Shown: positions 1 through 64,000 of the stretch, piece after piece
Position numbering within the stretch: position 1 is the first letter of the stretch
Layout of the letters: each line of letters begins with the position of its first letter
Source of the DNA: a virus
IMG/VR virus record: IMGVR_UViG_3300032291_001290
Location: 1 to 64,000 of that record
Length of the DNA stretch: 64,000 nt
Strand: one strand, 5' to 3'
Notes under the pieces: model-generated
What the model was told of the DNA's origin: nothing
Database searches by the model: none
What the model saw: the letters and a program-made list of their open reading frames with translations, nothing else
Position numbers and translations under genes: made by a program

Positions 1-1
1 C

Positions 2-280
2 ACTGAAATCTATAATCCAAAAGACTTTCATAGCGACAATATGGATAGCATTGAAGAATATGAACCGCAAGGTGGTGGTGGCACAGACTTTGATTGCATC
101 TTTACTTACTTGAAAGAAAATGCTATTGAACCTAAACGTTTGATTGTGTTTACTGATGGATATCCCTGCGGGTCTTGGGGTGACCCTGATTATTGTGATA
201 CGACATGGATCATTCACGGTGATAAGAATCCCAACCCACCGTTTGGGACGTATGCAATCTATGATGATAAAGTCCAGTGA
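2..280 (+). CDS. C-terminal part of a vWA-domain (DUF2201-type) protein, truncated by the window start
   Basis: Frame is open from nt 2; the GGGGTDF and LIVFTDGY motifs are typical of vWA-like domains. Confidence 0.75.
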   Translation, partial: TEIYNPKDFHSDNMDSIEEYEPQGGGGTDFDCIFTYLKENAIEPKRLIVFTDGYPCGSWGDPDYCDTTWIIHGDKNPNPPFGTYAIYDDKVQ

Positions 281-515
281 AGAAGTAATAATTTACGAAT
301 CACCAGATGGAGGCAAGACGGTCTACTCACGCAAGAGTGGATCGCTTAAGCGCACATTGCATTGGGAAGATCCAGAACATAAACGCACACAAGAGGCACT
401 TAATAGATGGGCTAACTTAAAAGAAGCCGTACTATTAGCTGATAATAATGTAACTTTGAATGATGCTATTGAAAAAGTAGAAGCATTATATATTTTAATT
501 AGAGGCCCAAAATGA
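261..515 (+). CDS. hypothetical protein (YESPDGGKTVY motif)
   Basis: ATG at 261 overlaps the previous gene end; ATGA coupling to the next gene. Confidence 0.6.
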   Translation: MMIKSSEEVIIYESPDGGKTVYSRKSGSLKRTLHWEDPEHKRTQEALNRWANLKEAVLLADNNVTLNDAIEKVEALYILIRGPK

Positions 516-922
516 TGTATATTGGAACAAGTTTAGGTGGTTGCCTGCTTAGTCTTATGAACAAAGAAGTGTCCGAGGATGAGGTTATGATTATAATAAC
601 CCGTACCAATGCACCTGACTATGATAAATTCATTGGCGTAATTAAAGCATATCATGCACAGGGCAACCCTTTTTCTGATAATCCTGAGCGGTATGAGTTG
701 AGTGACTATGAATTAGATGATTTGATTGATCTTGCAAACAGATTATGGTATAGTGGTAAAATTCACCAACCAAGAAGTTTTTTGGGTACTACTAATTATA
801 GACACCCATTTAAACATGGTGATAAACTTTGGTTTCAAGTAGTGCCTACAATTGACAATACTACTCCGGCAGTAATAGATGCCTACGAAAAATATAAGAT
901 GTTGGATACGTTGACTAAATGA
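512..922 (+). CDS. hypothetical protein
   Basis: 136-aa ORF with ATGA overlaps on both sides. Confidence 0.7.
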   Translation: MMYIGTSLGGCLLSLMNKEVSEDEVMIIITRTNAPDYDKFIGVIKAYHAQGNPFSDNPERYELSDYELDDLIDLANRLWYSGKIHQPRSFLGTTNYRHPFKHGDKLWFQVVPTIDNTTPAVIDAYEKYKMLDTLTK

Positions 923-1179
923 GTGTTAATCCGTTACATTGGTTTGGTAATCGTGAAATAGAATATACTCCTAAGCATTTTACTTTAGCCAAAACTCCAC
1001 TCACAGAAGAATCCAAACTTTGGATATTGAACACTCTTGTTGGTAGATTTTCTGTATATCATGCTGATGAAATAGATCGGCATGATTCATTAACTGTTTA
1101 TGTTAGCCATAATATATTAGGGCGTCCTGCGTTTGAAGATCCTACTGAGGCAGTTTTTTATGAACTAACCTGGAGTTAA
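919..1179 (+). CDS. small protein of the 'F-x-L-x-W' paralog family (outlying copy)
   Basis: Ends FEDPTEAVFYELTWS and has a central WILNTLVGRF, like the 29-33 kb array. Confidence 0.7.
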   Translation: MSVNPLHWFGNREIEYTPKHFTLAKTPLTEESKLWILNTLVGRFSVYHADEIDRHDSLTVYVSHNILGRPAFEDPTEAVFYELTWS

Positions 1180-1237
1180 AAAAAATAAGGTATCGTAAAC
1201 TTGTATTAAATATCTATAGTTACTCAAGGAGAATAAT

Positions 1238-1966
1238 ATGAGTTTTTTACGACACGTAGGCAAACATGGTGACCGAAAAGTTGCTATTATATTTCGTGAG
1301 ATTCCAGGCGAATCTCACATGTGCTTAGTCACATACACCGAAACACTTAATCAACACATTCATGATCCGTTGATACGTTGTATCGAAAGCGATATCGGTC
1401 AAAGCAGTGAATCATTATCTGATGCACTAAACCGTACATTAGGTTTGGATGGTAGACCTATTCTACAATTATTACATGCAGAAGGTTTGCTGAAAAAAGT
1501 ACAAACTGAAATGATTGTAGTTACTCCTAATCCACAGACTAAAATTAAATTGAGCGAACTCAATAAAATTTTAACTGAAATGAAACAGGGTGAATCTGCT
1601 GTAAAGCGTTTAGCTGAAATAGATGATAGTCGTGGTTTACAAACTCCCACTGAGGTTGCACGTAGAATGCGTGAACAAACTACACGTGATGCAAGAACTA
1701 CAATGCCGGTGGTATCAGCTAGTGCTGATGTATTAGGTGATCAAATGTTAGCAAACAATTTGCGTCAACAGGCTGCTAAGATGGATGCTGAGGCGAAAGG
1801 ACTACTAGCTGAAAGTGCCCTTCTACTTAAACAAGCCGCTGAAATGGACCCTGCTCCAGTAGCTAAAAAACCCAAAGCAACTAAAAAATCTGCGGTAGCA
1901 GAAGTTGCTCCAGTAGTTGAAACTGTTGCAAAACCAAAGAAAACAAGAGCTAAAGTTAGTGCATAA
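1238..1966 (+). CDS. hypothetical protein with coiled-coil and Lys/Ala-rich tail
   Basis: AAGGAG SD; TAAATA at 1207; 242-aa ORF. Confidence 0.75.
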   Translation: MSFLRHVGKHGDRKVAIIFREIPGESHMCLVTYTETLNQHIHDPLIRCIESDIGQSSESLSDALNRTLGLDGRPILQLLHAEGLLKKVQTEMIVVTPNPQTKIKLSELNKILTEMKQGESAVKRLAEIDDSRGLQTPTEVARRMREQTTRDARTTMPVVSASADVLGDQMLANNLRQQAAKMDAEAKGLLAESALLLKQAAEMDPAPVAKKPKATKKSAVAEVAPVVETVAKPKKTRAKVSA

Positions 1967-2262
1967 TGAGCCCTGAATTCATCGAAAAGTGGGAACACAT
2001 TCTTGAGGATGTTGAAAAAAATAAAATACCTATTCAGTTTATAAAAAAATTAATTATAAAACTTGAAGGTAAAAAACAACAGACTATAAACATTGAAAAA
2101 TTTTTATCTCAAGGATTAGACCCAGAACAGATAGAAGAAGCTGTCAGCAGAAAATTGCACGAACTAGATGAATTGGTAGTGAGTGTAGAATTTATACTTA
2201 ACGTACAAAATATTGCTGACACTGTACAACCTGAAACTGATAGACTTTTAAATAAGTTATGA
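1966..2262 (+). CDS. hypothetical protein
   Basis: TAATG overlap; 98 aa. Confidence 0.7.
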   Translation: MSPEFIEKWEHILEDVEKNKIPIQFIKKLIIKLEGKKQQTINIEKFLSQGLDPEQIEEAVSRKLHELDELVVSVEFILNVQNIADTVQPETDRLLNKL

Positions 2263-2711
2263 AGTTGATATTAGCATGTGATCCTAAAGGGGGAATAGGC
2301 TACCAAAACAAGTTGCCCTGGAGTAAAATCGAGGGCGATTTGCCAAGATTCAAGGAACTAACTACTGGTAAAACAGTTATTATGGGCCGCAACACTTGGG
2401 AAAGTTTATCGAAAAAACCCTTACCAAATAGATTTAATATTGTAGTGTCTAGTAAATTAATTGATGGTGTTGTAACAATAAATCAAATTAGTACACTAGA
2501 TTATACAACTCATAAAGATGCATGGATTATCGGCGGTGCTAAACTTATTCATAGTAATTGGTGGTGTATAGATGAAGTACATTTATCTAAAACATTTACC
2601 GAATACACTTGTGATACCTATATTGATTTGTTACACTTAGAAAGACTATTTGATAAAGTGGATGAACAAAAATTCACTGACCATGTATACCAAATTTGGA
2701 AACGTAAATGA
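2259..2711 (+). CDS. frd: dihydrofolate reductase
   Basis: GIG..NKLPW, VIMGRNTWESL, PLPNR and IIGG motifs. Confidence 0.95.
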   Translation: MKLILACDPKGGIGYQNKLPWSKIEGDLPRFKELTTGKTVIMGRNTWESLSKKPLPNRFNIVVSSKLIDGVVTINQISTLDYTTHKDAWIIGGAKLIHSNWWCIDEVHLSKTFTEYTCDTYIDLLHLERLFDKVDEQKFTDHVYQIWKRK

Positions 2712-3607
2712 AACAATATCACGATTTACTACAAGACATTTTAGATAACGGAGAAATTAAAGATGATAGAACTGGTGTTGGCACCCATAGTGTTTTTGGA
2801 CGTCATCTTCGCTTTGATTTGCGTAGGGGCTTTCCCGCAATCACTACTAAGAAATTGGCATGGAAGGCTTGCGTCGGTGAACTTTTATGGTTTATTGAAG
2901 GCAGCAGTGATGAACGTAGATTGGCAGAACTCACCCATGGTACCAAAGATGGTACAGTTACGATCTGGACGCCAAATGCGCTTGCTCCGTATTGGAAGCC
3001 TAAAGCAGAATTCGAAGGTGACTTGGGTCGTGTATACGGCGTACAATGGAGGCATTGGAACAAATATACGACAGAGAAAGACATGGGCCCAGCGCACAAA
3101 GGTGGTACACGCCTTGCCGTTGACAAAACGGAAGTTGACCAGTTATCGAAAGTCATTGAAGGGTTGATACAAGATCCTAATGGTCGTAGACATATATTAA
3201 GTGCATGGAATGTTAGCGAACTAGACCAAATGGCTTTACCTCCGTGTCATGTTATGAGCCAATTTTATGTCAACAAAAATAAAGAACTCTCTTGTCATAT
3301 GTACCAGCGTAGTGTGGATGTTTATTTAGGGCTCCCGTTCAATATTGCTAGTTATGCTCTACTTACTCATTTGATAGCACACCATTGTGGTTTTAAAGTT
3401 GGCGAATTGATTATCAGCACAGGTGATACACACATATATAAAAATCATGTTGAGCAAGTAAATGAGCAACTATCACGGTCCGAATACCCACTCCCCACAT
3501 TGTGGTTGAACCCAGATGTGAAAGATATTGAAAAATTCACAATGAACGATATTAAACTAATTGATTATCAATCACATGGTCAATTGAAGGCACCGATGGC
3601 AGTTTAA
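2708..3607 (+). CDS. td: thymidylate synthase (ThyA type)
   Basis: DRTGVGT, YGVQWR, MALPPCH, YQRSVD and GLPFNIASY motifs; no intron. Confidence 0.97.
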   Translation: MKQYHDLLQDILDNGEIKDDRTGVGTHSVFGRHLRFDLRRGFPAITTKKLAWKACVGELLWFIEGSSDERRLAELTHGTKDGTVTIWTPNALAPYWKPKAEFEGDLGRVYGVQWRHWNKYTTEKDMGPAHKGGTRLAVDKTEVDQLSKVIEGLIQDPNGRRHILSAWNVSELDQMALPPCHVMSQFYVNKNKELSCHMYQRSVDVYLGLPFNIASYALLTHLIAHHCGFKVGELIISTGDTHIYKNHVEQVNEQLSRSEYPLPTLWLNPDVKDIEKFTMNDIKLIDYQSHGQLKAPMAV

Positions 3608-3626
3608 TGTTAAAAGGTAGACCATA

Positions 3627-3896
3627 ATGATAACATGGCCGTCTGACGAGGCAACAATAATTGAATACAAAGTCTATTCAATACTAATGGGCGATGTAGA
3701 AGACCCTGATTTGATGATTGCAGAACCAATTTATAAATGGCAACAAACAGAAGCAGGTAAGTATGTAATGAAAAATTCAGCTCCTACACCAATGTGGCGA
3801 AGGAGTGTTGATACGAATTCATATGGTCATCAGTATATGATATTCGCATACTTCACCCCAAAACAATTAACATATTATAAGTTGAAATACGAATGA
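3627..3896 (+). CDS. small hypothetical protein, possibly a distant member of the F-x-L-x-W family
   Basis: Ends FAYFTPKQLTYYKLKYE. Confidence 0.6.
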   Translation: MITWPSDEATIIEYKVYSILMGDVEDPDLMIAEPIYKWQQTEAGKYVMKNSAPTPMWRRSVDTNSYGHQYMIFAYFTPKQLTYYKLKYE

Positions 3897-4861
3897 ACAT
3901 TTTAGTAACAGGCGGTCTCGGCCTTATCGGACATCACGTAGTAAATAAATTAGAATCATTAGGACACGATGTTGTCATTACTGATACTCGTACTACTTAT
4001 GGAATTATTCCTCAAGATGAAATTGATTACTTGATGGGTGAACGTCTTAGGAAAATCAAGACAAATTATATATACAAGATTGATATTAGCAATAGTGATA
4101 ATATTGATTGGTTGATACAAAAACATCAGCCCAAAATTATTATTCACATGGCTAGTTTCCCTCGTCAAAAAGTTGTCAACGCTAATCCAGCGATAGGCGC
4201 ACGTACAATGATGGAAGGATTAATGAATCTATGTGAATCAGCAAAGAAACACAACGTAAGTAAATTCTTGTATATTAGCAGTTCAATGGTATACGGCGAC
4301 TTCAATGATGACGTAGTTGAAGACTATGATTGCAAACCACAAGGTCAGTATGGTATTATGAAACTTTCAGGAGAACACATTGTTAAAGATTATAGCCGTC
4401 GTAATTGTTTTAATCACACTATTATACGTCCCAGTGCTGTTTATGGACCGCTTGACGTTGAAGACCGAGTCATTGCAAAATTCATGCTCACAGCAATGCG
4501 CGGCGGTATGCTCAAAGTAAATGGTGCGAGTGAAACACTAGACTTTACTTATGTAGAAGATGCCGCAGATGGTATTGTAGCTGCCGCATTAAGTGAGAAC
4601 ACAAAAAACAAAACGTACAACATTACAAAGAGCCACAGTCGTAGTTTATTAGATGCGGCTAATCTAGCAGTTAAGATTGCAGGTAAAGGTAACATTGAAG
4701 TCAAAGACAAAGATGCCGATTTCCCTAGTCGTGGTGCTTTGAACATTGATGCCGCCCGTAGAGATTTTGGCTTTGATCCTAAGGTAGATGTAGAAGAAGG
4801 GTTTCAAAAATATTACGATTGGCTTAGCACCAGCGAATATTGGATAAAGAAAAATGTCTAA
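3893..4861 (+). CDS. NAD-dependent nucleotide-sugar epimerase/dehydratase
   Basis: ILVTGGLGLIG, SSSMVYG, YGIMK (YxxxK) and DFTYVED motifs. Confidence 0.92.
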   Translation: MNILVTGGLGLIGHHVVNKLESLGHDVVITDTRTTYGIIPQDEIDYLMGERLRKIKTNYIYKIDISNSDNIDWLIQKHQPKIIIHMASFPRQKVVNANPAIGARTMMEGLMNLCESAKKHNVSKFLYISSSMVYGDFNDDVVEDYDCKPQGQYGIMKLSGEHIVKDYSRRNCFNHTIIRPSAVYGPLDVEDRVIAKFMLTAMRGGMLKVNGASETLDFTYVEDAADGIVAAALSENTKNKTYNITKSHSRSLLDAANLAVKIAGKGNIEVKDKDADFPSRGALNIDAARRDFGFDPKVDVEEGFQKYYDWLSTSEYWIKKNV

Positions 4862-6059
4862 CACTTATTGCGTTTTATTATGGCTAAGTATTACCGTTGA
4901 TACTAATGGCGATATTAAACCTTGTTGTGTTTCTACTGATTTTATAAAAAAAACTGACGGAACTCATTTCAACTTAGGAAATGATTCTATTAATGATATA
5001 TACAACAGTCCTGATTTTTTAAATATCCGTCAACAGATGTTAGACGGTAAAGAAGTTTCAGGATGTTCACAGTGTTATAAACATGAAAGATCGGGCGGTA
5101 ATAGTCAACGTATTATTCACAATGAAAAATGGAAAGACCAACAATTTAATGATGTGATTGCTGATACTAGCATTCAATATTTTGATCTTAGATTTGGAAA
5201 CTTGTGTAATCTAAGTTGTAGAAGTTGTAACCCTAGGGCTAGTAGTAAATTTGCAAAGGTACTTGACGAACTGCGTGATACTGAAATACACAAGTTTCAT
5301 CACATTTATGATTTGTCAATAGATGAATGGTATGACACTACAATGTTTGAAAAAAACATTGAAAGTCAACTTAGTAATGTAACAAAGTTATACTTAACAG
5401 GCGGAGAACCAACCGTTATCAAAAAAAATATTGAAATGCTTGAAAGGTTCAACACACTTGGATATAGTAAAAATATTACATTAGTTATTAATTCAAACAT
5501 GACTAACTTAAACTCTACGTTTTATCAATTATTAGCAAATTTTAAACAGGTAGTATTCTTTGCTAGTATAGATGGAACAGGTGCTATACAAGAGTATTTG
5601 CGTTATCCTAGTAATTGGAATCAAATAGATAAAAATATAAAAACATTATTGACATATGATAATATGATAATTAGGACTACCCCCGTAATACAGATTACCA
5701 ACTTAAATAAGATTGTTGATTTGTTTGAGTATGTTGAATCTATTAACAGAGAACAAGGAAAATCTGTAATTGATATTATGCCAATCATATTAGAAAATCC
5801 TTCATATTTAAATCTTTCATACTTGCCCAAAGAATACAAAATGATGTGCTGGGAAAGAATCCAAGAATGGTTAAATACAAAATGCCAATTTCAATCAGAG
5901 ATTTTTTATAATAAAATGGAAGTATTGAAAAATAAATGTTTAGAAGAAGTTGATTACAAGGACAACCTCAAAAAATATATTGAATTTAATTCAATACTAG
6001 ATAATCATTGGGAACATCATTTACAAGTAGTAAACCCTGAACTTTGTAGTATACTATGA
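4854..6059 (+). CDS. radical SAM protein with N-terminal SPASM/twitch-like Cys domain
   Basis: CNLSCRSC (CxxxCxxC), TGGEP, SIDG; N-terminal C..W..GDIKPCC...CSQC. Confidence 0.88.
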   Translation: MSNTYCVLLWLSITVDTNGDIKPCCVSTDFIKKTDGTHFNLGNDSINDIYNSPDFLNIRQQMLDGKEVSGCSQCYKHERSGGNSQRIIHNEKWKDQQFNDVIADTSIQYFDLRFGNLCNLSCRSCNPRASSKFAKVLDELRDTEIHKFHHIYDLSIDEWYDTTMFEKNIESQLSNVTKLYLTGGEPTVIKKNIEMLERFNTLGYSKNITLVINSNMTNLNSTFYQLLANFKQVVFFASIDGTGAIQEYLRYPSNWNQIDKNIKTLLTYDNMIIRTTPVIQITNLNKIVDLFEYVESINREQGKSVIDIMPIILENPSYLNLSYLPKEYKMMCWERIQEWLNTKCQFQSEIFYNKMEVLKNKCLEEVDYKDNLKKYIEFNSILDNHWEHHLQVVNPELCSIL

Positions 6060-7111
6060 ACATACCACATTTTGGTCTGAAAAGACAGTATAAAAATTTA
6101 AGAGATGAGTTGCTAGATGCAACTGACTGTGCTATGAAAGACGGTCAGCTTGTGGGCGGGCATTATACTCGTTCGTTTGAAGAATGGTTGAAACATCGTA
6201 CAAAAACAAAATATGCTATAACTCTGCATAGTGGTACTCACGCACTTGAGATTATAGCCCGTTGGAAGAAATTTAAACATAGTGAGACAATGGAAGGGAA
6301 CCCTAAAGTTCTAGTTCCTAATCTAACATATCCCGCAACATTGAATGCGTTTTTAACTGCTGGTTGGGATGTTGAACTAAGTGATACAGACAAGAACGGT
6401 ATTATACTTCCTAACACTCAGGGAGGTGTATATGAATGTGTGATGGGTTATGCTGGCCGTAAACCTTGGGCTGATGCTAGTTACTCAACTGCGTACAGTG
6501 TCATAGTAGACGGAGCACAACACTGGTTAGTAGCAGATGGTGACGTAGGTTCTGGAATGTCAATTAGCTTTGATCCTACAAAGAACTTACCTAGTTCAGG
6601 TAATGGTGGTGCTATTGTAACTAATGATGAACATCTATATTTGTATGCTACAAAATACAGAGACAATAACAAACCTTACTTTCATGAAGCTGGTACTAAT
6701 AGTAAAATGAGTGAACAGGATTGTGCTCAAATATTAGTCAGAGCAAAGTATATAGACGAATGGCAAAACCGTAGAAGTGAGATAGCAAAATATTGGTGTG
6801 ATAGATTTAAAGAATTACCACTAACTTGTTTATCTGACACAGTAGATCCACATTCACATCAAAAATTTGTGATGTATCTGCCCGACCGTAATTCATTACA
6901 TACACATTTATTGACTGATGGAATTGATAGTAAGATTCATTATGAATATGTCTTGGGAGATCTCCCCTCAGCAAAAAACTTAACTAAACCTGATATGCTA
7001 AGTACTAGTGTAATGCTAAGTAGAGGTGTCATTAGTTTACCTATGTACCCTGAACTAACTGACACTGAGGTGAACTATATAGCAGATAGAATAGATAAAT
7101 ATTTTGAATAA
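6056..7111 (+). CDS. DegT/DnrJ/EryC1/StrS-family PLP aminotransferase
   Basis: SGTHALE, DGAQ, SFDPTKNL...GNGG and SLPMYP motifs. Confidence 0.9.
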   Translation: MNIPHFGLKRQYKNLRDELLDATDCAMKDGQLVGGHYTRSFEEWLKHRTKTKYAITLHSGTHALEIIARWKKFKHSETMEGNPKVLVPNLTYPATLNAFLTAGWDVELSDTDKNGIILPNTQGGVYECVMGYAGRKPWADASYSTAYSVIVDGAQHWLVADGDVGSGMSISFDPTKNLPSSGNGGAIVTNDEHLYLYATKYRDNNKPYFHEAGTNSKMSEQDCAQILVRAKYIDEWQNRRSEIAKYWCDRFKELPLTCLSDTVDPHSHQKFVMYLPDRNSLHTHLLTDGIDSKIHYEYVLGDLPSAKNLTKPDMLSTSVMLSRGVISLPMYPELTDTEVNYIADRIDKYFE

Positions 7112-7119
7112 ATAACTAG

Positions 7120-7578
7120 ATGTGGATACTATCAATATTACCTAACTGGGCTATTCATGCTTTGTTATTTGCTGGATTACTAGGCACAATAGCAGGATTT
7201 GTACTAGGTATGATTCCTGTAATAAAGCAGTATATTATTCCTATACGAATTATAAGCCTATTTGTTTTAGCACTTGGATTATTTTTAGAAGGTGGATTAG
7301 CTGACAATCAAGCCTGGGAATTAAGGGTGAAGGAAATGGAAGCTAAAGTAGCAGAAGCACAAGTTAAATCAGCCAAAGAAAACACCCAGCTTGTAGAAAA
7401 AGTAGTGACTAAAACACAATATGTTAAGGGTAAAACAGAATACATAACTAGATACCTTGATAGAGAAGTAATTAAAGATAACGAAGTTATTAAATATATT
7501 GAACAATGTCCGGCTATTCCACAAGAAATATTGAAGTCACATAATGACGCCGCAAATATACGCAAGGAGTCAAAATGA
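7120..7578 (+). CDS. putative inner-membrane spanin (Rz-like)
   Basis: N-terminal TM helices then coiled coil, C-terminal C.IP; directly followed by a lipoprotein gene. Confidence 0.6.
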   Translation: MWILSILPNWAIHALLFAGLLGTIAGFVLGMIPVIKQYIIPIRIISLFVLALGLFLEGGLADNQAWELRVKEMEAKVAEAQVKSAKENTQLVEKVVTKTQYVKGKTEYITRYLDREVIKDNEVIKYIEQCPAIPQEILKSHNDAANIRKESK

Positions 7579-7889
7579 AAGACATTGCGAAACAACAAAG
7601 AATCAGCACAATACTATTTGTTATAGTGACAGTAATATTCTTTCTTGCTATGTGTACAGGATGTTCTACAACAGTTCCAGTCACAGCTAAATTTCCAGAA
7701 GTACCTGCTAGACTACTAGAACAATGTCCTGAAAAACTTCAAACAATTGAAGGTGACAAAATCAATATCGTTGATTTTACTAAAGTTGTAGTCACTAATT
7801 ACGGAACATACTATGAATGTGCAGTTAAAAATGATGCTTGGATAGAGTGGTATAACACTCAAAAGAAGATTTTCAACGAAGTTAAGTAA
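7575..7889 (+). CDS. putative outer-membrane spanin lipoprotein (Rz1-like)
   Basis: Signal peptide with lipobox (CTGC-S), Pro-rich FPEVP..L..CP, N...Y.EC. Confidence 0.65.
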   Translation: MKDIAKQQRISTILFVIVTVIFFLAMCTGCSTTVPVTAKFPEVPARLLEQCPEKLQTIEGDKINIVDFTKVVVTNYGTYYECAVKNDAWIEWYNTQKKIFNEVK

Positions 7890-7932
7890 TCCTAACCTAG
7901 TGATAAATACACTATAGGTCTAGGATTTTTAT

Positions 7933-8466
7933 ATGACACAACTAGTAATTAATATCGGAGCAGTTCCCAATGATGGCGAAGGCGATCCGTTACGCACGGC
8001 CTTTCAGAAAATTAATAACAATTTTACCCAGTTATTTGCTACCGGAACATTTACATATGATGCATACTCATTTGGAAATACTGCTGGTCAAATCATATTT
8101 GAAACTCCTGCTAACTTGTTTACACAAGGAACTTTTCAAATTAATTCAAGCAACCCAAACACCAATAACAGTCAGAATATTATATTAAACGTAAGTATTT
8201 CAAATGATGTAGCTAATGTTAAATGGAACGGACATAGTACCTTGCTTTTCAATACTCCAGTCACTACGTATGATGTAGATTTAGTTGGTGGAAATGTTCG
8301 TATACTAGTAAATCCTTTAGTGAATGCAAATGTATATCATTTTATTGCCGCACAAATTACATTCAGTACTGATGCTCCGGGAATACCGTTAGCACTTGAA
8401 GGATTGTCAGGGGATGTATTGGGCACAGAGACTTTAATTCCTATAACTACAGAACAAGCAGTATGA
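7933..8466 (+). CDS. baseplate/fibre-type structural protein with T4 gp9/gp10-like N-terminus
   Basis: INIGAVPNDGEGDPLRTAFQKINNNF motif; late promoter upstream. Confidence 0.7.
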   Translation: MTQLVINIGAVPNDGEGDPLRTAFQKINNNFTQLFATGTFTYDAYSFGNTAGQIIFETPANLFTQGTFQINSSNPNTNNSQNIILNVSISNDVANVKWNGHSTLLFNTPVTTYDVDLVGGNVRILVNPLVNANVYHFIAAQITFSTDAPGIPLALEGLSGDVLGTETLIPITTEQAV

Positions 8467-8837
8467 GAGCAAAAGAATTCATAACTGAACAAAGTAATTT
8501 GCCCGATAGAATTACTAAACCAATGCCTTCTACATGGGTGATACCAGAGTTACAGAATCAAAATGCATATTTACAATATAGATTTTCTATAGCACTAGCT
8601 GGTGCAAGAGCGGCTCGTAATGGTGATATACCTAAGTTGGATAAAGAATCAGTTTGGGGAGAAAATCAATTAGTTTCAGGTTATATGAATCCAGACATTG
8701 AAAAAGACATTGATTTTGCTTTAGGAGAAATGGGTCTTAGTGGTAAAAAATTAGTTACAAGTAAACATAGTGAAGAAACAAGTGATACCGGCATAGGTAG
8801 CCCCGTAAAGGCTTTCAAAGGATATAAAAGAAAATGA
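8463..8837 (+). CDS. putative internal head protein (paralog 1)
   Basis: Starts MRAKEFITE (capsid-targeting-like); ends SPVKAFKGYKRK. Confidence 0.6.
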   Translation: MRAKEFITEQSNLPDRITKPMPSTWVIPELQNQNAYLQYRFSIALAGARAARNGDIPKLDKESVWGENQLVSGYMNPDIEKDIDFALGEMGLSGKKLVTSKHSEETSDTGIGSPVKAFKGYKRK

Positions 8838-9211
8838 GAGCAACTGAATTTATATCCGAATCTAAGATGGGTAAAATATCCCCACAACAACAACAAGCAA
8901 CTCGCGGGTTAAATATTTTTTCAAAAAAAATAGATGCCTATGATAGAAACTATGATTTAAATCGTTTAATGATGGCTGTCGCAAGTAGTGATGGTATACA
9001 TCCAATTGAAATGCCTGCAGAAAGTTGGGTAGGTAAACACAATACTGCACATGCCTACACCAAAGAAGAACAAGATATGCTTAAATTAGCATATAAAGCT
9101 GCTGGGTTAGAGTATATAGATTTAAACAACGGTAATTTAGATAGTGAAGAACTATCTGATACAAATACACAAAGTATAGTAAAGCCATTTAAGGGCTATA
9201 AGAAAAAATAA
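8834..9211 (+). CDS. putative internal head protein (paralog 2)
   Basis: Starts MRATEFISE; ends SIVKPFKGYKKK. Confidence 0.6.
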   Translation: MRATEFISESKMGKISPQQQQATRGLNIFSKKIDAYDRNYDLNRLMMAVASSDGIHPIEMPAESWVGKHNTAHAYTKEEQDMLKLAYKAAGLEYIDLNNGNLDSEELSDTNTQSIVKPFKGYKKK

Positions 9212-9260
9212 CATAAGTCAACATTCAGAATAAGTAATATATAAAATTACAGGATTCTTA

Positions 9261-9953
9261 ATGATTGATATCAACAATACTCTCGACCTAATCAAATTAA
9301 AATTTTACAACGAATGGTTGTATACGGCCCACATTTATGATGAGGGTGATAGTCAAATGCATGACAAATTAACTAAGCAAGTTGTCACTCAGTATGTTGA
9401 CCCACTTAATTTACCTAAAAATGCAAAGATTATGGATTTGGGTTGTGGACCAGGATATTTTTTAGATTGCATGAAAGAGCGTGAGTACACCGATGTTGTA
9501 GGTGTAACATTAAGTCCTGGCGATATTAAAATTTGTGAAGACAAGGGTCATACAATTAAAAAATATGATTTAAGTTTTATTCCACAAAAGGACGGATACT
9601 ATGATGAAAGTGTAGACTTCATTTTCTTGCGTCATGCATTAGAACATAGTCCATATCCTATCTTTAGTTTGATGGAATACAATCGTATTCTAAAACAAGG
9701 TGCCAAAATGTACATTGAAGTTCCTTCCCCTGATTGTGAACGTAAACATGAATGGAACTTAAATCACTATAGTATTTTAGGTCAAAATCAATTAGCCGCA
9801 TTATTAGTACGTACAGGTTTTGATATTAATAAATTTGAAGTATTAGAGTTTGATATCGGAGGAAAATCTCCGGAAACAGGAGAAGATTTCACTGCTAAAG
9901 AGAAATTCTTCTGCATCTTAGTCACTAAGCAAAGACCATTAGATATTAAATGA
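9261..9953 (+). CDS. class I SAM-dependent methyltransferase
   Basis: IMDLGCGPG, RHALEH and RILKQG motifs. Confidence 0.88.
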   Translation: MIDINNTLDLIKLKFYNEWLYTAHIYDEGDSQMHDKLTKQVVTQYVDPLNLPKNAKIMDLGCGPGYFLDCMKEREYTDVVGVTLSPGDIKICEDKGHTIKKYDLSFIPQKDGYYDESVDFIFLRHALEHSPYPIFSLMEYNRILKQGAKMYIEVPSPDCERKHEWNLNHYSILGQNQLAALLVRTGFDINKFEVLEFDIGGKSPETGEDFTAKEKFFCILVTKQRPLDIK

Positions 9954-10660
9954 AATCTAAATACCTCTATGTAATATATCCAGCTGCATGCGGAGGTAAT
10001 CATGTTTGTAATATGATTAGTTTGTGTGAAGGGTTTGAACAACGAGTTAGTAGTATTGAACAGTCTAATTACAAAGAATGGTTGTTGAATTATTATAACC
10101 AATATAATTTTTTTGCAAAACCTCATGCATATGTTAATGCTCATCTTGTAGATAGCATACAGCATGTGGATAAATTGTATGAGTATGTTGATAAAGAATA
10201 TGCATTAAATGCTCCTAGTACTTTAATTGTTCAAGGTCATTTATTCAACTTTTGGGCTGCTAGTGATAATGGTATTCTAGAAGAACTAGGACCTGACTAC
10301 AATGCAATCATTATGAGTTATCCACCAGAAAATTCAATGCCACGGAAACGTATAGAAGCATATAATTATGATTCTCCCGTAAAGGAATACACCTTTCCAT
10401 TAGACATATGTAAAAGTCATCCAATTGGTAAACCAAAAAATATGTCATTAGAAATAAATGAAAATAATGGATTTTATTTAGATACCGTTAAGTTTTTTAC
10501 CCTCGAGGGAAGTCAGTATTTGCGTGAATTACTAAAACATCATTTTGATGTAGAGTTACCAGTAGAAGCTGATGAATTACATTCTATGTGGTTTAAATGG
10601 ATGATACATGTTTTAAAACCTGAAAACATTGAATATTGGAATAATAAGCAACGAATTTAA
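9950..10660 (+). CDS. hypothetical protein, paralog of 52504..53202 (P-loop/sulfotransferase-like N-terminus)
   Basis: YPAACGGNHVCNMISL ... ELP...LH. Confidence 0.6.
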   Translation: MKSKYLYVIYPAACGGNHVCNMISLCEGFEQRVSSIEQSNYKEWLLNYYNQYNFFAKPHAYVNAHLVDSIQHVDKLYEYVDKEYALNAPSTLIVQGHLFNFWAASDNGILEELGPDYNAIIMSYPPENSMPRKRIEAYNYDSPVKEYTFPLDICKSHPIGKPKNMSLEINENNGFYLDTVKFFTLEGSQYLRELLKHHFDVELPVEADELHSMWFKWMIHVLKPENIEYWNNKQRI

Positions 10661-10673
10661 GATAAATATTCGA

Positions 10674-10949
10674 ATGTTCGATCCATTTAAGCAAGCTAAA
10701 CTACAAAATAGTTATTATAAACTCAAGGATGCAAAAATCCCTGAGAAGGATATGTCACTTGATGACTTAAAACGTTTAAGTGGGGCTGGCAAAATCACAG
10801 GTGAAATTGTCACTGCACCTGACCATGAACTTGCAGCCAAAAAGGCTCAGTACATGCGTGAGAACAACATCAAGCCCGGTGACAAAGAGTGGTTCAAAGT
10901 AATGTTTGCCAAGCCACATCTAACCGGCGAGAACCCTTTTTCAAAATAG
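10674..10949 (+). CDS. hypothetical late protein
   Basis: ATG lies 5 nt after TAAATA; LKRLSG and IKPGDKEWF motifs. Confidence 0.65.
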   Translation: MFDPFKQAKLQNSYYKLKDAKIPEKDMSLDDLKRLSGAGKITGEIVTAPDHELAAKKAQYMRENNIKPGDKEWFKVMFAKPHLTGENPFSK

Positions 10950-10961
10950 TATCAGTTAATC

Positions 10962-10969
10962 TATAAATA
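10962..10969 (+). promoter_or_regulatory. T4-type late promoter TATAAATA (representative of about 20 (G/A)ATAAATA-like sites)
   Basis: Exact T4 gp55 consensus before the terminase; TAAATA also at 7109, 7904, 10663, 12537, 38164, 40551, 41503, 47246, 52493, 55006, 63292. Confidence 0.8.
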
Positions 10970-10974
10970 TAGAT

Positions 10975-12528
10975 ATGAATAAGACTGGTTCGGCATCTTT
11001 AGTAAAAGATCCATATAAAAAAACATCATTTAAAACTCAACAAGAGTTAGATGATTTTGTAAAATGTTGTGATCCTAATACAGGTTATCTGTATTTTATG
11101 GATAACTTTTTTATGATCCAACATCCCACAAAAGGGAGTATGGTATATCATCCTTGGGCTTATCAGAAACGATTGATTGAAACTTATCACAAATATCGTT
11201 ACTCTATAAGTTTAATGCCACGACAGAGTGGTAAGTCAACATCAGCCGCAGGTTATTTACTTTGGTATGCAATGTTTGTACCAGACAGTACAATTTTAAT
11301 TGCCGCACACAAATATACAGGTGCTCAGGAGATTATGCAACGTGTAAGATATGCATATGAAAACTGCCCAGATCATATTAAAGCAGGTGTAACAACATAC
11401 AACAAAGGCTCATTGGACTTTGAGAACGGCAGTCGTATTGTGTCAGCCACAACAACTGAAAACACAGGTCGTGGTATGTCTATCACATTGTTATATCTGG
11501 ATGAGTTTGCATTCGTTCGACCAAGTATTGCTAAGGAATTTTGGACAGCTATTACACCAACACTATCTACTGGTGGTAAAGCAATTATCACAAGTACACC
11601 AAACAGTGATGAAGATCAATTTGCTTTTATTTGGAAAGGTGCTAACAAGACAGAAGATGAATTTGGAAATACCACTGAAGTAGGTATAAACGGATTCAGA
11701 GCATATCGTGCTTATTGGAATGAACAACCCGGTCGTGATGAAAAGTGGGCGGCTGAAATGAAAGCCCAATTAGGTGAGGATCGATTTAATCGTGAGATAG
11801 GCTGTGAATTTATTATCGCTGATGAAACTCTCATCAACCCAAACACATTATTAATGCTTGAAGGTATTGAACCTGTTTCACGTATGGGGCAAGTACGATG
11901 GTATAAAATGCCTGAAAAGGGCAACATATATACAGTGGCACTAGACCCTAGCTTAGGTACTGGTGGTGACCCTGCGGCAATTCAAATCTTTGAAGCAAAC
12001 ACAACAACACAAATCGGTGAATGGAAACATAATAAAACAGATATTCCTAATCAGATTAAATTGATTGCACAGATTAACAAACACATTTCAGAAATTACAG
12101 GTGAACCTAACAGTCTATATTATTCTATTGAAAATAATACAATAGGCGAAGCCGCACTTGTTTCATTAAATGAATACGGAGAATCTAATATACCCGGTAC
12201 ATTCATTAGCGAACCTGGGAAGAAGCGTAAAGGATTCAATACTTCAAATAAGAGTAAACTTACAGCATGTGCTAAATTTAAAACTCTATTAGAGAGCAAA
12301 AAATTAACTGTAAATAGTCGTAGTCTTATCAGTGAATTAAAAGCATTTGTCGCAAGTGGTGGAAGCTATGCGGCTAAAATAGGAGACACAGATGATTTGA
12401 TTATGGCCTCACTATTAACAGTTCGTATGATTCAGGAACTAGGGTCTTATCACTATGATTTGGATAATTATATGCGTGACCATGAAGAATTCGTGGCTCC
12501 CCTACCGTTCTTTGCCGTATTAAGTTGA
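10975..12528 (+). CDS. terminase large subunit (T4 gp17-like)
   Basis: PRQSGKS Walker A, YLDEFAF Walker B, ITSTPN, RNase H-like LDPS...DD. Confidence 0.95.
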   Translation: MNKTGSASLVKDPYKKTSFKTQQELDDFVKCCDPNTGYLYFMDNFFMIQHPTKGSMVYHPWAYQKRLIETYHKYRYSISLMPRQSGKSTSAAGYLLWYAMFVPDSTILIAAHKYTGAQEIMQRVRYAYENCPDHIKAGVTTYNKGSLDFENGSRIVSATTTENTGRGMSITLLYLDEFAFVRPSIAKEFWTAITPTLSTGGKAIITSTPNSDEDQFAFIWKGANKTEDEFGNTTEVGINGFRAYRAYWNEQPGRDEKWAAEMKAQLGEDRFNREIGCEFIIADETLINPNTLLMLEGIEPVSRMGQVRWYKMPEKGNIYTVALDPSLGTGGDPAAIQIFEANTTTQIGEWKHNKTDIPNQIKLIAQINKHISEITGEPNSLYYSIENNTIGEAALVSLNEYGESNIPGTFISEPGKKRKGFNTSNKSKLTACAKFKTLLESKKLTVNSRSLISELKAFVASGGSYAAKIGDTDDLIMASLLTVRMIQELGSYHYDLDNYMRDHEEFVAPLPFFAVLS

Positions 12529-12546
12529 CCCAAAGATAAATACACT

Positions 12547-14340
12547 ATGCCAATAAGTACAGAAACCCTTAATCGTAAATTATTCAAAGTATTATCTAAA
12601 TACAAACCAAAACCATTGGATACATCAGGTGAAGTAACTCCCGTAGAAGATGAAGCCGATGTTATAAAATTTAAATTTACTAAGGATGGGGTAGAATACG
12701 GTGATGTATTTGCTACCATTGATGATGATCGTGTATTGAAATTATATTTCGGAGATGATGTTGCAGATAGCCCATCAGCAAGTACAAAAGGATTAGATTA
12801 TAATGATTCCTGGGAAGGATTATTAGAATTTTTAAGTCGCTGGGCACATGACAATAGGGTGAAATGGAACCCAGACAATAACAAAGACCATTTAGTTCAA
12901 GATATGGCACGGAGAAAACACATGAAGAAAAAAGAAAACATAGGTGAGGGATATTATCCAATGGGCAAAAAAGCCAGCTATAGTGATAATATTCCTACTG
13001 TAAAAATTGTTATTGAACACACTCGCCAAATTGAAGAAGGTGAACAACGTTATCGTAACATCAACAAAATTTTCTTAGAGAATCAGTTAGGTGAAAGATT
13101 TTTACTTGATACTAAGAAGCCTGGTGTTGCACGTGTTTATGCTAGACATATTGCTGAAGGTGGTAAAGTCAATGATGAACGTTGGGGGCATATCAGTAGT
13201 TTATGTGAAGAATACAATAAGATGGCAGGATTTGTTCGTGCCACTCGCAACGGACAGTTTAATGAATCAGCACAAAAACTTGTTGAATCAGGCATTCAAC
13301 ACTATCAATCATTACGTGAAACATTAAGCAGAATGACAGGTAAGCGTGGATACAATATGTATTTTGAAAGTTGGACACCTGCATTAATGGAAGATGAAGT
13401 AGAAGAAGCAAATCTAAATGAATTGTTTGTACAAGAAACACTAGATCCACGTATTGAAAGTGTAATGCCAATACTTTCTAAGTTACACAAACAAGTTTCA
13501 GAAATGAAAGAAACAATTGATTTAGCTGAATGGGCTGATAGTTTGATTGAAGGTGGTGACGGTGGTGAAGCAAGTGAAGAACCTGTATTTACTGAACCAG
13601 TTGAAACATTGCCAACAGATGGTGCAGATGCACCGGCAGATGATTTAGATGAAGGTCTAGGTGATATTGCTAAGAAAGTTGGCGGCGTACTAAAGAAGGT
13701 AGGCAGTAAGGCTTTAGATACATTGGGTCATGGTAGTGACGAAGAACTATTAAAAGACTTACAAAGACGTTCCGGAGTTCCTGCATCAGCACAACATGGC
13801 AAACCTTCAATGGCTAAGACTAACGAAGAAGAAAGCATCAAAAGTAATAACTCAGTTGGCATTCCCAAAGAAGAACTAGATGAAGTAGATATGGGTCAGT
13901 ATGATGCTGTCAAGTCTACCCCTAAAGGCAAAGAAGATGATGACGTATTCAAAAAGTTCCGAGAAAAGTTACGTCAATATGGTGATGAATTAGAACAACG
14001 TCAAAAAGAAAAAGAAGTTGACGAAGGTTTAGATGCTAATCAAAAGCGTGTTGGTCAATTAGGTCCAACTGAGAAAGTTAAGAATAACAATATCGGTAAA
14101 CTAGTTGGTGCCAATGAAAACTTTATTAACACAGTTGACCAAGCTGTAGTCTCAGAAATGGACAAGAGCCAAACCCCCCCGGGACGTGATGATTATGTAA
14201 AGGGTCCAGAAGGTAAAGCAACACCAATTACTCCTAAAAAGATGGCTAATGATGCTAAGAAAGTTCTTGACAAACAAAAAGTTAAAGAAGGTCAATCAGA
14301 CTTAGACCGTATCTTAATCATAATGAATCATAGAAGATAA
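12547..14340 (+). CDS. large acidic late protein, probable head/internal protein with multiple xxE processing sites
   Basis: Late promoter; 597 aa; acidic modular C-terminal half. Confidence 0.65.
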   Translation: MPISTETLNRKLFKVLSKYKPKPLDTSGEVTPVEDEADVIKFKFTKDGVEYGDVFATIDDDRVLKLYFGDDVADSPSASTKGLDYNDSWEGLLEFLSRWAHDNRVKWNPDNNKDHLVQDMARRKHMKKKENIGEGYYPMGKKASYSDNIPTVKIVIEHTRQIEEGEQRYRNINKIFLENQLGERFLLDTKKPGVARVYARHIAEGGKVNDERWGHISSLCEEYNKMAGFVRATRNGQFNESAQKLVESGIQHYQSLRETLSRMTGKRGYNMYFESWTPALMEDEVEEANLNELFVQETLDPRIESVMPILSKLHKQVSEMKETIDLAEWADSLIEGGDGGEASEEPVFTEPVETLPTDGADAPADDLDEGLGDIAKKVGGVLKKVGSKALDTLGHGSDEELLKDLQRRSGVPASAQHGKPSMAKTNEEESIKSNNSVGIPKEELDEVDMGQYDAVKSTPKGKEDDDVFKKFREKLRQYGDELEQRQKEKEVDEGLDANQKRVGQLGPTEKVKNNNIGKLVGANENFINTVDQAVVSEMDKSQTPPGRDDYVKGPEGKATPITPKKMANDAKKVLDKQKVKEGQSDLDRILIIMNHRR

Positions 14341-14349
14341 AGGGCAAAT

Positions 14350-14374
14350 AAACCTCACTTAAAAAGTGAGGTTT
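14350..14374. terminator. 11-bp perfect inverted repeat (probable terminator)
   Basis: AAACCTCACTT-AAA-AAGTGAGGTTT. Confidence 0.55.
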
Positions 14375-14385
14375 ACCACATCTGG

Positions 14386-14424
14386 AATAAATACATTGAC
14401 AGGATGAAAAAGTACTGCTATACT
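14386..14424 (+). promoter_or_regulatory. tandem late (AATAAATA) and sigma70-type (TTGACA-17-TATACT) promoters for gp32
   Basis: AATAAATA at 14386-93; TTGACA at 14396; TATACT at 14419. Confidence 0.75.
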
Positions 14425-14503
14425 TAATCATCGTGTTAGTTGTCTCATAGGGAGACAGCGAATAATAAAAACGAGACCATCTCAATTTATAAGGAAATTT
14501 ATT

Positions 14504-15502
14504 ATGGCATCATTAGCAGACATTCGTGCCCGTATTGCGGCACAAGAAAACAAGTCAAACAGCAAGGGTTCTAATACCCAGTCTGACAACTCAATTTACC
14601 CCCACTGGAATATAGACGAAGGCAGTACAGCAACTGTACGTTTTCTACCAGACGGTAACGGTAACAACACATTCTTTTGGGTTGAACGTCAAATTATCAA
14701 ACTACCATTCAATGGTGTAAAAGGTGATCCTAACATTAAGAAGATTGATGTTCAAGTCCCTTGCGTTGAAATGTATGGCGACAGTTGTCCTGTATTGGCA
14801 GAAGTTCGTCCTTGGTACAAAGACGAAACACTAAAAGAAATGGCAAACAAGTATTGGAAGAAACGTAGTTATCTATTTCAAGGCTTTGTTCGTCAAAACC
14901 CATTAGGTGATGACAAGACTCCTGCAAATCCTATTCGTAGATTTGTTATCAGTCCGCAAATCTTTACAATCATTAAATCAAGTTTAATGGATCCTGAAAT
15001 GGAAGAATTGCCAACAGACTTAATGCGTGGTCTTGACTTTAACGTTAAGAAAACAAGTAAAGGTGGTTACGCAGATTATTCTACAAGTAACTGGGCACGT
15101 AAAGAAAGTGCATTGACTGAGGCAGAACAGGCAGCTATTGAAGCACATGGTTTATTCAACCTTGCTGACTTCTTGCCTAAGAAACCCGGCGAAGCAGAAT
15201 TACGTATCATTAAAGAAATGTTTGAGGCATCAGTAGATGGTCAAGCATATGATACTGAACGTTGGGGTCAATACTATCGCCCATGGGGTGTTGATGCACC
15301 TGCAGGAGCAACCGCGGATAAACAACAAGCCACTAACTCAAATAGCGCACCCGCAGCCGCACCCGTAGCAGAAAGTCAACCTTGGGATGATGAACCAAGC
15401 ACAACTACTGCCCCTATCGAAGTTCCAAAAGCAACTGGAACATCAAGCGATAAAGCACAAGACATTCTAGCAATGATTCGTGCTAGACAAAGCAAGTCTT
15501 AA
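14504..15502 (+). CDS. single-stranded DNA-binding protein (T4 gp32-like)
   Basis: VRFLPD, CPV, YWKKRSY, GYADYSTS motifs; acidic flexible tail. Confidence 0.88.
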   Translation: MASLADIRARIAAQENKSNSKGSNTQSDNSIYPHWNIDEGSTATVRFLPDGNGNNTFFWVERQIIKLPFNGVKGDPNIKKIDVQVPCVEMYGDSCPVLAEVRPWYKDETLKEMANKYWKKRSYLFQGFVRQNPLGDDKTPANPIRRFVISPQIFTIIKSSLMDPEMEELPTDLMRGLDFNVKKTSKGGYADYSTSNWARKESALTEAEQAAIEAHGLFNLADFLPKKPGEAELRIIKEMFEASVDGQAYDTERWGQYYRPWGVDAPAGATADKQQATNSNSAPAAAPVAESQPWDDEPSTTTAPIEVPKATGTSSDKAQDILAMIRARQSKS

Positions 15503-15510
15503 TAGGGAAT

Positions 15511-15530
15511 GAAGGGGCATTTGCCCCTTC
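15511..15530 (+). terminator. GC-rich hairpin after gp32
   Basis: GAAGGGGCA-TT-TGCCCCTTC; weak U-tract. Confidence 0.45.
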
Positions 15531-15545
15531 TAAAGGAGAACTCCC

Positions 15546-15791
15546 ATGACATTACCAGATGAAAGATACAGAGCCTTAAAACAGGCTAAAAAATTAATGG
15601 AAGAATTATGTGATCCTGGCAGAACGCCAAGAGTACCTAGTTTAATCAGAGATCGGGCACGTGGAGCATTGCGCCACTTTCCAAGTGATTATGAACTTGA
15701 CAGAATGGCAGAAGATTGCCCCGAATTGCTTGATAAACATCCGTTTAGTGTTTATACTAACGGAAAAATGATTGGAGATAAAATTGGCTAA
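15546..15791 (+). CDS. hypothetical protein (LRHFP motif)
   Basis: AAGGAG SD; 81 aa. Confidence 0.7.
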   Translation: MTLPDERYRALKQAKKLMEELCDPGRTPRVPSLIRDRARGALRHFPSDYELDRMAEDCPELLDKHPFSVYTNGKMIGDKIG

Positions 15792-16851
15792 ACCGTTTGA
15801 CGTAAGTAAATTTCGAAAAGAAATAACAAAAAGTATTGAAGGTCTATCAATAGGATTTAACGATCCTACCGATTGGATCTCGACAGGAAATTATGCACTC
15901 AACTATCTTATTAGTGGTGATTTTAATAAAGGCGTACCTCTTGGTAAAGTTACTGTCTTTGCCGGAGAGTCAGGAGCAGGAAAATCATTTATCTGTTCAG
16001 GAAACCTTGTTAGACACGCACAAGAAAAAGGAATCTTTGTAGTATTGATTGATAGTGAAAACGCACTTGATGAGGCATGGCTACATGCATTGGGTGTATC
16101 AACCGCAGAAGATAAACTATTAAAATTAAACATGGCTATGATTGACGAAGTAGGTAAAACTATTTCTATGTTTGTCAAAGACTACAAAGCATTAGCCGAA
16201 GCAGACCGACCAAAAGTATTGTTCGTTATTGACTCTCTTGGTATGCTATTAACACCAACTGACGTTAATCAGTTTGAGGCGGGTGATATGAAGGGTGACA
16301 TGGGTCGTAAGCCTAAAGCACTAACCGCACTTGTTCGTAACTGTGTTAACATGTTCGGTTCACTTGGCATCGGTCTAGTCGCTACTAATCACACCTATGC
16401 TAGTCAAGATATGTTTGACCCAGATGATAAAATCAGTGGTGGTCAAGGCTTTGTGTATGCAAGCAGTATTGTTGTTGCTATGAAAAAACTCAAACTCAAG
16501 GAAGATGAAGACGGTAACAAAATCACTGATGTACGTGGTATTCGTGCCGCATGTAAGATTATGAAAACACGCTATGCAAAACCATTTGAAAGTGTTCAAG
16601 TTAAAATTCCATATGAAACAGGTATGAGTCCTTATTCAGGTCTATTAGATATGATTGAGAAGGCTGAACTTGTTAAGAAGGAAGGCAATTCATTAGTCTA
16701 TACAACACTTGATGGTGAAATCATTAAGAAGTTCCGTAAGGCTTGGGAAGCAAACACTGATAATTGCTTAGACAAAGTAATGGCCGAATATTCAGAAAAA
16801 AATCAAAGTAAGCTAAGTACTGTAACACCTAAGGAGGAAGTTACAGAATGA
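15784..16851 (+). CDS. uvsX: RecA-like recombinase UvsX
   Basis: GESGAGKS, DSENA, IDSLG, NHTY, SGG motifs; TTG start after GGAGA. Confidence 0.93.
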   Translation: MAKPFDVSKFRKEITKSIEGLSIGFNDPTDWISTGNYALNYLISGDFNKGVPLGKVTVFAGESGAGKSFICSGNLVRHAQEKGIFVVLIDSENALDEAWLHALGVSTAEDKLLKLNMAMIDEVGKTISMFVKDYKALAEADRPKVLFVIDSLGMLLTPTDVNQFEAGDMKGDMGRKPKALTALVRNCVNMFGSLGIGLVATNHTYASQDMFDPDDKISGGQGFVYASSIVVAMKKLKLKEDEDGNKITDVRGIRAACKIMKTRYAKPFESVQVKIPYETGMSPYSGLLDMIEKAELVKKEGNSLVYTTLDGEIIKKFRKAWEANTDNCLDKVMAEYSEKNQSKLSTVTPKEEVTE

Positions 16852-17096
16852 ATTTAGATTTTATATCAGAAGTTTGGGAAGCATTACGATTGCACGTAGA
16901 TTTTAATGAGCGAAGTGATGCAGCCGACACACTAGTTAATCTATTGATTGATAATAATTATGAAATAGATGATATCAAAGAAGCCTTTAAGGACAAAGAT
17001 ATTACTACTGCACTAAAAGGCTACGCCGAAGCAAATTTCCAAGAAGAAGAATACGAAGAATACGAAGACGATTTTGACAAAGACGATTGGAATTAA
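16848..17096 (+). CDS. small acidic hypothetical protein
   Basis: GGAGG SD; ATGA overlap. Confidence 0.7.
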   Translation: MNLDFISEVWEALRLHVDFNERSDAADTLVNLLIDNNYEIDDIKEAFKDKDITTALKGYAEANFQEEEYEEYEDDFDKDDWN

Positions 17097-17558
17097 ATGT
17101 CAAATTGGTATACTCGTATTACTGTGGATCTCTCAGTAATACCAGATTTTATTTCATATTATGAATCAGAGTTACCTGTAGCAAAAGTTGATGTAAACAT
17201 TAAAGGCAATGTTGAAAAAAACATTGCCAGTTTACCTGGTGTTACAGAACATAGATTTAATCAACTACAAGAGATTGAAGCGGTATTAAATTACCTTAAT
17301 ATTCAATTACGGAAAATTCGCCGAAAACATTTTCAAAAATATTTAGAAGCGTATAATAGAGCATTGACAAGCCGTGATGCTGAAAAGTATGTTGATGGTG
17401 AGGACGAAGTAGTTGACTTTGAAGTGTTGATTAATGAAGTTGCACTATTGAGAAATAAATGGCTTGGTATATTAAAGGGCCTTGAAGCCAAACAATGGCA
17501 AATGGGGCATATCGTGCGTTTACGCACTGCTGGCATGGAAGATATTACAATTGGCTAA
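17097..17558 (+). CDS. uvsY: recombination mediator UvsY-like
   Basis: Helical; LTSRDAEKYVDGE motif; adjacent to uvsX. Confidence 0.75.
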   Translation: MSNWYTRITVDLSVIPDFISYYESELPVAKVDVNIKGNVEKNIASLPGVTEHRFNQLQEIEAVLNYLNIQLRKIRRKHFQKYLEAYNRALTSRDAEKYVDGEDEVVDFEVLINEVALLRNKWLGILKGLEAKQWQMGHIVRLRTAGMEDITIG

Positions 17559-18270
17559 TTCAATACCCACAGTTACTATTAACAATCCTTGGTTGGATAT
17601 TAATCTTAATGAAACTTTTAATCATAAAGAAGAACCGCAATCATTAACTGAAGATTTATTGGTTATGAGTGTCACGGCACATAGGTTGCGTAGTGAAAAC
17701 AATCCGAACAATACATGGGATGACATTACCAATGTCACTCAAGTAGGTCCAAAGATAATTGAACAGGACAGAGTTGTTGCAGACAATATCCGTGACTTTT
17801 ATAGCAAAAAGTTTTTGATATTGGCATTAATGGAAAGACCATTATCTAACTACAGAAAAGACTTAAGTGAATTCATTCATAGTGACGGTAGAAAATATGT
17901 TACTAAAACAATTGGTCTAGCGTATCGATTGCCTGAATTTTATTACTATGATTTGGCCTTCAATGAAATGACTAAGACACTACAACGGTCTTTAGATTTT
18001 GCCAGTTTAAAAACAGAAAATCAAATCAAGACATTAAATCCTATCAATAAATTTCAAATAAATTTTAGAAGAACAAAGGCAACTGAATATTGGCTTACTG
18101 ATTCAGATAATCGTATGTATGCAATAGAAGTAACCAATGACAATGTATTGAAAAAATTATGGGAACGTGAATTTATTAATGGGCCACTGTCTATCAAAGG
18201 TACATTCAGACCTCGGCGAAGAGATGATGCAACATATTTTTCAATAGAAAAATGGGAGTTAGAAATCTAA
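17551..18270 (+). CDS. hypothetical protein
   Basis: Long ORF; probable TTG start overlapping the uvsY stop. Confidence 0.65.
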   Translation: MANSIPTVTINNPWLDINLNETFNHKEEPQSLTEDLLVMSVTAHRLRSENNPNNTWDDITNVTQVGPKIIEQDRVVADNIRDFYSKKFLILALMERPLSNYRKDLSEFIHSDGRKYVTKTIGLAYRLPEFYYYDLAFNEMTKTLQRSLDFASLKTENQIKTLNPINKFQINFRRTKATEYWLTDSDNRMYAIEVTNDNVLKKLWEREFINGPLSIKGTFRPRRRDDATYFSIEKWELEI

Positions 18271-18273
18271 CAT

Positions 18274-18302
18274 AAAAGTAGTACTCAAGTACTACTTTTT
18301 TT
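18274..18302 (+). terminator. intrinsic terminator
   Basis: AAAAGTAGTACT-CA-AGTACTACTTTT followed by T run. Confidence 0.7.
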
Positions 18303-18313
18303 GTGGATAAAAT

Positions 18314-18370
18314 GGTTGACAATGAATCGTTTTGGGCTTATACTATAGTCTGTTCAGTTGATTAAAGGAG
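18314..18370 (+). repeat. early promoter + RBS cassette, copy 1 (TTGACA-17-TATACT...AAGGAG)
   Basis: 54/57 nt identical to 23326..23382. Confidence 0.9.
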
Positions 18371-18376
18371 CTTTCA

Positions 18377-18649
18377 ATGACCCAAGTTTACGACCGTTTG
18401 ACAGAGCAACAAAAACGTGAGATTCGTATGTACGGTGTTACCGAAATTGAAATGCGTGAGGCTGTAGAACAAAGTCTTGCTTTTCGTCATCGTGGTCCTG
18501 CTATGATGGCTGCTAGCATCATGTCCGATTGTCAGGAAATGATTGCCCATGATAACGGCGGTTCTTACGATTTCATGGTCGTTGAAGATGTTCGCCAAGC
18601 ACTGAATCGTGCTAAGTGGATTTTGTTTGAATATTGCGACAAAAACTGA
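18377..18649 (+). CDS. early hypothetical protein
   Basis: AAGGAG SD downstream of an early promoter. Confidence 0.75.
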   Translation: MTQVYDRLTEQQKREIRMYGVTEIEMREAVEQSLAFRHRGPAMMAASIMSDCQEMIAHDNGGSYDFMVVEDVRQALNRAKWILFEYCDKN

Positions 18650-18678
18650 TTGACAGTTAATCCAAAGTCATTTATAAT
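18650..18678 (+). promoter_or_regulatory. sigma70-type early promoter
   Basis: TTGACA-17-TATAAT. Confidence 0.8.
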
Positions 18679-18710
18679 ATCATCTTTAAGACGAACACAT
18701 AGGACCATAC

Positions 18711-20870
18711 ATGATTCTAAATTCTGCTCCACAAAATCAAGCCGTACTTTCCAACGTCGGGGAAGTTGGTGAGTTTCGTATTCGCAATAGTGCTAAGGCA
18801 TTTAACATCCTAAGTTCAGGTTTGTATGCTAACAAAATTCGTGCTATCATCCGTGAGTTGAGTTGCAATGCAGTTGATAGCCACACTGCCGCAGGTAAGT
18901 TAGATACACCTTTTGATGTACACTTGCCAAACACTCTGGAACCTTGGTTTTCAATTCGTGACTATGGAACAGGACTCTCACATGAACAAGTTAAAAACAT
19001 TTACACTACTTACTTTGAAAGTACTAAAACAAACTCCAATGAATTTATTGGTGCTCTTGGTTTGGGCAGTAAGTCTCCCTTTAGTTACACTGATAACTTT
19101 ACGGTTACCGCGGTTCAAGGTAACAAGAAAGGTGTCTACACAGCCTTCATCAACGAACAAGGTGTTCCATCAATCGCAATGATGATGGAAGAAGAAACCA
19201 CAGACCCTAATGGTGTCGAGGTTAAATTCAGTGTGAACGAGCGTTATGACTTTGACAAGTTTCGTCAAGAGGCTCGGTATGTCTATGAATATTTTAAACT
19301 GCGCCCCGTGATTAGCGGCAGTGCAGATTTTAAATTTAAAGATCCTGAGTACAAAGAAAAAGATATTATTCCTGGTGTCCATCACCTTGAAGATGGTAGA
19401 TATAATAGTTATGCTATCATGGGCAATATCAAATATCCAATTGAAGTGCCCAATGCCGATACTGCTCTAGGAAAACTTTCTAGTCTACTGGGTTGCGGGC
19501 TTGTTATGGAATTTGATATTGGTGAACTTGATTTTCAAGCAAGCCGTGAAGGTCTAAGTTATATTCCTGAAACTATTGCTAGTATCAAGCGTAAACTTGA
19601 GGCATTGAATTTACGGCTTTCTATTCATATTGCTAACGAAGCCAACAAGATTGAAAACTTGTGGGAACGTGCTATCTACCTTGACGTTCGCCACAATGAT
19701 ATTCTTTGGACTAATGCGGTTATCAAGTATGTTACTGACACCAAGTTCGAATTGTTTAATAATGTTATTCAACGGTATAATAATTTAAAACGATTTGATC
19801 TGAATGTAAAAGACCTTGAAAGTAAGTACAATATCACTATTCGTGGATTTTCTAAATCACGCGGAGTTGGTACATGTTCTTCTATTAAGTTTCATACTGA
19901 TTATGACACTGTTAATGGTCAACAGGTCTTGAAACAAGAGTGGCATATTAATGTTAGCAATGGCGTACATTTTGTTATCAACGACACAAAAGTTGGTGCA
20001 TTAGAGCGTAGTAAGCATCATTGGAAGCATTCCAAGATGGAATCACATACCAATCATGTGTATGTGATTGAAGCATTTGACAAAAACAAGCCACTTAATA
20101 CTGAGGCATTTTTCAAGGAAATTTATAATCCACCTGCTAGTCAAATTCACAATGTAAGTGTATTACTAGAAAAAGACCGTGCTGGTGGTATGGGTAAGAA
20201 CGTCACTATCATGCATTTGGTTGAAGGAGCACGCCGAGGTCGTTGGAGCAATTCTACCCCAATGGTCTGGCATGATGCTGGTAAGGCTGATAGTTTTGAT
20301 AGTAATGAAACTTATTACTATCTGCCACTGAGTGGATTTCAATGTCTTGGAAGTATTAGTGATGTTAAAGAACTTTTCTCACATCTTAACCGATCCGGTA
20401 TGTTTACTGGTACCATTTATGGTGTTCGTAAATCTGATTTGGAATGGGTCAAGCTACAAAAGAACTGGGTCAACCTTGACGAACATATCAGGGATAAACT
20501 CAGTAAAATGGGTCAGGCTGATGTGATGGGTTTGGTCAAGAAGGCTATTGACTTTCAGGAACTATATCAGTATAATGCTACTCAACATGTGACAAATAAA
20601 AATAGTCCCTATGTTGTTTTGTTCAATACATTTAAGGATGTAAAGGTTGAAGAAACTAGTCGCAAGACACATCTTGAATGGCTGTGCAGAAATTATTATG
20701 TGCAAACTCAATCAAATGTTGACCCGTCACAATTGATTGATAAGTACACAAAAGAAGTTCAGGGTATGTATAAGCGTTATCCATTGTTGAAGCATATCAG
20801 CCGATACAACGTCCAGGCAAACGACATTGCTGAGTATATTAATTTAATTGATTCTTCCAAAGGAGTTTAA
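18711..20870 (+). CDS. rIIA: RIIA lysis-inhibition/membrane protein (GHKL ATPase N-terminus)
   Basis: LY...IRELSCNAVDSH, IRDYGTGL, GALGLGSKSPFSY motifs; followed by rIIB. Confidence 0.88.
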   Translation: MILNSAPQNQAVLSNVGEVGEFRIRNSAKAFNILSSGLYANKIRAIIRELSCNAVDSHTAAGKLDTPFDVHLPNTLEPWFSIRDYGTGLSHEQVKNIYTTYFESTKTNSNEFIGALGLGSKSPFSYTDNFTVTAVQGNKKGVYTAFINEQGVPSIAMMMEEETTDPNGVEVKFSVNERYDFDKFRQEARYVYEYFKLRPVISGSADFKFKDPEYKEKDIIPGVHHLEDGRYNSYAIMGNIKYPIEVPNADTALGKLSSLLGCGLVMEFDIGELDFQASREGLSYIPETIASIKRKLEALNLRLSIHIANEANKIENLWERAIYLDVRHNDILWTNAVIKYVTDTKFELFNNVIQRYNNLKRFDLNVKDLESKYNITIRGFSKSRGVGTCSSIKFHTDYDTVNGQQVLKQEWHINVSNGVHFVINDTKVGALERSKHHWKHSKMESHTNHVYVIEAFDKNKPLNTEAFFKEIYNPPASQIHNVSVLLEKDRAGGMGKNVTIMHLVEGARRGRWSNSTPMVWHDAGKADSFDSNETYYYLPLSGFQCLGSISDVKELFSHLNRSGMFTGTIYGVRKSDLEWVKLQKNWVNLDEHIRDKLSKMGQADVMGLVKKAIDFQELYQYNATQHVTNKNSPYVVLFNTFKDVKVEETSRKTHLEWLCRNYYVQTQSNVDPSQLIDKYTKEVQGMYKRYPLLKHISRYNVQANDIAEYINLIDSSKGV

Positions 20871-20871
20871 A

Positions 20872-21678
20872 ATGAGTTTTCCGTATTTGATTCAAGGCAA
20901 TAACATTGTCGTAGTGATTGGTAATCAACCACATACTATTAGTAAAACCCATATCACATACAACAAAGTGTTGGATGCGATTAAAGCAGACGATTGGGAA
21001 ACTGTAAAAGATGTTATCGAACCTAAGAAGGTCGTGTTGAACTATGGTCAGGGAAATGTCTCTGTGCAAGGCGAAACTCTTTACTGGAAGGGTAAAGAGT
21101 TGAACACTGGTTTGGCAACTCGTATGATTGCAATGTTGCAAGAAGGCTTTCCTATCGAACCAATGGTTAACTTTATGGAGAACTTGTACAAGAACCCTTC
21201 TAAGCAAGCGGTTACTGAATTGTATGGCTTCTTGGAAAAGAACAACTTGCCAATCACTCCTGATGGTCATTTCTTGGCTTACAAGAAAGTTCGTGCAAAC
21301 TACTTGGATGTACATTCAGGTACTATGGACAACAGCCCGGGTCGTATCGTTGAAATGGAACGCCATGATGTTGATGACAACCGTAACAACACCTGCTCAA
21401 CAGGCTTGCACTTCTGTGCTGAAAGTTATTTGAAGTCATTCGGTGGTGAGCGTACTGTGATTGTAAAAATCAATCCGGCAGACGTAGTGTCCATTCCAAG
21501 CGACTACAACGATGCTAAAGGTCGTGCATGTCGCTATGAGGTGATTGGCGAAGTTGGTGTGAATCCAAACGATGCAGTAGAGTTTACTCAACCAGTTCAG
21601 GAAAATGCTAACAATAACACTTACAATAGTCCAGAAAACACTGTTTGGCCGTTCGCGGTGCGGACAGATAGTTACTAA
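20872..21678 (+). CDS. rIIB: RIIB protein
   Basis: ITPDGHFLAYKKV, CSTGLH, VKINPADVVSIPSDY..KGR.C.Y motifs. Confidence 0.9.
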   Translation: MSFPYLIQGNNIVVVIGNQPHTISKTHITYNKVLDAIKADDWETVKDVIEPKKVVLNYGQGNVSVQGETLYWKGKELNTGLATRMIAMLQEGFPIEPMVNFMENLYKNPSKQAVTELYGFLEKNNLPITPDGHFLAYKKVRANYLDVHSGTMDNSPGRIVEMERHDVDDNRNNTCSTGLHFCAESYLKSFGGERTVIVKINPADVVSIPSDYNDAKGRACRYEVIGEVGVNPNDAVEFTQPVQENANNNTYNSPENTVWPFAVRTDSY

Positions 21679-21704
21679 CAGTGTCAATAGCTACACTTAC
21701 TTTT

Positions 21705-21733
21705 AACTACCTACTCTTAGGGTGGGTAGTTTT
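21705..21733 (+). terminator. probable terminator after rIIB
   Basis: AACTACCTAC-TCTTAGG-GTGGGTAGTT followed by TT. Confidence 0.5.
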
Positions 21734-21809
21734 AATGACACTAAGATTTTTAGGTGAGTCAGTAAAAAATATGACAACTGCTTCATGGAAAGAATGGGTA
21801 CTTCACTTG

Positions 21810-21839
21810 TTGACAACATTCTCTCTAATGATGTATACT
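21810..21839 (+). promoter_or_regulatory. sigma70-type promoter
   Basis: TTGACA-18-TATACT upstream of the AAA gene. Confidence 0.6.
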
Positions 21840-21889
21840 GTAGTCCTAGCATTATTAATTTTTATATCTCTTTAACTTTTGAGAAAAAC

Positions 21890-22942
21890 ATGTCATACTT
21901 TTTGAAAACAGGCAATACATTCCGCGTCACTAAGAAAGAGGCGATGGATATTACTGAAAAGTTGCCGGCAGGCAATTACATCATCCAAAAAAATGAAATG
22001 ACCGGCGAATTGTATTTGGCACAAATCGATGGGTTTCAATCAATCGGTAAAGTCTATGGTGATTCACTAAAGAATACTGACAGAATTGTTAACACATTCT
22101 TGGATCGTCCTGCAACCACTGGTGTGATGTTGACTGGTGAAAAAGGTTCTGGTAAGACATTGCTTACTAAGAACGTTTGTATCAAGTTGGCTACAATGGA
22201 TATCCCAACTATCGTTATCAACGCTCCTTGGTGCGGTGACAAGTTCAATAACTTCATTCAATCAATTGAGCAGCCATGCGCTATCTTGTTTGACGAGTTT
22301 GAAAAGACTTATGACCGTGATGACCAAGAGAAAGTTTTGACTTTGCTTGACGGTGTGTTCCCAACTAAGAAATTGTTCTTGTTGACATGTAACGATAAGT
22401 GGCGTGTTGATTCACACATGCGTAATCGTCCTGGTCGTATCTTCTACATGATGGATTTCAAGGGCTTGGATGCAGACTTCATTCGTGAATACTGTAATGA
22501 CAAGTTGAACAACAAACACCATATTAACTCTATCGTTAACGTAGGGTCACTGTTCGCAGAATTCAACTTTGACATGCTGAAAGCATTGGTTGAAGAAATG
22601 AATCGTTATAATGAAACTCCTCAAGAGGCATTGCAAATGTTGAATGCTAAGCCAGAATTCGATTCTGGTACTGAGTACGAAATCGACATCATGCACCATG
22701 GTAAGAAGATTGAGTATCACGGTAAGTTTGAGGGTAACCCCTTGCAACCAAAAGGTGTTGCAGTAGACTTTGATCCTGATCCAGAGAATGATGAAGGTGA
22801 CTATGAATACAAGGTGTTCAATCCTAACGCATTGGTTAAAGTCGATGCAAACAAAGGTGAATTCATCTTTGAAGATAACGGTACTACTTTGACCTTGACT
22901 AGAATCAAGAAACAACAATACCGCTACTACGATGCTTTCTGA
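21890..22942 (+). CDS. AAA+ ATPase
   Basis: GEKGSGKT, ILFDEFEK, LLDG, NRPGR motifs. Confidence 0.88.
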   Translation: MSYFLKTGNTFRVTKKEAMDITEKLPAGNYIIQKNEMTGELYLAQIDGFQSIGKVYGDSLKNTDRIVNTFLDRPATTGVMLTGEKGSGKTLLTKNVCIKLATMDIPTIVINAPWCGDKFNNFIQSIEQPCAILFDEFEKTYDRDDQEKVLTLLDGVFPTKKLFLLTCNDKWRVDSHMRNRPGRIFYMMDFKGLDADFIREYCNDKLNNKHHINSIVNVGSLFAEFNFDMLKALVEEMNRYNETPQEALQMLNAKPEFDSGTEYEIDIMHHGKKIEYHGKFEGNPLQPKGVAVDFDPDPENDEGDYEYKVFNPNALVKVDANKGEFIFEDNGTTLTLTRIKKQQYRYYDAF

Positions 22943-22961
22943 AAACGAAAGTATTCATTTT

Positions 22962-22987
22962 AAAGAGTGCTTCGGCACTCTTTTTTT
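22962..22987 (+). terminator. intrinsic terminator with cUUCGg tetraloop
   Basis: AAAGAGTGC-TTCG-GCACTCTTTTTTT. Confidence 0.9.
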
Positions 22988-22989
22988 GG

Positions 22990-23018
22990 TTGACAATAAA
23001 TGATTTTGGTTATATAAT
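22990..23018 (+). promoter_or_regulatory. sigma70-type early promoter
   Basis: TTGACA-17-TATAAT. Confidence 0.85.
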
Positions 23019-23049
23019 AGATACTTAGACAGCAACGAAGAGGACTAAA

Positions 23050-23322
23050 ATGCGTACTAAGACTGTGATTGATGGTTTCAAAAACTCACAAAAATTCCGT
23101 ATTATTTTCAAGGGCGACGGAAGTGAAAACGATATCGGTATGTATATGACGATCCAGCAAATGACCGAACAATTTGCTACAGTCAATGCCCGCTCACTTT
23201 GTTGGGATGCTATGATTAAATTGTCTTATTTGCGTTATGAAGCCAAACGCAAAAATGAGCCGATTCCAACAGGTCTCGGTGACACTTTCCGTGGCAAACA
23301 AGTGCAAGTGGATTTGGTATAA
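23050..23322 (+). CDS. early hypothetical protein
   Basis: GAGGA SD after an early promoter. Confidence 0.7.
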   Translation: MRTKTVIDGFKNSQKFRIIFKGDGSENDIGMYMTIQQMTEQFATVNARSLCWDAMIKLSYLRYEAKRKNEPIPTGLGDTFRGKQVQVDLV

Positions 23323-23325
23323 AAC

Positions 23326-23382
23326 GGTTGACAACAAATCGTTTTGGGCTTATACTATAGTCTGTTCAGTTGATTGAAGGAG
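23326..23382 (+). repeat. early promoter + RBS cassette, copy 2
   Basis: 54/57 nt identical to 18314..18370. Confidence 0.9.
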
Positions 23383-23388
23383 TTGAAG

Positions 23389-23607
23389 ATGGGTTACAAA
23401 GTTGTTGCTGACAGTTATCAAATGGATCAGATGCGTACCAAATATGGTCCTCGCAAAGGTCTTGAAGGCCCGTTCAATTTCTCCGGCCGTGTGTTGTATT
23501 ATGACAACAAAGAAGGTCAGTATTATGACCCCACTACCGACTTCTATGTTGAGCAAGCGGAGATGGACCTCATTCATGCCCAATTAGTTGATCGCCTAAC
23601 GGCTTGA
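23389..23607 (+). CDS. early hypothetical protein (YYDPTTDFY motif)
   Basis: AAGGAG SD; 72 aa. Confidence 0.7.
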   Translation: MGYKVVADSYQMDQMRTKYGPRKGLEGPFNFSGRVLYYDNKEGQYYDPTTDFYVEQAEMDLIHAQLVDRLTA

Positions 23608-23632
23608 CATTGAATCAAATTGGGCATATAAT
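23604..23632 (+). promoter_or_regulatory. sigma70-type early promoter
   Basis: TTGACA-17-TATAAT; the downstream TTGATTAAAGGAGCTT matches cassette 1. Confidence 0.85.
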
Positions 23633-23663
23633 ACTTGTATTGATTGATTAAAGGAGCTTTTCA

Positions 23664-24677
23664 ATGTCTGTAATTCGTGTGTTGTCTGGTTCTTATCGTA
23701 ACGAGCCTGTCAAAGGTGAAATCTTCACACTTGTCAAGGGTTATCAACTTGGTTCTAAAGGTGGTTTTGTGACAGTAAAAAATGAAGGGCAGTTTCCCGG
23801 TCGTCCTGATCAGGTCCGTGTTCAAATCGATAATCAAGAATGTATTCAATTTATGTCAGGCAAGCCTACTGATGAACCTAAGGTCGAAACTGCACAGGAA
23901 TCCGAGAAGGAAGCGATGGATCGTATTGGTAGTCGTTTTCAAGTGCTAGATGAAATGTCTAAGGCATGTATCAGTGGTGACATTCGTGCTATGATTGTGA
24001 GTGGCCCTCCTGGTGTTGGTAAGTCACACGGCGTTAACTTGCAGATGGAAAAGGCAAGTTTGTTTGACAAAATTGCAGGCAAGCGCCCTCGCTTTGAAGT
24101 TGTTAAAGGTGCTATGAGTGGCATCGGTTTGTTTGCTATCTTGTACAAATATTCTGATTCTAAGAACGTGTTGGTGTTTGATGATTGCGATATTTGGGAA
24201 GACCCTGATGCATTGAATGTGTTGAAAGGTGCTTTGGATTCAGGCAAGACTCGCCGAATCAGTTGGAACAAAGACAGTCGCATTTTGCGTGAAGAAGGTA
24301 TTCCCAATACTTTCAACTTCAATGGCTCGGTGATCTTTATCACTAACTTGAATTTTGCTGACCGTCGTAGCAACAAAATCAAGGCTCACTTGGATGCGTT
24401 GCAAAGTCGTTGTCACTATTTGGACCTCACTATTAACAGCGAACGTGACAAAATGTTGCGTATCAAGCAGGTGCATCGTGATGCTGACGGTGGTTTGTTC
24501 AGTGACTATGATTTCACTGAGGAACAATCTGCCGAAGTTATGAATTTCATGTGGGACAATCATTCTAAATTGCGTGAAGTGTCCTTGCGTATGGCTTTGA
24601 AGATTGCAGACTTGGTTAAGATTAGCCCGAGCAATTGGCAGAATCTTGCTAAAGCAACTTGCATGAAAGAACAATGA
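23664..24677 (+). CDS. P-loop NTPase (AAA-like)
   Basis: GPPGVGKS, VLVFDD, FITN, SRC motifs. Confidence 0.85.
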   Translation: MSVIRVLSGSYRNEPVKGEIFTLVKGYQLGSKGGFVTVKNEGQFPGRPDQVRVQIDNQECIQFMSGKPTDEPKVETAQESEKEAMDRIGSRFQVLDEMSKACISGDIRAMIVSGPPGVGKSHGVNLQMEKASLFDKIAGKRPRFEVVKGAMSGIGLFAILYKYSDSKNVLVFDDCDIWEDPDALNVLKGALDSGKTRRISWNKDSRILREEGIPNTFNFNGSVIFITNLNFADRRSNKIKAHLDALQSRCHYLDLTINSERDKMLRIKQVHRDADGGLFSDYDFTEEQSAEVMNFMWDNHSKLREVSLRMALKIADLVKISPSNWQNLAKATCMKEQ

Positions 24678-24739
24678 TTGCCGTGTGAAGGCGAGGGGCA
24701 ATGTCAATAAGTCCCCACCCTATTTTTAAAGGAGTTTTT

Positions 24740-24853
24740 ATGTATCAGATATGGGATGGTGATCTTTATTTGTATAGTGTCGAAACCAAATACGAGGCTG
24801 ATGAAGCAAAAGAATCAGGTTTCAAAGTGATAAAGTCTAGCATAGTTATTTGA
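24740..24853 (+). CDS. 37-aa small protein (MYQIWDGDLYLYSV...), absent from the ORF track
   Basis: AAGGAG SD close upstream; followed by a terminator. Confidence 0.6.
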   Translation: MYQIWDGDLYLYSVETKYEADEAKESGFKVIKSSIVI

Positions 24854-24871
24854 CGTTGATAGCGTTTTTTC

Positions 24872-24897
24872 AGGGGAGACTAAGGTCTCCCTTTTTT
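24872..24897 (+). terminator. intrinsic terminator
   Basis: GGGAGAC-TAAG-GTCTCCC-TTTTTT. Confidence 0.85.
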
Positions 24898-24942
24898 ACC
24901 TGTTTGTTTGCATTCTTTATTAAGACTATATATAATGTAAAG

Positions 24943-25950
24943 ATGGTAGAACTAAAAACAGCAGAACACTTAATTTACTTTATGCAAGGTGATAATATTA
25001 GCCTTAGTCGTTATGACGAAAGGTTCATTAACAGCCTAGCCTCAATCTCACAGGTCACTACCAATCAAATAGGATTGTTCAATAGATTATTACACAAATA
25101 CAATAGGCAATTTGCAAAGCATGAATTATTTCCTGAACAACTTGTAAAGTTACCTTGGACAATGAAGGTGGTTGAGAGTTCACCTCAATATACTGACGGA
25201 CATATTTCTATAGAGAACAACACAATTATTTTCAAGTGTCCATACAATAGGAATTTTATTACTGAATTTAGGAATCAACCACTAAACAAGTTTGCATGGA
25301 ATAAAGAAACTAGATGGTATGAAATCAAGTATGGAATTTATTCTTTGAAATTTCTTATTGATACTGCTAACAAATTTTTTGAAACAATTCACTACTGCGA
25401 AAAAACATTAGCAATTATTGATGAATTACTTCCATACGAAACAGCAAAGTATTGGGAACCAACATTAGTAAAAGTAAATGGTAACTTGATGATTGCCGCA
25501 TCAAACGCCTATTTGGATGAGGCTATCAAAGATATAAAGTTAGACACAGATCCTATCACATTGTCTATGTTAGTATTTTACGGAATCAATATTGATTCTA
25601 GCCTATACGATACAAATGATGCAACAGAATCATTCTTTGCTAATAGGTATAATGAAATTGAAGTTTCAAATATACTAAATATAATACCCTGGCTGCAAGA
25701 AATAAATTGTGATCATGTTTATTTTTCTGGATCTTCATTAATTGCCGCAAATATTTCCTTGTTGAGAAAAAAATTAAAAGAAGCAAACATAACATTTACT
25801 GATAGTAATACTACTGTTTTCCCCAATGAAAATTCTTTTACGTTTCCTATTTTAATTAAACTTAAAAGAAAATTTGTATCACCGAATGACTCATTCAGAG
25901 TTGGAAAAATAATTCAACTTGTAAATTCACAACCAATAGAGATTAAATGA
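24943..25950 (+). CDS. hypothetical protein upstream of uvsW
   Basis: TTGCAT-17-TATAAT ends 6 nt before ATG 24943. Confidence 0.7.
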   Translation: MVELKTAEHLIYFMQGDNISLSRYDERFINSLASISQVTTNQIGLFNRLLHKYNRQFAKHELFPEQLVKLPWTMKVVESSPQYTDGHISIENNTIIFKCPYNRNFITEFRNQPLNKFAWNKETRWYEIKYGIYSLKFLIDTANKFFETIHYCEKTLAIIDELLPYETAKYWEPTLVKVNGNLMIAASNAYLDEAIKDIKLDTDPITLSMLVFYGINIDSSLYDTNDATESFFANRYNEIEVSNILNIIPWLQEINCDHVYFSGSSLIAANISLLRKKLKEANITFTDSNTTVFPNENSFTFPILIKLKRKFVSPNDSFRVGKIIQLVNSQPIEIK

Positions 25951-27425
25951 AACAATGTAAAATAATAGTTAAAGATGAAGTCAACGTAAAACTTGAGGGT
26001 CTTGAATTAGGTGAACGTAGGGCACTAATGAAGATGTTTGAGTATGAGATTCCAGGTGCTAGATATCTACCGAGTGTTAAACTTGGTAGATGGAATGGTA
26101 AGGTAAGTTATTTTAGTTTGGCTGGTAGCACATACATCAACTTACTAGCAGAGATATTGCCTGTACTTGACAGGGCAGGGTACGACATTGAATTAGAAGA
26201 TACTAGAGATTATATAACCAACTTTGAATTCGCTGAAGTGTCCGAGGATACGTTCAAGCATAAGAATTGGCCTAAAGGACATCCTATTGAAGGTCAACCA
26301 GTTGTGTTGCGTGACTATCAAATAAGTATTGTTAACAACTTCTTAAAGAACCCACAATCACTACAAGAGATTGCTACAGGTGCGGGTAAAACATTGATGA
26401 CAGCTACGCTCAGTCATAGTATAGAACAATATGGTCGTAGTATTGTTATTGTACCAAACAAAAGTTTAGTAACACAAACAGAAGCAGATTATATTAATCT
26501 AGGATTAGATGTTGGTGTTTACTTTGGTGATAGAAAAGAATACAACAAGACACACACTATATGTACTTGGCAAAGCCTGAACAACATGCTTAAGAAAACA
26601 AAAAGCGGTGAAGCAGAAGTAGAAATCGGAGACTTCATTGAAGGTGTTGTTTGTGTTATGGTTGATGAAGTGCATATGGCAAAGGCTGATGCACTTAAAA
26701 CATTATTAACAGGTGTGTTTGCTAAAGTACCTATTCGCTGGGGTTTAACTGGAACTATTCCTAAAGCAAAGTTTGAAGCACAGTCTTTATTTGTTAGTTT
26801 AGGGCCTGTCATCAGTAAATTATCAGCAAGCGAATTACAGGATCAAGGGGTTTTAGCACAGTGCCATGTAAACATTGTGCAACTAAAAGACGATGTAGAG
26901 TTCAGCAATTACCAAAGTGAGTTGAAGTTCCTCACTAGTGATGATAAGCGAATGCAGAAGATTGCTCAATTAGCAAATACTGTTAAAGATACAGGCAACA
27001 CTCTGATTTTAGTTGATAGAATCGAAGCTGGGCAATTACTTCATTTGAAACTTGAAGAATTGGGTGTACCGGAAGAGAATGTAGTATTCGTTTCAGGTAA
27101 CACTAAAGGCACAACAAGGATAGAACACTATGATGATATTGCTACAGCAACTAATAAAATCATTATTGCAACATACGGAGTAGCCGCAGTTGGTATCAAC
27201 ATTCCTCGCATCTTTAATGTAATGCTATTAGAACCCGGTAAGTCATTCGTTAGAGTTATCCAATCGATTGGTCGTGGCATCCGCAAAGCAGAAGATAAAG
27301 ATTTTGTGCAGATTTGGGATATCACAAGCTCCTGTAAATTTGCCAAAAGACATTTAACACAAAGAAAAACTTATTATAAAGAGGCTAACTATCCATTTGA
27401 TATTGAAAAACTTTCATACAAGTGA
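25947..27425 (+). CDS. uvsW: SF2 DNA helicase UvsW-like
   Basis: LRDYQ, ATGAGKT, DEVH, GLTGT, QSIGRG.R motifs. Confidence 0.9.
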   Translation: MKQCKIIVKDEVNVKLEGLELGERRALMKMFEYEIPGARYLPSVKLGRWNGKVSYFSLAGSTYINLLAEILPVLDRAGYDIELEDTRDYITNFEFAEVSEDTFKHKNWPKGHPIEGQPVVLRDYQISIVNNFLKNPQSLQEIATGAGKTLMTATLSHSIEQYGRSIVIVPNKSLVTQTEADYINLGLDVGVYFGDRKEYNKTHTICTWQSLNNMLKKTKSGEAEVEIGDFIEGVVCVMVDEVHMAKADALKTLLTGVFAKVPIRWGLTGTIPKAKFEAQSLFVSLGPVISKLSASELQDQGVLAQCHVNIVQLKDDVEFSNYQSELKFLTSDDKRMQKIAQLANTVKDTGNTLILVDRIEAGQLLHLKLEELGVPEENVVFVSGNTKGTTRIEHYDDIATATNKIIIATYGVAAVGINIPRIFNVMLLEPGKSFVRVIQSIGRGIRKAEDKDFVQIWDITSSCKFAKRHLTQRKTYYKEANYPFDIEKLSYK

Positions 27426-27437
27426 TAGAATAATACT

Positions 27438-27938
27438 ATGCGTATATTAACATTGGACAATTCATTTTATAATCTAGAAACACTCCCGGAAGAGATTGAT
27501 GACTTGAGGTTTGCAATACTAGATAATAGCAATACTAGTAATGTAGACTATCATTATATTCCATTAATATTCTTAGAGAGTTTCAGTGCTCCGGCACTAG
27601 TACTAAAGATAGGTAATAGTACAATAAAGATGCCAGTTGATTGGCAAATATTAATTGGAGAAAAAGAACACGGAGACTTAGAAACATTACCACTAACAAG
27701 TATTAATGATAGGGGATTCAATGCTTTTGAATTCAATCCACTAACAAGTTTCAGTCCTAGCTTTTTACCAATTGAGATTGTAGATATTTACCATGATGTA
27801 ACTTGGTATGCACCTAGATTAAAAAACGGGCAATTCTTGTGTGTTCCTATTGATGATGGTGATAAACCTAGATGTGTTTATTTTGTAAAAGAAATTAGTC
27901 GTAATTGCGAAATAGTAGATTATTCACAGGCATTTTAA
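27438..27938 (+). CDS. conserved-type hypothetical protein, possibly a degenerate Hint fold
   Basis: 166 aa, beta-rich; own promoter. Confidence 0.65.
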   Translation: MRILTLDNSFYNLETLPEEIDDLRFAILDNSNTSNVDYHYIPLIFLESFSAPALVLKIGNSTIKMPVDWQILIGEKEHGDLETLPLTSINDRGFNAFEFNPLTSFSPSFLPIEIVDIYHDVTWYAPRLKNGQFLCVPIDDGDKPRCVYFVKEISRNCEIVDYSQAF

Positions 27939-27939
27939 A

Positions 27940-28533
27940 ATGGCAACTAGAAAACCCGCAGTACCTGTTGACGAGAAATTTGAAAAACAAGACTTTGATT
28001 TGTTTGATGCATTAGCGGCTATAGATAAAAAAGATTATGATTATTATGATAGGCTAACAGAAGAACAGCAACGAAAATTTGTAGCCTACATGATGATTCA
28101 TTGGACTAGTGCTATCAAAGGATCGTCTGAACTACAGCAGTACTATTTGCAAAGTATTGATTATCATGCTAACAAGTATTATTTCAATGAGAATGTACAG
28201 AAACATCCTAAACTACAATGGTTGATGTTGTGTGCAAGTAGTCCAGGAGTAGGAAAACAATTTCATCAATGGATACCCGGTATCAATCAAAAGGTAGGTA
28301 AATTAGAAGCACCTGCTAAATTAAAAGAAATTAAAGAATACTATAAAAAGATATATCCAAAAGCAATCGAATCTGATATCACCGAAGTATCTGAAATATT
28401 TGTAACGTCACATAAAAGAAAATGTCAATTAGCAAAACTATTTCCTAATCTAAAACAAACTGATATCGAAACATTAAATGAAGTTATAACTGATAAACAA
28501 ATTGCAGAATATGAAAGAGAACTTGGCAACTGA
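27940..28533 (+). CDS. clamp-loader small subunit-like protein (T4 gp62-like)
   Basis: LF..L.AI..K, YM..W.S, N...HP.LQ, K.FH.W pattern. Confidence 0.55.
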   Translation: MATRKPAVPVDEKFEKQDFDLFDALAAIDKKDYDYYDRLTEEQQRKFVAYMMIHWTSAIKGSSELQQYYLQSIDYHANKYYFNENVQKHPKLQWLMLCASSPGVGKQFHQWIPGINQKVGKLEAPAKLKEIKEYYKKIYPKAIESDITEVSEIFVTSHKRKCQLAKLFPNLKQTDIETLNEVITDKQIAEYERELGN

Positions 28534-29215
28534 TTTACCCGCAAAATACGGATGTGAGTTTTGCAAACGTGACTTCTTAAAAGAAAGCACAGTGTTAAAA
28601 CACGTATGTGAACACAAACGTAGATGGATGGAAAAAGACAAGCACGGAAATCGTTTAGGATTTCAGTCTTGGATTCAGTTTTATAAAAAGAATACTGCAA
28701 GTAAAAAACATAAAACCTACGAAGAATTTATCAGTAGCGCATACTATATTGCATTTGTAAAATTTGGTAATTACTGTGTGAATATCAATGCAGTAAACCC
28801 GAGCAGATTAGTAGATTGGTTACTAAAGAATCAAATTAAAATTGACAACTGGACTAGTGATTCAGTTTACACAAAATATTTGATAGACCATTTAAAAATT
28901 GAAGATGCATTTGATGCTATACATCGTAGTGTAGAACAATGTATAACTTTAGCAACTGATGCAGGTATACAACCCAATGACGTTTTACGATATGGCAATG
29001 TCAATAAAATTTGTTATGCGATTACATCTGGTAAAATTAGTCCTTGGATGTTGTACTGTAGTGACAGTGGTGTAAAATTTTTAGAATCATTAAATCCAGA
29101 TCAAGTTAAAATAATATCAGACTATATAAATCCAGAACAATGGGCATTGAAGTTTCATCGTGAACCAAATATTAAACAACAAATCCAAGATACTCTCAAA
29201 CAAGCAGGGTACTAG
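28523..29215 (+). CDS. zinc-finger (C2HC/C2H2-like) hypothetical protein
   Basis: YGCEFCKRDF...LKHVC. Confidence 0.7.
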   Translation: MATDLPAKYGCEFCKRDFLKESTVLKHVCEHKRRWMEKDKHGNRLGFQSWIQFYKKNTASKKHKTYEEFISSAYYIAFVKFGNYCVNINAVNPSRLVDWLLKNQIKIDNWTSDSVYTKYLIDHLKIEDAFDAIHRSVEQCITLATDAGIQPNDVLRYGNVNKICYAITSGKISPWMLYCSDSGVKFLESLNPDQVKIISDYINPEQWALKFHREPNIKQQIQDTLKQAGY

Positions 29216-29396
29216 AGTACGCATACCCTGGAAGAAAGGTGATACTATTAGTGATTGGAACGAAACATGTGCATGGGCTATGGAACAGTTCGGATTACCC
29301 GGTACTAGATATTATACTCACTCAGTGGAAGATTACATGGACTTTTACTTTCACAAAGAAGAAGATGCTATTCATTTTAGTTTGAGGTGGTTATAA
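29160..29396 (+). CDS. small F-x-L-x-W family protein 1
   Basis: WAMEQFG...FYFHKEEDAIHFSLRWL; start uncertain. Confidence 0.7.
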   Translation: MNQILNNKSKILSNKQGTRVRIPWKKGDTISDWNETCAWAMEQFGLPGTRYYTHSVEDYMDFYFHKEEDAIHFSLRWL

Positions 29397-29399
29397 ACT

Positions 29400-30629
29400 A
29401 TGGAACCAATTAAATGTGATTTAGCATTCGGCTCAGTCAATGTAGTAACAAACAACAATTATACAATTTGTTGCGTAGCTAGAGACTCCGTTCTTAATAA
29501 AAAACAAAATATCAGACTTCCGCACGTTGAAAAAATTAATGTTGAACCATTGCGTGAAATTCGCAGGTCACTTATAAACGGAGAGTTCCATTCAGCGTGT
29601 AGTAATTGCCAAGAAGGTGAAAAACTTTCTTCTATCTCACTGCGTACAATATGGAACAATGCATTAGAAAAATATAATATACCTATAACCGAGTTTGTTG
29701 ATCCTAATGATATGCGATACCTAAGTTATGCTTTTGGTAATAAGTGTAATAGTAAATGCATGATGTGTGGGCCGTCGAGTAGTGATTTATGGACAGATGA
29801 ATTTAATAAAATATGGTCTAAAACCCGACGTATTCAATTACCATTAGTAACACCCTCAAGCCAAATACATAAAAATAGCATCAGTGAAATGCTTGATACA
29901 TATCCAAACTTAGAACACATAACTTTATTGGGCGGAGAACCAACTATTATCGAAGAACATGTTTTCATGTTGGAAAAATTAATTAGTCAAAATAAAAGTA
30001 AAAATATTGAGTTGTCATATGTTACTAACTTGACAGGAATTAATGATGAATTAATTAATCTTTGGGGTAATTTTAAATCTGTTGGGTTTAATGTTTCAAT
30101 AGATGGATTTGATAAAGTTAATGAATACATTAGATATCCTTTTAAATGGAATAAAACTGATACCAACTTACGCACTATACTACAACATGCTAAAGACAAT
30201 AAATCAAAATTTAGTGCTAGTCTCAGTGCCACACTAAACCTTTATAACTGCATAGATATAGGAAATCTGATTGAGTATTGGTTTAATATTAGTAAAGAAT
30301 ACGATAATTTAAATTCAGGTATTTTAATTACTAGAGTAGTATATCCTGATTATACTAATTTAAATATTAGTTCAGTAGAACATCGTCAGCAAGGTAAACA
30401 AAAATTATTTGAGTTGTTGGACAAAATTAAAAAAGAACCCTATATTAATCCGTCGTATGAACAAAATATTAATTTAGTATTAGGACTTTTGGATGAACCA
30501 AAAACAACTAATGAAGCACTAATTAATGATGCAAAATATTTTATTACAGAGTCTGACAAATATAGAAATAGGAATATAAAAGATTTTATTCCTAAATTAT
30601 ATAATGACTTGTTTAAGGATAAAGATTAA
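29400..30629 (+). CDS. radical SAM/SPASM protein (paralog of 4854..6059), inserted in the small-gene array
   Basis: CNSKCMMC, LGGEP, SIDG, EYIRYP..W motifs. Confidence 0.88.
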   Translation: MEPIKCDLAFGSVNVVTNNNYTICCVARDSVLNKKQNIRLPHVEKINVEPLREIRRSLINGEFHSACSNCQEGEKLSSISLRTIWNNALEKYNIPITEFVDPNDMRYLSYAFGNKCNSKCMMCGPSSSDLWTDEFNKIWSKTRRIQLPLVTPSSQIHKNSISEMLDTYPNLEHITLLGGEPTIIEEHVFMLEKLISQNKSKNIELSYVTNLTGINDELINLWGNFKSVGFNVSIDGFDKVNEYIRYPFKWNKTDTNLRTILQHAKDNKSKFSASLSATLNLYNCIDIGNLIEYWFNISKEYDNLNSGILITRVVYPDYTNLNISSVEHRQQGKQKLFELLDKIKKEPYINPSYEQNINLVLGLLDEPKTTNEALINDAKYFITESDKYRNRNIKDFIPKLYNDLFKDKD

Positions 30630-30884
30630 ATGTCACTTGAACAAGAACTAATGGAAAAAATGTCCAAAGAACTAGCAAAAGAAATTGACGAAGGTATTAT
30701 GTCAGACATGTTAATTGAGATTGGTTGGACTCCTGTTGAATTTTATTTTCAAGATAACTATCACGCTAACGATGTTAATTTTTGGTTGTTAAAACATTGC
30801 AAAAGTGATTGGCGTAGATTTGAAAAAAAATATTTGTTTGAAGATGTAAAAGAAGCTGAATGGTTCATATTGAGGTGGCTATGA
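30630..30884 (+). CDS. small F-x-L-x-W family protein 2
   Basis: WLLKHC...YLFEDVKEAEWFILRWL. Confidence 0.75.
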   Translation: MSLEQELMEKMSKELAKEIDEGIMSDMLIEIGWTPVEFYFQDNYHANDVNFWLLKHCKSDWRRFEKKYLFEDVKEAEWFILRWL

Positions 30885-31111
30885 ATAGCAAACAAAGACG
30901 CAAATCAAAACGTGCCCATCCTCATCATATTACTATCCATGCTCAATCAAATGAGATATACTTAGAGCATGATATAAAAGTAGTAAAGGCGTTTGAATGG
31001 TGCAAGAAAAAATGCAAAGGTCATGTTGCAAGAATTTACTTTCACGATAAAGCTATATTTAAATTTAGTAATCAAAAGGATGCAATGTATTTTGCATTGA
31101 AATGGATATGA
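30881..31111 (+). CDS. small F-x-L-x-W family protein 3
   Basis: WCKKKCKG...FKFSNQKDAMYFALKWI. Confidence 0.75.
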   Translation: MNSKQRRKSKRAHPHHITIHAQSNEIYLEHDIKVVKAFEWCKKKCKGHVARIYFHDKAIFKFSNQKDAMYFALKWI

Positions 31112-31413
31112 TTAAAAAGCGTCAAATGACTAATAAATTATACGGGACTAACGGTGGCTGGGCCGCAATGCGTAATGTGAACCATGATGGTACAGGTAGT
31201 GTGTATGGTATGCCTTACCATCAAATAACTCCAATTGTGTCTAGCGGAGAATGGAATGAAATGGTTGAATGGTGTGTGTTTACATACGGACCAAGCGGTA
31301 CAGAAAATAAACCGGGAGTATGGACACCAAATGAAAGATGGTATGCTAATAATTCTAAGTTTTGGTTTAAAGACAAAAAAGATTGTGAATGGTTTTTGTT
31401 AAGATGGCAATGA
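31102..31413 (+). CDS. small F-x-L-x-W family protein 4
   Basis: WCVFTYG...FWFKDKKDCEWFLLRWQ. Confidence 0.75.
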   Translation: MDMIKKRQMTNKLYGTNGGWAAMRNVNHDGTGSVYGMPYHQITPIVSSGEWNEMVEWCVFTYGPSGTENKPGVWTPNERWYANNSKFWFKDKKDCEWFLLRWQ

Positions 31414-31649
31414 CATATGTGCTTAATTATTTTGATGGTGCTAAAGGATGGGAAAATTCTAATCCAGGATGGCATGAAGCTATTATATACAATAACTCAC
31501 CCGATAAACATGAAAAAATGTTAGAATGGTTGTATAATAAAGTTGACAATGTTGAAAGACATGCTCGGTGGATTTGGTGCCAAGATCATGGTAAATTTAA
31601 ATTTAGATACGAGCGTGATTATATAATGTTTACATTAACATGGCAATAA
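31410..31649 (+). CDS. small F-x-L-x-W family protein 5
   Basis: WLYNKV...FKFRYERDYIMFTLTWQ. Confidence 0.75.
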   Translation: MTYVLNYFDGAKGWENSNPGWHEAIIYNNSPDKHEKMLEWLYNKVDNVERHARWIWCQDHGKFKFRYERDYIMFTLTWQ

Positions 31650-31864
31650 CTATTAAACTCAAAGATCGGCTACAGGCTGAAGAAGAACAATGGCTAGCAA
31701 AGAACATAGGACCTAGAATGCATTATCTTCATAATAGCATAGGGGGTCAAGGCTGGATAGTTAAAATGGAAAAGTATTCAAGGTATGATGTACCTAATAC
31801 TTGGACGTTAACATTAGAAGATGATAGATATGCTACAATTTTTTTATTAATGTTTCCGCAATGA
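31640..31864 (+). CDS. small F-x-L-x-W family protein 6
   Basis: WLAKNIG...LTLEDDRYATIFLLMF. Confidence 0.7.
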   Translation: MAITIKLKDRLQAEEEQWLAKNIGPRMHYLHNSIGGQGWIVKMEKYSRYDVPNTWTLTLEDDRYATIFLLMFPQ

Positions 31865-32142
31865 CTAATATACCTAAATCTTTTCAAGATTATGACGATA
31901 ATGATCCTATGATAGAGCATAGAAAGAACCGTTGGAAGTATTGGGAAGCGTTAAAAATTGTGCGTAAAGAATATATGGCATCATTGAATAAGGTAGATAG
32001 CCAGTTTGATGCCTATGACTTTGAGGATTATCTTGAAGCCAATTATGGAATAAAGATGAACATAGTAAACGGAAACATTACTGATGGGTATAAGATTATG
32101 GATGAGAAAAAATATATAATATTTTTATTAAAGTATCAATGA
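31861..32142 (+). CDS. small F-x-L-x-W family protein 7
   Basis: YLEANYG...YKIMDEKKYIIFLLKYQ. Confidence 0.7.
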   Translation: MTNIPKSFQDYDDNDPMIEHRKNRWKYWEALKIVRKEYMASLNKVDSQFDAYDFEDYLEANYGIKMNIVNGNITDGYKIMDEKKYIIFLLKYQ

Positions 32143-32351
32143 TTAATCTTAAACTAGAAATATCTGCGGCAAAAGCAATAGAACGAGCAAATGAATTGCG
32201 TGAAGCTGGCTATGTTCAGGGTATAGACTTTGATTTTAGATATCATCCTAGTACACAGGATTACTATAACGGACCAATTAAACATAGCTTTGTGCTGTTT
32301 CACTTTTACAAAGAATCATTAGCAACTTATTATGGATTAAAATGGCAATAA
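32139..32351 (+). CDS. small F-x-L-x-W family protein 8
   Basis: FHFYKESLATYYGLKWQ. Confidence 0.7.
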   Translation: MINLKLEISAAKAIERANELREAGYVQGIDFDFRYHPSTQDYYNGPIKHSFVLFHFYKESLATYYGLKWQ

Positions 32352-32626
32352 CAAAACTTACAGGTACGTTTGTACCAATACCGATCAGAAAAGATGAAAT
32401 TGATTATGTGATCCATGACCGTAATTATATGGGTAGTGGAAACAGAACATCATATGTATATGAGTGTAAAAAGAAAAAAGAAGATCCGGCTGTAATCGTA
32501 AAATGGTGTAGACGTAATTTTGGGGAAAGAGGTAGTGGTTGGGACTTTCTTTTAACGTCAGGAAATGTTACAATCATCATATGGGAAGACAAATTTAAAA
32601 CTATGTATGAACTCTGGCAACGTTAA
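32342..32626 (+). CDS. small F-x-L-x-W family protein 9
   Basis: WCRRNFG..GSGW...IWEDKFKTMYELWQ. Confidence 0.7.
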   Translation: MAITKLTGTFVPIPIRKDEIDYVIHDRNYMGSGNRTSYVYECKKKKEDPAVIVKWCRRNFGERGSGWDFLLTSGNVTIIIWEDKFKTMYELWQR

Positions 32627-32975
32627 TCTTTGTGAGGTGCGACAAATAAAAGATAGATATTCAGTTACCTGGAATAAGCACATTACTGGATTAAGTGTTT
32701 TTAGTGAGAAGGCTATAATTTTACTTGACATGATTATCAGAGATAGTAAATCTTGGGAAATAGGTATTCATTTGAGTAATGGTTATGTCTTGTGGATGAG
32801 TTGCACATTATTAAACACAATGGATACTGGACTATTAGCTGAGTATCTACAACATGCAGGCAATATAAAACATCCCGATGAAATTATAGGTGCAGTGTTT
32901 GACAACATGGATGATGTTGAAATCTTCACTAAACGATTAGAACAAAAATATATATGGCATGTGTTGAAACAATGA
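32607..32975 (+). CDS. hypothetical protein (divergent array member?)
   Basis: AVFDNMDDVEIF near the C-terminus. Confidence 0.55.
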   Translation: MNSGNVNLCEVRQIKDRYSVTWNKHITGLSVFSEKAIILLDMIIRDSKSWEIGIHLSNGYVLWMSCTLLNTMDTGLLAEYLQHAGNIKHPDEIIGAVFDNMDDVEIFTKRLEQKYIWHVLKQ

Positions 32976-33361
32976 ATAGTAAAAGATGTAATCGTTGTAA
33001 AGAAATAAAACTATTATCAGACTTTGGTAATGATAGTGGTGGTAAAAAACTACGGTCTGATTGTAGAGCATGTGACAGTATACTGGCTAAAGAACGTAGT
33101 GAAATAAAAAAAACTGCACCGTCAATACCTAACAATCATGTTTGTCCCATTTGTGAACAAACAGAAGAACAATTGAATGAAAACATTAATCCAACACTAC
33201 GCAAAAAAGGAAGACCATGGGTGATGGATCACAATCACGAACTAAAAACATTTCGCGGATGGTTATGTAGAAAGTGCAATTTGGGATGTGGTAATTTTAA
33301 AGACAATCCCGAACTATTAGACAAAGCGGCAACATATTTAAGGAATACACAAAATGGCTGA
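32954..33361 (+). CDS. endonuclease VII-like (His-Me finger) nuclease
   Basis: CPIC...MDHNH...RGWLCRKCNLGCG.FKD; N-terminal CxxC...CxxC. Confidence 0.88.
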   Translation: MACVETMNSKRCNRCKEIKLLSDFGNDSGGKKLRSDCRACDSILAKERSEIKKTAPSIPNNHVCPICEQTEEQLNENINPTLRKKGRPWVMDHNHELKTFRGWLCRKCNLGCGNFKDNPELLDKAATYLRNTQNG

Positions 33362-33902
33362 TATAATGATTGACATTGAGAGTTTGAATACAACACCTGA
33401 TTGTGTTATCTTAACTATTGGTGCAGTATTATTCGATCCAAAAGGTAATGGTATCTTGGATAAGATTGAATTACGCCCTACAATTGAGGATCAAACAGAA
33501 ACATATAATCGTACTATTAATGAAGATACACTGCGTTGGTGGGGTACACAAAGTGAGGCGGCACAAGAAGAAGCACTAGGTGATCGTGATAGAATGTCAT
33601 TCAAAGAGTGTATGGAGAAGTTATACAAGTTCTGTTGGAATCAAGGTAAACCATGGAGTCATGGTGCGCCGTTTGACATTGTTGTTATGGAACATGCTTG
33701 GAGACAACATAGTCAACTAGCACCCTGGCCCTATTATAATGTTAGAGACACACGTACATTGTTTGATATTGCAGGTGTTAGTCTTAAAGACGGTGGCCAT
33801 GTCACTAGTCACAAAGCAGTAGAAGATGCAGAACGACAGGCTATTGTTGTGCAACAAGCATATATGAAATTAATGAAAGCAGGATTGGTAACACCACGAT
33901 GA
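33354..33902 (+). CDS. DEDDh 3'-5' exonuclease (RNase AS/DexA-like)
   Basis: MIDIESL, HGAPFD, RDTRT, H.A.ED motifs. Confidence 0.85.
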   Translation: MADIMIDIESLNTTPDCVILTIGAVLFDPKGNGILDKIELRPTIEDQTETYNRTINEDTLRWWGTQSEAAQEEALGDRDRMSFKECMEKLYKFCWNQGKPWSHGAPFDIVVMEHAWRQHSQLAPWPYYNVRDTRTLFDIAGVSLKDGGHVTSHKAVEDAERQAIVVQQAYMKLMKAGLVTPR

Positions 33903-34510
33903 GAATCGATTCAGACATTGACATTGACTTTGGTAGTCGAGACCATTTATTGAAACTTATCAAGCACACACGTGCGGCTATGCGTAACGTTAAGCCTATA
34001 CGTAATCATGCAACTGGTATATATGTTACAGATATACCCTATGATCCAGTCAATGATATTGCAAGTATTGATTATACCGAAGCAGAAAAACGTGGATATT
34101 TTAAATTAGATTTGTTGAATGTACACGTATACGAAAAAGTACGTGATGAAATTCATTTAATAGAATTAATGCGTGATCCTGATTGGTCTAAGTTAACAGA
34201 CAGTAAATTTGTTGAACAATTGATTCACTTAAATAATCAGTTTTATAATCTACAAAAGATGCCAGAACCAGTAGATAGTATTCCAAGACTTGCTATGTTC
34301 TTAGCAGTAATTCGTCCGGGTAAGAAACATTTAATTGGAAAAATTTGGAGTGAAGTAGCAAAAACTGTATGGGATAAAGGAACAGATGGATATGTGTTTA
34401 AAAAAGCACATGCAATTGCTTATGCTAATCTAGTTGTAGTTCATATGAACTTATTGAGGGAGTCTCTTGACCAGAGTAATACTACGGCGTTTGGACCTGC
34501 GTTTACTTAA
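33899..34510 (+). CDS. miniature DNA polymerase III alpha (DnaE)-like catalytic core
   Basis: DIDIDF, HATG, FKLDLL, IRPG, GYVFKKAHAIAY in 203 aa. Confidence 0.8.
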   Translation: MRIDSDIDIDFGSRDHLLKLIKHTRAAMRNVKPIRNHATGIYVTDIPYDPVNDIASIDYTEAEKRGYFKLDLLNVHVYEKVRDEIHLIELMRDPDWSKLTDSKFVEQLIHLNNQFYNLQKMPEPVDSIPRLAMFLAVIRPGKKHLIGKIWSEVAKTVWDKGTDGYVFKKAHAIAYANLVVVHMNLLRESLDQSNTTAFGPAFT

Positions 34511-34834
34511 CTCGGCCATGCTACATACAGGGCCATGCACGACTACTAGGCTCTTGTTGTTAAAGGTTCGAATGTAGGGCTTAAAAATAGCCCAGTCTTC
34601 CTTTAAAAATAAATTTATAGGAATAAGTCGATTGCTTTCCCACCACCAAACTTCTCCCAATTCTAAAAATTTCTCTTTAGTATCAGGGTCAATTATTGAT
34701 CCATAGTCATATATTGTAGTGACCATTTCGTCACGATTTTGTACTATCCCAACATAATCTTGGTTGGCATATGAACATACTGTTATGAACGGGTGATTTT
34801 CGCTTAAGCGTTTAAAAAATTCGTTGTGAATCAT
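34451..34834 (-). CDS. hypothetical protein
   Basis: WWWESNRLIPI motif; TAAATA upstream on the minus strand; 60-nt convergent overlap. Confidence 0.7.
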   Translation of the reverse strand: MIHNEFFKRLSENHPFITVCSYANQDYVGIVQNRDEMVTTIYDYGSIIDPDTKEKFLELGEVWWWESNRLIPINLFLKEDWAIFKPYIRTFNNKSLVVVHGPVCSMAELSKRRSKRRSITLVKRLPQ

Positions 34835-34926
34835 TGTAATTTCAATAGATTTATTTAGTATTGGGTGAACCAAAGTTAATAAAAGAAAATCCCGTAGACT
34901 AAATATAGTATTAGGAGCCTACATTT

Positions 34927-35688
34927 GTGTATTCAACATCAGTATTTTATTACTTTCAGCGCAATATTGTCGTGCTATTGTCAGGCTATTCACCAAGGAA
35001 ATATATGCCAGTCTACGCAAAACCATTAACATTGCATAAAGGAGTTGACAATCAACTTCAATTCCAATTCCTCAATCAGGAACAAAAACCCGTCGATATT
35101 ACTGGAAAGAGCATCACCTGTAGAATTCTTAACTACGAAGGAAATGAGATCCTTATTCAAAAAGCACTGACACTACAGTTGCCTGCAACTGGTATATGTG
35201 CGTTGTTTTTAGGTCCAGCAGACTTAGAAAATATTGAAGCACAGAAGTGTTACTATACTTTAGAAATTCCCGTAAATGAATTTGACTACCCTGTATTCGT
35301 AGATCAAAATGCAGGCGCACGTGGAGTAATGAATATCGTTAATAGTGTATTACCTAACTTTGTAGCCTCATATGAGTTAAGTATTCCAAGTGGTCAACAA
35401 TTCCCTAACATTAGCAACTCAAGTGGTGACCTAACTTACTATTCTAGTGTGCTTTCTACTAATGACAATCCCGTATTGACTATCCAAACTAAGTATGAAG
35501 AATTTTATGGTAACACTGTAATTCAAGGGTCAGCAATTGTTGATGGTGACTGGTACCCTATTATAACAACTGATACCGTTTCTAATACAACAGATACACT
35601 AGGGTATGTTATTCAAGGATATCATCCATACATAAGAATGGAATTCAACAGTAACTCGGGTGCAGTCACTAACATACTAACTAGGTAA
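34927..35688 (+). CDS. putative virion protein (BppU-like N-terminal pattern)
   Basis: GTG start with AGGAG SD; late promoter; KGVDN.L.F...N.EQKPVDITG. Confidence 0.55.
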   Translation: MYSTSVFYYFQRNIVVLLSGYSPRKYMPVYAKPLTLHKGVDNQLQFQFLNQEQKPVDITGKSITCRILNYEGNEILIQKALTLQLPATGICALFLGPADLENIEAQKCYYTLEIPVNEFDYPVFVDQNAGARGVMNIVNSVLPNFVASYELSIPSGQQFPNISNSSGDLTYYSSVLSTNDNPVLTIQTKYEEFYGNTVIQGSAIVDGDWYPIITTDTVSNTTDTLGYVIQGYHPYIRMEFNSNSGAVTNILTR

Positions 35689-35737
35689 ATCACCACAACT
35701 GTTGATTTACTGTATACAAATATGTTATACTGACTAG

Positions 35738-36709
35738 ATGTTTGATATACTATCAATACTTCCGGGTAAAAAGAAACTAACAAGTTCAGGTTGGACTAGC
35801 TTTAACGCAGTTTGTTGCAACCACTTTGGTCATAAACCTGATCGTAGAATGCGTGGCGGAGTAAAACTTGACGGTCATAATTGGTCCATGCATTGTTTTA
35901 ATTGTGGGTTCAAATGCAATTTTGTATTGGGTAGAAGCATCACATCAAAAACACGTAATCTATTAAGTTGGTGCGGAGTTGATAATGAACAAATTCAACG
36001 GTGGAGTTTAGAAAGTTTACAACACAAAGACTTATTAGATTTCACACAAGTTAAAAAAGAACGTGTAAAAATAAAGTTTAATGACCATGTATTACCTGAA
36101 GGTGAGATTGTTGATAGTAACAATCCAGCGCACAAGTTATATGTAGATTATTTAGAAAAACGAAAGATAGATACAAACGACTATCCGTTTTTAATTACTC
36201 CTAATGAATTTGGTAGAATGTCAAACAGAGTTATCATACCCTACACATACAAAAATAAAATAGTTGGACATACAAGTAGATTCTTAGATAACAAAATACC
36301 AAAATATATCAATGAACAACAACCAGGATATGTTTTTAATTTAGATGCACAGAAACCTGAATGGATTGTTTGTATCTTAACTGAAGGTATATTTGATGCA
36401 CTAAGTATCGATGGCGTAGCAGTCATGCATGATGAAATTAGTAATGATCAAGCACAACTACTAAGCACATTAAACAAACAAATTATTGTTGTACCAGATC
36501 GTGATAAGACTGGGTTAAAAATGTGTGATAGGGCATTAGAATTGGGATATCAAGTTAGTCTACCTGAATGGGATACTGACATAAAAGATGTGAATGATGC
36601 AGTAGTTAAATATGGCAAATTGCCTACCCTACTAAGTATACTTCATAGTGCAACAAATAGTAAAATTAAAATAGAAATGCAGAGGAAAAAAATTGTTAAA
36701 GGATTATAA
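35738..36709 (+). CDS. DNA primase (T4 gp61-like)
   Basis: Zn ribbon (CC...HCFNCG); TOPRIM EGIFDA, PDRD, KDVND. Confidence 0.88.
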   Translation: MFDILSILPGKKKLTSSGWTSFNAVCCNHFGHKPDRRMRGGVKLDGHNWSMHCFNCGFKCNFVLGRSITSKTRNLLSWCGVDNEQIQRWSLESLQHKDLLDFTQVKKERVKIKFNDHVLPEGEIVDSNNPAHKLYVDYLEKRKIDTNDYPFLITPNEFGRMSNRVIIPYTYKNKIVGHTSRFLDNKIPKYINEQQPGYVFNLDAQKPEWIVCILTEGIFDALSIDGVAVMHDEISNDQAQLLSTLNKQIIVVPDRDKTGLKMCDRALELGYQVSLPEWDTDIKDVNDAVVKYGKLPTLLSILHSATNSKIKIEMQRKKIVKGL

Positions 36710-38129
36710 TACTGAGGTTCAAAAACTCTTTTTGCGTATGATGATTACAAACGCAGAATTATATACACGGGTAATGAACATAATGAATCCGGAAAACTTT
36801 GACAAGTCACTAAGACCTGTAGCAGAGTTTATGAAGGAGTATAGTGAAAAATATAGTTTGTTACCCGACTGTACACAAATCAATGCAACTACAGGCATTC
36901 AGCTTGATGCCATTGAAGATTTTGGTGACAAACACACTGAATGGTTTCTCGCTGAGTTTGAATCATTTACAAAACGACAAGAACTAGAACGAGCGATTCT
37001 TAAATCAGCCGATATGCTAGAGAAGGGTGACTTTGGTCCTGTTGAAAAACTAATCAAAGATGCAGTACAGATTAGCTTACAACGAGACATGGGTACTGAT
37101 TACTTTGCTGATCCTAAAGCACGTATTAACAAGTATTTCAATTCAGGTGGACAAGTAAGTACAGGTTGGCCGCAACTTGATAAATTATTATATGGTGGAT
37201 TCAGTCGTGGTGAATTGAATATCTTTGCTGGTGGTAGTGGTTCAGGTAAATCATTAGTTATGATGAACATTGCATTGAATTGGTTACAACAGGGACTCAG
37301 TGGTGTTTATATCAGTTTAGAATTGAGTGAAGAATTAACTTCATTGAGAACTGATGCCATGTTGACCATGATGAGTACTAGAGATATTCGTAAAGATATT
37401 GACAATACTGAACTTAAAGTAAAGATGGCAGGTAAAAAATCAGGACAGTATCGTGTTAAGGGTTTGCCTGCACAAAGTAATGTCAATGATATTAGGTCAT
37501 ACTTAAAAGAAGTGCAGATTCAAACTGGTATCAAAGTTGACTTTGTAATGATTGATTATCTTGATTTGGTTATGCCAGTTAGTGTCAAGGTAAATCCTAA
37601 CGATCAGTTTATCAAAGACAAATACGTAAGTGAAGAATTACGTAACTTAGCAAAAGAATTAGGTATTCTTATGGTTACTGCAAGTCAATTAAATCGTAGT
37701 GCAGTTGAAGAAATTGAATTTGATCATAGTCACATTGCAGGTGGTATCAGTAAGATTAACACAGCGGATAATGTGTTCGGTATCTTTACAAGTCGTAGTA
37801 TGCGTGAACGTGGTCAATATCAAATTCAATGTATGAAAAGTCGTAGTTCTACTGGAGTAGGACAAAAGATTGATTTGGAATATAACATTGAAACTATGCG
37901 AATAACAGATACTGATCCAGATGGATATGCCGAACAACAATCAAAATTCAGACCTAGTCCTAGTCCAAATGATATTATGACTAGATTAAAACCACAGTCT
38001 ACATTGGCATCTTCTGATACTATTATTAATCAAGCTACAGGGGAAATATTAGAACCTGATAATAAACGCACATTAGCAGATGTTCAGGGATCAAAACTTA
38101 AAACATTATTAAATTCATTAAAAAAGTAG
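36693..38129 (+). CDS. replicative DnaB-like helicase (T4 gp41-like)
   Basis: GGSGSGKS, SLE, IDYLD, TASQLNR, KSR motifs. Confidence 0.93.
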   Translation: MLKDYNTEVQKLFLRMMITNAELYTRVMNIMNPENFDKSLRPVAEFMKEYSEKYSLLPDCTQINATTGIQLDAIEDFGDKHTEWFLAEFESFTKRQELERAILKSADMLEKGDFGPVEKLIKDAVQISLQRDMGTDYFADPKARINKYFNSGGQVSTGWPQLDKLLYGGFSRGELNIFAGGSGSGKSLVMMNIALNWLQQGLSGVYISLELSEELTSLRTDAMLTMMSTRDIRKDIDNTELKVKMAGKKSGQYRVKGLPAQSNVNDIRSYLKEVQIQTGIKVDFVMIDYLDLVMPVSVKVNPNDQFIKDKYVSEELRNLAKELGILMVTASQLNRSAVEEIEFDHSHIAGGISKINTADNVFGIFTSRSMRERGQYQIQCMKSRSSTGVGQKIDLEYNIETMRITDTDPDGYAEQQSKFRPSPSPNDIMTRLKPQSTLASSDTIINQATGEILEPDNKRTLADVQGSKLKTLLNSLKK

Positions 38130-38185
38130 AGATATCTTAAAATATAATTAAACCCAATTTTGATAAATACTATTAGGATACTCAT

Positions 38186-38434
38186 ATGCAAAAACAAACC
38201 CGCTCCCTTTTGCAGGAATTAGAAGCACTTGGAAATAATCGTGATACTTCCCACGTTATTGAAAACCGTGCCCACAATATTATTGTTAGTGCAATTCATT
38301 TAATTGAAATGATTAATCGTCATTATCCTGAGGAAAAAGCCCAACTTCTGGAAAAGAAACTTTTAAGTGCTATCAAAAGCAAAGATCAAACAAGATTTGC
38401 AAAATCTTTAAGGAAAAACCGTGAAACTGAATGA
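38186..38434 (+). CDS. hypothetical late protein
   Basis: GATAAATA at 38162; AGGA SD. Confidence 0.7.
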   Translation: MQKQTRSLLQELEALGNNRDTSHVIENRAHNIIVSAIHLIEMINRHYPEEKAQLLEKKLLSAIKSKDQTRFAKSLRKNRETE

Positions 38435-39989
38435 ATTTAAACAATTGAACGAACTAGACCTATCGCAGGCATTCGGAGACTATGGAGCCGCAGCTTTACA
38501 GCAAACAGGCAATAGACTAAATCCATTTAGTAAAACTGGGTCCGACCAATTGTCAGTACAAGATAAAATGGCTAAGAATATATTCATCAGTAACATGATA
38601 GGTAGAGCAAGTGCTGATTTGGATAGTGCTATCAAGGGCGGATTAGTAGATCCTAAAATAAAGGGCGGACAACCCACTGCAACACCTGCACAACCAACTA
38701 CACCAACTTCATCTACACAATCAACTACTACACAACAAGCTCCTGCAGGAGAAACCCCTGAACAAAAACGTATAAGATTACAAAAGGCTGCACAACAAAA
38801 TATAGATAAAACTGCGGCCCCAGTTAGTAAACTACCAGTTAATCAACCAACTGTGCAAGCAGGTAACATAAGACAAGCTAAACAAAAAGATGCTGCCGCA
38901 AATGCTCAATCACAGATGGCTCCGTTTACTAAACTACCAGCTAATCAACCAGCCGTACAAGCGGCAAATATCAGACAAAATAAACAGCAAGTAGCGGGGA
39001 CAACTGCTCAAGCACAAATGTCTCCGGTTAGCAAGTTACCTGCCGATCAAGCCGCGATTCAGGCTGCTAATATTAGAAAACAAAAACAACAGGCTGCTCA
39101 AGCAAATTTATTTAAAGAATCAACTTATGCTAAATTAGACTATATTTTAGAAAGTGTTATTAATATTGATGAAGCAGTAGCATCCAAGCAATCAATAAGT
39201 GATTTCATTCAACGATTTTTTAAAAAATATTTACAAATTCAAACTATACCTTCTCAAGTACAAACACAAGTAACAACTCTTGCAAATGAAATTGAAAGTA
39301 CTTATCCAAGAAATAAAGATGCACTTACTAAGTTGGCTAATTTAGGATATGCTTTTTCCTACAGTAATCAAGATAATGCAACAGATACAGCAGACGCAGA
39401 TACAACACAACCTGCAACTAATTCTTTTGCGGCAGGAATACAACAAGGTTTAGGAAAAAGTGCATCTGCATCGGATACAACTACAGCCTCACCAGCTACG
39501 GCTAATACAGTACCAACATCTACTATCAGGACCGAACCTACAACAACGCCTACAACAACTGTACAACCAACTAGTGATACTATCCCTGATCAAACAACTA
39601 CTGCTACTCCCTACAAACAAGCAATAGGATTGTTGGGTAAACTAGATAAAAAAGGCAAACAAAGAATATTATCTTATATTGAAAAACAATTAGGAAATTC
39701 TACTACAGCTAAATCAACAGGATATGATGCTGGTGCAAATGCTTTTGCACAAATGGGCAAACAACTAACACAGACTGGCGTTACTAATCCATCAACTACA
39801 ACAAAGACAAGTACAGGTGGAAAAGTTCAAAACACTGGATTAGGGGTAGTAAATACAAAGAGTAGAAACAATCCAAATATAAAACGTAGACCTAGAGTTA
39901 AGTCTGACACAGTTCCAACCAATACAGACCAAACTATAGCTAACCGTCAACAAAAATTAAAAACACGTAAACAAAAGGCACCAGCGTAA
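38421..39989 (+). CDS. low-complexity (T/Q/A/P-rich) putative internal virion protein with repeats
   Basis: Starts MKLNEF..LNE; three 34-aa repeats. Confidence 0.65.
   Translation: MKLNEFKQLNELDLSQAFGDYGAAALQQTGNRLNPFSKTGSDQLSVQDKMAKNIFISNMIGRASADLDSAIKGGLVDPKIKGGQPTATPAQPTTPTSSTQSTTTQQAPAGETPEQKRIRLQKAAQQNIDKTAAPVSKLPVNQPTVQAGNIRQAKQKDAAANAQSQMAPFTKLPANQPAVQAANIRQNKQQVAGTTAQAQMSPVSKLPADQAAIQAANIRKQKQQAAQANLFKESTYAKLDYILESVINIDEAVASKQSISDFIQRFFKKYLQIQTIPSQVQTQVTTLANEIESTYPRNKDALTKLANLGYAFSYSNQDNATDTADADTTQPATNSFAAGIQQGLGKSASASDTTTASPATANTVPTSTIRTEPTTTPTTTVQPTSDTIPDQTTTATPYKQAIGLLGKLDKKGKQRILSYIEKQLGNSTTAKSTGYDAGANAFAQMGKQLTQTGVTNPSTTTKTSTGGKVQNTGLGVVNTKSRNNPNIKRRPRVKSDTVPTNTDQTIANRQQKLKTRKQKAPA
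38817..39110 (+). repeat. three imperfect 102-nt (34-aa) coding tandem repeats
   Basis: APVSKLP.NQP.VQA.NIRQ.KQ units start at 38817, 38919 and 39021. Confidence 0.85.
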
Positions 39990-40007
39990 AAAGTGCAACT
40001 ATATTAC

Positions 40008-40047
40008 AAAAATCCAGGATTTTAATAACCAAATCCTGGATTTTTTT
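40008..40047. terminator. bidirectional-type terminator
   Basis: AAAAATCCAGGATTT...AAATCCTGGATTTTTTT. Confidence 0.8.
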
Positions 40048-40108
40048 GCATCAGGAATAAATAATAGTATGAATCAGTAGGATTCAAAACATTTAAAGGA
40101 ATTTCCAA

Positions 40109-40498
40109 ATGGCACAATTTACAAAATCAAACGGTGACTTACTACCAGTATTAAACTTAGACTACCCAGCATACACAAACAGTGGTGCAAACGCAGTTTC
40201 TACAGGTAATACAGTACAACCACAAGGTCCAAAACTAGACTACTTCACTATTACAGCGGCATCTAGCGGTGCATTGACAGGTACACAAGTTAATTTAATC
40301 ATACAAGCTACACAACAATTAGCTACAGTTTACATCTATGAATTCACAACTGCAGGTCCTGACACATTAGCAATGGCTGTTTATCCAACAGGCGCATGGA
40401 CAACTGCTACATTACAAACAGCAACACGTGCGGCATTGACAGCCGGTGGTGTAGCCAACGCAGTAGTTGCTTCAGCTACAGCTACATTCACAGGTTAA
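40109..40498 (+). CDS. small A/T/G-rich virion protein (possible capsid decoration)
   Basis: Own late promoter and SD, flanked by terminators. Confidence 0.55.
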   Translation: MAQFTKSNGDLLPVLNLDYPAYTNSGANAVSTGNTVQPQGPKLDYFTITAASSGALTGTQVNLIIQATQQLATVYIYEFTTAGPDTLAMAVYPTGAWTTATLQTATRAALTAGGVANAVVASATATFTG

Positions 40499-40512
40499 TC
40501 TTTAACTTGAAT

Positions 40513-40542
40513 AAAAAACCCGGGAAATTCTCGGGTTTTTTT
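40513..40542 (+). terminator. intrinsic terminator
   Basis: AAAAAACCCGGGA-AATT-CTCGGGTTTTTTT. Confidence 0.8.
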
Positions 40543-40561
40543 ACCTCTATTAAATAGTACT

Positions 40562-41017
40562 ATGCATATTATTACTTGTTACACTCTTTTTGACATTACA
40601 GTAACTAATGTACCTAATCGTCAACGCCCTGATATTGACAAGGATCCGCAAGAATGGTATTATAAGCGTAATACACAAAGTAATTTTGACACTATTCAAC
40701 AAGTAATATCCTTACGTAGTCAGCCTGAGATAATTCGTAAACCTAGCAAAATAGAAATTCGTTTCGATACATTTACTGATTTTGGATTTCTTTTTGAACA
40801 ACAAGAAGATGAAACATATCCTTGTTGGTCATTTGATTTTACTGTACAACACCCTAGTGTGTTCTATGACGGAATACATGATTTAGGATCATTATATCGT
40901 GATTGCGAAAGAGTTCCTATGATTAAATGTCACACTATGTGGGACAAACTTGACAATACTTTAGATAGTAGTGACGAACTAAGAAATATATTTTTTAAAA
41001 CACTGAACCATGATTAA
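40562..41017 (+). CDS. hypothetical late protein
   Basis: TLFDIT..., RN.Q.NF.T..Q..SLRSQP motifs. Confidence 0.7.
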   Translation: MHIITCYTLFDITVTNVPNRQRPDIDKDPQEWYYKRNTQSNFDTIQQVISLRSQPEIIRKPSKIEIRFDTFTDFGFLFEQQEDETYPCWSFDFTVQHPSVFYDGIHDLGSLYRDCERVPMIKCHTMWDKLDNTLDSSDELRNIFFKTLNHD

Positions 41018-41486
41018 TGAAAAAATATTCCAAAAGATAGAACAGACTATTCACAAAGATGATTTGAAACATCTACAGGATTTGTCTATCTTTCAAGATG
41101 CAACTGGTAAATATCAGTTATTCAATAAATATACTATTACAAAAATAAACGGATCATATGAAGTAGGTTTTTTTACTTCATCTAGTACAATACTTTTTTG
41201 GGAATTAAAAAATGCTGTTACTTGGTGTACATTTGATCGAAGAAATAAAATAATGGATTCAAAAAGAATTCTTGAACTTGACAAAAAACTAGCTAGACTT
41301 GATACCAATATTGTTGTACATCAAAAGATGGTAAAAAATAGCAAAAACAATGAAGAAAAATTGATATACCTTGCTAAATTGGGTGAAGAACGATTGATGC
41401 TTAAAAGATTAACCGAAGAGTTAAATGACTTTATACTTGATTCAAAGTTATGGCATTCAAAAAGATTCAATACTAAATCCCATTAA
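41010..41486 (+). CDS. hypothetical protein
   Basis: Coupled ORF, 158 aa. Confidence 0.65.
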   Translation: MINEKIFQKIEQTIHKDDLKHLQDLSIFQDATGKYQLFNKYTITKINGSYEVGFFTSSSTILFWELKNAVTWCTFDRRNKIMDSKRILELDKKLARLDTNIVVHQKMVKNSKNNEEKLIYLAKLGEERLMLKRLTEELNDFILDSKLWHSKRFNTKSH

Positions 41487-41534
41487 TAAATTACATTAAA
41501 GATAAATACATTATATATTTCTTTGGATAAAACT

Positions 41535-42257
41535 ATGAAACTAACTGAACTTGATAACAAAACCCGTCACAATGCATCTAGAGCATTAAAAGAGCATTAT
41601 GAACTTCCGTTCGATGTGAACAAGATGTCTATCTCAACAACACGAACAATGCTTCAAAAAGTACGTGGATTAATGACTGAATCTAAACAGTCTTCTGATT
41701 TCTACAAACATCAAGCAACTCCTGCACATATGAAACTTGTGTTTATGGAGCAAGCCCTAGCAGATCATTTTAATGAATTGCGTTCACGCCCTCAACCACG
41801 TATTGTCATAGAAAATGAACAAGTTGAAAAATCACAAGTTGTTTTGGCTGCACAAGACTTAGTTGATAGCATACAAAAAATGCTTGAAGAAGTAGGTCAG
41901 ATGCAAGTTAAAGAATTACCTGCATTAGTATCAGGTATTGAATCTGAAATTGGTGTGAATGAAAGTCAAACATATAATGACCAAGTATCACAGCAATTAG
42001 ATCAATTAAGTTCCGCATTAAAAGAAGCATTCAACGGAATGAAGTCTGCATTAGGTACTGTAACAGGTGATGCCGGTGCACAAGCATTTGACGCCGGTGC
42101 TGAGTTAGGTATGGATGCAGGCATGGATGCAGGTTTAGAAGCTGGTGAAGAAGTAGGTATGGATGCGGGCATGGATGCAGGTTTAGAAGCTGGTGAAGAA
42201 GAAATTCCAGAACCAGAAGAAGCCCCGGTGTCTGGCGTTGGTAGAGCCAAACGCTAA
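41535..42257 (+). CDS. coiled-coil/acidic late protein (possible prohead core component)
   Basis: Late promoter at 41501; acidic repeat tail ending GRAKR. Confidence 0.6.
   Translation: MKLTELDNKTRHNASRALKEHYELPFDVNKMSISTTRTMLQKVRGLMTESKQSSDFYKHQATPAHMKLVFMEQALADHFNELRSRPQPRIVIENEQVEKSQVVLAAQDLVDSIQKMLEEVGQMQVKELPALVSGIESEIGVNESQTYNDQVSQQLDQLSSALKEAFNGMKSALGTVTGDAGAQAFDAGAELGMDAGMDAGLEAGEEVGMDAGMDAGLEAGEEEIPEPEEAPVSGVGRAKR
42106..42201 (+). repeat. two 48-nt tandem repeats (GMDAGMDAGLEAGEE)
   Basis: Near-identical copies starting at 42108 and 42156. Confidence 0.9.
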
Positions 42258-42258
42258 T

Positions 42259-42588
42259 ATGTTTTTGTTTGAACTTGATAGTCCCGATCCAGATACTGTC
42301 AAACTTGTTGCGGTTGTCAATCAACTTAAAGATAGCATAAACAAGGGTCAAGAAAAAGCTGACTGGACTGAAGAAGAATTTTTATCATATCTTAGTGATT
42401 TTGGATTGAATTTATCCATTGATTCATTATATGATATGATAAAAAAACCACCACTCAATAAAGTCATAAGTAATATACAAGCAGGCAATGTTATTTTTGT
42501 AGGTCAAGAGTCAGGTGTTAAACCCAATCAAGACCAACAACAAAGCCAGCAAGTCGTAAACAACATGGCACATGATGCCATGAAGTAA
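42259..42588 (+). CDS. hypothetical protein
   Basis: ATG 2 nt after the previous stop; starts MFLFEL. Confidence 0.65.
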   Translation: MFLFELDSPDPDTVKLVAVVNQLKDSINKGQEKADWTEEEFLSYLSDFGLNLSIDSLYDMIKKPPLNKVISNIQAGNVIFVGQESGVKPNQDQQQSQQVVNNMAHDAMK

Positions 42589-42590
42589 AA

Positions 42591-42911
42591 ATGATAAACA
42601 TTACAGATATAGCATCTCGCAAAGTAAAACAAACACTCTCTAAAAGAGGTAAAGGATTAGGAATCAGAATAGCAGTCAAAACGACAGGTTGTTCTGGTTT
42701 AGCCTATGTGCTTGAATACGTTGACAGCCCCGATGAACATGATATAAAAATTGATTGTGAGGGTTGTGCTTTGTATATTGATCCTAAAAGTTGTGCATAC
42801 TTACAGGGAATGACTATTGATTATGTCCGCAATGGACTAAATGAGGGATTTGAATTTCGTAATCCCAATGAACGTGATCGCTGTGGATGCGGAGAAAGTT
42901 TCAGGGTTTAA
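42591..42911 (+). CDS. iscA: A-type Fe-S cluster carrier (IscA/HesB family)
   Basis: TTGCSGLAY and NPN...CGCGESF motifs. Confidence 0.95.
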   Translation: MINITDIASRKVKQTLSKRGKGLGIRIAVKTTGCSGLAYVLEYVDSPDEHDIKIDCEGCALYIDPKSCAYLQGMTIDYVRNGLNEGFEFRNPNERDRCGCGESFRV

Positions 42912-42912
42912 A

Positions 42913-43677
42913 TTGAAAATTACACATGTAGTAACAATAGGTTGTAGCTGGACTTATTGTCAAGGGTTAGATAGCCCATCAACTCAAGGTTGGCCTGCAT
43001 TAGTTGCCAAAAAGTTAAATGTTCCATTAGTTAATCTTGCTGTACCCGGGGCAGGAAATGATTTCATACATAGAGTATCACATGAATATATCTATAAAAA
43101 TTTATCTACAAATAGTAAACCATTATTTATAATTGCATGGAGCCAGTATTGGAGAAGAGAAACATGGCAGAAAAGAAATTACAATGACAGACATTTTAAT
43201 GATTATGCACCGTTTCATATGCCCGAAGAACATGAAAAACTACAAATAGTATTTGAGAATTTTTTAGTTAACTTCAACTATGAAGATTTTTTCAGAAAAA
43301 CTTTTGTTTATAAACTATCACTCATGAATCTTTTTAAGGTAATGGACATACCTTATATGATGACAGATTATTCTGACGATACAGCAGAAAAATACGAATT
43401 TTTACCTAAGTTAGCATACATGAGTGATATCATTGACAACAATCCTTATAGGATAGAACACTTCTATAAAATAGGAAGTGACGGTGAGCCTAAATTACCT
43501 TGCGGGCATGATGGAGAAAAAACTCAGAAAGTAATCGCAAACTACACGATTACACAAATTGATAGATTATTTCGTGGGTTACAAAAAATTGATGGTAATT
43601 TTGTATCATTAAAAGATTTTCAGGCAACTAGTAAATATCATCAGAAATTCCCAGAATGGTGTAAATTTAAATTATAA
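42913..43677 (+). CDS. SGNH-hydrolase-like hypothetical protein
   Basis: GCSWT, NLAVPGAGN, WS..WR.E, C-terminal GH motifs. Confidence 0.6.
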   Translation: MKITHVVTIGCSWTYCQGLDSPSTQGWPALVAKKLNVPLVNLAVPGAGNDFIHRVSHEYIYKNLSTNSKPLFIIAWSQYWRRETWQKRNYNDRHFNDYAPFHMPEEHEKLQIVFENFLVNFNYEDFFRKTFVYKLSLMNLFKVMDIPYMMTDYSDDTAEKYEFLPKLAYMSDIIDNNPYRIEHFYKIGSDGEPKLPCGHDGEKTQKVIANYTITQIDRLFRGLQKIDGNFVSLKDFQATSKYHQKFPEWCKFKL

Positions 43678-43694
43678 TGTAGTATAATTTGTAC

Positions 43695-44381
43695 ATGTAC
43701 AATCCAACCAAATATAAATACGAATCTTTACTCAGAACGACAGTAGACGGATCAAGAAAATACGCTACTCCAGACGGTGAAAAATTACCCAGTGTTACTA
43801 CGATACTAGAAGCAACTAAACCCGAAGAGGCTAAAAAAGCACTACAAGAATGGCGAAATCGTGTAGGACATAAAAAAGCACAAGAGATAACTACTGAAGC
43901 CGCAGGTCGAGGTACACGAATGCACAAGTGGATTGAGGACTATATCAAGACCGGTAAAATAGGTGAACCAGGATCAAATCCCTATAGTATTCAAAGCCAC
44001 ACAATGGCTCAGTCTATCATTTATCAAGGCTTGAGTAAATGTAATGAATTTTGGGGAACAGAAGTTCCATTATACTTCCCTAAAGTTTACGCCGGCACTA
44101 CAGATTTATGCGGTATACATGATGGTAGTGAAGCTATTATGGACCATAAACAATCTAACAAGTTAAAGAAACGTGAGTGGATTGAAGACTACTTTTTGCA
44201 ATTAACCGCATACGCAAACGCACACAATGAAGTACACGGAACAAACATTCGTAAGGGTGTTATTTTTATGTGTACAGCAGATAATGTATATCAGGAATTC
44301 ATTGTAGAGGGTGCAGAATTTGATAAATGGTCAGATAAATGGTTTAAGCGTGTAGAAGAATATTATATGAAATTCCTATAA
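43695..44381 (+). CDS. PD-(D/E)XK exonuclease (Cas4/RecB-like)
   Basis: PSVTTIL, RGT.MH, E..L, AGTTD, DHK, QL.AY motifs. Confidence 0.88.
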   Translation: MYNPTKYKYESLLRTTVDGSRKYATPDGEKLPSVTTILEATKPEEAKKALQEWRNRVGHKKAQEITTEAAGRGTRMHKWIEDYIKTGKIGEPGSNPYSIQSHTMAQSIIYQGLSKCNEFWGTEVPLYFPKVYAGTTDLCGIHDGSEAIMDHKQSNKLKKREWIEDYFLQLTAYANAHNEVHGTNIRKGVIFMCTADNVYQEFIVEGAEFDKWSDKWFKRVEEYYMKFL

Positions 44382-44433
44382 CGATTAGATCGGGTTTGTG
44401 ATAAATAAGTGTATATCGTGAAGAAATACACTT

Positions 44434-46680
44434 ATGGCTATAGTACAAATCAGTAAAATCCAACAAAGAGCAGGTAACTTAGTTGACCTACCTCAACTTG
44501 ATAATGCAGAGTTCGGCTGGGCAACCGATGACAAACGACTATTCATTGGAAGAACAGGAAATACTGTAGAGAATGAAAATATTGAAGTTTTAACTTCATA
44601 TTCAACTATTAGTTTTAGTCAAGTAGATGGTAGTGATGGCGGCAATCTTAATATTAATCTTGCAAATAATGGACAACTATTAACCTATATTGAAAGTACT
44701 AATACTTGGGAAAATTATCCAAGTACGGATATAATATCTGCTAATGCAAATTTTAAATTAGATTTAGGTAATGTAGAATATTTAAATATCAATGGCGGTG
44801 CTATTGGATATGTGTTAGAAACAGACGGAACAGGAAATCTTTCTTGGACTCCAAAAGGTACGTTGTATACCCCGATCATAGCACTATCAAATGCTACTCC
44901 AATCATAATGACAGTGGCAAACACCACACCATATACAAATAGTTTAGGTGTCACTATTTCTGGTGCAAATGGTGCAAATGCAAATACTATTGTTAATGGA
45001 CAAACGTTTTATGTTAAGCTAGCTAACAATTTTGCAACTACTGGTAACGTTGAGTTATATACTGATTCAGGATTAAGTACAGCGGCTGCAGGTACTAACT
45101 TAGGTGCATCAACACCAAATGTAGCAGTTGCTACAGCTAGCTTAAGTGGAACAGGCGGCGGCGGATCTGGTGCAGCCGGAGGTTCAACTACTACTGTTCA
45201 GTTTAATGATGGTGGCGTTTTAGCCGGAAACACCGGATTTACGTTTGATAAAAATACAACTCTATTAACAGTTAACGGAAATACTAATGTTGCTAATTTA
45301 AATGCCACATCAACTGTTACAGCACCAGTATTAATTTCTAACGTTAGTACAGGAACAGCACCATTAACAATTTCAAGTACAACACGTGTAAGCAACTTAA
45401 ATGTTTCTTATTCTAACGTTAGTGATTTTTCTGTTACTACGTTACAAACTACCGGAACATTCTATCCACTATTTGCAAATGCTACATCAGGAAATTTAGC
45501 ACATGGTGCAAATGCAAATTTATCTTTCAATGCAGCTACTGGCGCATTATCAGCTACATTAGTTACTGGTACACTAACTACTGCATCTCAGCCTAACATT
45601 ACAAGCGTTGGTACACTAACATCATTAAATGTATCAGGTAATATCACGGGTGGTAACTTAATTGGCCCATATGCAAATGGAACATCTAATATAAATATTC
45701 CTACTGCTTCTGGTAATATTGCAGTCAGTGTTGGTGGTACGTCAAACGTATTGGTAGTCACTACTACAGGATTAGTTGGTAATGTATTTGGTCCATTAGC
45801 AAATGGTAACAGTAATGTACGTATTGCCGCATCAAATGGCAATGTGACTATATCAGCAGTAGGTAATGCAAACATTGTTACTGTTACCGGAACTGGCGCA
45901 AACATTTCAGGAACATTTAGTGTTTCGGGTAATGCTAATGTAGGTAACTTAGGTACTAGTGGTAGAGTAATTGGTAGTATATTAGAAAGTAACGTAGCAA
46001 CAGGAACAGCACCATTAACAATTGCAAGTACGACACGTGTAACCAATTTAAACGTTGCATATGCAAACGTAAGTGATTTTAGTGCTATGACAGCCTTGAC
46101 AACGGGTACATATTACCCAACATTTGTCAGTGGCACAGCGGCAGCTAATTATGCATTAGGTTCAAATACTGCATTTAGTGCAAACATTGCTAATGGATAT
46201 TTTGTTGCAACAGGCATAACTACAACTAATATTAGTACTGGTGCAAACTCTACCGCAGGCAATTTGACCGGCAATTGGACATTAACAGCTGGTTCTAGAC
46301 TACAAGCAACATATGCTGACTTGGCAGAATATTATGAAGCTGATGCAGTGTATGATCCTGGAACTGTATTAGAATTTGGCGGCGAGAAAGAAGTTACACT
46401 AGCAACAGATGGAACATCAAGAGTTGCAGGTGTTGTGTCTACTGACCCAGCATATGTAATGAATACGAAATGTTCCGGTATTGCAACAGCAATTGCATTG
46501 CAAGGTCGTGTACCAACTAAAGTGCGTGGTACAATTAATAAAGGTGATATGATGGTGTCTGGTGGCAATGGATTTGCTAGACCCAGTTCAGCACCTCACA
46601 TGGGAACAGTTATCGGCAAAGCATTAGAAAACTTTGACGGAATCGAAGGCGTGATTGAAATTGCAATCGGCAGACTTTAA
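44434..46680 (+). CDS. tail fibre/receptor-binding protein with C-terminal intramolecular-chaperone-like domain
   Basis: N-terminal LPQL..AEFGWATD..RLFIG; G/N/T-rich repeats; C-terminal YADLAEYY...GRVP..GTVIGKALE. Confidence 0.75.
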   Translation: MAIVQISKIQQRAGNLVDLPQLDNAEFGWATDDKRLFIGRTGNTVENENIEVLTSYSTISFSQVDGSDGGNLNINLANNGQLLTYIESTNTWENYPSTDIISANANFKLDLGNVEYLNINGGAIGYVLETDGTGNLSWTPKGTLYTPIIALSNATPIIMTVANTTPYTNSLGVTISGANGANANTIVNGQTFYVKLANNFATTGNVELYTDSGLSTAAAGTNLGASTPNVAVATASLSGTGGGGSGAAGGSTTTVQFNDGGVLAGNTGFTFDKNTTLLTVNGNTNVANLNATSTVTAPVLISNVSTGTAPLTISSTTRVSNLNVSYSNVSDFSVTTLQTTGTFYPLFANATSGNLAHGANANLSFNAATGALSATLVTGTLTTASQPNITSVGTLTSLNVSGNITGGNLIGPYANGTSNINIPTASGNIAVSVGGTSNVLVVTTTGLVGNVFGPLANGNSNVRIAASNGNVTISAVGNANIVTVTGTGANISGTFSVSGNANVGNLGTSGRVIGSILESNVATGTAPLTIASTTRVTNLNVAYANVSDFSAMTALTTGTYYPTFVSGTAAANYALGSNTAFSANIANGYFVATGITTTNISTGANSTAGNLTGNWTLTAGSRLQATYADLAEYYEADAVYDPGTVLEFGGEKEVTLATDGTSRVAGVVSTDPAYVMNTKCSGIATAIALQGRVPTKVRGTINKGDMMVSGGNGFARPSSAPHMGTVIGKALENFDGIEGVIEIAIGRL

Positions 46681-46698
46681 AATAATAGGAAAAATAAA

Positions 46699-47229
46699 AT
46701 GGCATCATACGTATATACAGGTAATGCAGTATCACAGCAATCAGCTAATATTGCTACAGACAAGATTAGAATATCAACTACTGGTGTAGCTATTCACGCT
46801 GTAACAGGTTATCCCAGAGTAGTTGGTACTGGAACAGCAACGGCGGCAACTAACAGTGCAACAGTCACTGGTGTAGGTACTGCATTTGACACTCAACTTG
46901 AAGTTGGCGGTTGGATAGGTAATACAACCGGAACAACTGTGGGAATTGTATCAAGTATTGCAAACGCTACTAGTTTAACGCTTACTGCTAATGCAGGTGT
47001 AGCATTATCAAATGTTGCATACACTTTCAATAATGCAGGTGTTCCTTATGCAATTGCTACGCAACAGTCAGCAATTTTTTCTGCTAATGATAGTTATAAT
47101 AGCGTTTATTGCGGTCAAGGAAATGTAGTAGCGTTTCTTACAACAGGTGCTGGTGCTGGTAGTGAATTTAGTATCACTGAACTTGGTATGCCGCATGCTA
47201 ACATGGAAAACGGATACCTAATAGGTTAA
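46699..47229 (+). CDS. virion structural protein (G/T/A-rich)
   Basis: AGGA SD; GTGT...VTGVGTAF pattern. Confidence 0.6.
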   Translation: MASYVYTGNAVSQQSANIATDKIRISTTGVAIHAVTGYPRVVGTGTATAATNSATVTGVGTAFDTQLEVGGWIGNTTGTTVGIVSSIANATSLTLTANAGVALSNVAYTFNNAGVPYAIATQQSAIFSANDSYNSVYCGQGNVVAFLTTGAGAGSEFSITELGMPHANMENGYLIG

Positions 47230-47259
47230 TTTTTACTCCTTAAGATAAATATATAATAC

Positions 47260-47314
47260 GCTTGCATTCGGCAAGTTTATGCAGTACCCACTGCGTAGCG
47301 GCTAGAACCCGCTA
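47260..47314 (+). ncRNA. structured 5' leader of three adjacent hairpins
   Basis: CTTGC/GCAAG, TATGCAGT/ACTGCGTA and TAGCGG/CCGCTA stems between late promoter 47244 and the SD. Confidence 0.5.
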
Positions 47315-47333
47315 ATTTTATAAGGAAAATCAA

Positions 47334-48608
47334 ATGGGACGTCCTCTAAAAATCGCAAAGGCTCAAGCAGTCTTACCAATTACTGATACAGCCGCAACAG
47401 GCAGTATCGTCACAATATCAGGTGGAAATTTAACTACTTCACCTACAGTTGGTATCGCTAAAGGTATGCCATTCGTAGTTGCTACTACAGTTGGTGGTTT
47501 AACTGCCGGTGTGACATACTATGTTAGTTCAATTTTATCAAACACAACGTTTGTTGCGGCAACTACTGATCCTAGTGTTCAACCACAAGTTTTAGCTACA
47601 TTAACTGACACAACAAGTGGGTCAGTATTAGCATCTTTTGCTGTTGTTGATGCATATTTCAACAATCCAAACGGTGGTGCTGGTTTCCCAGCAACAAACG
47701 CTAACACATATTCTGTAGTTGGTGGTAACATAGCTATCGTTGGTCCTCAAGTATTAGCACAAGTTGCTATTGGTATCAATGGTACAGGTACATTGTACAC
47801 ACCATTGACAGTTAATACTAGCAATGTGGTAGTGGGTGTAGGCACTGATCTTGCTAATTTAACTACGGGTGCGGCATTACAAATTGCCCAAGCTAACATC
47901 AACGGTAGTACCGATTTTGTTAATTTAGGTTTCGGAAGTGCTACAAAAGGTAACGTTACTGTAGTTGTTGCTAACACAACGGTATCAGGTAATGTTATCG
48001 GAACTTCAGGCAATGCTCAAACTCTTATTGTAGATATGCCAATCGCATTTGATGCAACATTTGGTGGTTTAACTTCAGGTACAACATACTTTGTTAAAAC
48101 TATTGCTAATGCTGCCGCTTTCACGGTATCAGCTTCACAAGGTGGCGAACCGGTAGCTCTTACAGCTAATGCATCTGTAACCGGTAATGCAATTATGAAT
48201 CGTGTTGTTTTAACTGCTAATGCTAACGTTGTTGCAAGTAATGCGGCATATGTATATGCAAACGATGAAGCTGGTTTTATTGTTCGTCAAAAAGGCAAAC
48301 AAAAATATCTAGTAACAGGTTCAGCAAGTGGTTTAACAGCACAGTGCTTTACAGCTAATCTTGCAAACACAGCATTGACTCCAAACACAATGCGTATTCT
48401 TGCTACATATGCTAACAGTGCTACTCAAACAGTGCAAAGTCTTTCTGATCACACTGGTGAGTTGTTTACTGCTACATCAGGTCCAATCGCAACGGGTAAC
48501 ATTGTATTCCAAAATGCTACTCCAGTATTTGCTACATTCAATACAGCAGAAGCGGCAAATACATACGGTGGTCAGCCTTATGAAATCGTACAAATTGCTA
48601 ACGCCTAA
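47334..48608 (+). CDS. virion structural protein
   Basis: Starts MGRPLK; IVRQKG..KYLV motif; GGLT.G.TY.V repeats. Confidence 0.65.
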   Translation: MGRPLKIAKAQAVLPITDTAATGSIVTISGGNLTTSPTVGIAKGMPFVVATTVGGLTAGVTYYVSSILSNTTFVAATTDPSVQPQVLATLTDTTSGSVLASFAVVDAYFNNPNGGAGFPATNANTYSVVGGNIAIVGPQVLAQVAIGINGTGTLYTPLTVNTSNVVVGVGTDLANLTTGAALQIAQANINGSTDFVNLGFGSATKGNVTVVVANTTVSGNVIGTSGNAQTLIVDMPIAFDATFGGLTSGTTYFVKTIANAAAFTVSASQGGEPVALTANASVTGNAIMNRVVLTANANVVASNAAYVYANDEAGFIVRQKGKQKYLVTGSASGLTAQCFTANLANTALTPNTMRILATYANSATQTVQSLSDHTGELFTATSGPIATGNIVFQNATPVFATFNTAEAANTYGGQPYEIVQIANA

Positions 48609-48610
48609 AC

Positions 48611-48916
48611 ATGTCAGTAACCAAACTTAAAATGCAAGCAGAAACTGAAATTGCAGTGCTTCAGATTCAAGTTAAAAACATCGAAGATAAAGTCGGTGAG
48701 ATTAAAGAGGACCTGAAGCAAATTCATGAATGTATGGACAGAAACGCAGAAGAAACAAGAGAATTTCTTAAAACGATGCGTTCTGAAGATAACCTTGCAC
48801 ATGAAAAACTTGCAAGTAAAATCTCGGCACTTGAGAAATGGCGATGGATGATGATGGGAGCAGGTATAGTTCTAGGATCACTAGGATTTGATATGATAGC
48901 TAAAATGCTAAAATAA
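48611..48916 (+). CDS. coiled-coil protein with C-terminal TM helix (holin/XhlA-like)
   Basis: LEKWRWMMMGAGIVLG. Confidence 0.5.
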   Translation: MSVTKLKMQAETEIAVLQIQVKNIEDKVGEIKEDLKQIHECMDRNAEETREFLKTMRSEDNLAHEKLASKISALEKWRWMMMGAGIVLGSLGFDMIAKMLK

Positions 48917-48942
48917 AAAAAGAGACTTAGGTCTCTTTTTTT
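48915..48942. terminator. bidirectional terminator between convergent genes
   Basis: AAAAAAAGAGAC-TTAG-GTCTCTTTTTTT. Confidence 0.85.
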
Positions 48943-49343
48943 GTTAGTGCGTTCAATTTTTCTTGTACAATGTCAAAGTTGAAAGTGCTGAATAATCCTG
49001 GATGTAATGGCTTGGGGTATTGTCCCTCACCTACCCAAGCATACCCGCAATGTTCTTCATTTAACTTTGGAATGAATTCATTCTCAACTTCACAGAAAAA
49101 TGTATGGTAAGTAAAAGTATTATTAATAAATTTTTGTATAGGTATTAATTTAGCATTTTTTGGAAAGAAACCGATTTCTTCTTCACATTCTCTAGCAATA
49201 CCTTCTAGTAATGTTTCATCCAATTCTATTTTTCCACCAGGAATTCCCCAGTTGCCTGGATTCTTGCTATCAGTTCTTAATAGATATAGAAAACGTTTTG
49301 TGTTATGGTTATAAAAGAAAACGCCAGCGGATTGATTCTTCAT
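48927..49343 (-). CDS. Nudix hydrolase
   Basis: PGGKIE.DET...IARECEEEIG Nudix box. Confidence 0.9.
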   Translation of the reverse strand: MKNQSAGVFFYNHNTKRFLYLLRTDSKNPGNWGIPGGKIELDETLLEGIARECEEEIGFFPKNAKLIPIQKFINNTFTYHTFFCEVENEFIPKLNEEHCGYAWVGEGQYPKPLHPGLFSTFNFDIVQEKLNALTKKET

Positions 49344-49361
49344 AATATGATTTATCACAAA

Positions 49362-50738
49362 TCATATCACAATAGAATAATCTCCCTCACCATACCAGCC
49401 TTCATACGACTTCATCCAAATTTTATCAACAAATCTATATTGAACACCTGTTGTTAAGTTGGTAACATATTCAAGCGTAGTACTAGTAGATGCATTAGCG
49501 TCAAATACCACGGACCATTCCATTGTAGTTGAGTCAAATTGAATAATATCATTAGCACGTGCAACCAAATTACCCCATGCCAAAGTAGGATCACCGGTAT
49601 GTCCTATATCTTCAACAATAAGATATCTACGACCATTAATAGGTCCAGGTAACCCTGCGTTTGGCCCAGTGACAAGAGGATTAATGACACCGTCGACAGG
49701 GTCCAATGTGTTTTGTGGCAGGGTATCTGGATCTATATTATAGATTAATAATCTATCATCAACTGGGTCAGGTACAATTGTACCAACAATATCGGTTGTC
49801 ATATAGGGATTTTGTAACCATATTTGACTTATACCGGGTTTAATGGTTCCGTATACGTTTAATACACTTGACCAATAAATGTCTGTGTTGGGTGGGGTTG
49901 GATCATCTAAACTTATATTATTAGGATCAAATGCTATAGCTTGTGGTAATATTTGCAATGAATTACCCAATAACAATATCTTGTATCCGTATGGAGTGAT
50001 CTTTTGTCTAGTACCCAACAACAAATCTTCATCTTGTATATCTGTTAAAGATTTTCCCATAAAAATACTTGAAATAATCTTTTCAATAACACCCATCTTT
50101 TTAAGTTTACTTGCTGTACTAATCCATATTGGCATATAGAATTTCCAAGTTAATACATCAATAGGATTACCTGTACCCTGAGGAATACTACGACTACTAA
50201 AAGTTAATCCGTCTTGATAAACTACACTAAGAGAAGTCCAATCAATAAAATTATCAGTACTTTGAATTTCTAGTGCTGGGTTAAACAATGTGCCAATTTG
50301 TTCAACTAGTTCAAGTTTTTGATTGTAATTAGTAGTCCAAAAATCTACAGTAATTCTTAATGTATATGGCACTGGCATTAATCGTTCAACTGTAAATGCT
50401 TGCCCTTGTGTTTGTTCATAAGTTTGTGTTTCACTATCATATGCACGTTGACGAACATTTACTATGTCAATAAATGTAGGGTCTTGAGTACGCCTTTGAT
50501 CGTATTCTAATCCACTAACATAATATGTAATTAGTGGTGCACTAGGAAGATTACTTGCACTATTGTTAGCAATAATAGTACTAGCTTGTCTACTGCTATC
50601 ACCATACATGACTGGTACACGCACAAGTATCTCATTGCCTGCAGGATCTTTACCTTTAGTAACTTGCCAGTTACTAAAAATCTTTGCAAATTGAATTAAA
50701 AATCTGCGTATCTGATTATCATAGAAAAATTGTGCCAT
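49362..50738 (-). CDS. tail sheath stabiliser/completion protein (T4 gp15-like) with C-terminal extension
   Basis: FFY..QIRR....F...F, VPV.YG, PVPY.L, EQI..LFNP motifs. Confidence 0.8.
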   Translation of the reverse strand: MAQFFYDNQIRRFLIQFAKIFSNWQVTKGKDPAGNEILVRVPVMYGDSSRQASTIIANNSASNLPSAPLITYYVSGLEYDQRRTQDPTFIDIVNVRQRAYDSETQTYEQTQGQAFTVERLMPVPYTLRITVDFWTTNYNQKLELVEQIGTLFNPALEIQSTDNFIDWTSLSVVYQDGLTFSSRSIPQGTGNPIDVLTWKFYMPIWISTASKLKKMGVIEKIISSIFMGKSLTDIQDEDLLLGTRQKITPYGYKILLLGNSLQILPQAIAFDPNNISLDDPTPPNTDIYWSSVLNVYGTIKPGISQIWLQNPYMTTDIVGTIVPDPVDDRLLIYNIDPDTLPQNTLDPVDGVINPLVTGPNAGLPGPINGRRYLIVEDIGHTGDPTLAWGNLVARANDIIQFDSTTMEWSVVFDANASTSTTLEYVTNLTTGVQYRFVDKIWMKSYEGWYGEGDYSIVI

Positions 50739-50747
50739 TTATATTCT

Positions 50748-52463
50748 TTATGTTTGCGGTGGTAATGGATCCGGGGATAACGTCAATATTGTAGACAATC
50801 CTTGACGTTGTGGAACAAATGTTCCGTCAGTTAACTTAGTTTCATTTGTATTATTAATAAATCCTGACAACTGTGATTTATCAAGTTGAGTAAATCCAGT
50901 CTCAGTACGTACATTTGTGGAAATTCTAACCCACAATCTTCCGTTCCAACGATATAGTATCTGTGGAAAATAATCAATTCGTAAGAAATAATCACCTACT
51001 TGTGGATTTTGTGGGAAACTAATACCTGCACCTGTAGGGAATCCATTTGGTGCCTCAGCAGTTCCGTCTAAGTATCCAGTAGAATAACCGAAACTTCTTG
51101 GACTACTACGAGCAATATATTGAAATGCTGGGTCACAGTCTGCTCTAAAATCCATCTCAGTACTAATAGTTCCGGTAAATCCAGGTAACTCAGGATTTTG
51201 ATCAGCAGTAGCATATGTATTATCAGCAGTACCATATGGACCTGTTATTTGGCCCATTGAATACACGGACAATATATTATCTCCGCTTACTGGGCCTGAA
51301 TTGCTATCTGTTCTTTGTGGTGCTACTTTAATTTTTTCTAAATTAACTGTATTGAATACGTCTAGTTTTTCATATCCCATATCAGCAGTCATATCCCAAA
51401 TACTGTTAATTGCAGCTTTTGAAATTTTAATTACTGGACTAGCATTTTTATAGTTTGAATTACTAACGTATGCAACAGTACCGGTAGTAGATACAGTTCC
51501 AGGTGCACCCGCGCTATCCACTACTACACTAATAGGTGGTGCGGGTTGATTATTCTTTTGACTAAGTTGACTATTACTTTCAAATTCACCGTATGTAGGC
51601 ACAACGTATAAATTACTTCTATCGTAACCTGCTTTAGGTACTAAACGAGCAGCCTCTTCAAGTACAGCATTATTAATATCAATATTTTTATTGTATGTAG
51701 CAAGTATATCTTTTAAATTGCTTGCAGTATCAAGTTCCCAATATGTGTCGTTAGGTGGCATTGTACCAGCAGGAACTTCAATTTTAGAAATATAGTTTTT
51801 ATCACCAAACGTGATGACGTACCCAGAAGGATATACTTTGTCCTTATCCCACACACCTAAATAATTGTCTTGGTTAATTGGCTCAGACAATATCTGACTG
51901 AATTCTTCACTGTCAACTAATGGCTCACATTTAATACGCCATAGATGAGGAAACCATGTTGGACTAAAACCTTCCGATGCATAATTTGCATCAGTGATTT
52001 GCATAAAACGTTTTAATGCTACGGGGATAGTTTCTTTGAGTGGATTGTAATCTAATAAGTGCGGAAGTTCAATTACATCCCCAACCATTAATTTTCTACC
52101 AACTAAGTCTATCATGTCATTGTAATGAACAGTGATAAAAATAATATCATTATTTAAGAACAATCCAAACTGTGACAAGTCAAAGTCTAAATTCTGCACG
52201 TTATAGTGACCGCGCAGTCTATAAACATTGGGATCATAACTTCTATCTCTGTTTTCTAAAAATAGTAAATCCTGTATATTTGTAGGATTTAGTACATCGT
52301 ATTGCGGTTGTGTGTAATCAATGGAAGCACCCTGATCAGTTGGTCCTAAATATTTATGTACATATAAATCGGTCGACCCAGCGGTAAACATCTCTGATAT
52401 GGTTCTATCAAAGAAATTATAATCATTTGTTTTATTAGGACGCCAAAGCGATAGTCTAGGCAT
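50748..52463 (-). CDS. neck protein (T4 gp14-like) with long C-terminal extension
   Basis: LSQFGLFL.ND, GDVIELP, W...CE motifs; adjacent to gp15. Confidence 0.7.
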   Translation of the reverse strand: MPRLSLWRPNKTNDYNFFDRTISEMFTAGSTDLYVHKYLGPTDQGASIDYTQPQYDVLNPTNIQDLLFLENRDRSYDPNVYRLRGHYNVQNLDFDLSQFGLFLNNDIIFITVHYNDMIDLVGRKLMVGDVIELPHLLDYNPLKETIPVALKRFMQITDANYASEGFSPTWFPHLWRIKCEPLVDSEEFSQILSEPINQDNYLGVWDKDKVYPSGYVITFGDKNYISKIEVPAGTMPPNDTYWELDTASNLKDILATYNKNIDINNAVLEEAARLVPKAGYDRSNLYVVPTYGEFESNSQLSQKNNQPAPPISVVVDSAGAPGTVSTTGTVAYVSNSNYKNASPVIKISKAAINSIWDMTADMGYEKLDVFNTVNLEKIKVAPQRTDSNSGPVSGDNILSVYSMGQITGPYGTADNTYATADQNPELPGFTGTISTEMDFRADCDPAFQYIARSSPRSFGYSTGYLDGTAEAPNGFPTGAGISFPQNPQVGDYFLRIDYFPQILYRWNGRLWVRISTNVRTETGFTQLDKSQLSGFINNTNETKLTDGTFVPQRQGLSTILTLSPDPLPPQT

Positions 52464-52481
52464 AGTATTTTACTTTAACAC

Positions 52482-52498
52482 TTATTTATCAATAAATA
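52482..52498. promoter_or_regulatory. back-to-back divergent late promoters
   Basis: TTATTTATC-AATAAATA. Confidence 0.7.
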
Positions 52499-52503
52499 TA
52501 TCC

Positions 52504-53202
52504 ATGACACCTGATATCTTTAGACAGTCAAAAAACTTGTTTTTAATCTTCCCGCCCGGTACAGGTGGAAATCACTTTGCTAACTTACTTAGTATGCACC
52601 CTGTTTTTGCTCCTAGATATACGCATCTAGATTATTATGAGAATATGGCACATAAATACCAATATTTTTTTGTTGACAAAATAGAAAAAGACCTTTATGG
52701 ATGTACTGCACATTTTAGTGATTTAGATAATCTGCAAATAAATCATTTGAAAGAGTTTGAATCAAAAATTATTAATCATAAAGAGCCTTATATATTTTGT
52801 TCACATGTAACGGAATATTTGATTAACAATAATGAAGGGTATCTCAATCCATATGAAAAAAAAATCTTCTGCCTTTTTAGCAAACCCACAGGGTCAAACG
52901 AGTTAGTAAATGATAGGATGAATAATGGTCCGTGGAATAGCGGGGAATCAGGCGATATGCCCTATCAAGATACCACTGTCCAATTCTTGTACGAAAAAGA
53001 AATATTTATAAGGAACACCAAGATTGACTCGGATAAAATTTTCACAATAGATACTGATATATTTTATAATGTGGATGGGTATGACTATATCTATGACACG
53101 ATTAGTATAAATTTAGGTATTGAACTTCCCGAAATTTGTCGTAAAATGCATACTCAATATATTGAATACTCAAGTATTATTTTTGACAAGGTTGACAAAT
53201 AA
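52504..53202 (+). CDS. hypothetical protein, paralog of 9950..10660
   Basis: FPPGTGGNHFANLLS ... ELP...MH. Confidence 0.6.
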   Translation: MTPDIFRQSKNLFLIFPPGTGGNHFANLLSMHPVFAPRYTHLDYYENMAHKYQYFFVDKIEKDLYGCTAHFSDLDNLQINHLKEFESKIINHKEPYIFCSHVTEYLINNNEGYLNPYEKKIFCLFSKPTGSNELVNDRMNNGPWNSGESGDMPYQDTTVQFLYEKEIFIRNTKIDSDKIFTIDTDIFYNVDGYDYIYDTISINLGIELPEICRKMHTQYIEYSSIIFDKVDK

Positions 53203-53220
53203 TAGAAATTGATATATAAT
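53192..53220 (+). promoter_or_regulatory. sigma70-type early promoter
   Basis: TTGACA-17-TATAAT. Confidence 0.85.
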
Positions 53221-53245
53221 TAATCTATTGTTAACAGGAGCAACT

Positions 53246-54397
53246 ATGGCAACACGTAAATCCAAGCAAACAAGTGATCATTTTGTCAAAGCATTAAGTC
53301 CTCGGGACGCTGATACAAAATATATGGGTGATGAACCCTTCTTCCCACTTCAACCAGATGAGAATGGTAGAACTTTAGCATTAACTCATGGTTTTACATG
53401 GTACAATCGTTTCTATGGTAAAAAAGATGCGAAAGAATTATTGTGTTTGTATTTGGAATATAACGACCGCACTATAGAAGCCAAACACTTACGTAAGGTA
53501 CATGAAAGCGAATTTTTAATGACCTTGTGTTGGCTTGCACGTATGACAATGCGTGGACTAGAACTCAATGAACATGAATCACTTACACTTGAAAATGAAA
53601 TCAGTCGTTTGTACAAACTTGTACATAAACCTGAAGTGGTAGAAAAAGAACCGAGCAATCGTCCTAATGTTCAGGAAATTATGCGTGAAAAGACATTTGA
53701 TGCTGCCGGTGAACTTGAAAGTATTTTTGATGATTGGATCACTGAAGGTAAAGTCACACAAAAAACAGTTGATGTTGTTGCTAAATTTAGCATTTTACCC
53801 CAACACATTCCATTGATTGTTGACATTTGGAAACGCAAGTTTGATGAATTTAACGAAGTCTCTGAAGGTAATGATGAACAATTGAACGAAGCCTATAGTT
53901 ATTTAGGCAAAGTTAAATTGCGTAATACAATTAAATTTATTGAACAAGTATTGAGTGACCTGAACAGTTATATCTCAATTAAGAAGGCAAGCAAAGCGCC
54001 TCGCAAACGTAAAGCAGTTCCTGTTGAGAAGATTGTTAGTAAACTTAAGTACTTGAAGGTATTCAAGGACCCGGTTAATAAACTTGATTTGATTAGTGTA
54101 CATCCAACTAAGTTGCATGGTGCAAGTGAGGCATGGGTGTATGATACTGCAAAACGCAAAATGCATCACTATATTGCCGATGAATATAGCAAGGTATTTA
54201 CTGTAAAGGGTAATACAGTATTGGGTTTTGACAACAATGCAAGTGAAATGAAAACTTTGCGTAAGCCCGGTGAACAGATTAAAGAAATTATGGGTAGCAA
54301 GCCTGCGGCACGTAAGTACTTTAAAGATATTAAAGCAGTTGGTGCAGTGCCCAATGGTCGCTTTAATGAGAACATGATTATTTTGAAAGCATTTTAA
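53246..54397 (+). CDS. conserved-type hypothetical protein
   Basis: AGGAG SD; KTLRKP and PNGRFNE motifs at the C-terminus. Confidence 0.75.
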   Translation: MATRKSKQTSDHFVKALSPRDADTKYMGDEPFFPLQPDENGRTLALTHGFTWYNRFYGKKDAKELLCLYLEYNDRTIEAKHLRKVHESEFLMTLCWLARMTMRGLELNEHESLTLENEISRLYKLVHKPEVVEKEPSNRPNVQEIMREKTFDAAGELESIFDDWITEGKVTQKTVDVVAKFSILPQHIPLIVDIWKRKFDEFNEVSEGNDEQLNEAYSYLGKVKLRNTIKFIEQVLSDLNSYISIKKASKAPRKRKAVPVEKIVSKLKYLKVFKDPVNKLDLISVHPTKLHGASEAWVYDTAKRKMHHYIADEYSKVFTVKGNTVLGFDNNASEMKTLRKPGEQIKEIMGSKPAARKYFKDIKAVGAVPNGRFNENMIILKAF

Positions 54398-54398
54398 T

Positions 54399-54575
54399 AT
54401 GATAAGCAAACTTATATTTTGGTTAGGTGAGAATCGTAAAAAAGTAGGGTACTCTCTAGGTGGTATTAACATACTATGCGGATTAAATTCACTTGCATTT
54501 GGACAAACAAGCAACGGCTTTATACTACTTTTTGTAGGGTTTGTTCTTGTGTTTGATGCTTGGGGTACGCCATGA
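54399..54575 (+). CDS. 58-aa putative membrane protein (absent from the ORF track)
   Basis: MISKLIFWLG...FFVGFVLVFDAWGTP; ATGA-coupled to mazG. Confidence 0.55.
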   Translation: MISKLIFWLGENRKKVGYSLGGINILCGLNSLAFGQTSNGFILLFVGFVLVFDAWGTP

Positions 54576-54988
54576 ATATTGATTTGAACAAATACAAAGG
54601 TTTTGTAGAGGCTGTAACTAGTAAACCTAGTAATGATTTAACAACCTTTATGGATCGATGTGATGAACTTGATGGCAATGACGGTGGTCCAGATATCAAT
54701 GTGTCGTTGCTTTTAACAGCATGTTTAGGATTAGCGGCCGAAAGTGGCGAGTTCATCGAAGTGCCCAAAAAAATTATTTTTCAGGGGAAACCACTAACTG
54801 ACGAAAATGTCTTTCACATGAAACGTGAATTGGGTGATATCATGTGGTATTGGATTAATGCATGTCGTGCATTGAATATTGACCCTAACGAGGTTATTGA
54901 CGAGAATGTGCGTAAGTTAGAATCACGTTATCCCGGTGGTTCGTTTGATGCCCACTACTCAGAAAATCGCAAAGAGGGTGATTTGTAA
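54572..54988 (+). CDS. mazG: MazG-like NTP pyrophosphohydrolase
   Basis: GLAAESGEF.E..KK, ELGDIMWY, N..KL..RYP motifs. Confidence 0.88.
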   Translation: MNIDLNKYKGFVEAVTSKPSNDLTTFMDRCDELDGNDGGPDINVSLLLTACLGLAAESGEFIEVPKKIIFQGKPLTDENVFHMKRELGDIMWYWINACRALNIDPNEVIDENVRKLESRYPGGSFDAHYSENRKEGDL

Positions 54989-55029
54989 TACATAGCGTTA
55001 CCTGATAAATACAATTATTAGGTAACAAC

Positions 55030-55827
55030 ATGTCAACATCTCCAACAGCAAGTCCACTTTCTACCCCTGCCGGTTTAACACTAGATGAATTAAAAGAGGC
55101 ACTTTTTAGTAATCTGGGTTATCGTTTAGGTAATGGTATTATTGATATTGAGTTAGACCCTCAACATTATGAGGCTGCATACAACTATGCTATAAAAGTC
55201 TATCGTCAACGAGCGCAAAATGCCACAGCCGAATCATACACCTTGATGACAATAGTAAAAAATGTAGATACATATACATTACCACAAGAGTTTATTAATG
55301 TAAGATGTTTGTATCGTAGAACTGTTGGACTTGAAACTGGACCCGGTTCAAGTAGTTTTGATCCGTTTTCAAGTGCTATTTTGAACACTTACTTGCTAAA
55401 TTATAATTACGCAGGTGGAATGGCAACATATGATTTCTATGCAGGTTATGTTGAATTGGCTGCACGTATGTTCGGCGGATATGTAACTTATACATTTGAT
55501 CCAGTTACTAAAGTATTGAGAATTGTACGTGATCCAAAAGGGTCCGGTGAGCGTATTCTTATTTGGGCTGATGTTCAACGTCCAGAAGAAGTACTGTTAC
55601 AAGATCCTGGTGCTGGGGTTTGGATTGGTGATTTTATTTTAGCTAATCTTAAAATAATTATAGGTGAAGCACGTGAAAAATTCGGCACCATTGCAGGTCC
55701 AGGTGGCGGGTCAACACTAAACGGAACTGCTATGAAGGCAGAAGGCAAAGCCGCAGTGGAGCAACTGATTGACGAATTGAAACGATATGTAGATTATAGT
55801 CAACCGTTGACTTGGGTACAAGGTTAA
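55030..55827 (+). CDS. neck protein (T4 gp13-like)
   Basis: LG..IIDIELD..H, G..R.KF...GPGG..TLNG motifs. Confidence 0.82.
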   Translation: MSTSPTASPLSTPAGLTLDELKEALFSNLGYRLGNGIIDIELDPQHYEAAYNYAIKVYRQRAQNATAESYTLMTIVKNVDTYTLPQEFINVRCLYRRTVGLETGPGSSSFDPFSSAILNTYLLNYNYAGGMATYDFYAGYVELAARMFGGYVTYTFDPVTKVLRIVRDPKGSGERILIWADVQRPEEVLLQDPGAGVWIGDFILANLKIIIGEAREKFGTIAGPGGGSTLNGTAMKAEGKAAVEQLIDELKRYVDYSQPLTWVQG

Positions 55828-55890
55828 CCTAAACTACTTTCTTTATTCACACTCCTGTAATATAATAAGTACTACAGGAGTTTTTCTTTT

Positions 55891-56553
55891 ATGATTATAG
55901 GTGTAACAGGTTTAATAGGTAGTGGCAAAGACACGATAGCTGATTATCTTTGCACACATAAAGGTTTCAAACGAGTTAGTTTTGCGGCAAGTTTGAAAGA
56001 TGCAGTTTCAGCAGTATTTGGTTGGGACAGAGAAATGTTAGAGGGTACAACTAAAGCCAGTAGAATATGGCGTGAACAAGTAGATCCCTGGTGGGCAGAA
56101 CGATTAAAAATGCCACACTTAACTCCACGTTGGGTATTACAATATTGGGGAACGGATGTATGCCGCAACAACTTCCATAATGATATTTGGGTAGCCTCAG
56201 TTGAATACAAGATATTAAAATCAGTTGAGGATATCGTAATCACTGATTGCAGGTTTACAAATGAGGTATCAGCAATAAAAAATGCCGGGGGCATTACTAT
56301 GCGAGTAGTCAGGGGAAAGCAACCTGATTGGTACGACTCAGCAGTTGCATATAACTTAGGCCCTGACAGGAATAGTCAGTGGGCAGTAAGTAAAAGAAGA
56401 TTAGATAAATTAAAAATTCATGCAAGTGAATACAGTAGTGTTGGTCTAACGTATGACTTCCATATAGACAATAACGGAACCATTGATGATTTGCATAAAG
56501 CAATATGCAAGATAGTTAGTAATCAATCTCAAGATCACCACGTTTCCATGTAA
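55891..56553 (+). CDS. deoxynucleoside monophosphate kinase (T4 gp1-like)
   Basis: GLIGSGKDT, FA..LKD, PR.VLQ..GT, TDCRF.NE, HASE motifs. Confidence 0.9.
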   Translation: MIIGVTGLIGSGKDTIADYLCTHKGFKRVSFAASLKDAVSAVFGWDREMLEGTTKASRIWREQVDPWWAERLKMPHLTPRWVLQYWGTDVCRNNFHNDIWVASVEYKILKSVEDIVITDCRFTNEVSAIKNAGGITMRVVRGKQPDWYDSAVAYNLGPDRNSQWAVSKRRLDKLKIHASEYSSVGLTYDFHIDNNGTIDDLHKAICKIVSNQSQDHHVSM

Positions 56554-56869
56554 TCTCTTTTTTCTTTACAACTTCTACGCAGTTTAAACAAATACTACGT
56601 AGGTTGGTTTGTGCAGTATTTTCTAAATTTCCGTCAATCAAAAATACTGTAATCTGAGAGGTAAAAAGACTTTTAAAGCCACATAAATCACATGTGGCTT
56701 TTTTCTTGTATCCACTTTTAGTCCAGTTTGATTTTCTAGGTTTTAACTTATTCTTTTTTCTGCCGCATTCATCACATGAACTACGATAATGTGTAGTACC
56801 TTCACGGATATAATTAATAGCCTTGTAATTTTTATTACATTTAGTGCAGATAGGTCTTAATAGTGCCAT
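56516..56869 (-). CDS. Zn-binding HNH-like protein with degenerate active site
   Basis: CxxC x4; VFLIDGN..N...NLRSICLNC. Confidence 0.7.
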   Translation of the reverse strand: MALLRPICTKCNKNYKAINYIREGTTHYRSSCDECGRKKNKLKPRKSNWTKSGYKKKATCDLCGFKSLFTSQITVFLIDGNLENTAQTNLRSICLNCVEVVKKKEITWKRGDLEIDY

Positions 56870-56989
56870 ACAGTATTTAGTTAGGAACCTTCGAAGGTAC
56901 GGCTAAACCGCTTTTTTTATTTTTTTTAATAAATAATAGTATGCATTTTAGGTGGTAAACCTCATAATTTTACATAAAGGAAAAATAAA

Positions 56990-59900
56990 ATGGCACTAAC
57001 ATCTCCAGGCGTAGAAGTAACAATCATTGACCAAAGTCAGTATCTTCCAGCCCCAACCAATTCTGTTCCGCTTGTTATCTTAGCTACGGCGCAGAACAAA
57101 GCTAATGCGTCTGGCACAGCAGTTGCACCAGCAACTACAGCCGCAAATGCCGGAAAACTATATCAAGTAACAAGTCAACGAGACTTGGTAGACTTGTACG
57201 GTACTCCGTTCTTTTACACAACAACAAACGGTACACCAATTCAGGGCTATGAACTTAACGAGTATGGTCTATTAGCAGCATATAGTTTATTAGGTGCAAC
57301 TAATCGTTGCTACGTACTACGTGCAGATATCGATCTAGCTAGCTTAGTAGGACAAACAGGTCGTCCATCGGGCGAACCCGATAACGGCGCATACTGGTTA
57401 GATACTTCAACAACCACTTGGGGCATTTATGAATTCAATGCTACAACAGGATTGTTTACATTGCAAATTCCTATAGTAATTACTGAATCGGCTAATATAT
57501 CAGGTGGTGTTCCACTATCTAGCATTGGTAGCATAGGTGATTATGCTATTAATGCAATACAAATTACAAATGAGCCTACTCAACAAGGTCAATATTTTTA
57601 CAAGACTACCAACAACGTATGGGTAGTGGTAGGTTCAGTAGATTGGCAAAATGATTGGCCAACTGCTCAGGGCACAGAATCAAATCCTACATTAAGTGCA
57701 GGTGATGTATTCAATATTAATGTTAGTGGATTATATAACTTGACTGTTACAGTTCCTAATTCACCTAACAATAATGTAGCTGGTGTAGCAAGTGCTATTA
57801 ACGCTTTAAATAACGGATACGTAAGTGCTAGTGTTACTTCAGGAAGATTGAATGTATATTCAGCACAACCTGCAAGCGGAAATCAATATATTTCGTTTAT
57901 TAACGTAAGTACTGGAACAGCAGTTGAAGATTTAGGTTTAACAGAAGATCCGTTTGATTATTATCAAACTGCATTAGCATTTGGTACATCTGCTCAGATG
58001 CCATTATGGACATCAAGTCAAACAGTTCCTCGCCCGACTGGTTCTGTTTGGATCAAAATTGGCTCTGCTGGAAATGGATTAAATCCAGTATTATCTGAAT
58101 ACAATGCAACAACCGCTGCGTTTAATGCACGGAATGTTACTTTGTATACATCTGACTGGGCTGCCAGTGCAAGTCTTGATTCAAGTGGTGGACAAGCTAT
58201 TCCTGCAGGAAGCATTTATGCACAGTATAATTTTACAGGTGTATTTGGAGAAGGTCCAGTTTACTTGTGGAAGAGAAGTGCATTAGGTCCTACTGTAGTT
58301 ACTAGTAGTGTAACTGATTATCTATCAACAATTACCGGAACTTTGTTTGCACAAATAAGTGTACCTGGTTCAGCAAGTTTATCAAGTACTACGTATCAAA
58401 TACCAATAGCAACTGGCGATACAGCTACTGATTTCGTAACAGCATGGTCTGCTACTAACATTCCTTTTACACAAGCACTTGTGACTACAGATGGAGCAAT
58501 TCAATTAGTTCACACTGAAGGTGGAGAAATAATTTTAGCTGACGTTTTCATTAGTGGTGGTAGTCAAGGTATTTCACAAGGTATCATTGACGAACTAGGA
58601 TTTATCAGTGGTACAACACCTGGTTGTAAATTTGGTACATCATATACATCATCATTTACTAAAGCAGTAACATCAACTTCAGGTAGTGGTATAAATGCAA
58701 CAATTCAAGTTCAGGCATTTTACGGTGTTTATAGATTAACAGGTGATGGTGTTGTTGCAAACGGTACAGGTTATGCAGTTGGTGACACATTAACAATCAG
58801 TGGTGCAACACTTGGTGGCACAACACCAGGGAACGATTTAGTATTAAAAGTCGCTACAATTTCAGGTGGTGGTGGTACTGGTCCTGCTACAGCGGTAACT
58901 TATGTTTCAGGTACACCTGCAGTTTATTACGGAACTCAATTGAGTAATTGGGTAGAGTTTACTTATACAGCTAACGAAGGCGCTCCAGTAGCGGCACCTG
59001 CTAATAACACAAACTGGTTCTGGAGTGTTGTTGACCAAGTAGACATTATGGTACAATATAATGGTCAATGGAATGGCTACGGTAACTTAAACTATGATAC
59101 TACAGGTTTCCCAACATCAGGTGCCAACACAACAAATCCAACTGGTCCGATTATAAGTGCTAGTGAACCAACAACACAAACTGATGGTACTGCACTAGTA
59201 TACGGTGATCTTTGGATTGATACAAGTGACTTAGAGGCTTATCCTATCATCCGTCGCTGGGAAGTAATAGATGCTACCACAGATGGTTGGGTATTAATTG
59301 ACAATGCAGATCAAACAAGTTCTAGGGGTGCTGTATTCTTAGATGCACGTTGGGCAACAAATGGAACTACAAATCCAGTTGATGATCCTATTCCCTCAAT
59401 CGTTAGTTTGTTAACAAGCGATTACGTTGATTTAGATGCTCCGGATCCTGCACTATATCCAGCTGGTATGTTGTTGTTCAACACACGCCGTTCAGGATAC
59501 AATGTAAAACAATATAGAGTTAATTACTTTAATAGTTTAAGTTTCCCTGACGAAACATTACCAACAGTAACATCTGCTTGGGTAAGTGTTAGTGGGTTAC
59601 AGTCAAACGGTGCACCATACATGGGCCGTCAAGCACAACGTAACATGGTTGTTGAATCATTGCGTTCAGTAGTTGATACTAACACTGATATTCGTGATGA
59701 AGATAATTTCTTCAACTTGTTAGCAGCACCTTATTACCCAGAACTACAACCTAACATGGTTGTATTGAATGCAGATCGCGGTGAAACAGGTTATATTATC
59801 GGTGACACACCAATGAGATTACCTGATGATGCTACTGCAATTCAAGCATGGGCTACTAACGCAGCCGGCGCAGAGAGTACAGGAGAAGCAGGTTGTGTAA

Positions 59901-60568
59901 CACGTAATACATATCTAGGTCTATTCTACCCAAGTGGAATTGCACCTGACTTGAGTGGCAACTTAGTTGCTGTTCCCCCAAGTCACATGATGTTACGTAC
60001 ATTCTTACGTAATGATACTGTTGCTTATCCTTGGTTAGCACCAGCTGGTACACGCCGTGGTAACATTGACAATGCTACAAACATTGGTTACTTAGATGCA
60101 ACTACTGGTGAGTTTATTACAATAAAAACACGCTTAGGTATTCGTGATGTACTATACATTAACTTTATCAATCCATTAGTATTCTTTACTGGTATTGGTT
60201 TGTTGAACTATGGTAACAAAACAAGTTTCAACTCACAGAGCGCATTAGATAGAGTAAACGTTGCACGTTTGATTGCTTATATTCGTAGACAATTAACATT
60301 GGCAGCAAGACCGTTCGTATTTGAACCAAATGACGCATTGACTAGAAATCAAATTGCTGGTGTAATTCAATCACTATTTGTCGATCTAGTTGCAAAACGC
60401 GGCATCTACGACTATCTTGTAGTCTGTGATGAAAGCAATAACACACCTGCAAGAATTGATAGAAATGAACTATGGGTTGACGTTGCAATTGAGCCTGTTA
60501 AGGCAGCTGAATTCATCTACATCCCAGTTAGAGTTCTAAACACAGGTGAGATAGCATCATTGGGATAA
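56990..60568 (+). CDS. tail sheath protein (T4 gp18-like) with large internal insertions
   Basis: SPGVEV, PW.APAG..RG, INP, RVNV.RL, FEPND..TR, VVCDESNN, EFIYI motifs. Confidence 0.93.
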   Translation: MALTSPGVEVTIIDQSQYLPAPTNSVPLVILATAQNKANASGTAVAPATTAANAGKLYQVTSQRDLVDLYGTPFFYTTTNGTPIQGYELNEYGLLAAYSLLGATNRCYVLRADIDLASLVGQTGRPSGEPDNGAYWLDTSTTTWGIYEFNATTGLFTLQIPIVITESANISGGVPLSSIGSIGDYAINAIQITNEPTQQGQYFYKTTNNVWVVVGSVDWQNDWPTAQGTESNPTLSAGDVFNINVSGLYNLTVTVPNSPNNNVAGVASAINALNNGYVSASVTSGRLNVYSAQPASGNQYISFINVSTGTAVEDLGLTEDPFDYYQTALAFGTSAQMPLWTSSQTVPRPTGSVWIKIGSAGNGLNPVLSEYNATTAAFNARNVTLYTSDWAASASLDSSGGQAIPAGSIYAQYNFTGVFGEGPVYLWKRSALGPTVVTSSVTDYLSTITGTLFAQISVPGSASLSSTTYQIPIATGDTATDFVTAWSATNIPFTQALVTTDGAIQLVHTEGGEIILADVFISGGSQGISQGIIDELGFISGTTPGCKFGTSYTSSFTKAVTSTSGSGINATIQVQAFYGVYRLTGDGVVANGTGYAVGDTLTISGATLGGTTPGNDLVLKVATISGGGGTGPATAVTYVSGTPAVYYGTQLSNWVEFTYTANEGAPVAAPANNTNWFWSVVDQVDIMVQYNGQWNGYGNLNYDTTGFPTSGANTTNPTGPIISASEPTTQTDGTALVYGDLWIDTSDLEAYPIIRRWEVIDATTDGWVLIDNADQTSSRGAVFLDARWATNGTTNPVDDPIPSIVSLLTSDYVDLDAPDPALYPAGMLLFNTRRSGYNVKQYRVNYFNSLSFPDETLPTVTSAWVSVSGLQSNGAPYMGRQAQRNMVVESLRSVVDTNTDIRDEDNFFNLLAAPYYPELQPNMVVLNADRGETGYIIGDTPMRLPDDATAIQAWATNAAGAESTGEAGCVTRNTYLGLFYPSGIAPDLSGNLVAVPPSHMMLRTFLRNDTVAYPWLAPAGTRRGNIDNATNIGYLDATTGEFITIKTRLGIRDVLYINFINPLVFFTGIGLLNYGNKTSFNSQSALDRVNVARLIAYIRRQLTLAARPFVFEPNDALTRNQIAGVIQSLFVDLVAKRGIYDYLVVCDESNNTPARIDRNELWVDVAIEPVKAAEFIYIPVRVLNTGEIASLG

Positions 60569-60570
60569 AA

Positions 60571-60597
60571 TAAGAATGCCCCCTCGGGGGCATCTTA
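60571..60597 (+). terminator. hairpin between sheath and tube genes
   Basis: ATGCCCCC-TC-GGGGGCAT. Confidence 0.55.
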
Positions 60598-60632
60598 ATA
60601 AAAAGATAAATAAAGATACAGGAGATTAAAAA

Positions 60633-61268
60633 ATGGCAACAGCCTCACAATCATTGTTCAACATGACAGTAGCATCTGATAATGCTGGCGGTAATCAGGG
60701 CTTACTAATGCCCAAACTACAATTCAGATTCAGAGTTAACTTTTTGAATTTTGGAGCAAGCGCAAGTTCAATCGAATTAACAAAACAGGTTATCGATTGC
60801 GCCCGTCCACAAGTACAATTTGCAGAAATTACATTACCAATTTACAACTCAACAATGTATTTGGCAGGAAAAGCAACATGGCAAACACTAGCTATCAACG
60901 TTAGAGATGATGCGTCTGGAACAGTAGCAAGATTAGTTGGACAACAATTACAGAAACAAATGGACTTTGTTGAACAAGCATCTGCGGCTACAGGTCAAGA
61001 TTATAAGTTCCAAACAAACATTGAAATCTTAGACGGCGGAAACGGTGCAAATGCTCCAATCGTTTTAGAAACTTGGGAATTGTATGGCTGCTTCTTGCAA
61101 ACAGTCAACTACAATACACTAAACTATGCAACAAACGAAGCAGTAACAATATCAATGACATTACGTTATGATAATGCAATTCAAAGCCCAATTGGCTCTG
61201 GTGTTGGTGCAGTTGTTGGTCGTGCCCTAGGTGGCGCTTCAGTAACAGGCATTGGCTCAGGTCAATAA
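60633..61268 (+). CDS. tail tube protein (T4 gp19-like)
   Basis: PK..FRFRV, AGK.TW, W.L.GCF, L.YD motifs; follows the sheath gene. Confidence 0.85.
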   Translation: MATASQSLFNMTVASDNAGGNQGLLMPKLQFRFRVNFLNFGASASSIELTKQVIDCARPQVQFAEITLPIYNSTMYLAGKATWQTLAINVRDDASGTVARLVGQQLQKQMDFVEQASAATGQDYKFQTNIEILDGGNGANAPIVLETWELYGCFLQTVNYNTLNYATNEAVTISMTLRYDNAIQSPIGSGVGAVVGRALGGASVTGIGSGQ

Positions 61269-61290
61269 TTAGTTTAGAAAAGTCTAGTAC

Positions 61291-62466
61291 ATGGCTGGAT
61301 TTTTTCAAGATTTAATCACAAACGCTGCCGGAACTTTTTTCGGCGGCGATTACCTTCGTGATTATACTCACGCTAGTAAAACATTTAGGACTAACGCATA
61401 TCAATATGCACCTAAATTCAAATATCTATTCCATGTCTACTTTGATATTAACTCTGAAGTATATTCACAAAATGTAAGTACTGGTGCTAATTTTGGTTTA
61501 GCAGTTAAAACAGTAAAACTTCCTAGCTTTACATTTGATACACATACATTAAATCAATATAATCGTAAAAGAATTGTACAGTCAAAAATCAAATATGATC
61601 CAGTAGACATATCTTTTCATGATGATAACGGCAACATCATACGAAGTATGTGGAAAGCATATTATAATTATTATTATGCTGACGGTACAAAACCTAGTGT
61701 GGTATTTGCTGGATCAAGGGGAGGGGCACCTGCTCAGCCTGGAGCTACTCTTGCTAACTACAATGAACGAACAACATACGTACCTTCTATAACAGGAAAT
61801 GAATCGTGGGGTTATATAGGTGATACTAATGTCCCAGCATCAGTTAGTGGTGTTAAGGTTCCGTTCTTTAAAAACATTACGGTTTTTGGTTTTAACCAAC
61901 ACAACTTTGTAGCGTATACATTAATCAACCCTATCATTAGTAGATTAAGTCACGATACATATGATTATGCTCAAAACTCTGGTACTATGGAAATGCAAAT
62001 GGGAGTAGAATACGAAACTGTTGTATATAATGAAGGTGCTATTGATGGTAAGACTCCTAGCAACATTGTTACCGGTTTTGGATTAGATGCCAATTATGAT
62101 AGAACAATAAGTCCAATAGCAAGACCAGGTTCTAATGCAAAAATATTAGGACAAGGTGGTTTAGTTGAAGGTGTCGGCGGTGCAATTGAAGCATTTGGTC
62201 GTGGTGATATATTAGGTGGTATTCAAGCTGCAGGTACTACATACAACACATTTAAAAATAAAAATTTAAAACAAATTGCAAGAGCAGAGGTTATTAGTGG
62301 TATAAAAAATGCTGTTCAGCAAACTCCTAATAGAAATCTAACTGTTGTTACTCCTATCTTTGGAGCAAGCCCAACCACACTAGGAACAGCAGGTGCACCA
62401 GTTAATGGACAAGCTACACCTCAATCAGTAGGTGTAAATCCCTACGCAGGCAAAAGAAATCCATAA
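61291..62466 (+). CDS. tube-fold baseplate/tube-initiator protein (gp48/gp54-like)
   Basis: K.V.LP.F......NQYNRKR.....Y.PV.I.FHDD motif. Confidence 0.6.
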   Translation: MAGFFQDLITNAAGTFFGGDYLRDYTHASKTFRTNAYQYAPKFKYLFHVYFDINSEVYSQNVSTGANFGLAVKTVKLPSFTFDTHTLNQYNRKRIVQSKIKYDPVDISFHDDNGNIIRSMWKAYYNYYYADGTKPSVVFAGSRGGAPAQPGATLANYNERTTYVPSITGNESWGYIGDTNVPASVSGVKVPFFKNITVFGFNQHNFVAYTLINPIISRLSHDTYDYAQNSGTMEMQMGVEYETVVYNEGAIDGKTPSNIVTGFGLDANYDRTISPIARPGSNAKILGQGGLVEGVGGAIEAFGRGDILGGIQAAGTTYNTFKNKNLKQIARAEVISGIKNAVQQTPNRNLTVVTPIFGASPTTLGTAGAPVNGQATPQSVGVNPYAGKRNP

Positions 62467-62491
62467 TATTTAGGTAATAAATAAACGTATT

Positions 62492-62851
62492 ATGCCAAGA
62501 ATATTAGATACCCGCTCAACATTAGATAACACAATCAGAATTTTTGATTCGTTTTATGCATTAGATTTAATCGTTAATGGAAACGAGTATGACATTGTGC
62601 ATGGTTATTTTATATCAATTTGTGAAACAAAAAATATTGCTGATAATTTTACTGCGGTGTTTTTTAGAGTTTCGCAAGATACCGGGATTACTGCATTAGA
62701 TTTATTAGACCAAATTAAAGGTACTAAGAAAATGGAAATGAATCAGATTCTTGCTTACTATCTTAATAGTTTCAAATCTAAAACATCTTTGTATGGAATC
62801 AGTGTTCGACCAAGACCTAATCAACCGGTTCAACGTAACATAGTACAATAA
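62492..62851 (+). CDS. hypothetical late protein
   Basis: TAAATA upstream; 119 aa. Confidence 0.65.
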   Translation: MPRILDTRSTLDNTIRIFDSFYALDLIVNGNEYDIVHGYFISICETKNIADNFTAVFFRVSQDTGITALDLLDQIKGTKKMEMNQILAYYLNSFKSKTSLYGISVRPRPNQPVQRNIVQ

Positions 62852-62852
62852 T

Positions 62853-63290
62853 ATGAGAAGTTGGGCACAAGGTATATTCACTCCCAAAAATCCACAGAAG
62901 TATGTAGGTAAACACAAACCTAAATACAGATCAGGCTGGGAATTAACCTTCATGACCTTTTGTGATACTAACAAAAATGTAACACATTGGGCTAGTGAAT
63001 CAATGTCTATACCATATAGAAGCCCACTAGATGGCAAAGTACATATGTACATACCAGATTTTTTTGTAGTTTATCAAAACAAATATGGTAAACAACTTGC
63101 GGAAGTTGTTGAAATAAAACCTAAAAAACAAAGTTTAATTGAAAGTCGTATTGCAAGTGCTAAAGATAGAGCAGTCGTTGCAGTAAACCACGCAAAGTGG
63201 CAATCAGCCATGGCATATTGTAAAGCACAAGGCTTTACGTTTAGAGTAATTACAGAGGATGATCTTTTTAGAAATGGTTCACGAAAGTAA
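62853..63290 (+). CDS. head completion nuclease (T4 gp4-like, TnsA N-type)
   Basis: P.NP.KY.G, YRS.WE, W.SE...IPY, Y.PDF, EIKP, KW..A, ITE motifs. Confidence 0.9.
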   Translation: MRSWAQGIFTPKNPQKYVGKHKPKYRSGWELTFMTFCDTNKNVTHWASESMSIPYRSPLDGKVHMYIPDFFVVYQNKYGKQLAEVVEIKPKKQSLIESRIASAKDRAVVAVNHAKWQSAMAYCKAQGFTFRVITEDDLFRNGSRK

Positions 63291-63301
63291 ATAAATACTT
63301 T

Positions 63302-63784
63302 ATGACCAAAAAATTAGAAGAATTATTTGAATTGCCACAAAACGATATTGATAGTTTATCTAGACCTATCCCTGAAAATGCAGAATTAGTCACTACAACT
63401 GCATTAGATAACTTAACAAAGATTGAAGAAGCATTACCACAAGTACGTGGATTAGAAGCCGCTGACGGAGAAATGGATGAATTAGCAAGTTTAGCAACAT
63501 CAAGTTATAAAGACTTAATGGATTTAGGAATGCAGGTTGACAGTCGTTTTGCTAGTGAAATTTTCAATAGTGCTAGTAGTATGCTAGGCCATGCTATTAC
63601 AGCTAAAACAGCCAAATTAAACAAGAAATTAAAAATGATTGAGTTGCAATTAAAGAAAGCAACACTAGATCAAAAAGTTGCTAGTAAAACTGAAGAAATC
63701 GAAAACACTCCTCTGGGTGAAGGTAGAGAACTTGATAGAAATGAATTGTTAAAAATACTAGCAGGCAAAACTAATGAAAAATGA
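63302..63784 (+). CDS. putative terminase small subunit (gp16-like) or helical late protein
   Basis: Helical 160-aa protein ending DRNELLK; late promoter. Confidence 0.45.
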   Translation: MTKKLEELFELPQNDIDSLSRPIPENAELVTTTALDNLTKIEEALPQVRGLEAADGEMDELASLATSSYKDLMDLGMQVDSRFASEIFNSASSMLGHAITAKTAKLNKKLKMIELQLKKATLDQKVASKTEEIENTPLGEGRELDRNELLKILAGKTNEK

Positions 63785-63810
63785 TAAATAATATATACAG
63801 GAATTAAGAA

Positions 63811-64000
63811 ATGAAAAGCCTAAAACGATACATTATGGAAAGTGTACATACTTACAATTACACTATCAAAATTGCCGGAGAAGTTGATAAAAACTTTTTA
63901 GACATGTTTAAGTACAATCTAAACAAGTTTGACCCTATCAAAATTCACGATCCGGTTTCAACCCCTATACAAAAAGACCCGTATGGTTTCCCCAACGTAT
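63811..64000 (+). CDS. late protein, truncated by the window end
   Basis: GATAAATA at 63784, AGGA SD; starts MKSLKRYIMES. Confidence 0.65.
   Translation, partial: MKSLKRYIMESVHTYNYTIKIAGEVDKNFLDMFKYNLNKFDPIKIHDPVSTPIQKDPYGFPNV

What the first reader, a model, noticed from the sequence alone, without database searches (positions are those of the whole stretch)
29160..32975. Tandem array of about 10 highly diverged small paralogs sharing a C-terminal F-x-F-x(4)-D/E-A-x-x-F-x-L-K/R-W motif
Seen: nine 70-105-aa ORFs, in tandem apart from one radical SAM insertion, end FYFHKEEDAIHFSLRWL, YLFEDVKEAEWFILRWL, FKFSNQKDAMYFALKWI, FWFKDKKDCEWFLLRWQ, FKFRYERDYIMFTLTWQ, LTLEDDRYATIFLLMF, YKIMDEKKYIIFLLKYQ, FHFYKESLATYYGLKWQ and IWEDKFKTMYELWQ. 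Most also carry a central W-(C/L/A)-x-x-x-x-G helix. A tenth, weaker member follows. N-termini and loops are unrelated. The array sits between the gp62-like/Zn-finger genes and the EndoVII-exonuclease-mini-DnaE genes. Inference: one small alpha/beta scaffold has been amplified and diversified, as expected for a panel of binding or adaptor proteins (anti-defence inhibitors, specificity subunits, or subunits docking on a common partner through the invariant C-terminal helix). I know of no functional description of this family.
Basis: partly seen in the sequence, partly recalled or inferred. Interest (0 to 1): 0.85.

Follow-up and report, generated by a model that had tools for sequence, protein, structure and literature searches.

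The report
Jumbo-phage array of LRW-tail mini-proteins
An uncultured giant freshwater phage carries a row of eight or nine old, very different copies of one tiny phage-only protein that no public catalogue describes; the genes are swapped in and out one at a time between related phages, but what the proteins do is untested.

Summary
The ten ORFs exist and all are under purifying selection. Six (m1-m5, m8) are demonstrably homologous: profile-profile probability is 86-97% against 0% for controls. m6 and m9 are supported, m7 is marginal, and the tenth ORF belongs to a different family.

The shared unit is a ~60-aa beta-alpha-beta-beta-alpha domain, a ferredoxin/RRM-like fold lacking the last strand, always at the C-terminus of small stand-alone proteins. 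It matches no Pfam or NCBIfam model, no consistent PHROG and no solved structure. It is large: 2,475 clusters (50% identity) in public metagenomes, 16 array copies in a complete 352-kb relative, and 32 profile matches in cultured Sinorhizobium phage Phosso.

Each paralog has its own conserved orthologs, so these are old specialised genes, not fast-evolving copies. The array sits at a fixed site between conserved replication-region genes, and its content differs between close relatives. Single genes are gained, lost or replaced exactly at the conserved gene-end junction, which also carries the next gene's start.

Function is inferred only. The most likely role is a repertoire of small binders for host takeover or counter-defence.

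This scan has already reported the same family in at least seven other phage genomes, so this is a further instance, not a first sighting.

The parts
29160..29396 (+). m1, family member (78 aa), separated from the rest of the array by the radical SAM gene
   Evidence: Own ortholog group of about 50 sequences. hhalign 86-96% to the other subfamilies. AF2 model with pLDDT 74: b18-23, a30-44, b51-55, b59-64, a67-77. In the close relative L003 this gene alone is replaced by a 62-71% DNA-identity allele between flanks of 97% and 95.6% identity.
29400..30629 (+). Radical SAM gene inserted into the array (not a family member)
   Evidence: PF04055 E=9e-10. Present in only 2 of 86 related loci.
30630..30884 (+). 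m2, family member (84 aa)
   Evidence: Falls in one BLAST cluster with m4. The own-genome profile search gives E=1e-12.
30860..31111 (+). m3, family member. The real start is probably ATG 30881 (76 aa), overlapping the m2 stop as ATGA. It is a single-gene cassette absent from L062 and L003.
   Evidence: hhalign 93-97% to m1, m2/m4, m5 and m8. Junction read. Exact deletion in L062, with the crossover inside the shared junction.
31102..31413 (+). m4, family member (103 aa), from the largest subfamily (W-C-x-x-x-[FY]-G-P...R-W-Y-x-N-N...F-W-F-[KR])
   Evidence: E=5.5e-25. Orthologs at 73-99% identity, dN/dS 0.01-0.23.
31389..31649 (+). m5, family member (86 aa; alternative starts at 31404 or 31410), E-R-H-A-R-W / F-K-F-R-Y-E-R-D-Y subfamily
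   Evidence: E=1.5e-25. dN/dS 0.15-0.34.
31640..31864 (+). m6, divergent member (74 aa; tail ...F-L-L-M-F-P-Q)
   Evidence: hhalign 89% to subfamily c29 and 94% to A2. 0 of 2000 shuffles reach its HMM score. dN/dS 0.13-0.24.
31861..32142 (+). m7, marginal member (93 aa; tail Y-K-I-M-D-E-K-K-Y-I-I-F-L-L-K-Y-Q)
   Evidence: hhalign 70% to A2 and 39% to the 225-sequence profile. 63 of 2000 shuffles reach its score. Its L003 ortholog scores E=0.0075 with the A2 profile. dN/dS 0.05-0.09.
32139..32351 (+). m8, family member (70 aa)
   Evidence: hhalign 87% to m1 and 93% to m3. Own-genome profile search E=3.8e-7.
32342..32626 (+). m9, divergent member (94 aa; W-C-R-R-N-F-G helix, tail ...M-Y-E-L-W-Q-R)
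   Evidence: AF2 model with domain pLDDT 82-88: b36-40, a49-60, b67-72, b75-80, a83-93, the same order as m1. Its BFVD neighbours overlap those of m1. 2 of 2000 shuffles. hhalign 40%.
32565..32975 (+). m10, NOT a family member. A separate small-protein family (cluster c20). The likely start is ATG 32607 (122 aa, as in its ortholog).
   Evidence: hhalign 1.2% or less to every family profile but 96% to c20. 1109 of 2000 shuffles reach its score. L003 carries a true family member at this slot instead.
30870..30884 (+). Gene-end junction TTGAGGTGGCTATGA (L-R-W-L-stop). It contains the GAGG ribosome-binding site and the ATG of the next gene, and is the left boundary of the m3 cassette.
31097..31111 (+). 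Gene-end junction TTGAAATGGATATGA (L-K-W-I-stop), the right boundary of the m3 cassette. It contains the two possible ATG starts of m4.
   Evidence: In L062 the sequence left of CTATGA follows the m2 end and the sequence right of it follows the m4 start.
32954..33361 (+). Endonuclease VII gene closing the variable region (not a family member)
   Evidence: PF02945 E=3.7e-13. Present in only 7 of 86 related loci.

Best explanation
The region is the variable accessory slot of a roughly 350-kb T4-related jumbo phage. It holds eight or nine old paralogs of an undescribed, phage-only mini-domain. Shown here: the domain is about 60 aa and folds as beta-alpha-beta-beta-alpha, a ferredoxin-like fold without the last strand. 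It is held together by an aromatic core: the W of helix 1, the F-x-F of strand 3, and the F-x-L-x-W of the last helix. It always ends the protein. Members are stand-alone proteins of 48-143 aa with unrelated N-termini and loops and pI from 4.7 to 9.9. Each paralog is a separate lineage kept by purifying selection. The genes form one co-oriented run with 4-, 10- or 25-nt overlaps, so the conserved last codons ([KR]-W-x-stop) also supply the next gene's ribosome-binding site or ATG. Related phages differ by whole-gene insertions, deletions and replacements whose breakpoints fall in that junction. Inferred, not shown: the constant core is a scaffold and the variable surfaces carry specificity. 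The array would then be a repertoire of small binding proteins, made with the replication-region (non-late) genes, each engaging a different host or defence component. The cassette-like junctions would let phages exchange single members.
For: - Family reality: subfamily profiles match at 86-97%, controls at 0%. Leave-one-out HMMs recover m1, m3 and m4 at E of 7e-4 to 4e-6 among 484 ORFs.
- Size and form: 2,475 representative clusters at E<=1e-3, all 48-143 aa with the domain at the C-terminus. No longer fused forms were found.
- Fold: AF2 models of m1 and m9 have the same element order.
- Selection: dN/dS is 0.05-0.6 for all ORFs.
- Arrays are the rule: 86 related loci have a median of 5 copies and a maximum of 16, all co-oriented. 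A complete 352-kb relative has 16 in the array plus 2 elsewhere. Cultured phage Phosso has 32 matches.
- Fixed slot, variable content: the flanks (UvsW, ZnF, exonuclease, mini-DnaE) are 60-99% identical while members differ in presence and order.
- Cassette exchange: m3 is exactly deleted in L062 at the shared TTGARRTGGMTATGA junction. The m1 allele is replaced in L003.
- Variable surfaces: pI ranges 4.7-9.9, with family median 6.2 against a background of 6.0.
- Timing: no late-promoter-like KATAAATA lies between 12.5 and 38.2 kb, although such sites occur in the structural regions.
Against: - No experiment, no characterised homolog and no fusion or neighbour of known function points to any target, so binder or counter-defence is argument by analogy.
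- The paralogs are conserved between phages rather than rapidly diversifying, which is less typical of arms-race genes.
- The fold is generic, with best structural Z of 6.0 or less.
- Expression timing is inferred only from position and the absence of a short motif whose total count is at chance.
- AF2 confidence is moderate (pLDDT 70-74).
Confidence: 0.45

Rival explanations
1. The domain is a nucleic-acid-binding module of the RRM type. The K/R-F-x-F-K/R strand would act like RNP1, and the paralogs would be small RNA- or ssDNA-binding regulators or chaperones serving the neighbouring replication and RNA-processing genes.
For: - The order b-a-b-b-a equals an RRM without b4.
- The best PDB sequence match, though not significant, is the U2AF35 RRM-like domain 1jmt (E=0.22).
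- RRMs appear among the weak structural matches: 2dgt and 2dnp in Foldseek, and 1wey, 2diu and 6exx at Z 5.1-5.5.
- m3 has an arginine-rich N-terminus with a weak lambda N-peptide match (E=0.081).
- The array lies next to a 3'-5' exoribonuclease-like gene.
Against: - No Pfam RRM hit in any of 148+10 members.
- All structural matches are at background level (Z<=6). ACT domains and de novo ferredoxin folds score the same or better.
- Charge is not biased basic: family median pI is 6.2 and m2 has pI 4.7.
- The conserved F-x-F is more simply core-facing, because it is the part conserved across all subfamilies.
Confidence: 0.15
2. The paralogs are interchangeable subunits or adaptors that dock through the shared C-terminal helix on one common phage partner, for example the conserved flanking exonuclease/mini-DnaE or the Zn-finger protein.
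For: - The array keeps a fixed position between ZnF and exonuclease/mini-DnaE in 36-40 of 86 loci.
- In Phosso a three-member cluster (XYS97294-97296) lies directly upstream of a second 'DnaE-like' gene.
- The C-terminal helix is the most conserved element.
Against: - Phosso's 32 copies are scattered in many clusters away from these genes.
- The conserved residues are the alternating aromatic and aliphatic ones expected of a fold core.
- The [KR]-W codons are also constrained by the next gene's start.
- Copy number varies from 2 to 16 per locus, which does not suit stoichiometric subunits.
Confidence: 0.1
3. The ORFs are selfish or near-neutral cassettes that persist because their junction repeats promote their own duplication and transfer, and they make no contribution to infection.
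For: Single-gene gain, loss and replacement occur at the junction. Copy number varies strongly between relatives. No function is known.
Against: - All ten ORFs show purifying selection, with dN/dS mostly 0.05-0.4.
- Each subfamily keeps its own motifs across many phages.
- The family is kept in 2,475 clusters.
- Only a few stop-interrupted copies were seen.
Confidence: 0.05

Closest known systems
The same undescribed 'LRW-tail' mini-protein family reported earlier by this scan in other uncultured freshwater jumbo phages (e1-5402646, e1-5667675, e1-5694454, e1-5877606, e1-5956011, e1-5687974)
   Same: The same motif (W-core helix plus F-x-F...D-A-x-x-F-x-L-[RK]-W at the C-terminus), the same tandem co-oriented arrays with overlapping gene ends, the same lack of any catalogue entry, and the same conclusion that function is untested.
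   Different: This is a different genome and a smaller array of 8-9 members. It is interrupted by a radical SAM gene, has a documented exact single-gene deletion in a close relative (L062), and gives a fold assignment for a divergent member (m9). I did not align the earlier arrays against this one; identity of the family rests on the shared motif and shared short words.
PeSL (promoter-early stem-loop) cassettes and modular shuffling in hyperplastic regions of T4-type phages (Arbiol et al. 2010, PMC2839356)
   Same: Non-essential small genes sit in a hyperplastic region. They are gained, lost and replaced one at a time by recombination between short repeated boundary elements (for the paper; here).
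   Different: Here there are no intergenic promoter/terminator cassettes. The genes overlap, and promoter and terminator scans are at chance. The repeated boundary is the coding end of the protein family itself, fused to the next gene's start.
Lineage-specific expansions of small domains in jumbo phages, e.g. about 35 zinc-ribbon copies in Bacillus phage G (Iyer et al. 2021, PMC7824862)
   Same: A many-copy expansion of a small stand-alone domain within a jumbo phage genome, with function only guessed.
   Different: A different fold with no metal ligands, a different phage group (T4-related group 2.2 relatives such as Atu_ph07 and Phosso), and this family is not mentioned in that survey.
Ferredoxin-like b-a-b-b-a-b domains: RRM (PF00076) and ACT
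   Same: The same order of the first five secondary-structure elements. Weak structural matches at Z 5-6, rmsd 2.4-3.3 over 56-64 residues to the tyrA ACT domain (5uyy, 5v0s), and Z 5.1-5.5 to RRMs.
   Different: The last strand is missing, there is no sequence-profile match, and RNP1/RNP2 or ligand-site motifs were not demonstrated. The Z values are within the range the tool gives for unrelated common folds.
Hypothetical proteins of cultured Sinorhizobium phage Phosso (PV764938.1), e.g. XYS97294-XYS97296 and XYS97406
   Same: They match the family profile, with best E=2.4e-9 and 32 matches at E<=0.01. They are small, partly clustered, and annotated only as hypothetical.
   Different: They are more distant (no single-sequence tblastn hit) and are scattered in many small clusters rather than one array. 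The host is a soil alphaproteobacterium.

Membership tests
   Met for m1-m5 and m8 (86-97%; E from 1e-25 to 4e-7) and for m6 (94%). m9 reaches 40% and m7 70%, both grey zone. m10 reaches 1.2% or less, so it is not met.
   AF2 models of m1 and m9. In 150 of 150 listed representatives the match runs to within a few residues of the C-terminus in nearly all cases.
   Overlaps of 4, 10 or 25 nt. 86 loci with a median of 5 copies, all on one strand.
RRM (RNA recognition motif, PF00076) | Pfam profile match with RNP1/RNP2 motifs | tested here: not met
   No PF00076 hit at E<=1 for the ten ORFs, nor at E<=0.01 for 148 representatives.
RRM (RNA recognition motif, PF00076) | Four-stranded b1-a1-b2-b3-a2-b4 fold | tested here: inconclusive
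   The first five elements are present and no b4 is modelled. Structural Z of 5.1-5.5 to RRMs is no better than to unrelated folds.
RRM (RNA recognition motif, PF00076) | RNA binding | not testable with these tools
   Needs gel-shift or CLIP-type assays.
ACT domain | b-a-b-b-a-b fold with a small-ligand site at a dimer interface | tested here: inconclusive
   Z 5.8-5.9 to the tyrA ACT domain, no Pfam ACT hit, and no last strand. Ligand binding is not testable here.
PeSL regulatory cassettes of T4-type hyperplastic regions | Intergenic sigma70-like promoter plus terminator stem-loop flanking each shuffled gene | tested here: not met
   No intergenic spaces in the array. There were 40 promoter-like sites against 42.5 expected and 6 terminator-like sites against 3.3 expected, and none lies between array genes on the + strand.

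The most novel reading that the evidence does not exclude
The array is a plug-and-play library of small inhibitors of host defence or host-takeover targets, comparable in role to anti-CRISPR/anti-defence loci. Each old paralog would neutralise a different bacterial component. The family's own dual-coded tail (last helix, next gene's ribosome-binding site and start, and recombination joint in one) would be an evolved device that lets jumbo phages trade single inhibitors without breaking operon expression.
Probability: 0.2. Interest if true: 0.8.

Novelty: new variant of a known kind. Interest (0 to 1): 0.45.

Why it matters
Thousands of sequence clusters of this mini-domain exist in public metagenomes, and a cultured phage carries dozens of copies. 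Yet it has no Pfam, NCBIfam or structural entry and no literature. Naming it would annotate a visible share of the 'dark' genes of giant freshwater and soil phages. Small, highly diversified, cassette-exchanged early proteins are also where phage counter-defence and host-takeover factors have usually been found. The family, with Sinorhizobium phage Phosso as a tractable model, is therefore a reasonable place to look for new inhibitors. The coding-sequence junction that serves as helix end, translation start and recombination site is a compact variant of the modular shuffling known from T4-type phages.

Tried and rejected
- Pfam, PHROGs and NCBIfam on the ten ORFs: nothing significant.
- Pfam on 148 representatives: only chance hits.
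- PHROGs on 148 representatives: scattered hits of single members to 15 different families, 13 of them unannotated. phrog_1325 and phrog_2803 find nothing in this genome.
- blastn of the array, and tblastn of two representatives, against 50,697 cultured phage records: no match.
- PDB sequence profiles: best E=0.22 (U2AF35) and 0.95 (BH2032), both insignificant.
- Foldseek against PDB: no hit at E<=0.001. The VIA wide search gave Z<=6.0, which is background level.
- Search for longer fused forms: none (weak evidence).
- Homodimer co-fold of the m1 domain: score 0.01, no verdict, so it counts neither for nor against.
- The A3 alignment was too diverse for the search for related loci.
- Two ORFs elsewhere in the window with similar tails (919-1179 and 3627-3896) are not supported as members: hhalign 19% and 39%, shuffles 37 and 559 of 2000.
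- ESM Atlas for m1: only unnamed viral clusters, best score 0.89.
- A uniform acidic (DNA-mimic) or basic (nucleic-acid-binding) character was considered and rejected on the pI spread.

Full report
**Source and setting.** The window is the first 64 kb of a 101,416-base IMG/VR contig that CheckV rates 29% complete, which implies a genome of about 350 kb. Its UvsW-type helicase is 50-55% identical to those of Sinorhizobium phage Phosso, Agrobacterium phage Atu_ph07, PA5oct-like and large E. coli phages.

**The observation.** All ten ORFs are present on the + strand at the stated coordinates. They are packed with overlaps of 4, 10 or 25 nt. Promoter- and terminator-like sites are at chance level. 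Pairwise comparison with orthologs from related contigs gives dN/dS of 0.05-0.6 for every ORF, so all are real genes under purifying selection.

**Are they homologous?**
- Within the window alone the signal is modest. Leave-one-out HMMs recover m1, m3 and m4 (E from 7e-4 to 4e-6 among 484 ORFs), m2 weakly, and m5 and m8 not at all.
- A profile search of 5.8 billion proteins gave 118 hits. These fall into separate ortholog groups, one per window paralog, each with its own conserved motifs.
- Profile-profile comparison of these independent groups links m1, m2/m4, m3, m5 and m8, and further subfamilies seen only in relatives, at 86-97% probability. Two unrelated control families score 0%.
- With deeper alignments m6 reaches 94%, m7 70%, m9 40% and m10 1.2% or less.
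- Against 2,000 shuffles of each sequence, the family HMM score is reached 0 times for m6, 2 for m9, 63 for m7 and 1,109 for m10.
- m10 has its own ortholog family (96% to cluster c20).
- The count is six certain members, two supported, one marginal and one rejected.

**Fold.**
- AF2 with the 78-sequence alignment gives m1 a mean pLDDT of 74. The elements are strand 18-23, helix 30-44, strands 51-55 and 59-64, helix 67-77, and the N-terminus is disordered.
- m9, modelled from its own 13-sequence alignment, gives the same order with domain pLDDT 82-88.
- The BFVD neighbour lists of m9 and m1 overlap extensively, for example A0A6J5TB89, A0A6J5NXQ2, A0A6J5KY55, A0A6J5L5Q8 and A0A6J5P0U4. All are uncharacterised proteins of uncultured phages.
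- Against solved structures there is no significant Foldseek hit. The exhaustive aligner gives at best Z 6.0 to de novo ferredoxin folds, ACT domains and RRMs, which the tool itself rates as background.
- The domain is thus a ferredoxin-like b-a-b-b-a unit lacking the last strand, with no specific relative.

**Size and spread of the family.**
- A full HMMER scan of 1.84 billion representatives finds 2,475 clusters at E<=1e-3 and 63 at E<=1e-10. All are 48-143 aa, with the match at the C-terminal end.
- No longer fused forms were found.
- No Pfam or NCBIfam model matches, and PHROG hits are scattered single cases.
- In 86 related viral loci the median is 5 copies per roughly 10 kb and the maximum 16, always co-oriented.
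- A complete 352-kb relative has 16 copies in the homologous array and 2 elsewhere.
- Cultured phage Phosso has 32 profile matches and Atu_ph07 has 2, all annotated hypothetical.

**How the array evolves.**
- The flanks are conserved across relatives: the UvsW helicase, two unnamed genes and the Zn-finger gene upstream, and the exonuclease and mini-DnaE downstream. The members between them differ in presence and order.
- The radical SAM gene occurs in only 2 of 86 loci and EndoVII in 7.
- DNA comparison with close relatives places every homology breakpoint at a gene end.
- In L062 the tail of m2 is joined directly to the start of m4. The sequence left of CTATGA follows the window's m2 end and the sequence right of it follows the m3 end/m4 start. 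m3 is therefore an exact one-gene cassette bounded by the repeated junction TTGARRTGGMTATGA.
- In L003, m1 alone drops to 62-71% DNA identity between flanks of 97% and 95.6%.
- The same junctions hold the next gene's GAGG ribosome-binding site or its ATG, inside [KR]-W, E-W or W-Q-stop codons.
- This resembles PeSL-mediated shuffling in T4-type hyperplastic regions (PMC2839356). The difference is that the repeated boundary is coding sequence, not an intergenic promoter/terminator cassette.

**Function.** Nothing here measures function.
- The conserved positions are the alternating aromatic and aliphatic residues expected of a small fold's core. The variable positions, N-termini and loops differ between subfamilies, and pI ranges from 4.7 to 9.9 with a family median equal to the genome background.
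- Together with the stand-alone small size, the fixed accessory slot among replication-region genes, the absence of late-promoter-like motifs from 12.5 to 38.2 kb and the cassette turnover, the best reading is a repertoire of small binding proteins for host takeover or counter-defence. I put it at about 45%.
- The RRM-like nucleic-acid-binding reading (about 15%) rests on topology, an insignificant U2AF35 match and weak RRM structural hits.
- A common phage partner (about 10%) is suggested by the conserved position, and by a Phosso cluster next to a second DnaE-like gene.
- A purely selfish cassette (about 5%) is contradicted by the selection data.
- A homodimer co-fold gave no verdict, and no RNA data were available.

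**Relation to earlier work of this scan.** The scan's index shows the same motif family reported in at least seven other phage genomes. The follow-ups there reached the same conclusions: real, old, common, uncatalogued, function untested, with gene ends doubling as the next gene's start and as swap joints. I re-derived the family, the fold, the dual-coded junctions and a cassette indel independently on this window. This finding is therefore a further instance, not a first sighting, and I scored it on that basis.

**Verdict.** Interest is moderate.

Noticed in passing
window 29400-30629: A 409-aa radical SAM gene (PF04055) sits inside the array. It is found in only 2 of 86 related loci, so it looks like a recent insertion into the variable slot. 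Its substrate is unknown.
   Followed up: partly
window 30855-32366 (gene junctions): The start codons of m4, m5, m6 and m9 lie inside the preceding gene's [KR/T]-W codons (A-ATG-G). The W-Q-stop ending (ATGGCAATRA) yields M-A-I/M as the next N-terminus. m1 and m2 end in TTGAGGTGG, a ribosome-binding site for the next gene. This is the subject of sister finding e1-6012806.
   Followed up: partly
window 3627-3896; L022:6559-6933, L076:3198-3578, L019:5379-5750 and others: An 89-aa ORF far from the array has relatives of about 120 aa that lie inside or beside the arrays of other phages. They end in ...A-K-L-K-x-x-D-Y-T-F-W-x-L-K-W-G, a tail like the family's. Profile links to the family are weak (39% or less).
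   Followed up: partly
window 919-1179: An 86-aa ORF ending ...A-F-E-D-P-T-E-A-V-F-Y-E-L-T-W-S resembles the family tail. It has no homologs in the fetched loci and scores only 37 of 2000 in the shuffle test.
   Followed up: partly
L091 (Phosso PV764938.1 96459-97743) and L089:16984-17559: Phosso has two short 'DnaE-like DNA polymerase III alpha' genes. One is directly preceded by three family members (XYS97294-97296), echoing the array/exonuclease/mini-DnaE order of this window.
   Followed up: no
G001:C1:263791-264021 and 123113-123337 (352-kb relative): Two profile matches are interrupted by stop codons (1 TGA plus 2 TAG, and 2 TGA). They may be decayed copies or frame artefacts of the six-frame search.
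   Followed up: no
window 30881-30925: m3 begins with an arginine/lysine-rich stretch (N-S-K-Q-R-R-K-S-K-R-A-H-P-H-H) that gives a weak match to the lambda N antitermination peptide model (PF25694, E=0.081). This is probably a composition effect.
   Followed up: no
window 12542-38162: No KATAAATA (T4-late-promoter-like) site occurs in this 25.6-kb stretch, which holds the replication-region genes and the array. 17 such sites lie in the rest of the window. The total count is at chance, so only the distribution is suggestive.
   Followed up: no
L003:3438-3695 and L003:5192-5988: The closest relative has an extra 257-bp insert between m1 and the radical SAM gene. It also has about 800 bp of different genes where this window has m3, and a true family member (7728-7973) where this window has the unrelated m10.
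   Followed up: partly

Follow-up and report, generated by a model that had tools for sequence, protein, structure and literature searches.

The 203-aa open reading frame (ORF) at 33899..34510 of the window, i.e. of the whole stretch of 64,000 nt that was analysed, is the metal-binding half of a two-piece, stripped-down DNA polymerase III (Pol III) alpha. This enzyme has already been published and is therefore not new. A split minimal Pol III alpha was described in the group 2.2 jumbo phages by Iyer, Anantharaman, Krishnan, Burroughs and Aravind (2021, Viruses 13:63; PMC7824862), who reported that these phages also encode a family B polymerase (PolB), suggested a role in one-strand synthesis or in repair, and proposed the enzyme as a model for the ancestral form of the bacterial replicase. 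In addition, one or both pieces already bear the label 'DNA polymerase (III alpha)' in many GenBank records, and a literature search found no biochemical study or follow-up paper on the split enzyme. No smaller relative of the bacterial replicase is known, and the enzyme is abundant, amounting to thousands of metagenomic sequence clusters.

We consider it highly probable that the 203-aa protein (the C-piece) and a 169-aa protein encoded elsewhere in the same phage record (the N-piece) are the subunits of such a split minimal Pol III alpha and share one nucleotidyltransferase site, the activity itself being a prediction. What would otherwise pass for a '203-aa polymerase' is thus only half an active site. 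The window holds no new class but offers three handles on the system: a clade with an overlapping proofreading-type exonuclease, natural single-chain fusions, which should express more easily, and a map of which residues lie on which chain.

The C-piece is homologous to the DnaE palm and fingers

A sequence-only reading of the window had pointed to five motifs occurring in the DnaE order within 203 aa, and all five were found in that order.

33899..34510, plus strand: C-piece, C-terminal subunit of the split minimal Pol III alpha, 203 aa (assigned by phrog_11778, PDB profile, AlphaFold2 model, VIA-align and dN/dS)
33914..33931, plus strand: DIDIDF motif, aa 6-11; D8 and D10 correspond to D401 and D403 of E. 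coli alpha, and D6, D8 and D10 are invariant in 78 homologs
aa 37-40 of the 203-aa protein: HATG motif
34103..34117, plus strand: KLDLL motif, aa 69-73; K69 and D71, both invariant, correspond to K553 and D555 of E. coli alpha; aligned to KFDFLGL of 5fku/2hnh
34310..34321, plus strand: IRPG motif, aa 138-141; corresponds to FRPG of E. coli alpha (end at residue 641), with R139 and P140 invariant
34388..34423, plus strand: finger motif GYVFKKAHAIAY, aa 164-175; corresponds to GYGFNKSHSAAYA within the E. coli 740-769 stretch

The C-piece was not recognised in a Pfam search, and phmmer, run against the PDB with the 203-aa sequence alone, returned only noise, so that a profile was required. Among the PHROGs, phrog_11778 ('DNA polymerase') matched the protein over its full length (E 6.9e-56), and long DnaE-type PHROGs gave weak extra matches at its last motif. 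A profile was then built from 78 diverse homologs sharing 29-57% identity (alignment A1), and its search of the PDB retrieved only Pol III alpha chains, namely those of E. coli, Thermus and Mycobacterium, with a best E of 1.6e-5. The alignment was colinear, leading from KFDFLGL to FRPG (E. coli 539-641) and then to GYGFNKSHSAAYA (740-769), the latter stretch being aligned to residues 152-180 of the C-piece. The DIDIDF region was aligned to E. coli 400-418, which contains PDFDVDF, in an HMM stretch below threshold. Across the 78 homologs D6, D8, D10, K69, D71, R139 and P140 were invariant, and H37, G40, K168 and H171 were conserved in at least 90%. The equivalents of all three catalytic Asp residues (D8, D10 and D71) are therefore kept, just as the sequence-only reading had maintained.

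The AlphaFold2 model of the 203-aa protein, computed from A1, had a pLDDT of 94.9. In a Foldseek search of this model against the PDB the first 15 matches were all DnaE or PolC, and VIA-align gave Z scores of 6.2-9.5 to 15 DnaE/PolC chains over 187-200 of the 203 residues. Comparison of a predicted structure with the DnaE palm had been proposed as a check on the motifs, and at Z above 6 it returned nothing but C-family polymerases, the next fold after them reaching Z 3.6. Together, these findings confirmed that the 203-aa protein is homologous to the palm and fingers of DnaE and that the resemblance is more than chance. The C-piece begins five residues before DIDIDF and has nothing beyond the finger motif, and its 203 residues span E. 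coli alpha from 397 to about 830 with large gaps. The earlier view that the protein arose by internal reductions, not by simple truncation, was thereby upheld.

The nucleotide-binding loop lies on a separate, distant gene

In its headline, the sequence-only reading had taken the 203-aa protein for a stand-alone polymerase core. This part fell, since the nucleotide-binding GS loop is missing from the protein. Its other suggestion, that the protein could be one piece of a multi-subunit split replicase, proved the better one, as the GS loop was found on a separate 169-aa protein 41.5 kb away.

75441-75950 of the same 101-kb record, 41.5 kb downstream and outside the window: N-piece, 169-aa ORF, matching PF07733 (DNA_pol3_alpha) with E 2.4e-9

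When the whole record was searched with PF07733, a single match was obtained (75708-75950), which lies within this ORF. The ORF ends with ...GVGRGSSVASF...DEFLK, and GVGRGSS, the G-S nucleotide-binding loop of the Pol-beta-like fold, is invariant in 41 N-piece homologs. A profile of the N-piece aligned to E. coli alpha 320-392 and ended at ERFL, the homolog of DEFLK. Since the N-piece ends at E. coli residue 392 and the C-piece resumes at about 397, the break falls between the NTP-binding loop and the strand with the first two catalytic Asp residues.

The window comprises the initial 64 kb of an IMG/VR record of 101,416 bp; the completeness of this record is estimated at 29%, which implies a phage genome of roughly 350 kb. 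A search of the rest of the genome for PolB and for other DnaE fragments, as the sequence-only reading had advised, was successful with respect to the second DnaE fragment, the 169-aa ORF; PolB was not found in the present 101-kb record, which is itself only about 29% complete. PolB (PF00136) was present in 5/5 relatives tested. The PHP domain (PF02811) and the finger domain (PF17657) were absent from the present record, an 86%-complete close relative, PA5oct, Atu_ph07 and 121Q, each of which had exactly one PF07733 match.

Matches to the N-piece were obtained in 105 phage records and matches to the C-piece in 96; both lists were dominated by the same groups of phages. The distance between the two pieces ranged from 5 to 182 kb (PA5oct, 121Q, RaK2, Atu_ph07, XacN1 and RsoM2USA), the pieces being only about 5 kb apart in RsoM2USA. 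In this phage, a nucleotidyltransferase of the RlaP type (RNA repair pathway, Pol-beta family) is encoded two genes downstream of the C-piece (gp208; L091 7307-8320). The surroundings of the N-piece in the present record (G000:C1:74804-76689; L001 597-2482) comprise a 197-aa unknown protein upstream and, downstream, a lysine-rich 119-aa protein and a Cpn10/GroES-like 123-aa protein (Pfam E 8.2e-5).

A C-piece match was also obtained in Alishewanella phage Slickus01 (L092, 141.6 kb) and an N-piece match in its sister Slicko01 (OQ508956, 141.4 kb), one piece being shown per record. As these phages of about 141 kb are well under the 200-kb 'jumbo' limit and have the same gene block by gene order (see below), the system is not limited to jumbo genomes.

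Natural fusions join the two pieces in DnaE order

In three metagenomic clusters of 375-376 aa (P0171, P0271 and P0272), the N- and C-pieces are joined in the DnaE order, and the Pfam match of the fused proteins crosses the N/C junction. Such fusions are rare, being limited to these three 90% clusters, which derive from short contigs. In alignments A2, A4 and A6, MAFFT placed the half-length pieces wrongly relative to the fused protein, and in A3 it misaligned the first residues. Only A5, a hand-checked alignment in which the Asp pair was inspected by eye, was folded, and the fused model was built on it.

The AlphaFold2 model of the fused protein had a pLDDT of 86.9, with values >90 for most of residues 80-375. 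Against 16 C-family entries it gave Z scores of 12.2-21.9 over 315-351 residues, and the next folds, namely the CCA-adding enzyme, MenT, Cid1 and Pol beta-type transferases, reached Z <=3.7, the CCA-adding enzyme coming first with Z 3.7. A Pol III alpha palm that is complete but stripped down, and whose fingers are reduced, would be expected to give just this pattern. Contact between the separate N- and C-pieces is suggested by their homology and by the fused forms.

The C-piece is part of a recurrent replication block

The C-piece gene is followed by a convergent small gene and, further downstream, by two replication genes.

34451..34873, minus strand: convergent small gene of unknown function, phrog_11637 (E 2.6e-31); its 3' end overlaps the C-piece by 60 nt
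35738..36709, plus strand: DnaG-type primase (Toprim_2, DNAG_N; phrog_47, E 1.5e-32), syntenic in all relatives
36693..38129, plus strand: DnaB/gp41-like replicative helicase (DnaB_C, E 8.5e-22; phrog_19, E 2e-73)

Together with a virion protein, these genes form a block that recurs across lineages in the order C-piece, convergent small gene, virion protein, primase and DnaB-like helicase. All five genes were matched in Atu_ph07 and in the IMG/VR relatives. For PA5oct and 121Q, only annotation and position identified the virion protein, and in Slickus01 the block was recognised by gene order and annotation.

The phrog_11637 protein measures about 110-170 aa and has a WWW-ES-N-R-x-I-P core and a basic, K/R-rich C-terminal tail. 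Its gene is syntenic in PA5oct, Atu_ph07, 121Q and all IMG/VR relatives, and was assigned by position in Slickus01, XacN1 and RAS14, with one extra gene in between in the latter two. No PDB profile match and no Atlas match were obtained for the protein. The Atlas version of it starts at residue 13 (ATG), which makes the TTG start doubtful.

An exonuclease gene is kept upstream of the C-piece in close relatives

The two genes upstream of the C-piece both encode putative nucleases.

32954..33361, plus strand: Endonuclease VII-like gene (Pfam Endonuclease_7, E 3.7e-13; phrog_2633), upstream of the exonuclease
33354..33902, plus strand: DEDDh 3'-5' exonuclease (Rv2179c-like), 182 aa (Pfam PF16473, E 5.6e-33; phrog_255 'exonuclease', 1.4e-38)

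The exonuclease carries the DEDDh residues in DIE (aa 7-9), PFD (aa 106-108) and the H-x4-D element HKAVED (aa 153-158). The junction with the C-piece reads ...CCACGATGAGA..., in which the ATG of the C-piece overlaps the TGA of the exonuclease as ATGA. Both the overlap and the nature of the upstream 3'-5' exonuclease, as seen in its DEDDh pattern and PF16473 match, were as the sequence-only reading had described them.

That reading had further paired the exonuclease with the polymerase core. To judge this, 80 IMG/VR relatives with 77-99% identity were available, 66 of them with enough upstream DNA. The exonuclease was located upstream of the C-piece in 66/66 of these informative relatives, directly in 55 and after an insertion of 186-385 nt in 11. 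The pairing thus holds here and throughout the 66 informative close relatives, but not across the family as a whole. No recognisable exonuclease was found within about 3 kb upstream of the C-piece in PA5oct, Atu_ph07, 121Q, Slickus01 and RsoM2USA, and on the basis of these five distant phages we rejected the exonuclease as a family-wide partner of the C-piece. The exonuclease family occurs in 616 phage records; among the matches listed, the best came from phages of 35-69 kb.

In the present record, L005 and L084, the Endonuclease VII-like gene precedes the exonuclease. A homolog lies between the exonuclease and the C-piece in L045 and L047 (3642-3992), and the gene is absent in most relatives. 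This distribution fits the behaviour that a mobile, homing-type endonuclease would display.

On the strand of the C-piece and about 2.3 kb downstream of it, a DnaQ/RNase_T-type gene was observed in XacN1 (ORF223; L090 5865-6458) and RAS14 (L093 5904-6506). Both are Xanthomonadaceae jumbo phages, and this is a second, independent and loose linkage of a DEDDh nuclease to the C-piece. It hints that a polymerase-exonuclease partnership recurs.

We found no mention of an exonuclease linked to the split Pol III alpha in Iyer et al. (2021; PMC7824862). The conservation of the exonuclease just upstream in all informative close relatives is a modest addition. As judged from gene order, the pairing is a clade-level feature compatible with a trans proofreader. 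Conceivably, the N-piece, the C-piece and the exonuclease of the freshwater clade form a proofreading polymerase made up of three proteins and totalling about 550 aa; this remains a tentative idea that we hold to be rather less than probable. If true, such an assembly would amount to a minimal counterpart of the alpha-epsilon core, functional in the absence of a PHP domain.

Proposed mechanism and alternative explanations

In the mechanism that we propose, the 203-aa protein is one of the two chains of the 'minimal DNA polymerase III alpha' of T4-like (group 2.2) large phages, namely its C-terminal subunit. It contributes the metal-binding Asp triad (D8, D10 and D71) and the reduced DnaE finger elements (RPG and GYxFKKxHAxAY), and its predicted role is in Mg2+- and template-binding. 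The 169-aa protein, whose gene lies outside the window (75441-75950 of the record), brings the invariant GVGRGSS nucleotide-binding loop. Non-covalent association of both proteins would then be required to form a single Pol-beta-like nucleotidyltransferase active site, in an enzyme that lacks the PHP, thumb, beta-clamp-binding, HhH and OB parts. The two-piece enzyme would probably serve as an auxiliary DNA polymerase beside PolB, in repair, gap filling or a specialised replication step, and in the freshwater clade the overlapping DEDDh exonuclease may serve as its trans proofreader. The substrate is presumed to be DNA because the DnaE-specific finger motifs are conserved and the gene resides in a replication module.

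Processive DNA synthesis needs the thumb and clamp-binding parts, both of which are missing here. For this reason a non-replicative transferase role of the two-piece enzyme keeps some plausibility. The N- and C-pieces together could constitute a nucleotidyltransferase that does not copy DNA, such as an enzyme for 3'-tailing of RNA or DNA, or a nucleotide-signal synthase acting in host conflict. Apart from the loss of the thumb, clamp-binding and OB parts, such a role would be in line with the CCA-adding, MenT and Cid1-type transferases being the next neighbours of the fused model after the C-family, with the neighbouring exonuclease belonging to a family named as exoribonuclease, and with the fact that PolB is already present in these phages. 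However, the DnaE-specific finger motifs are under strong constraint, the conserved block with primase and helicase was present in every lineage examined, and the fused model scored Z 12-22 to C-family polymerases as opposed to <=3.7 to other transferases. We therefore regard a non-copying transferase as unlikely.

Less likely still is a self-sufficient minimal C-family polymerase of 203 aa that needs no partner, or none but the exonuclease. The protein does have all three catalytic Asp and a number of finger motifs, and its predicted fold is compact and confident, yet the GS nucleotide-binding loop is missing from it and is invariant on a separate, co-occurring protein. Moreover, the part with the GS loop was always included in the fused forms.

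An intein-split DnaE whose halves are joined by protein trans-splicing, as in cyanobacteria, would account for a break inside the palm, and DnaE is the classic host of split inteins. Against this stands that the N-piece stops right after ...DEFLK and that the C-piece starts five residues before DIDIDF. Both ORF ends thus abut homologous DnaE residues and leave no room for an intein half at either end, which renders this explanation scarcely credible.

Selection on the C-piece was assessed in a family of >7,900 clusters at 90% identity (376 clusters at 50% identity), the full-length members of which measure about 185-215 aa. The median dN/dS of the C-piece was about 0.09 (76 pairs with ungapped relatives), as compared to 0.07 for the neighbouring primase. 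The C-piece is under purifying selection. A decaying fragment of a captured bacterial dnaE, as might be supposed from a length of about one fifth of DnaE and from a gene in pieces, can be dismissed for practical purposes, since the length is stable over thousands of clusters, the catalytic residues are invariant and the dN/dS of 0.09 is close to that of the adjoining primase (0.07). Neither of the signs of decay named by the sequence-only reading, variable lengths and loss of the Asp residues, was encountered.

Comparison with known systems

The two-piece enzyme, which we favour over these alternatives, agrees with the published split minimal Pol III alpha of the group 2.2 jumbo phages in that the same NTP-binding N-piece and Mg/DNA-binding C-piece are encoded by distant genes, the other Pol III domains are equally absent, and PolB co-occurs in relatives. 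Homologs are present in the same phages (PA5oct, Atu_ph07, RaK2/121Q and XacN1). It differs in that the present member belongs to an uncultured freshwater-type clade (IMG/VR), in which a DEDDh exonuclease is always located upstream and often overlaps the C-piece start. In addition, the family extends to a 141-kb phage and to rare single-chain fusions.

With DnaE and PolC (2hnh, 2hpi, 5lew and 3f2b) the phage enzyme has in common the Pol-beta-like palm with its GS loop, Asp triad and K-x-D strand, the RPG and GYxFxKSHxxAYA finger motifs, and the order of all these elements. Whereas DnaE and PolC exceed 1000 aa in one chain, the phage enzyme has about 370 aa in two chains and is devoid of the N-terminal PHP domain, the thumb, most of the fingers, the beta-clamp-binding/HhH region and the OB fold. 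Furthermore, a single chain bears both the GS loop and the Asp triad in canonical C-family polymerases, while the GS loop here resides on the other protein.

In Pol III alpha-epsilon (DnaE-DnaQ), too, a C-family catalytic unit is accompanied by a DEDDh 3'-5' exonuclease encoded by a gene of its own. There, epsilon attaches to alpha through the PHP domain of the latter; in contrast, the PHP domain is absent here and the linkage is limited to one clade. The exonuclease also differs from epsilon in being of the Rv2179c-like branch, which is common among phages of 35-69 kb without an annotated polymerase III-like gene at the match. Finally, the intein-split DnaE of cyanobacteria is likewise encoded as two distant dnaE genes, but the phage system has no intein halves, is split at another point, and yields a minimal rather than a full-length product.
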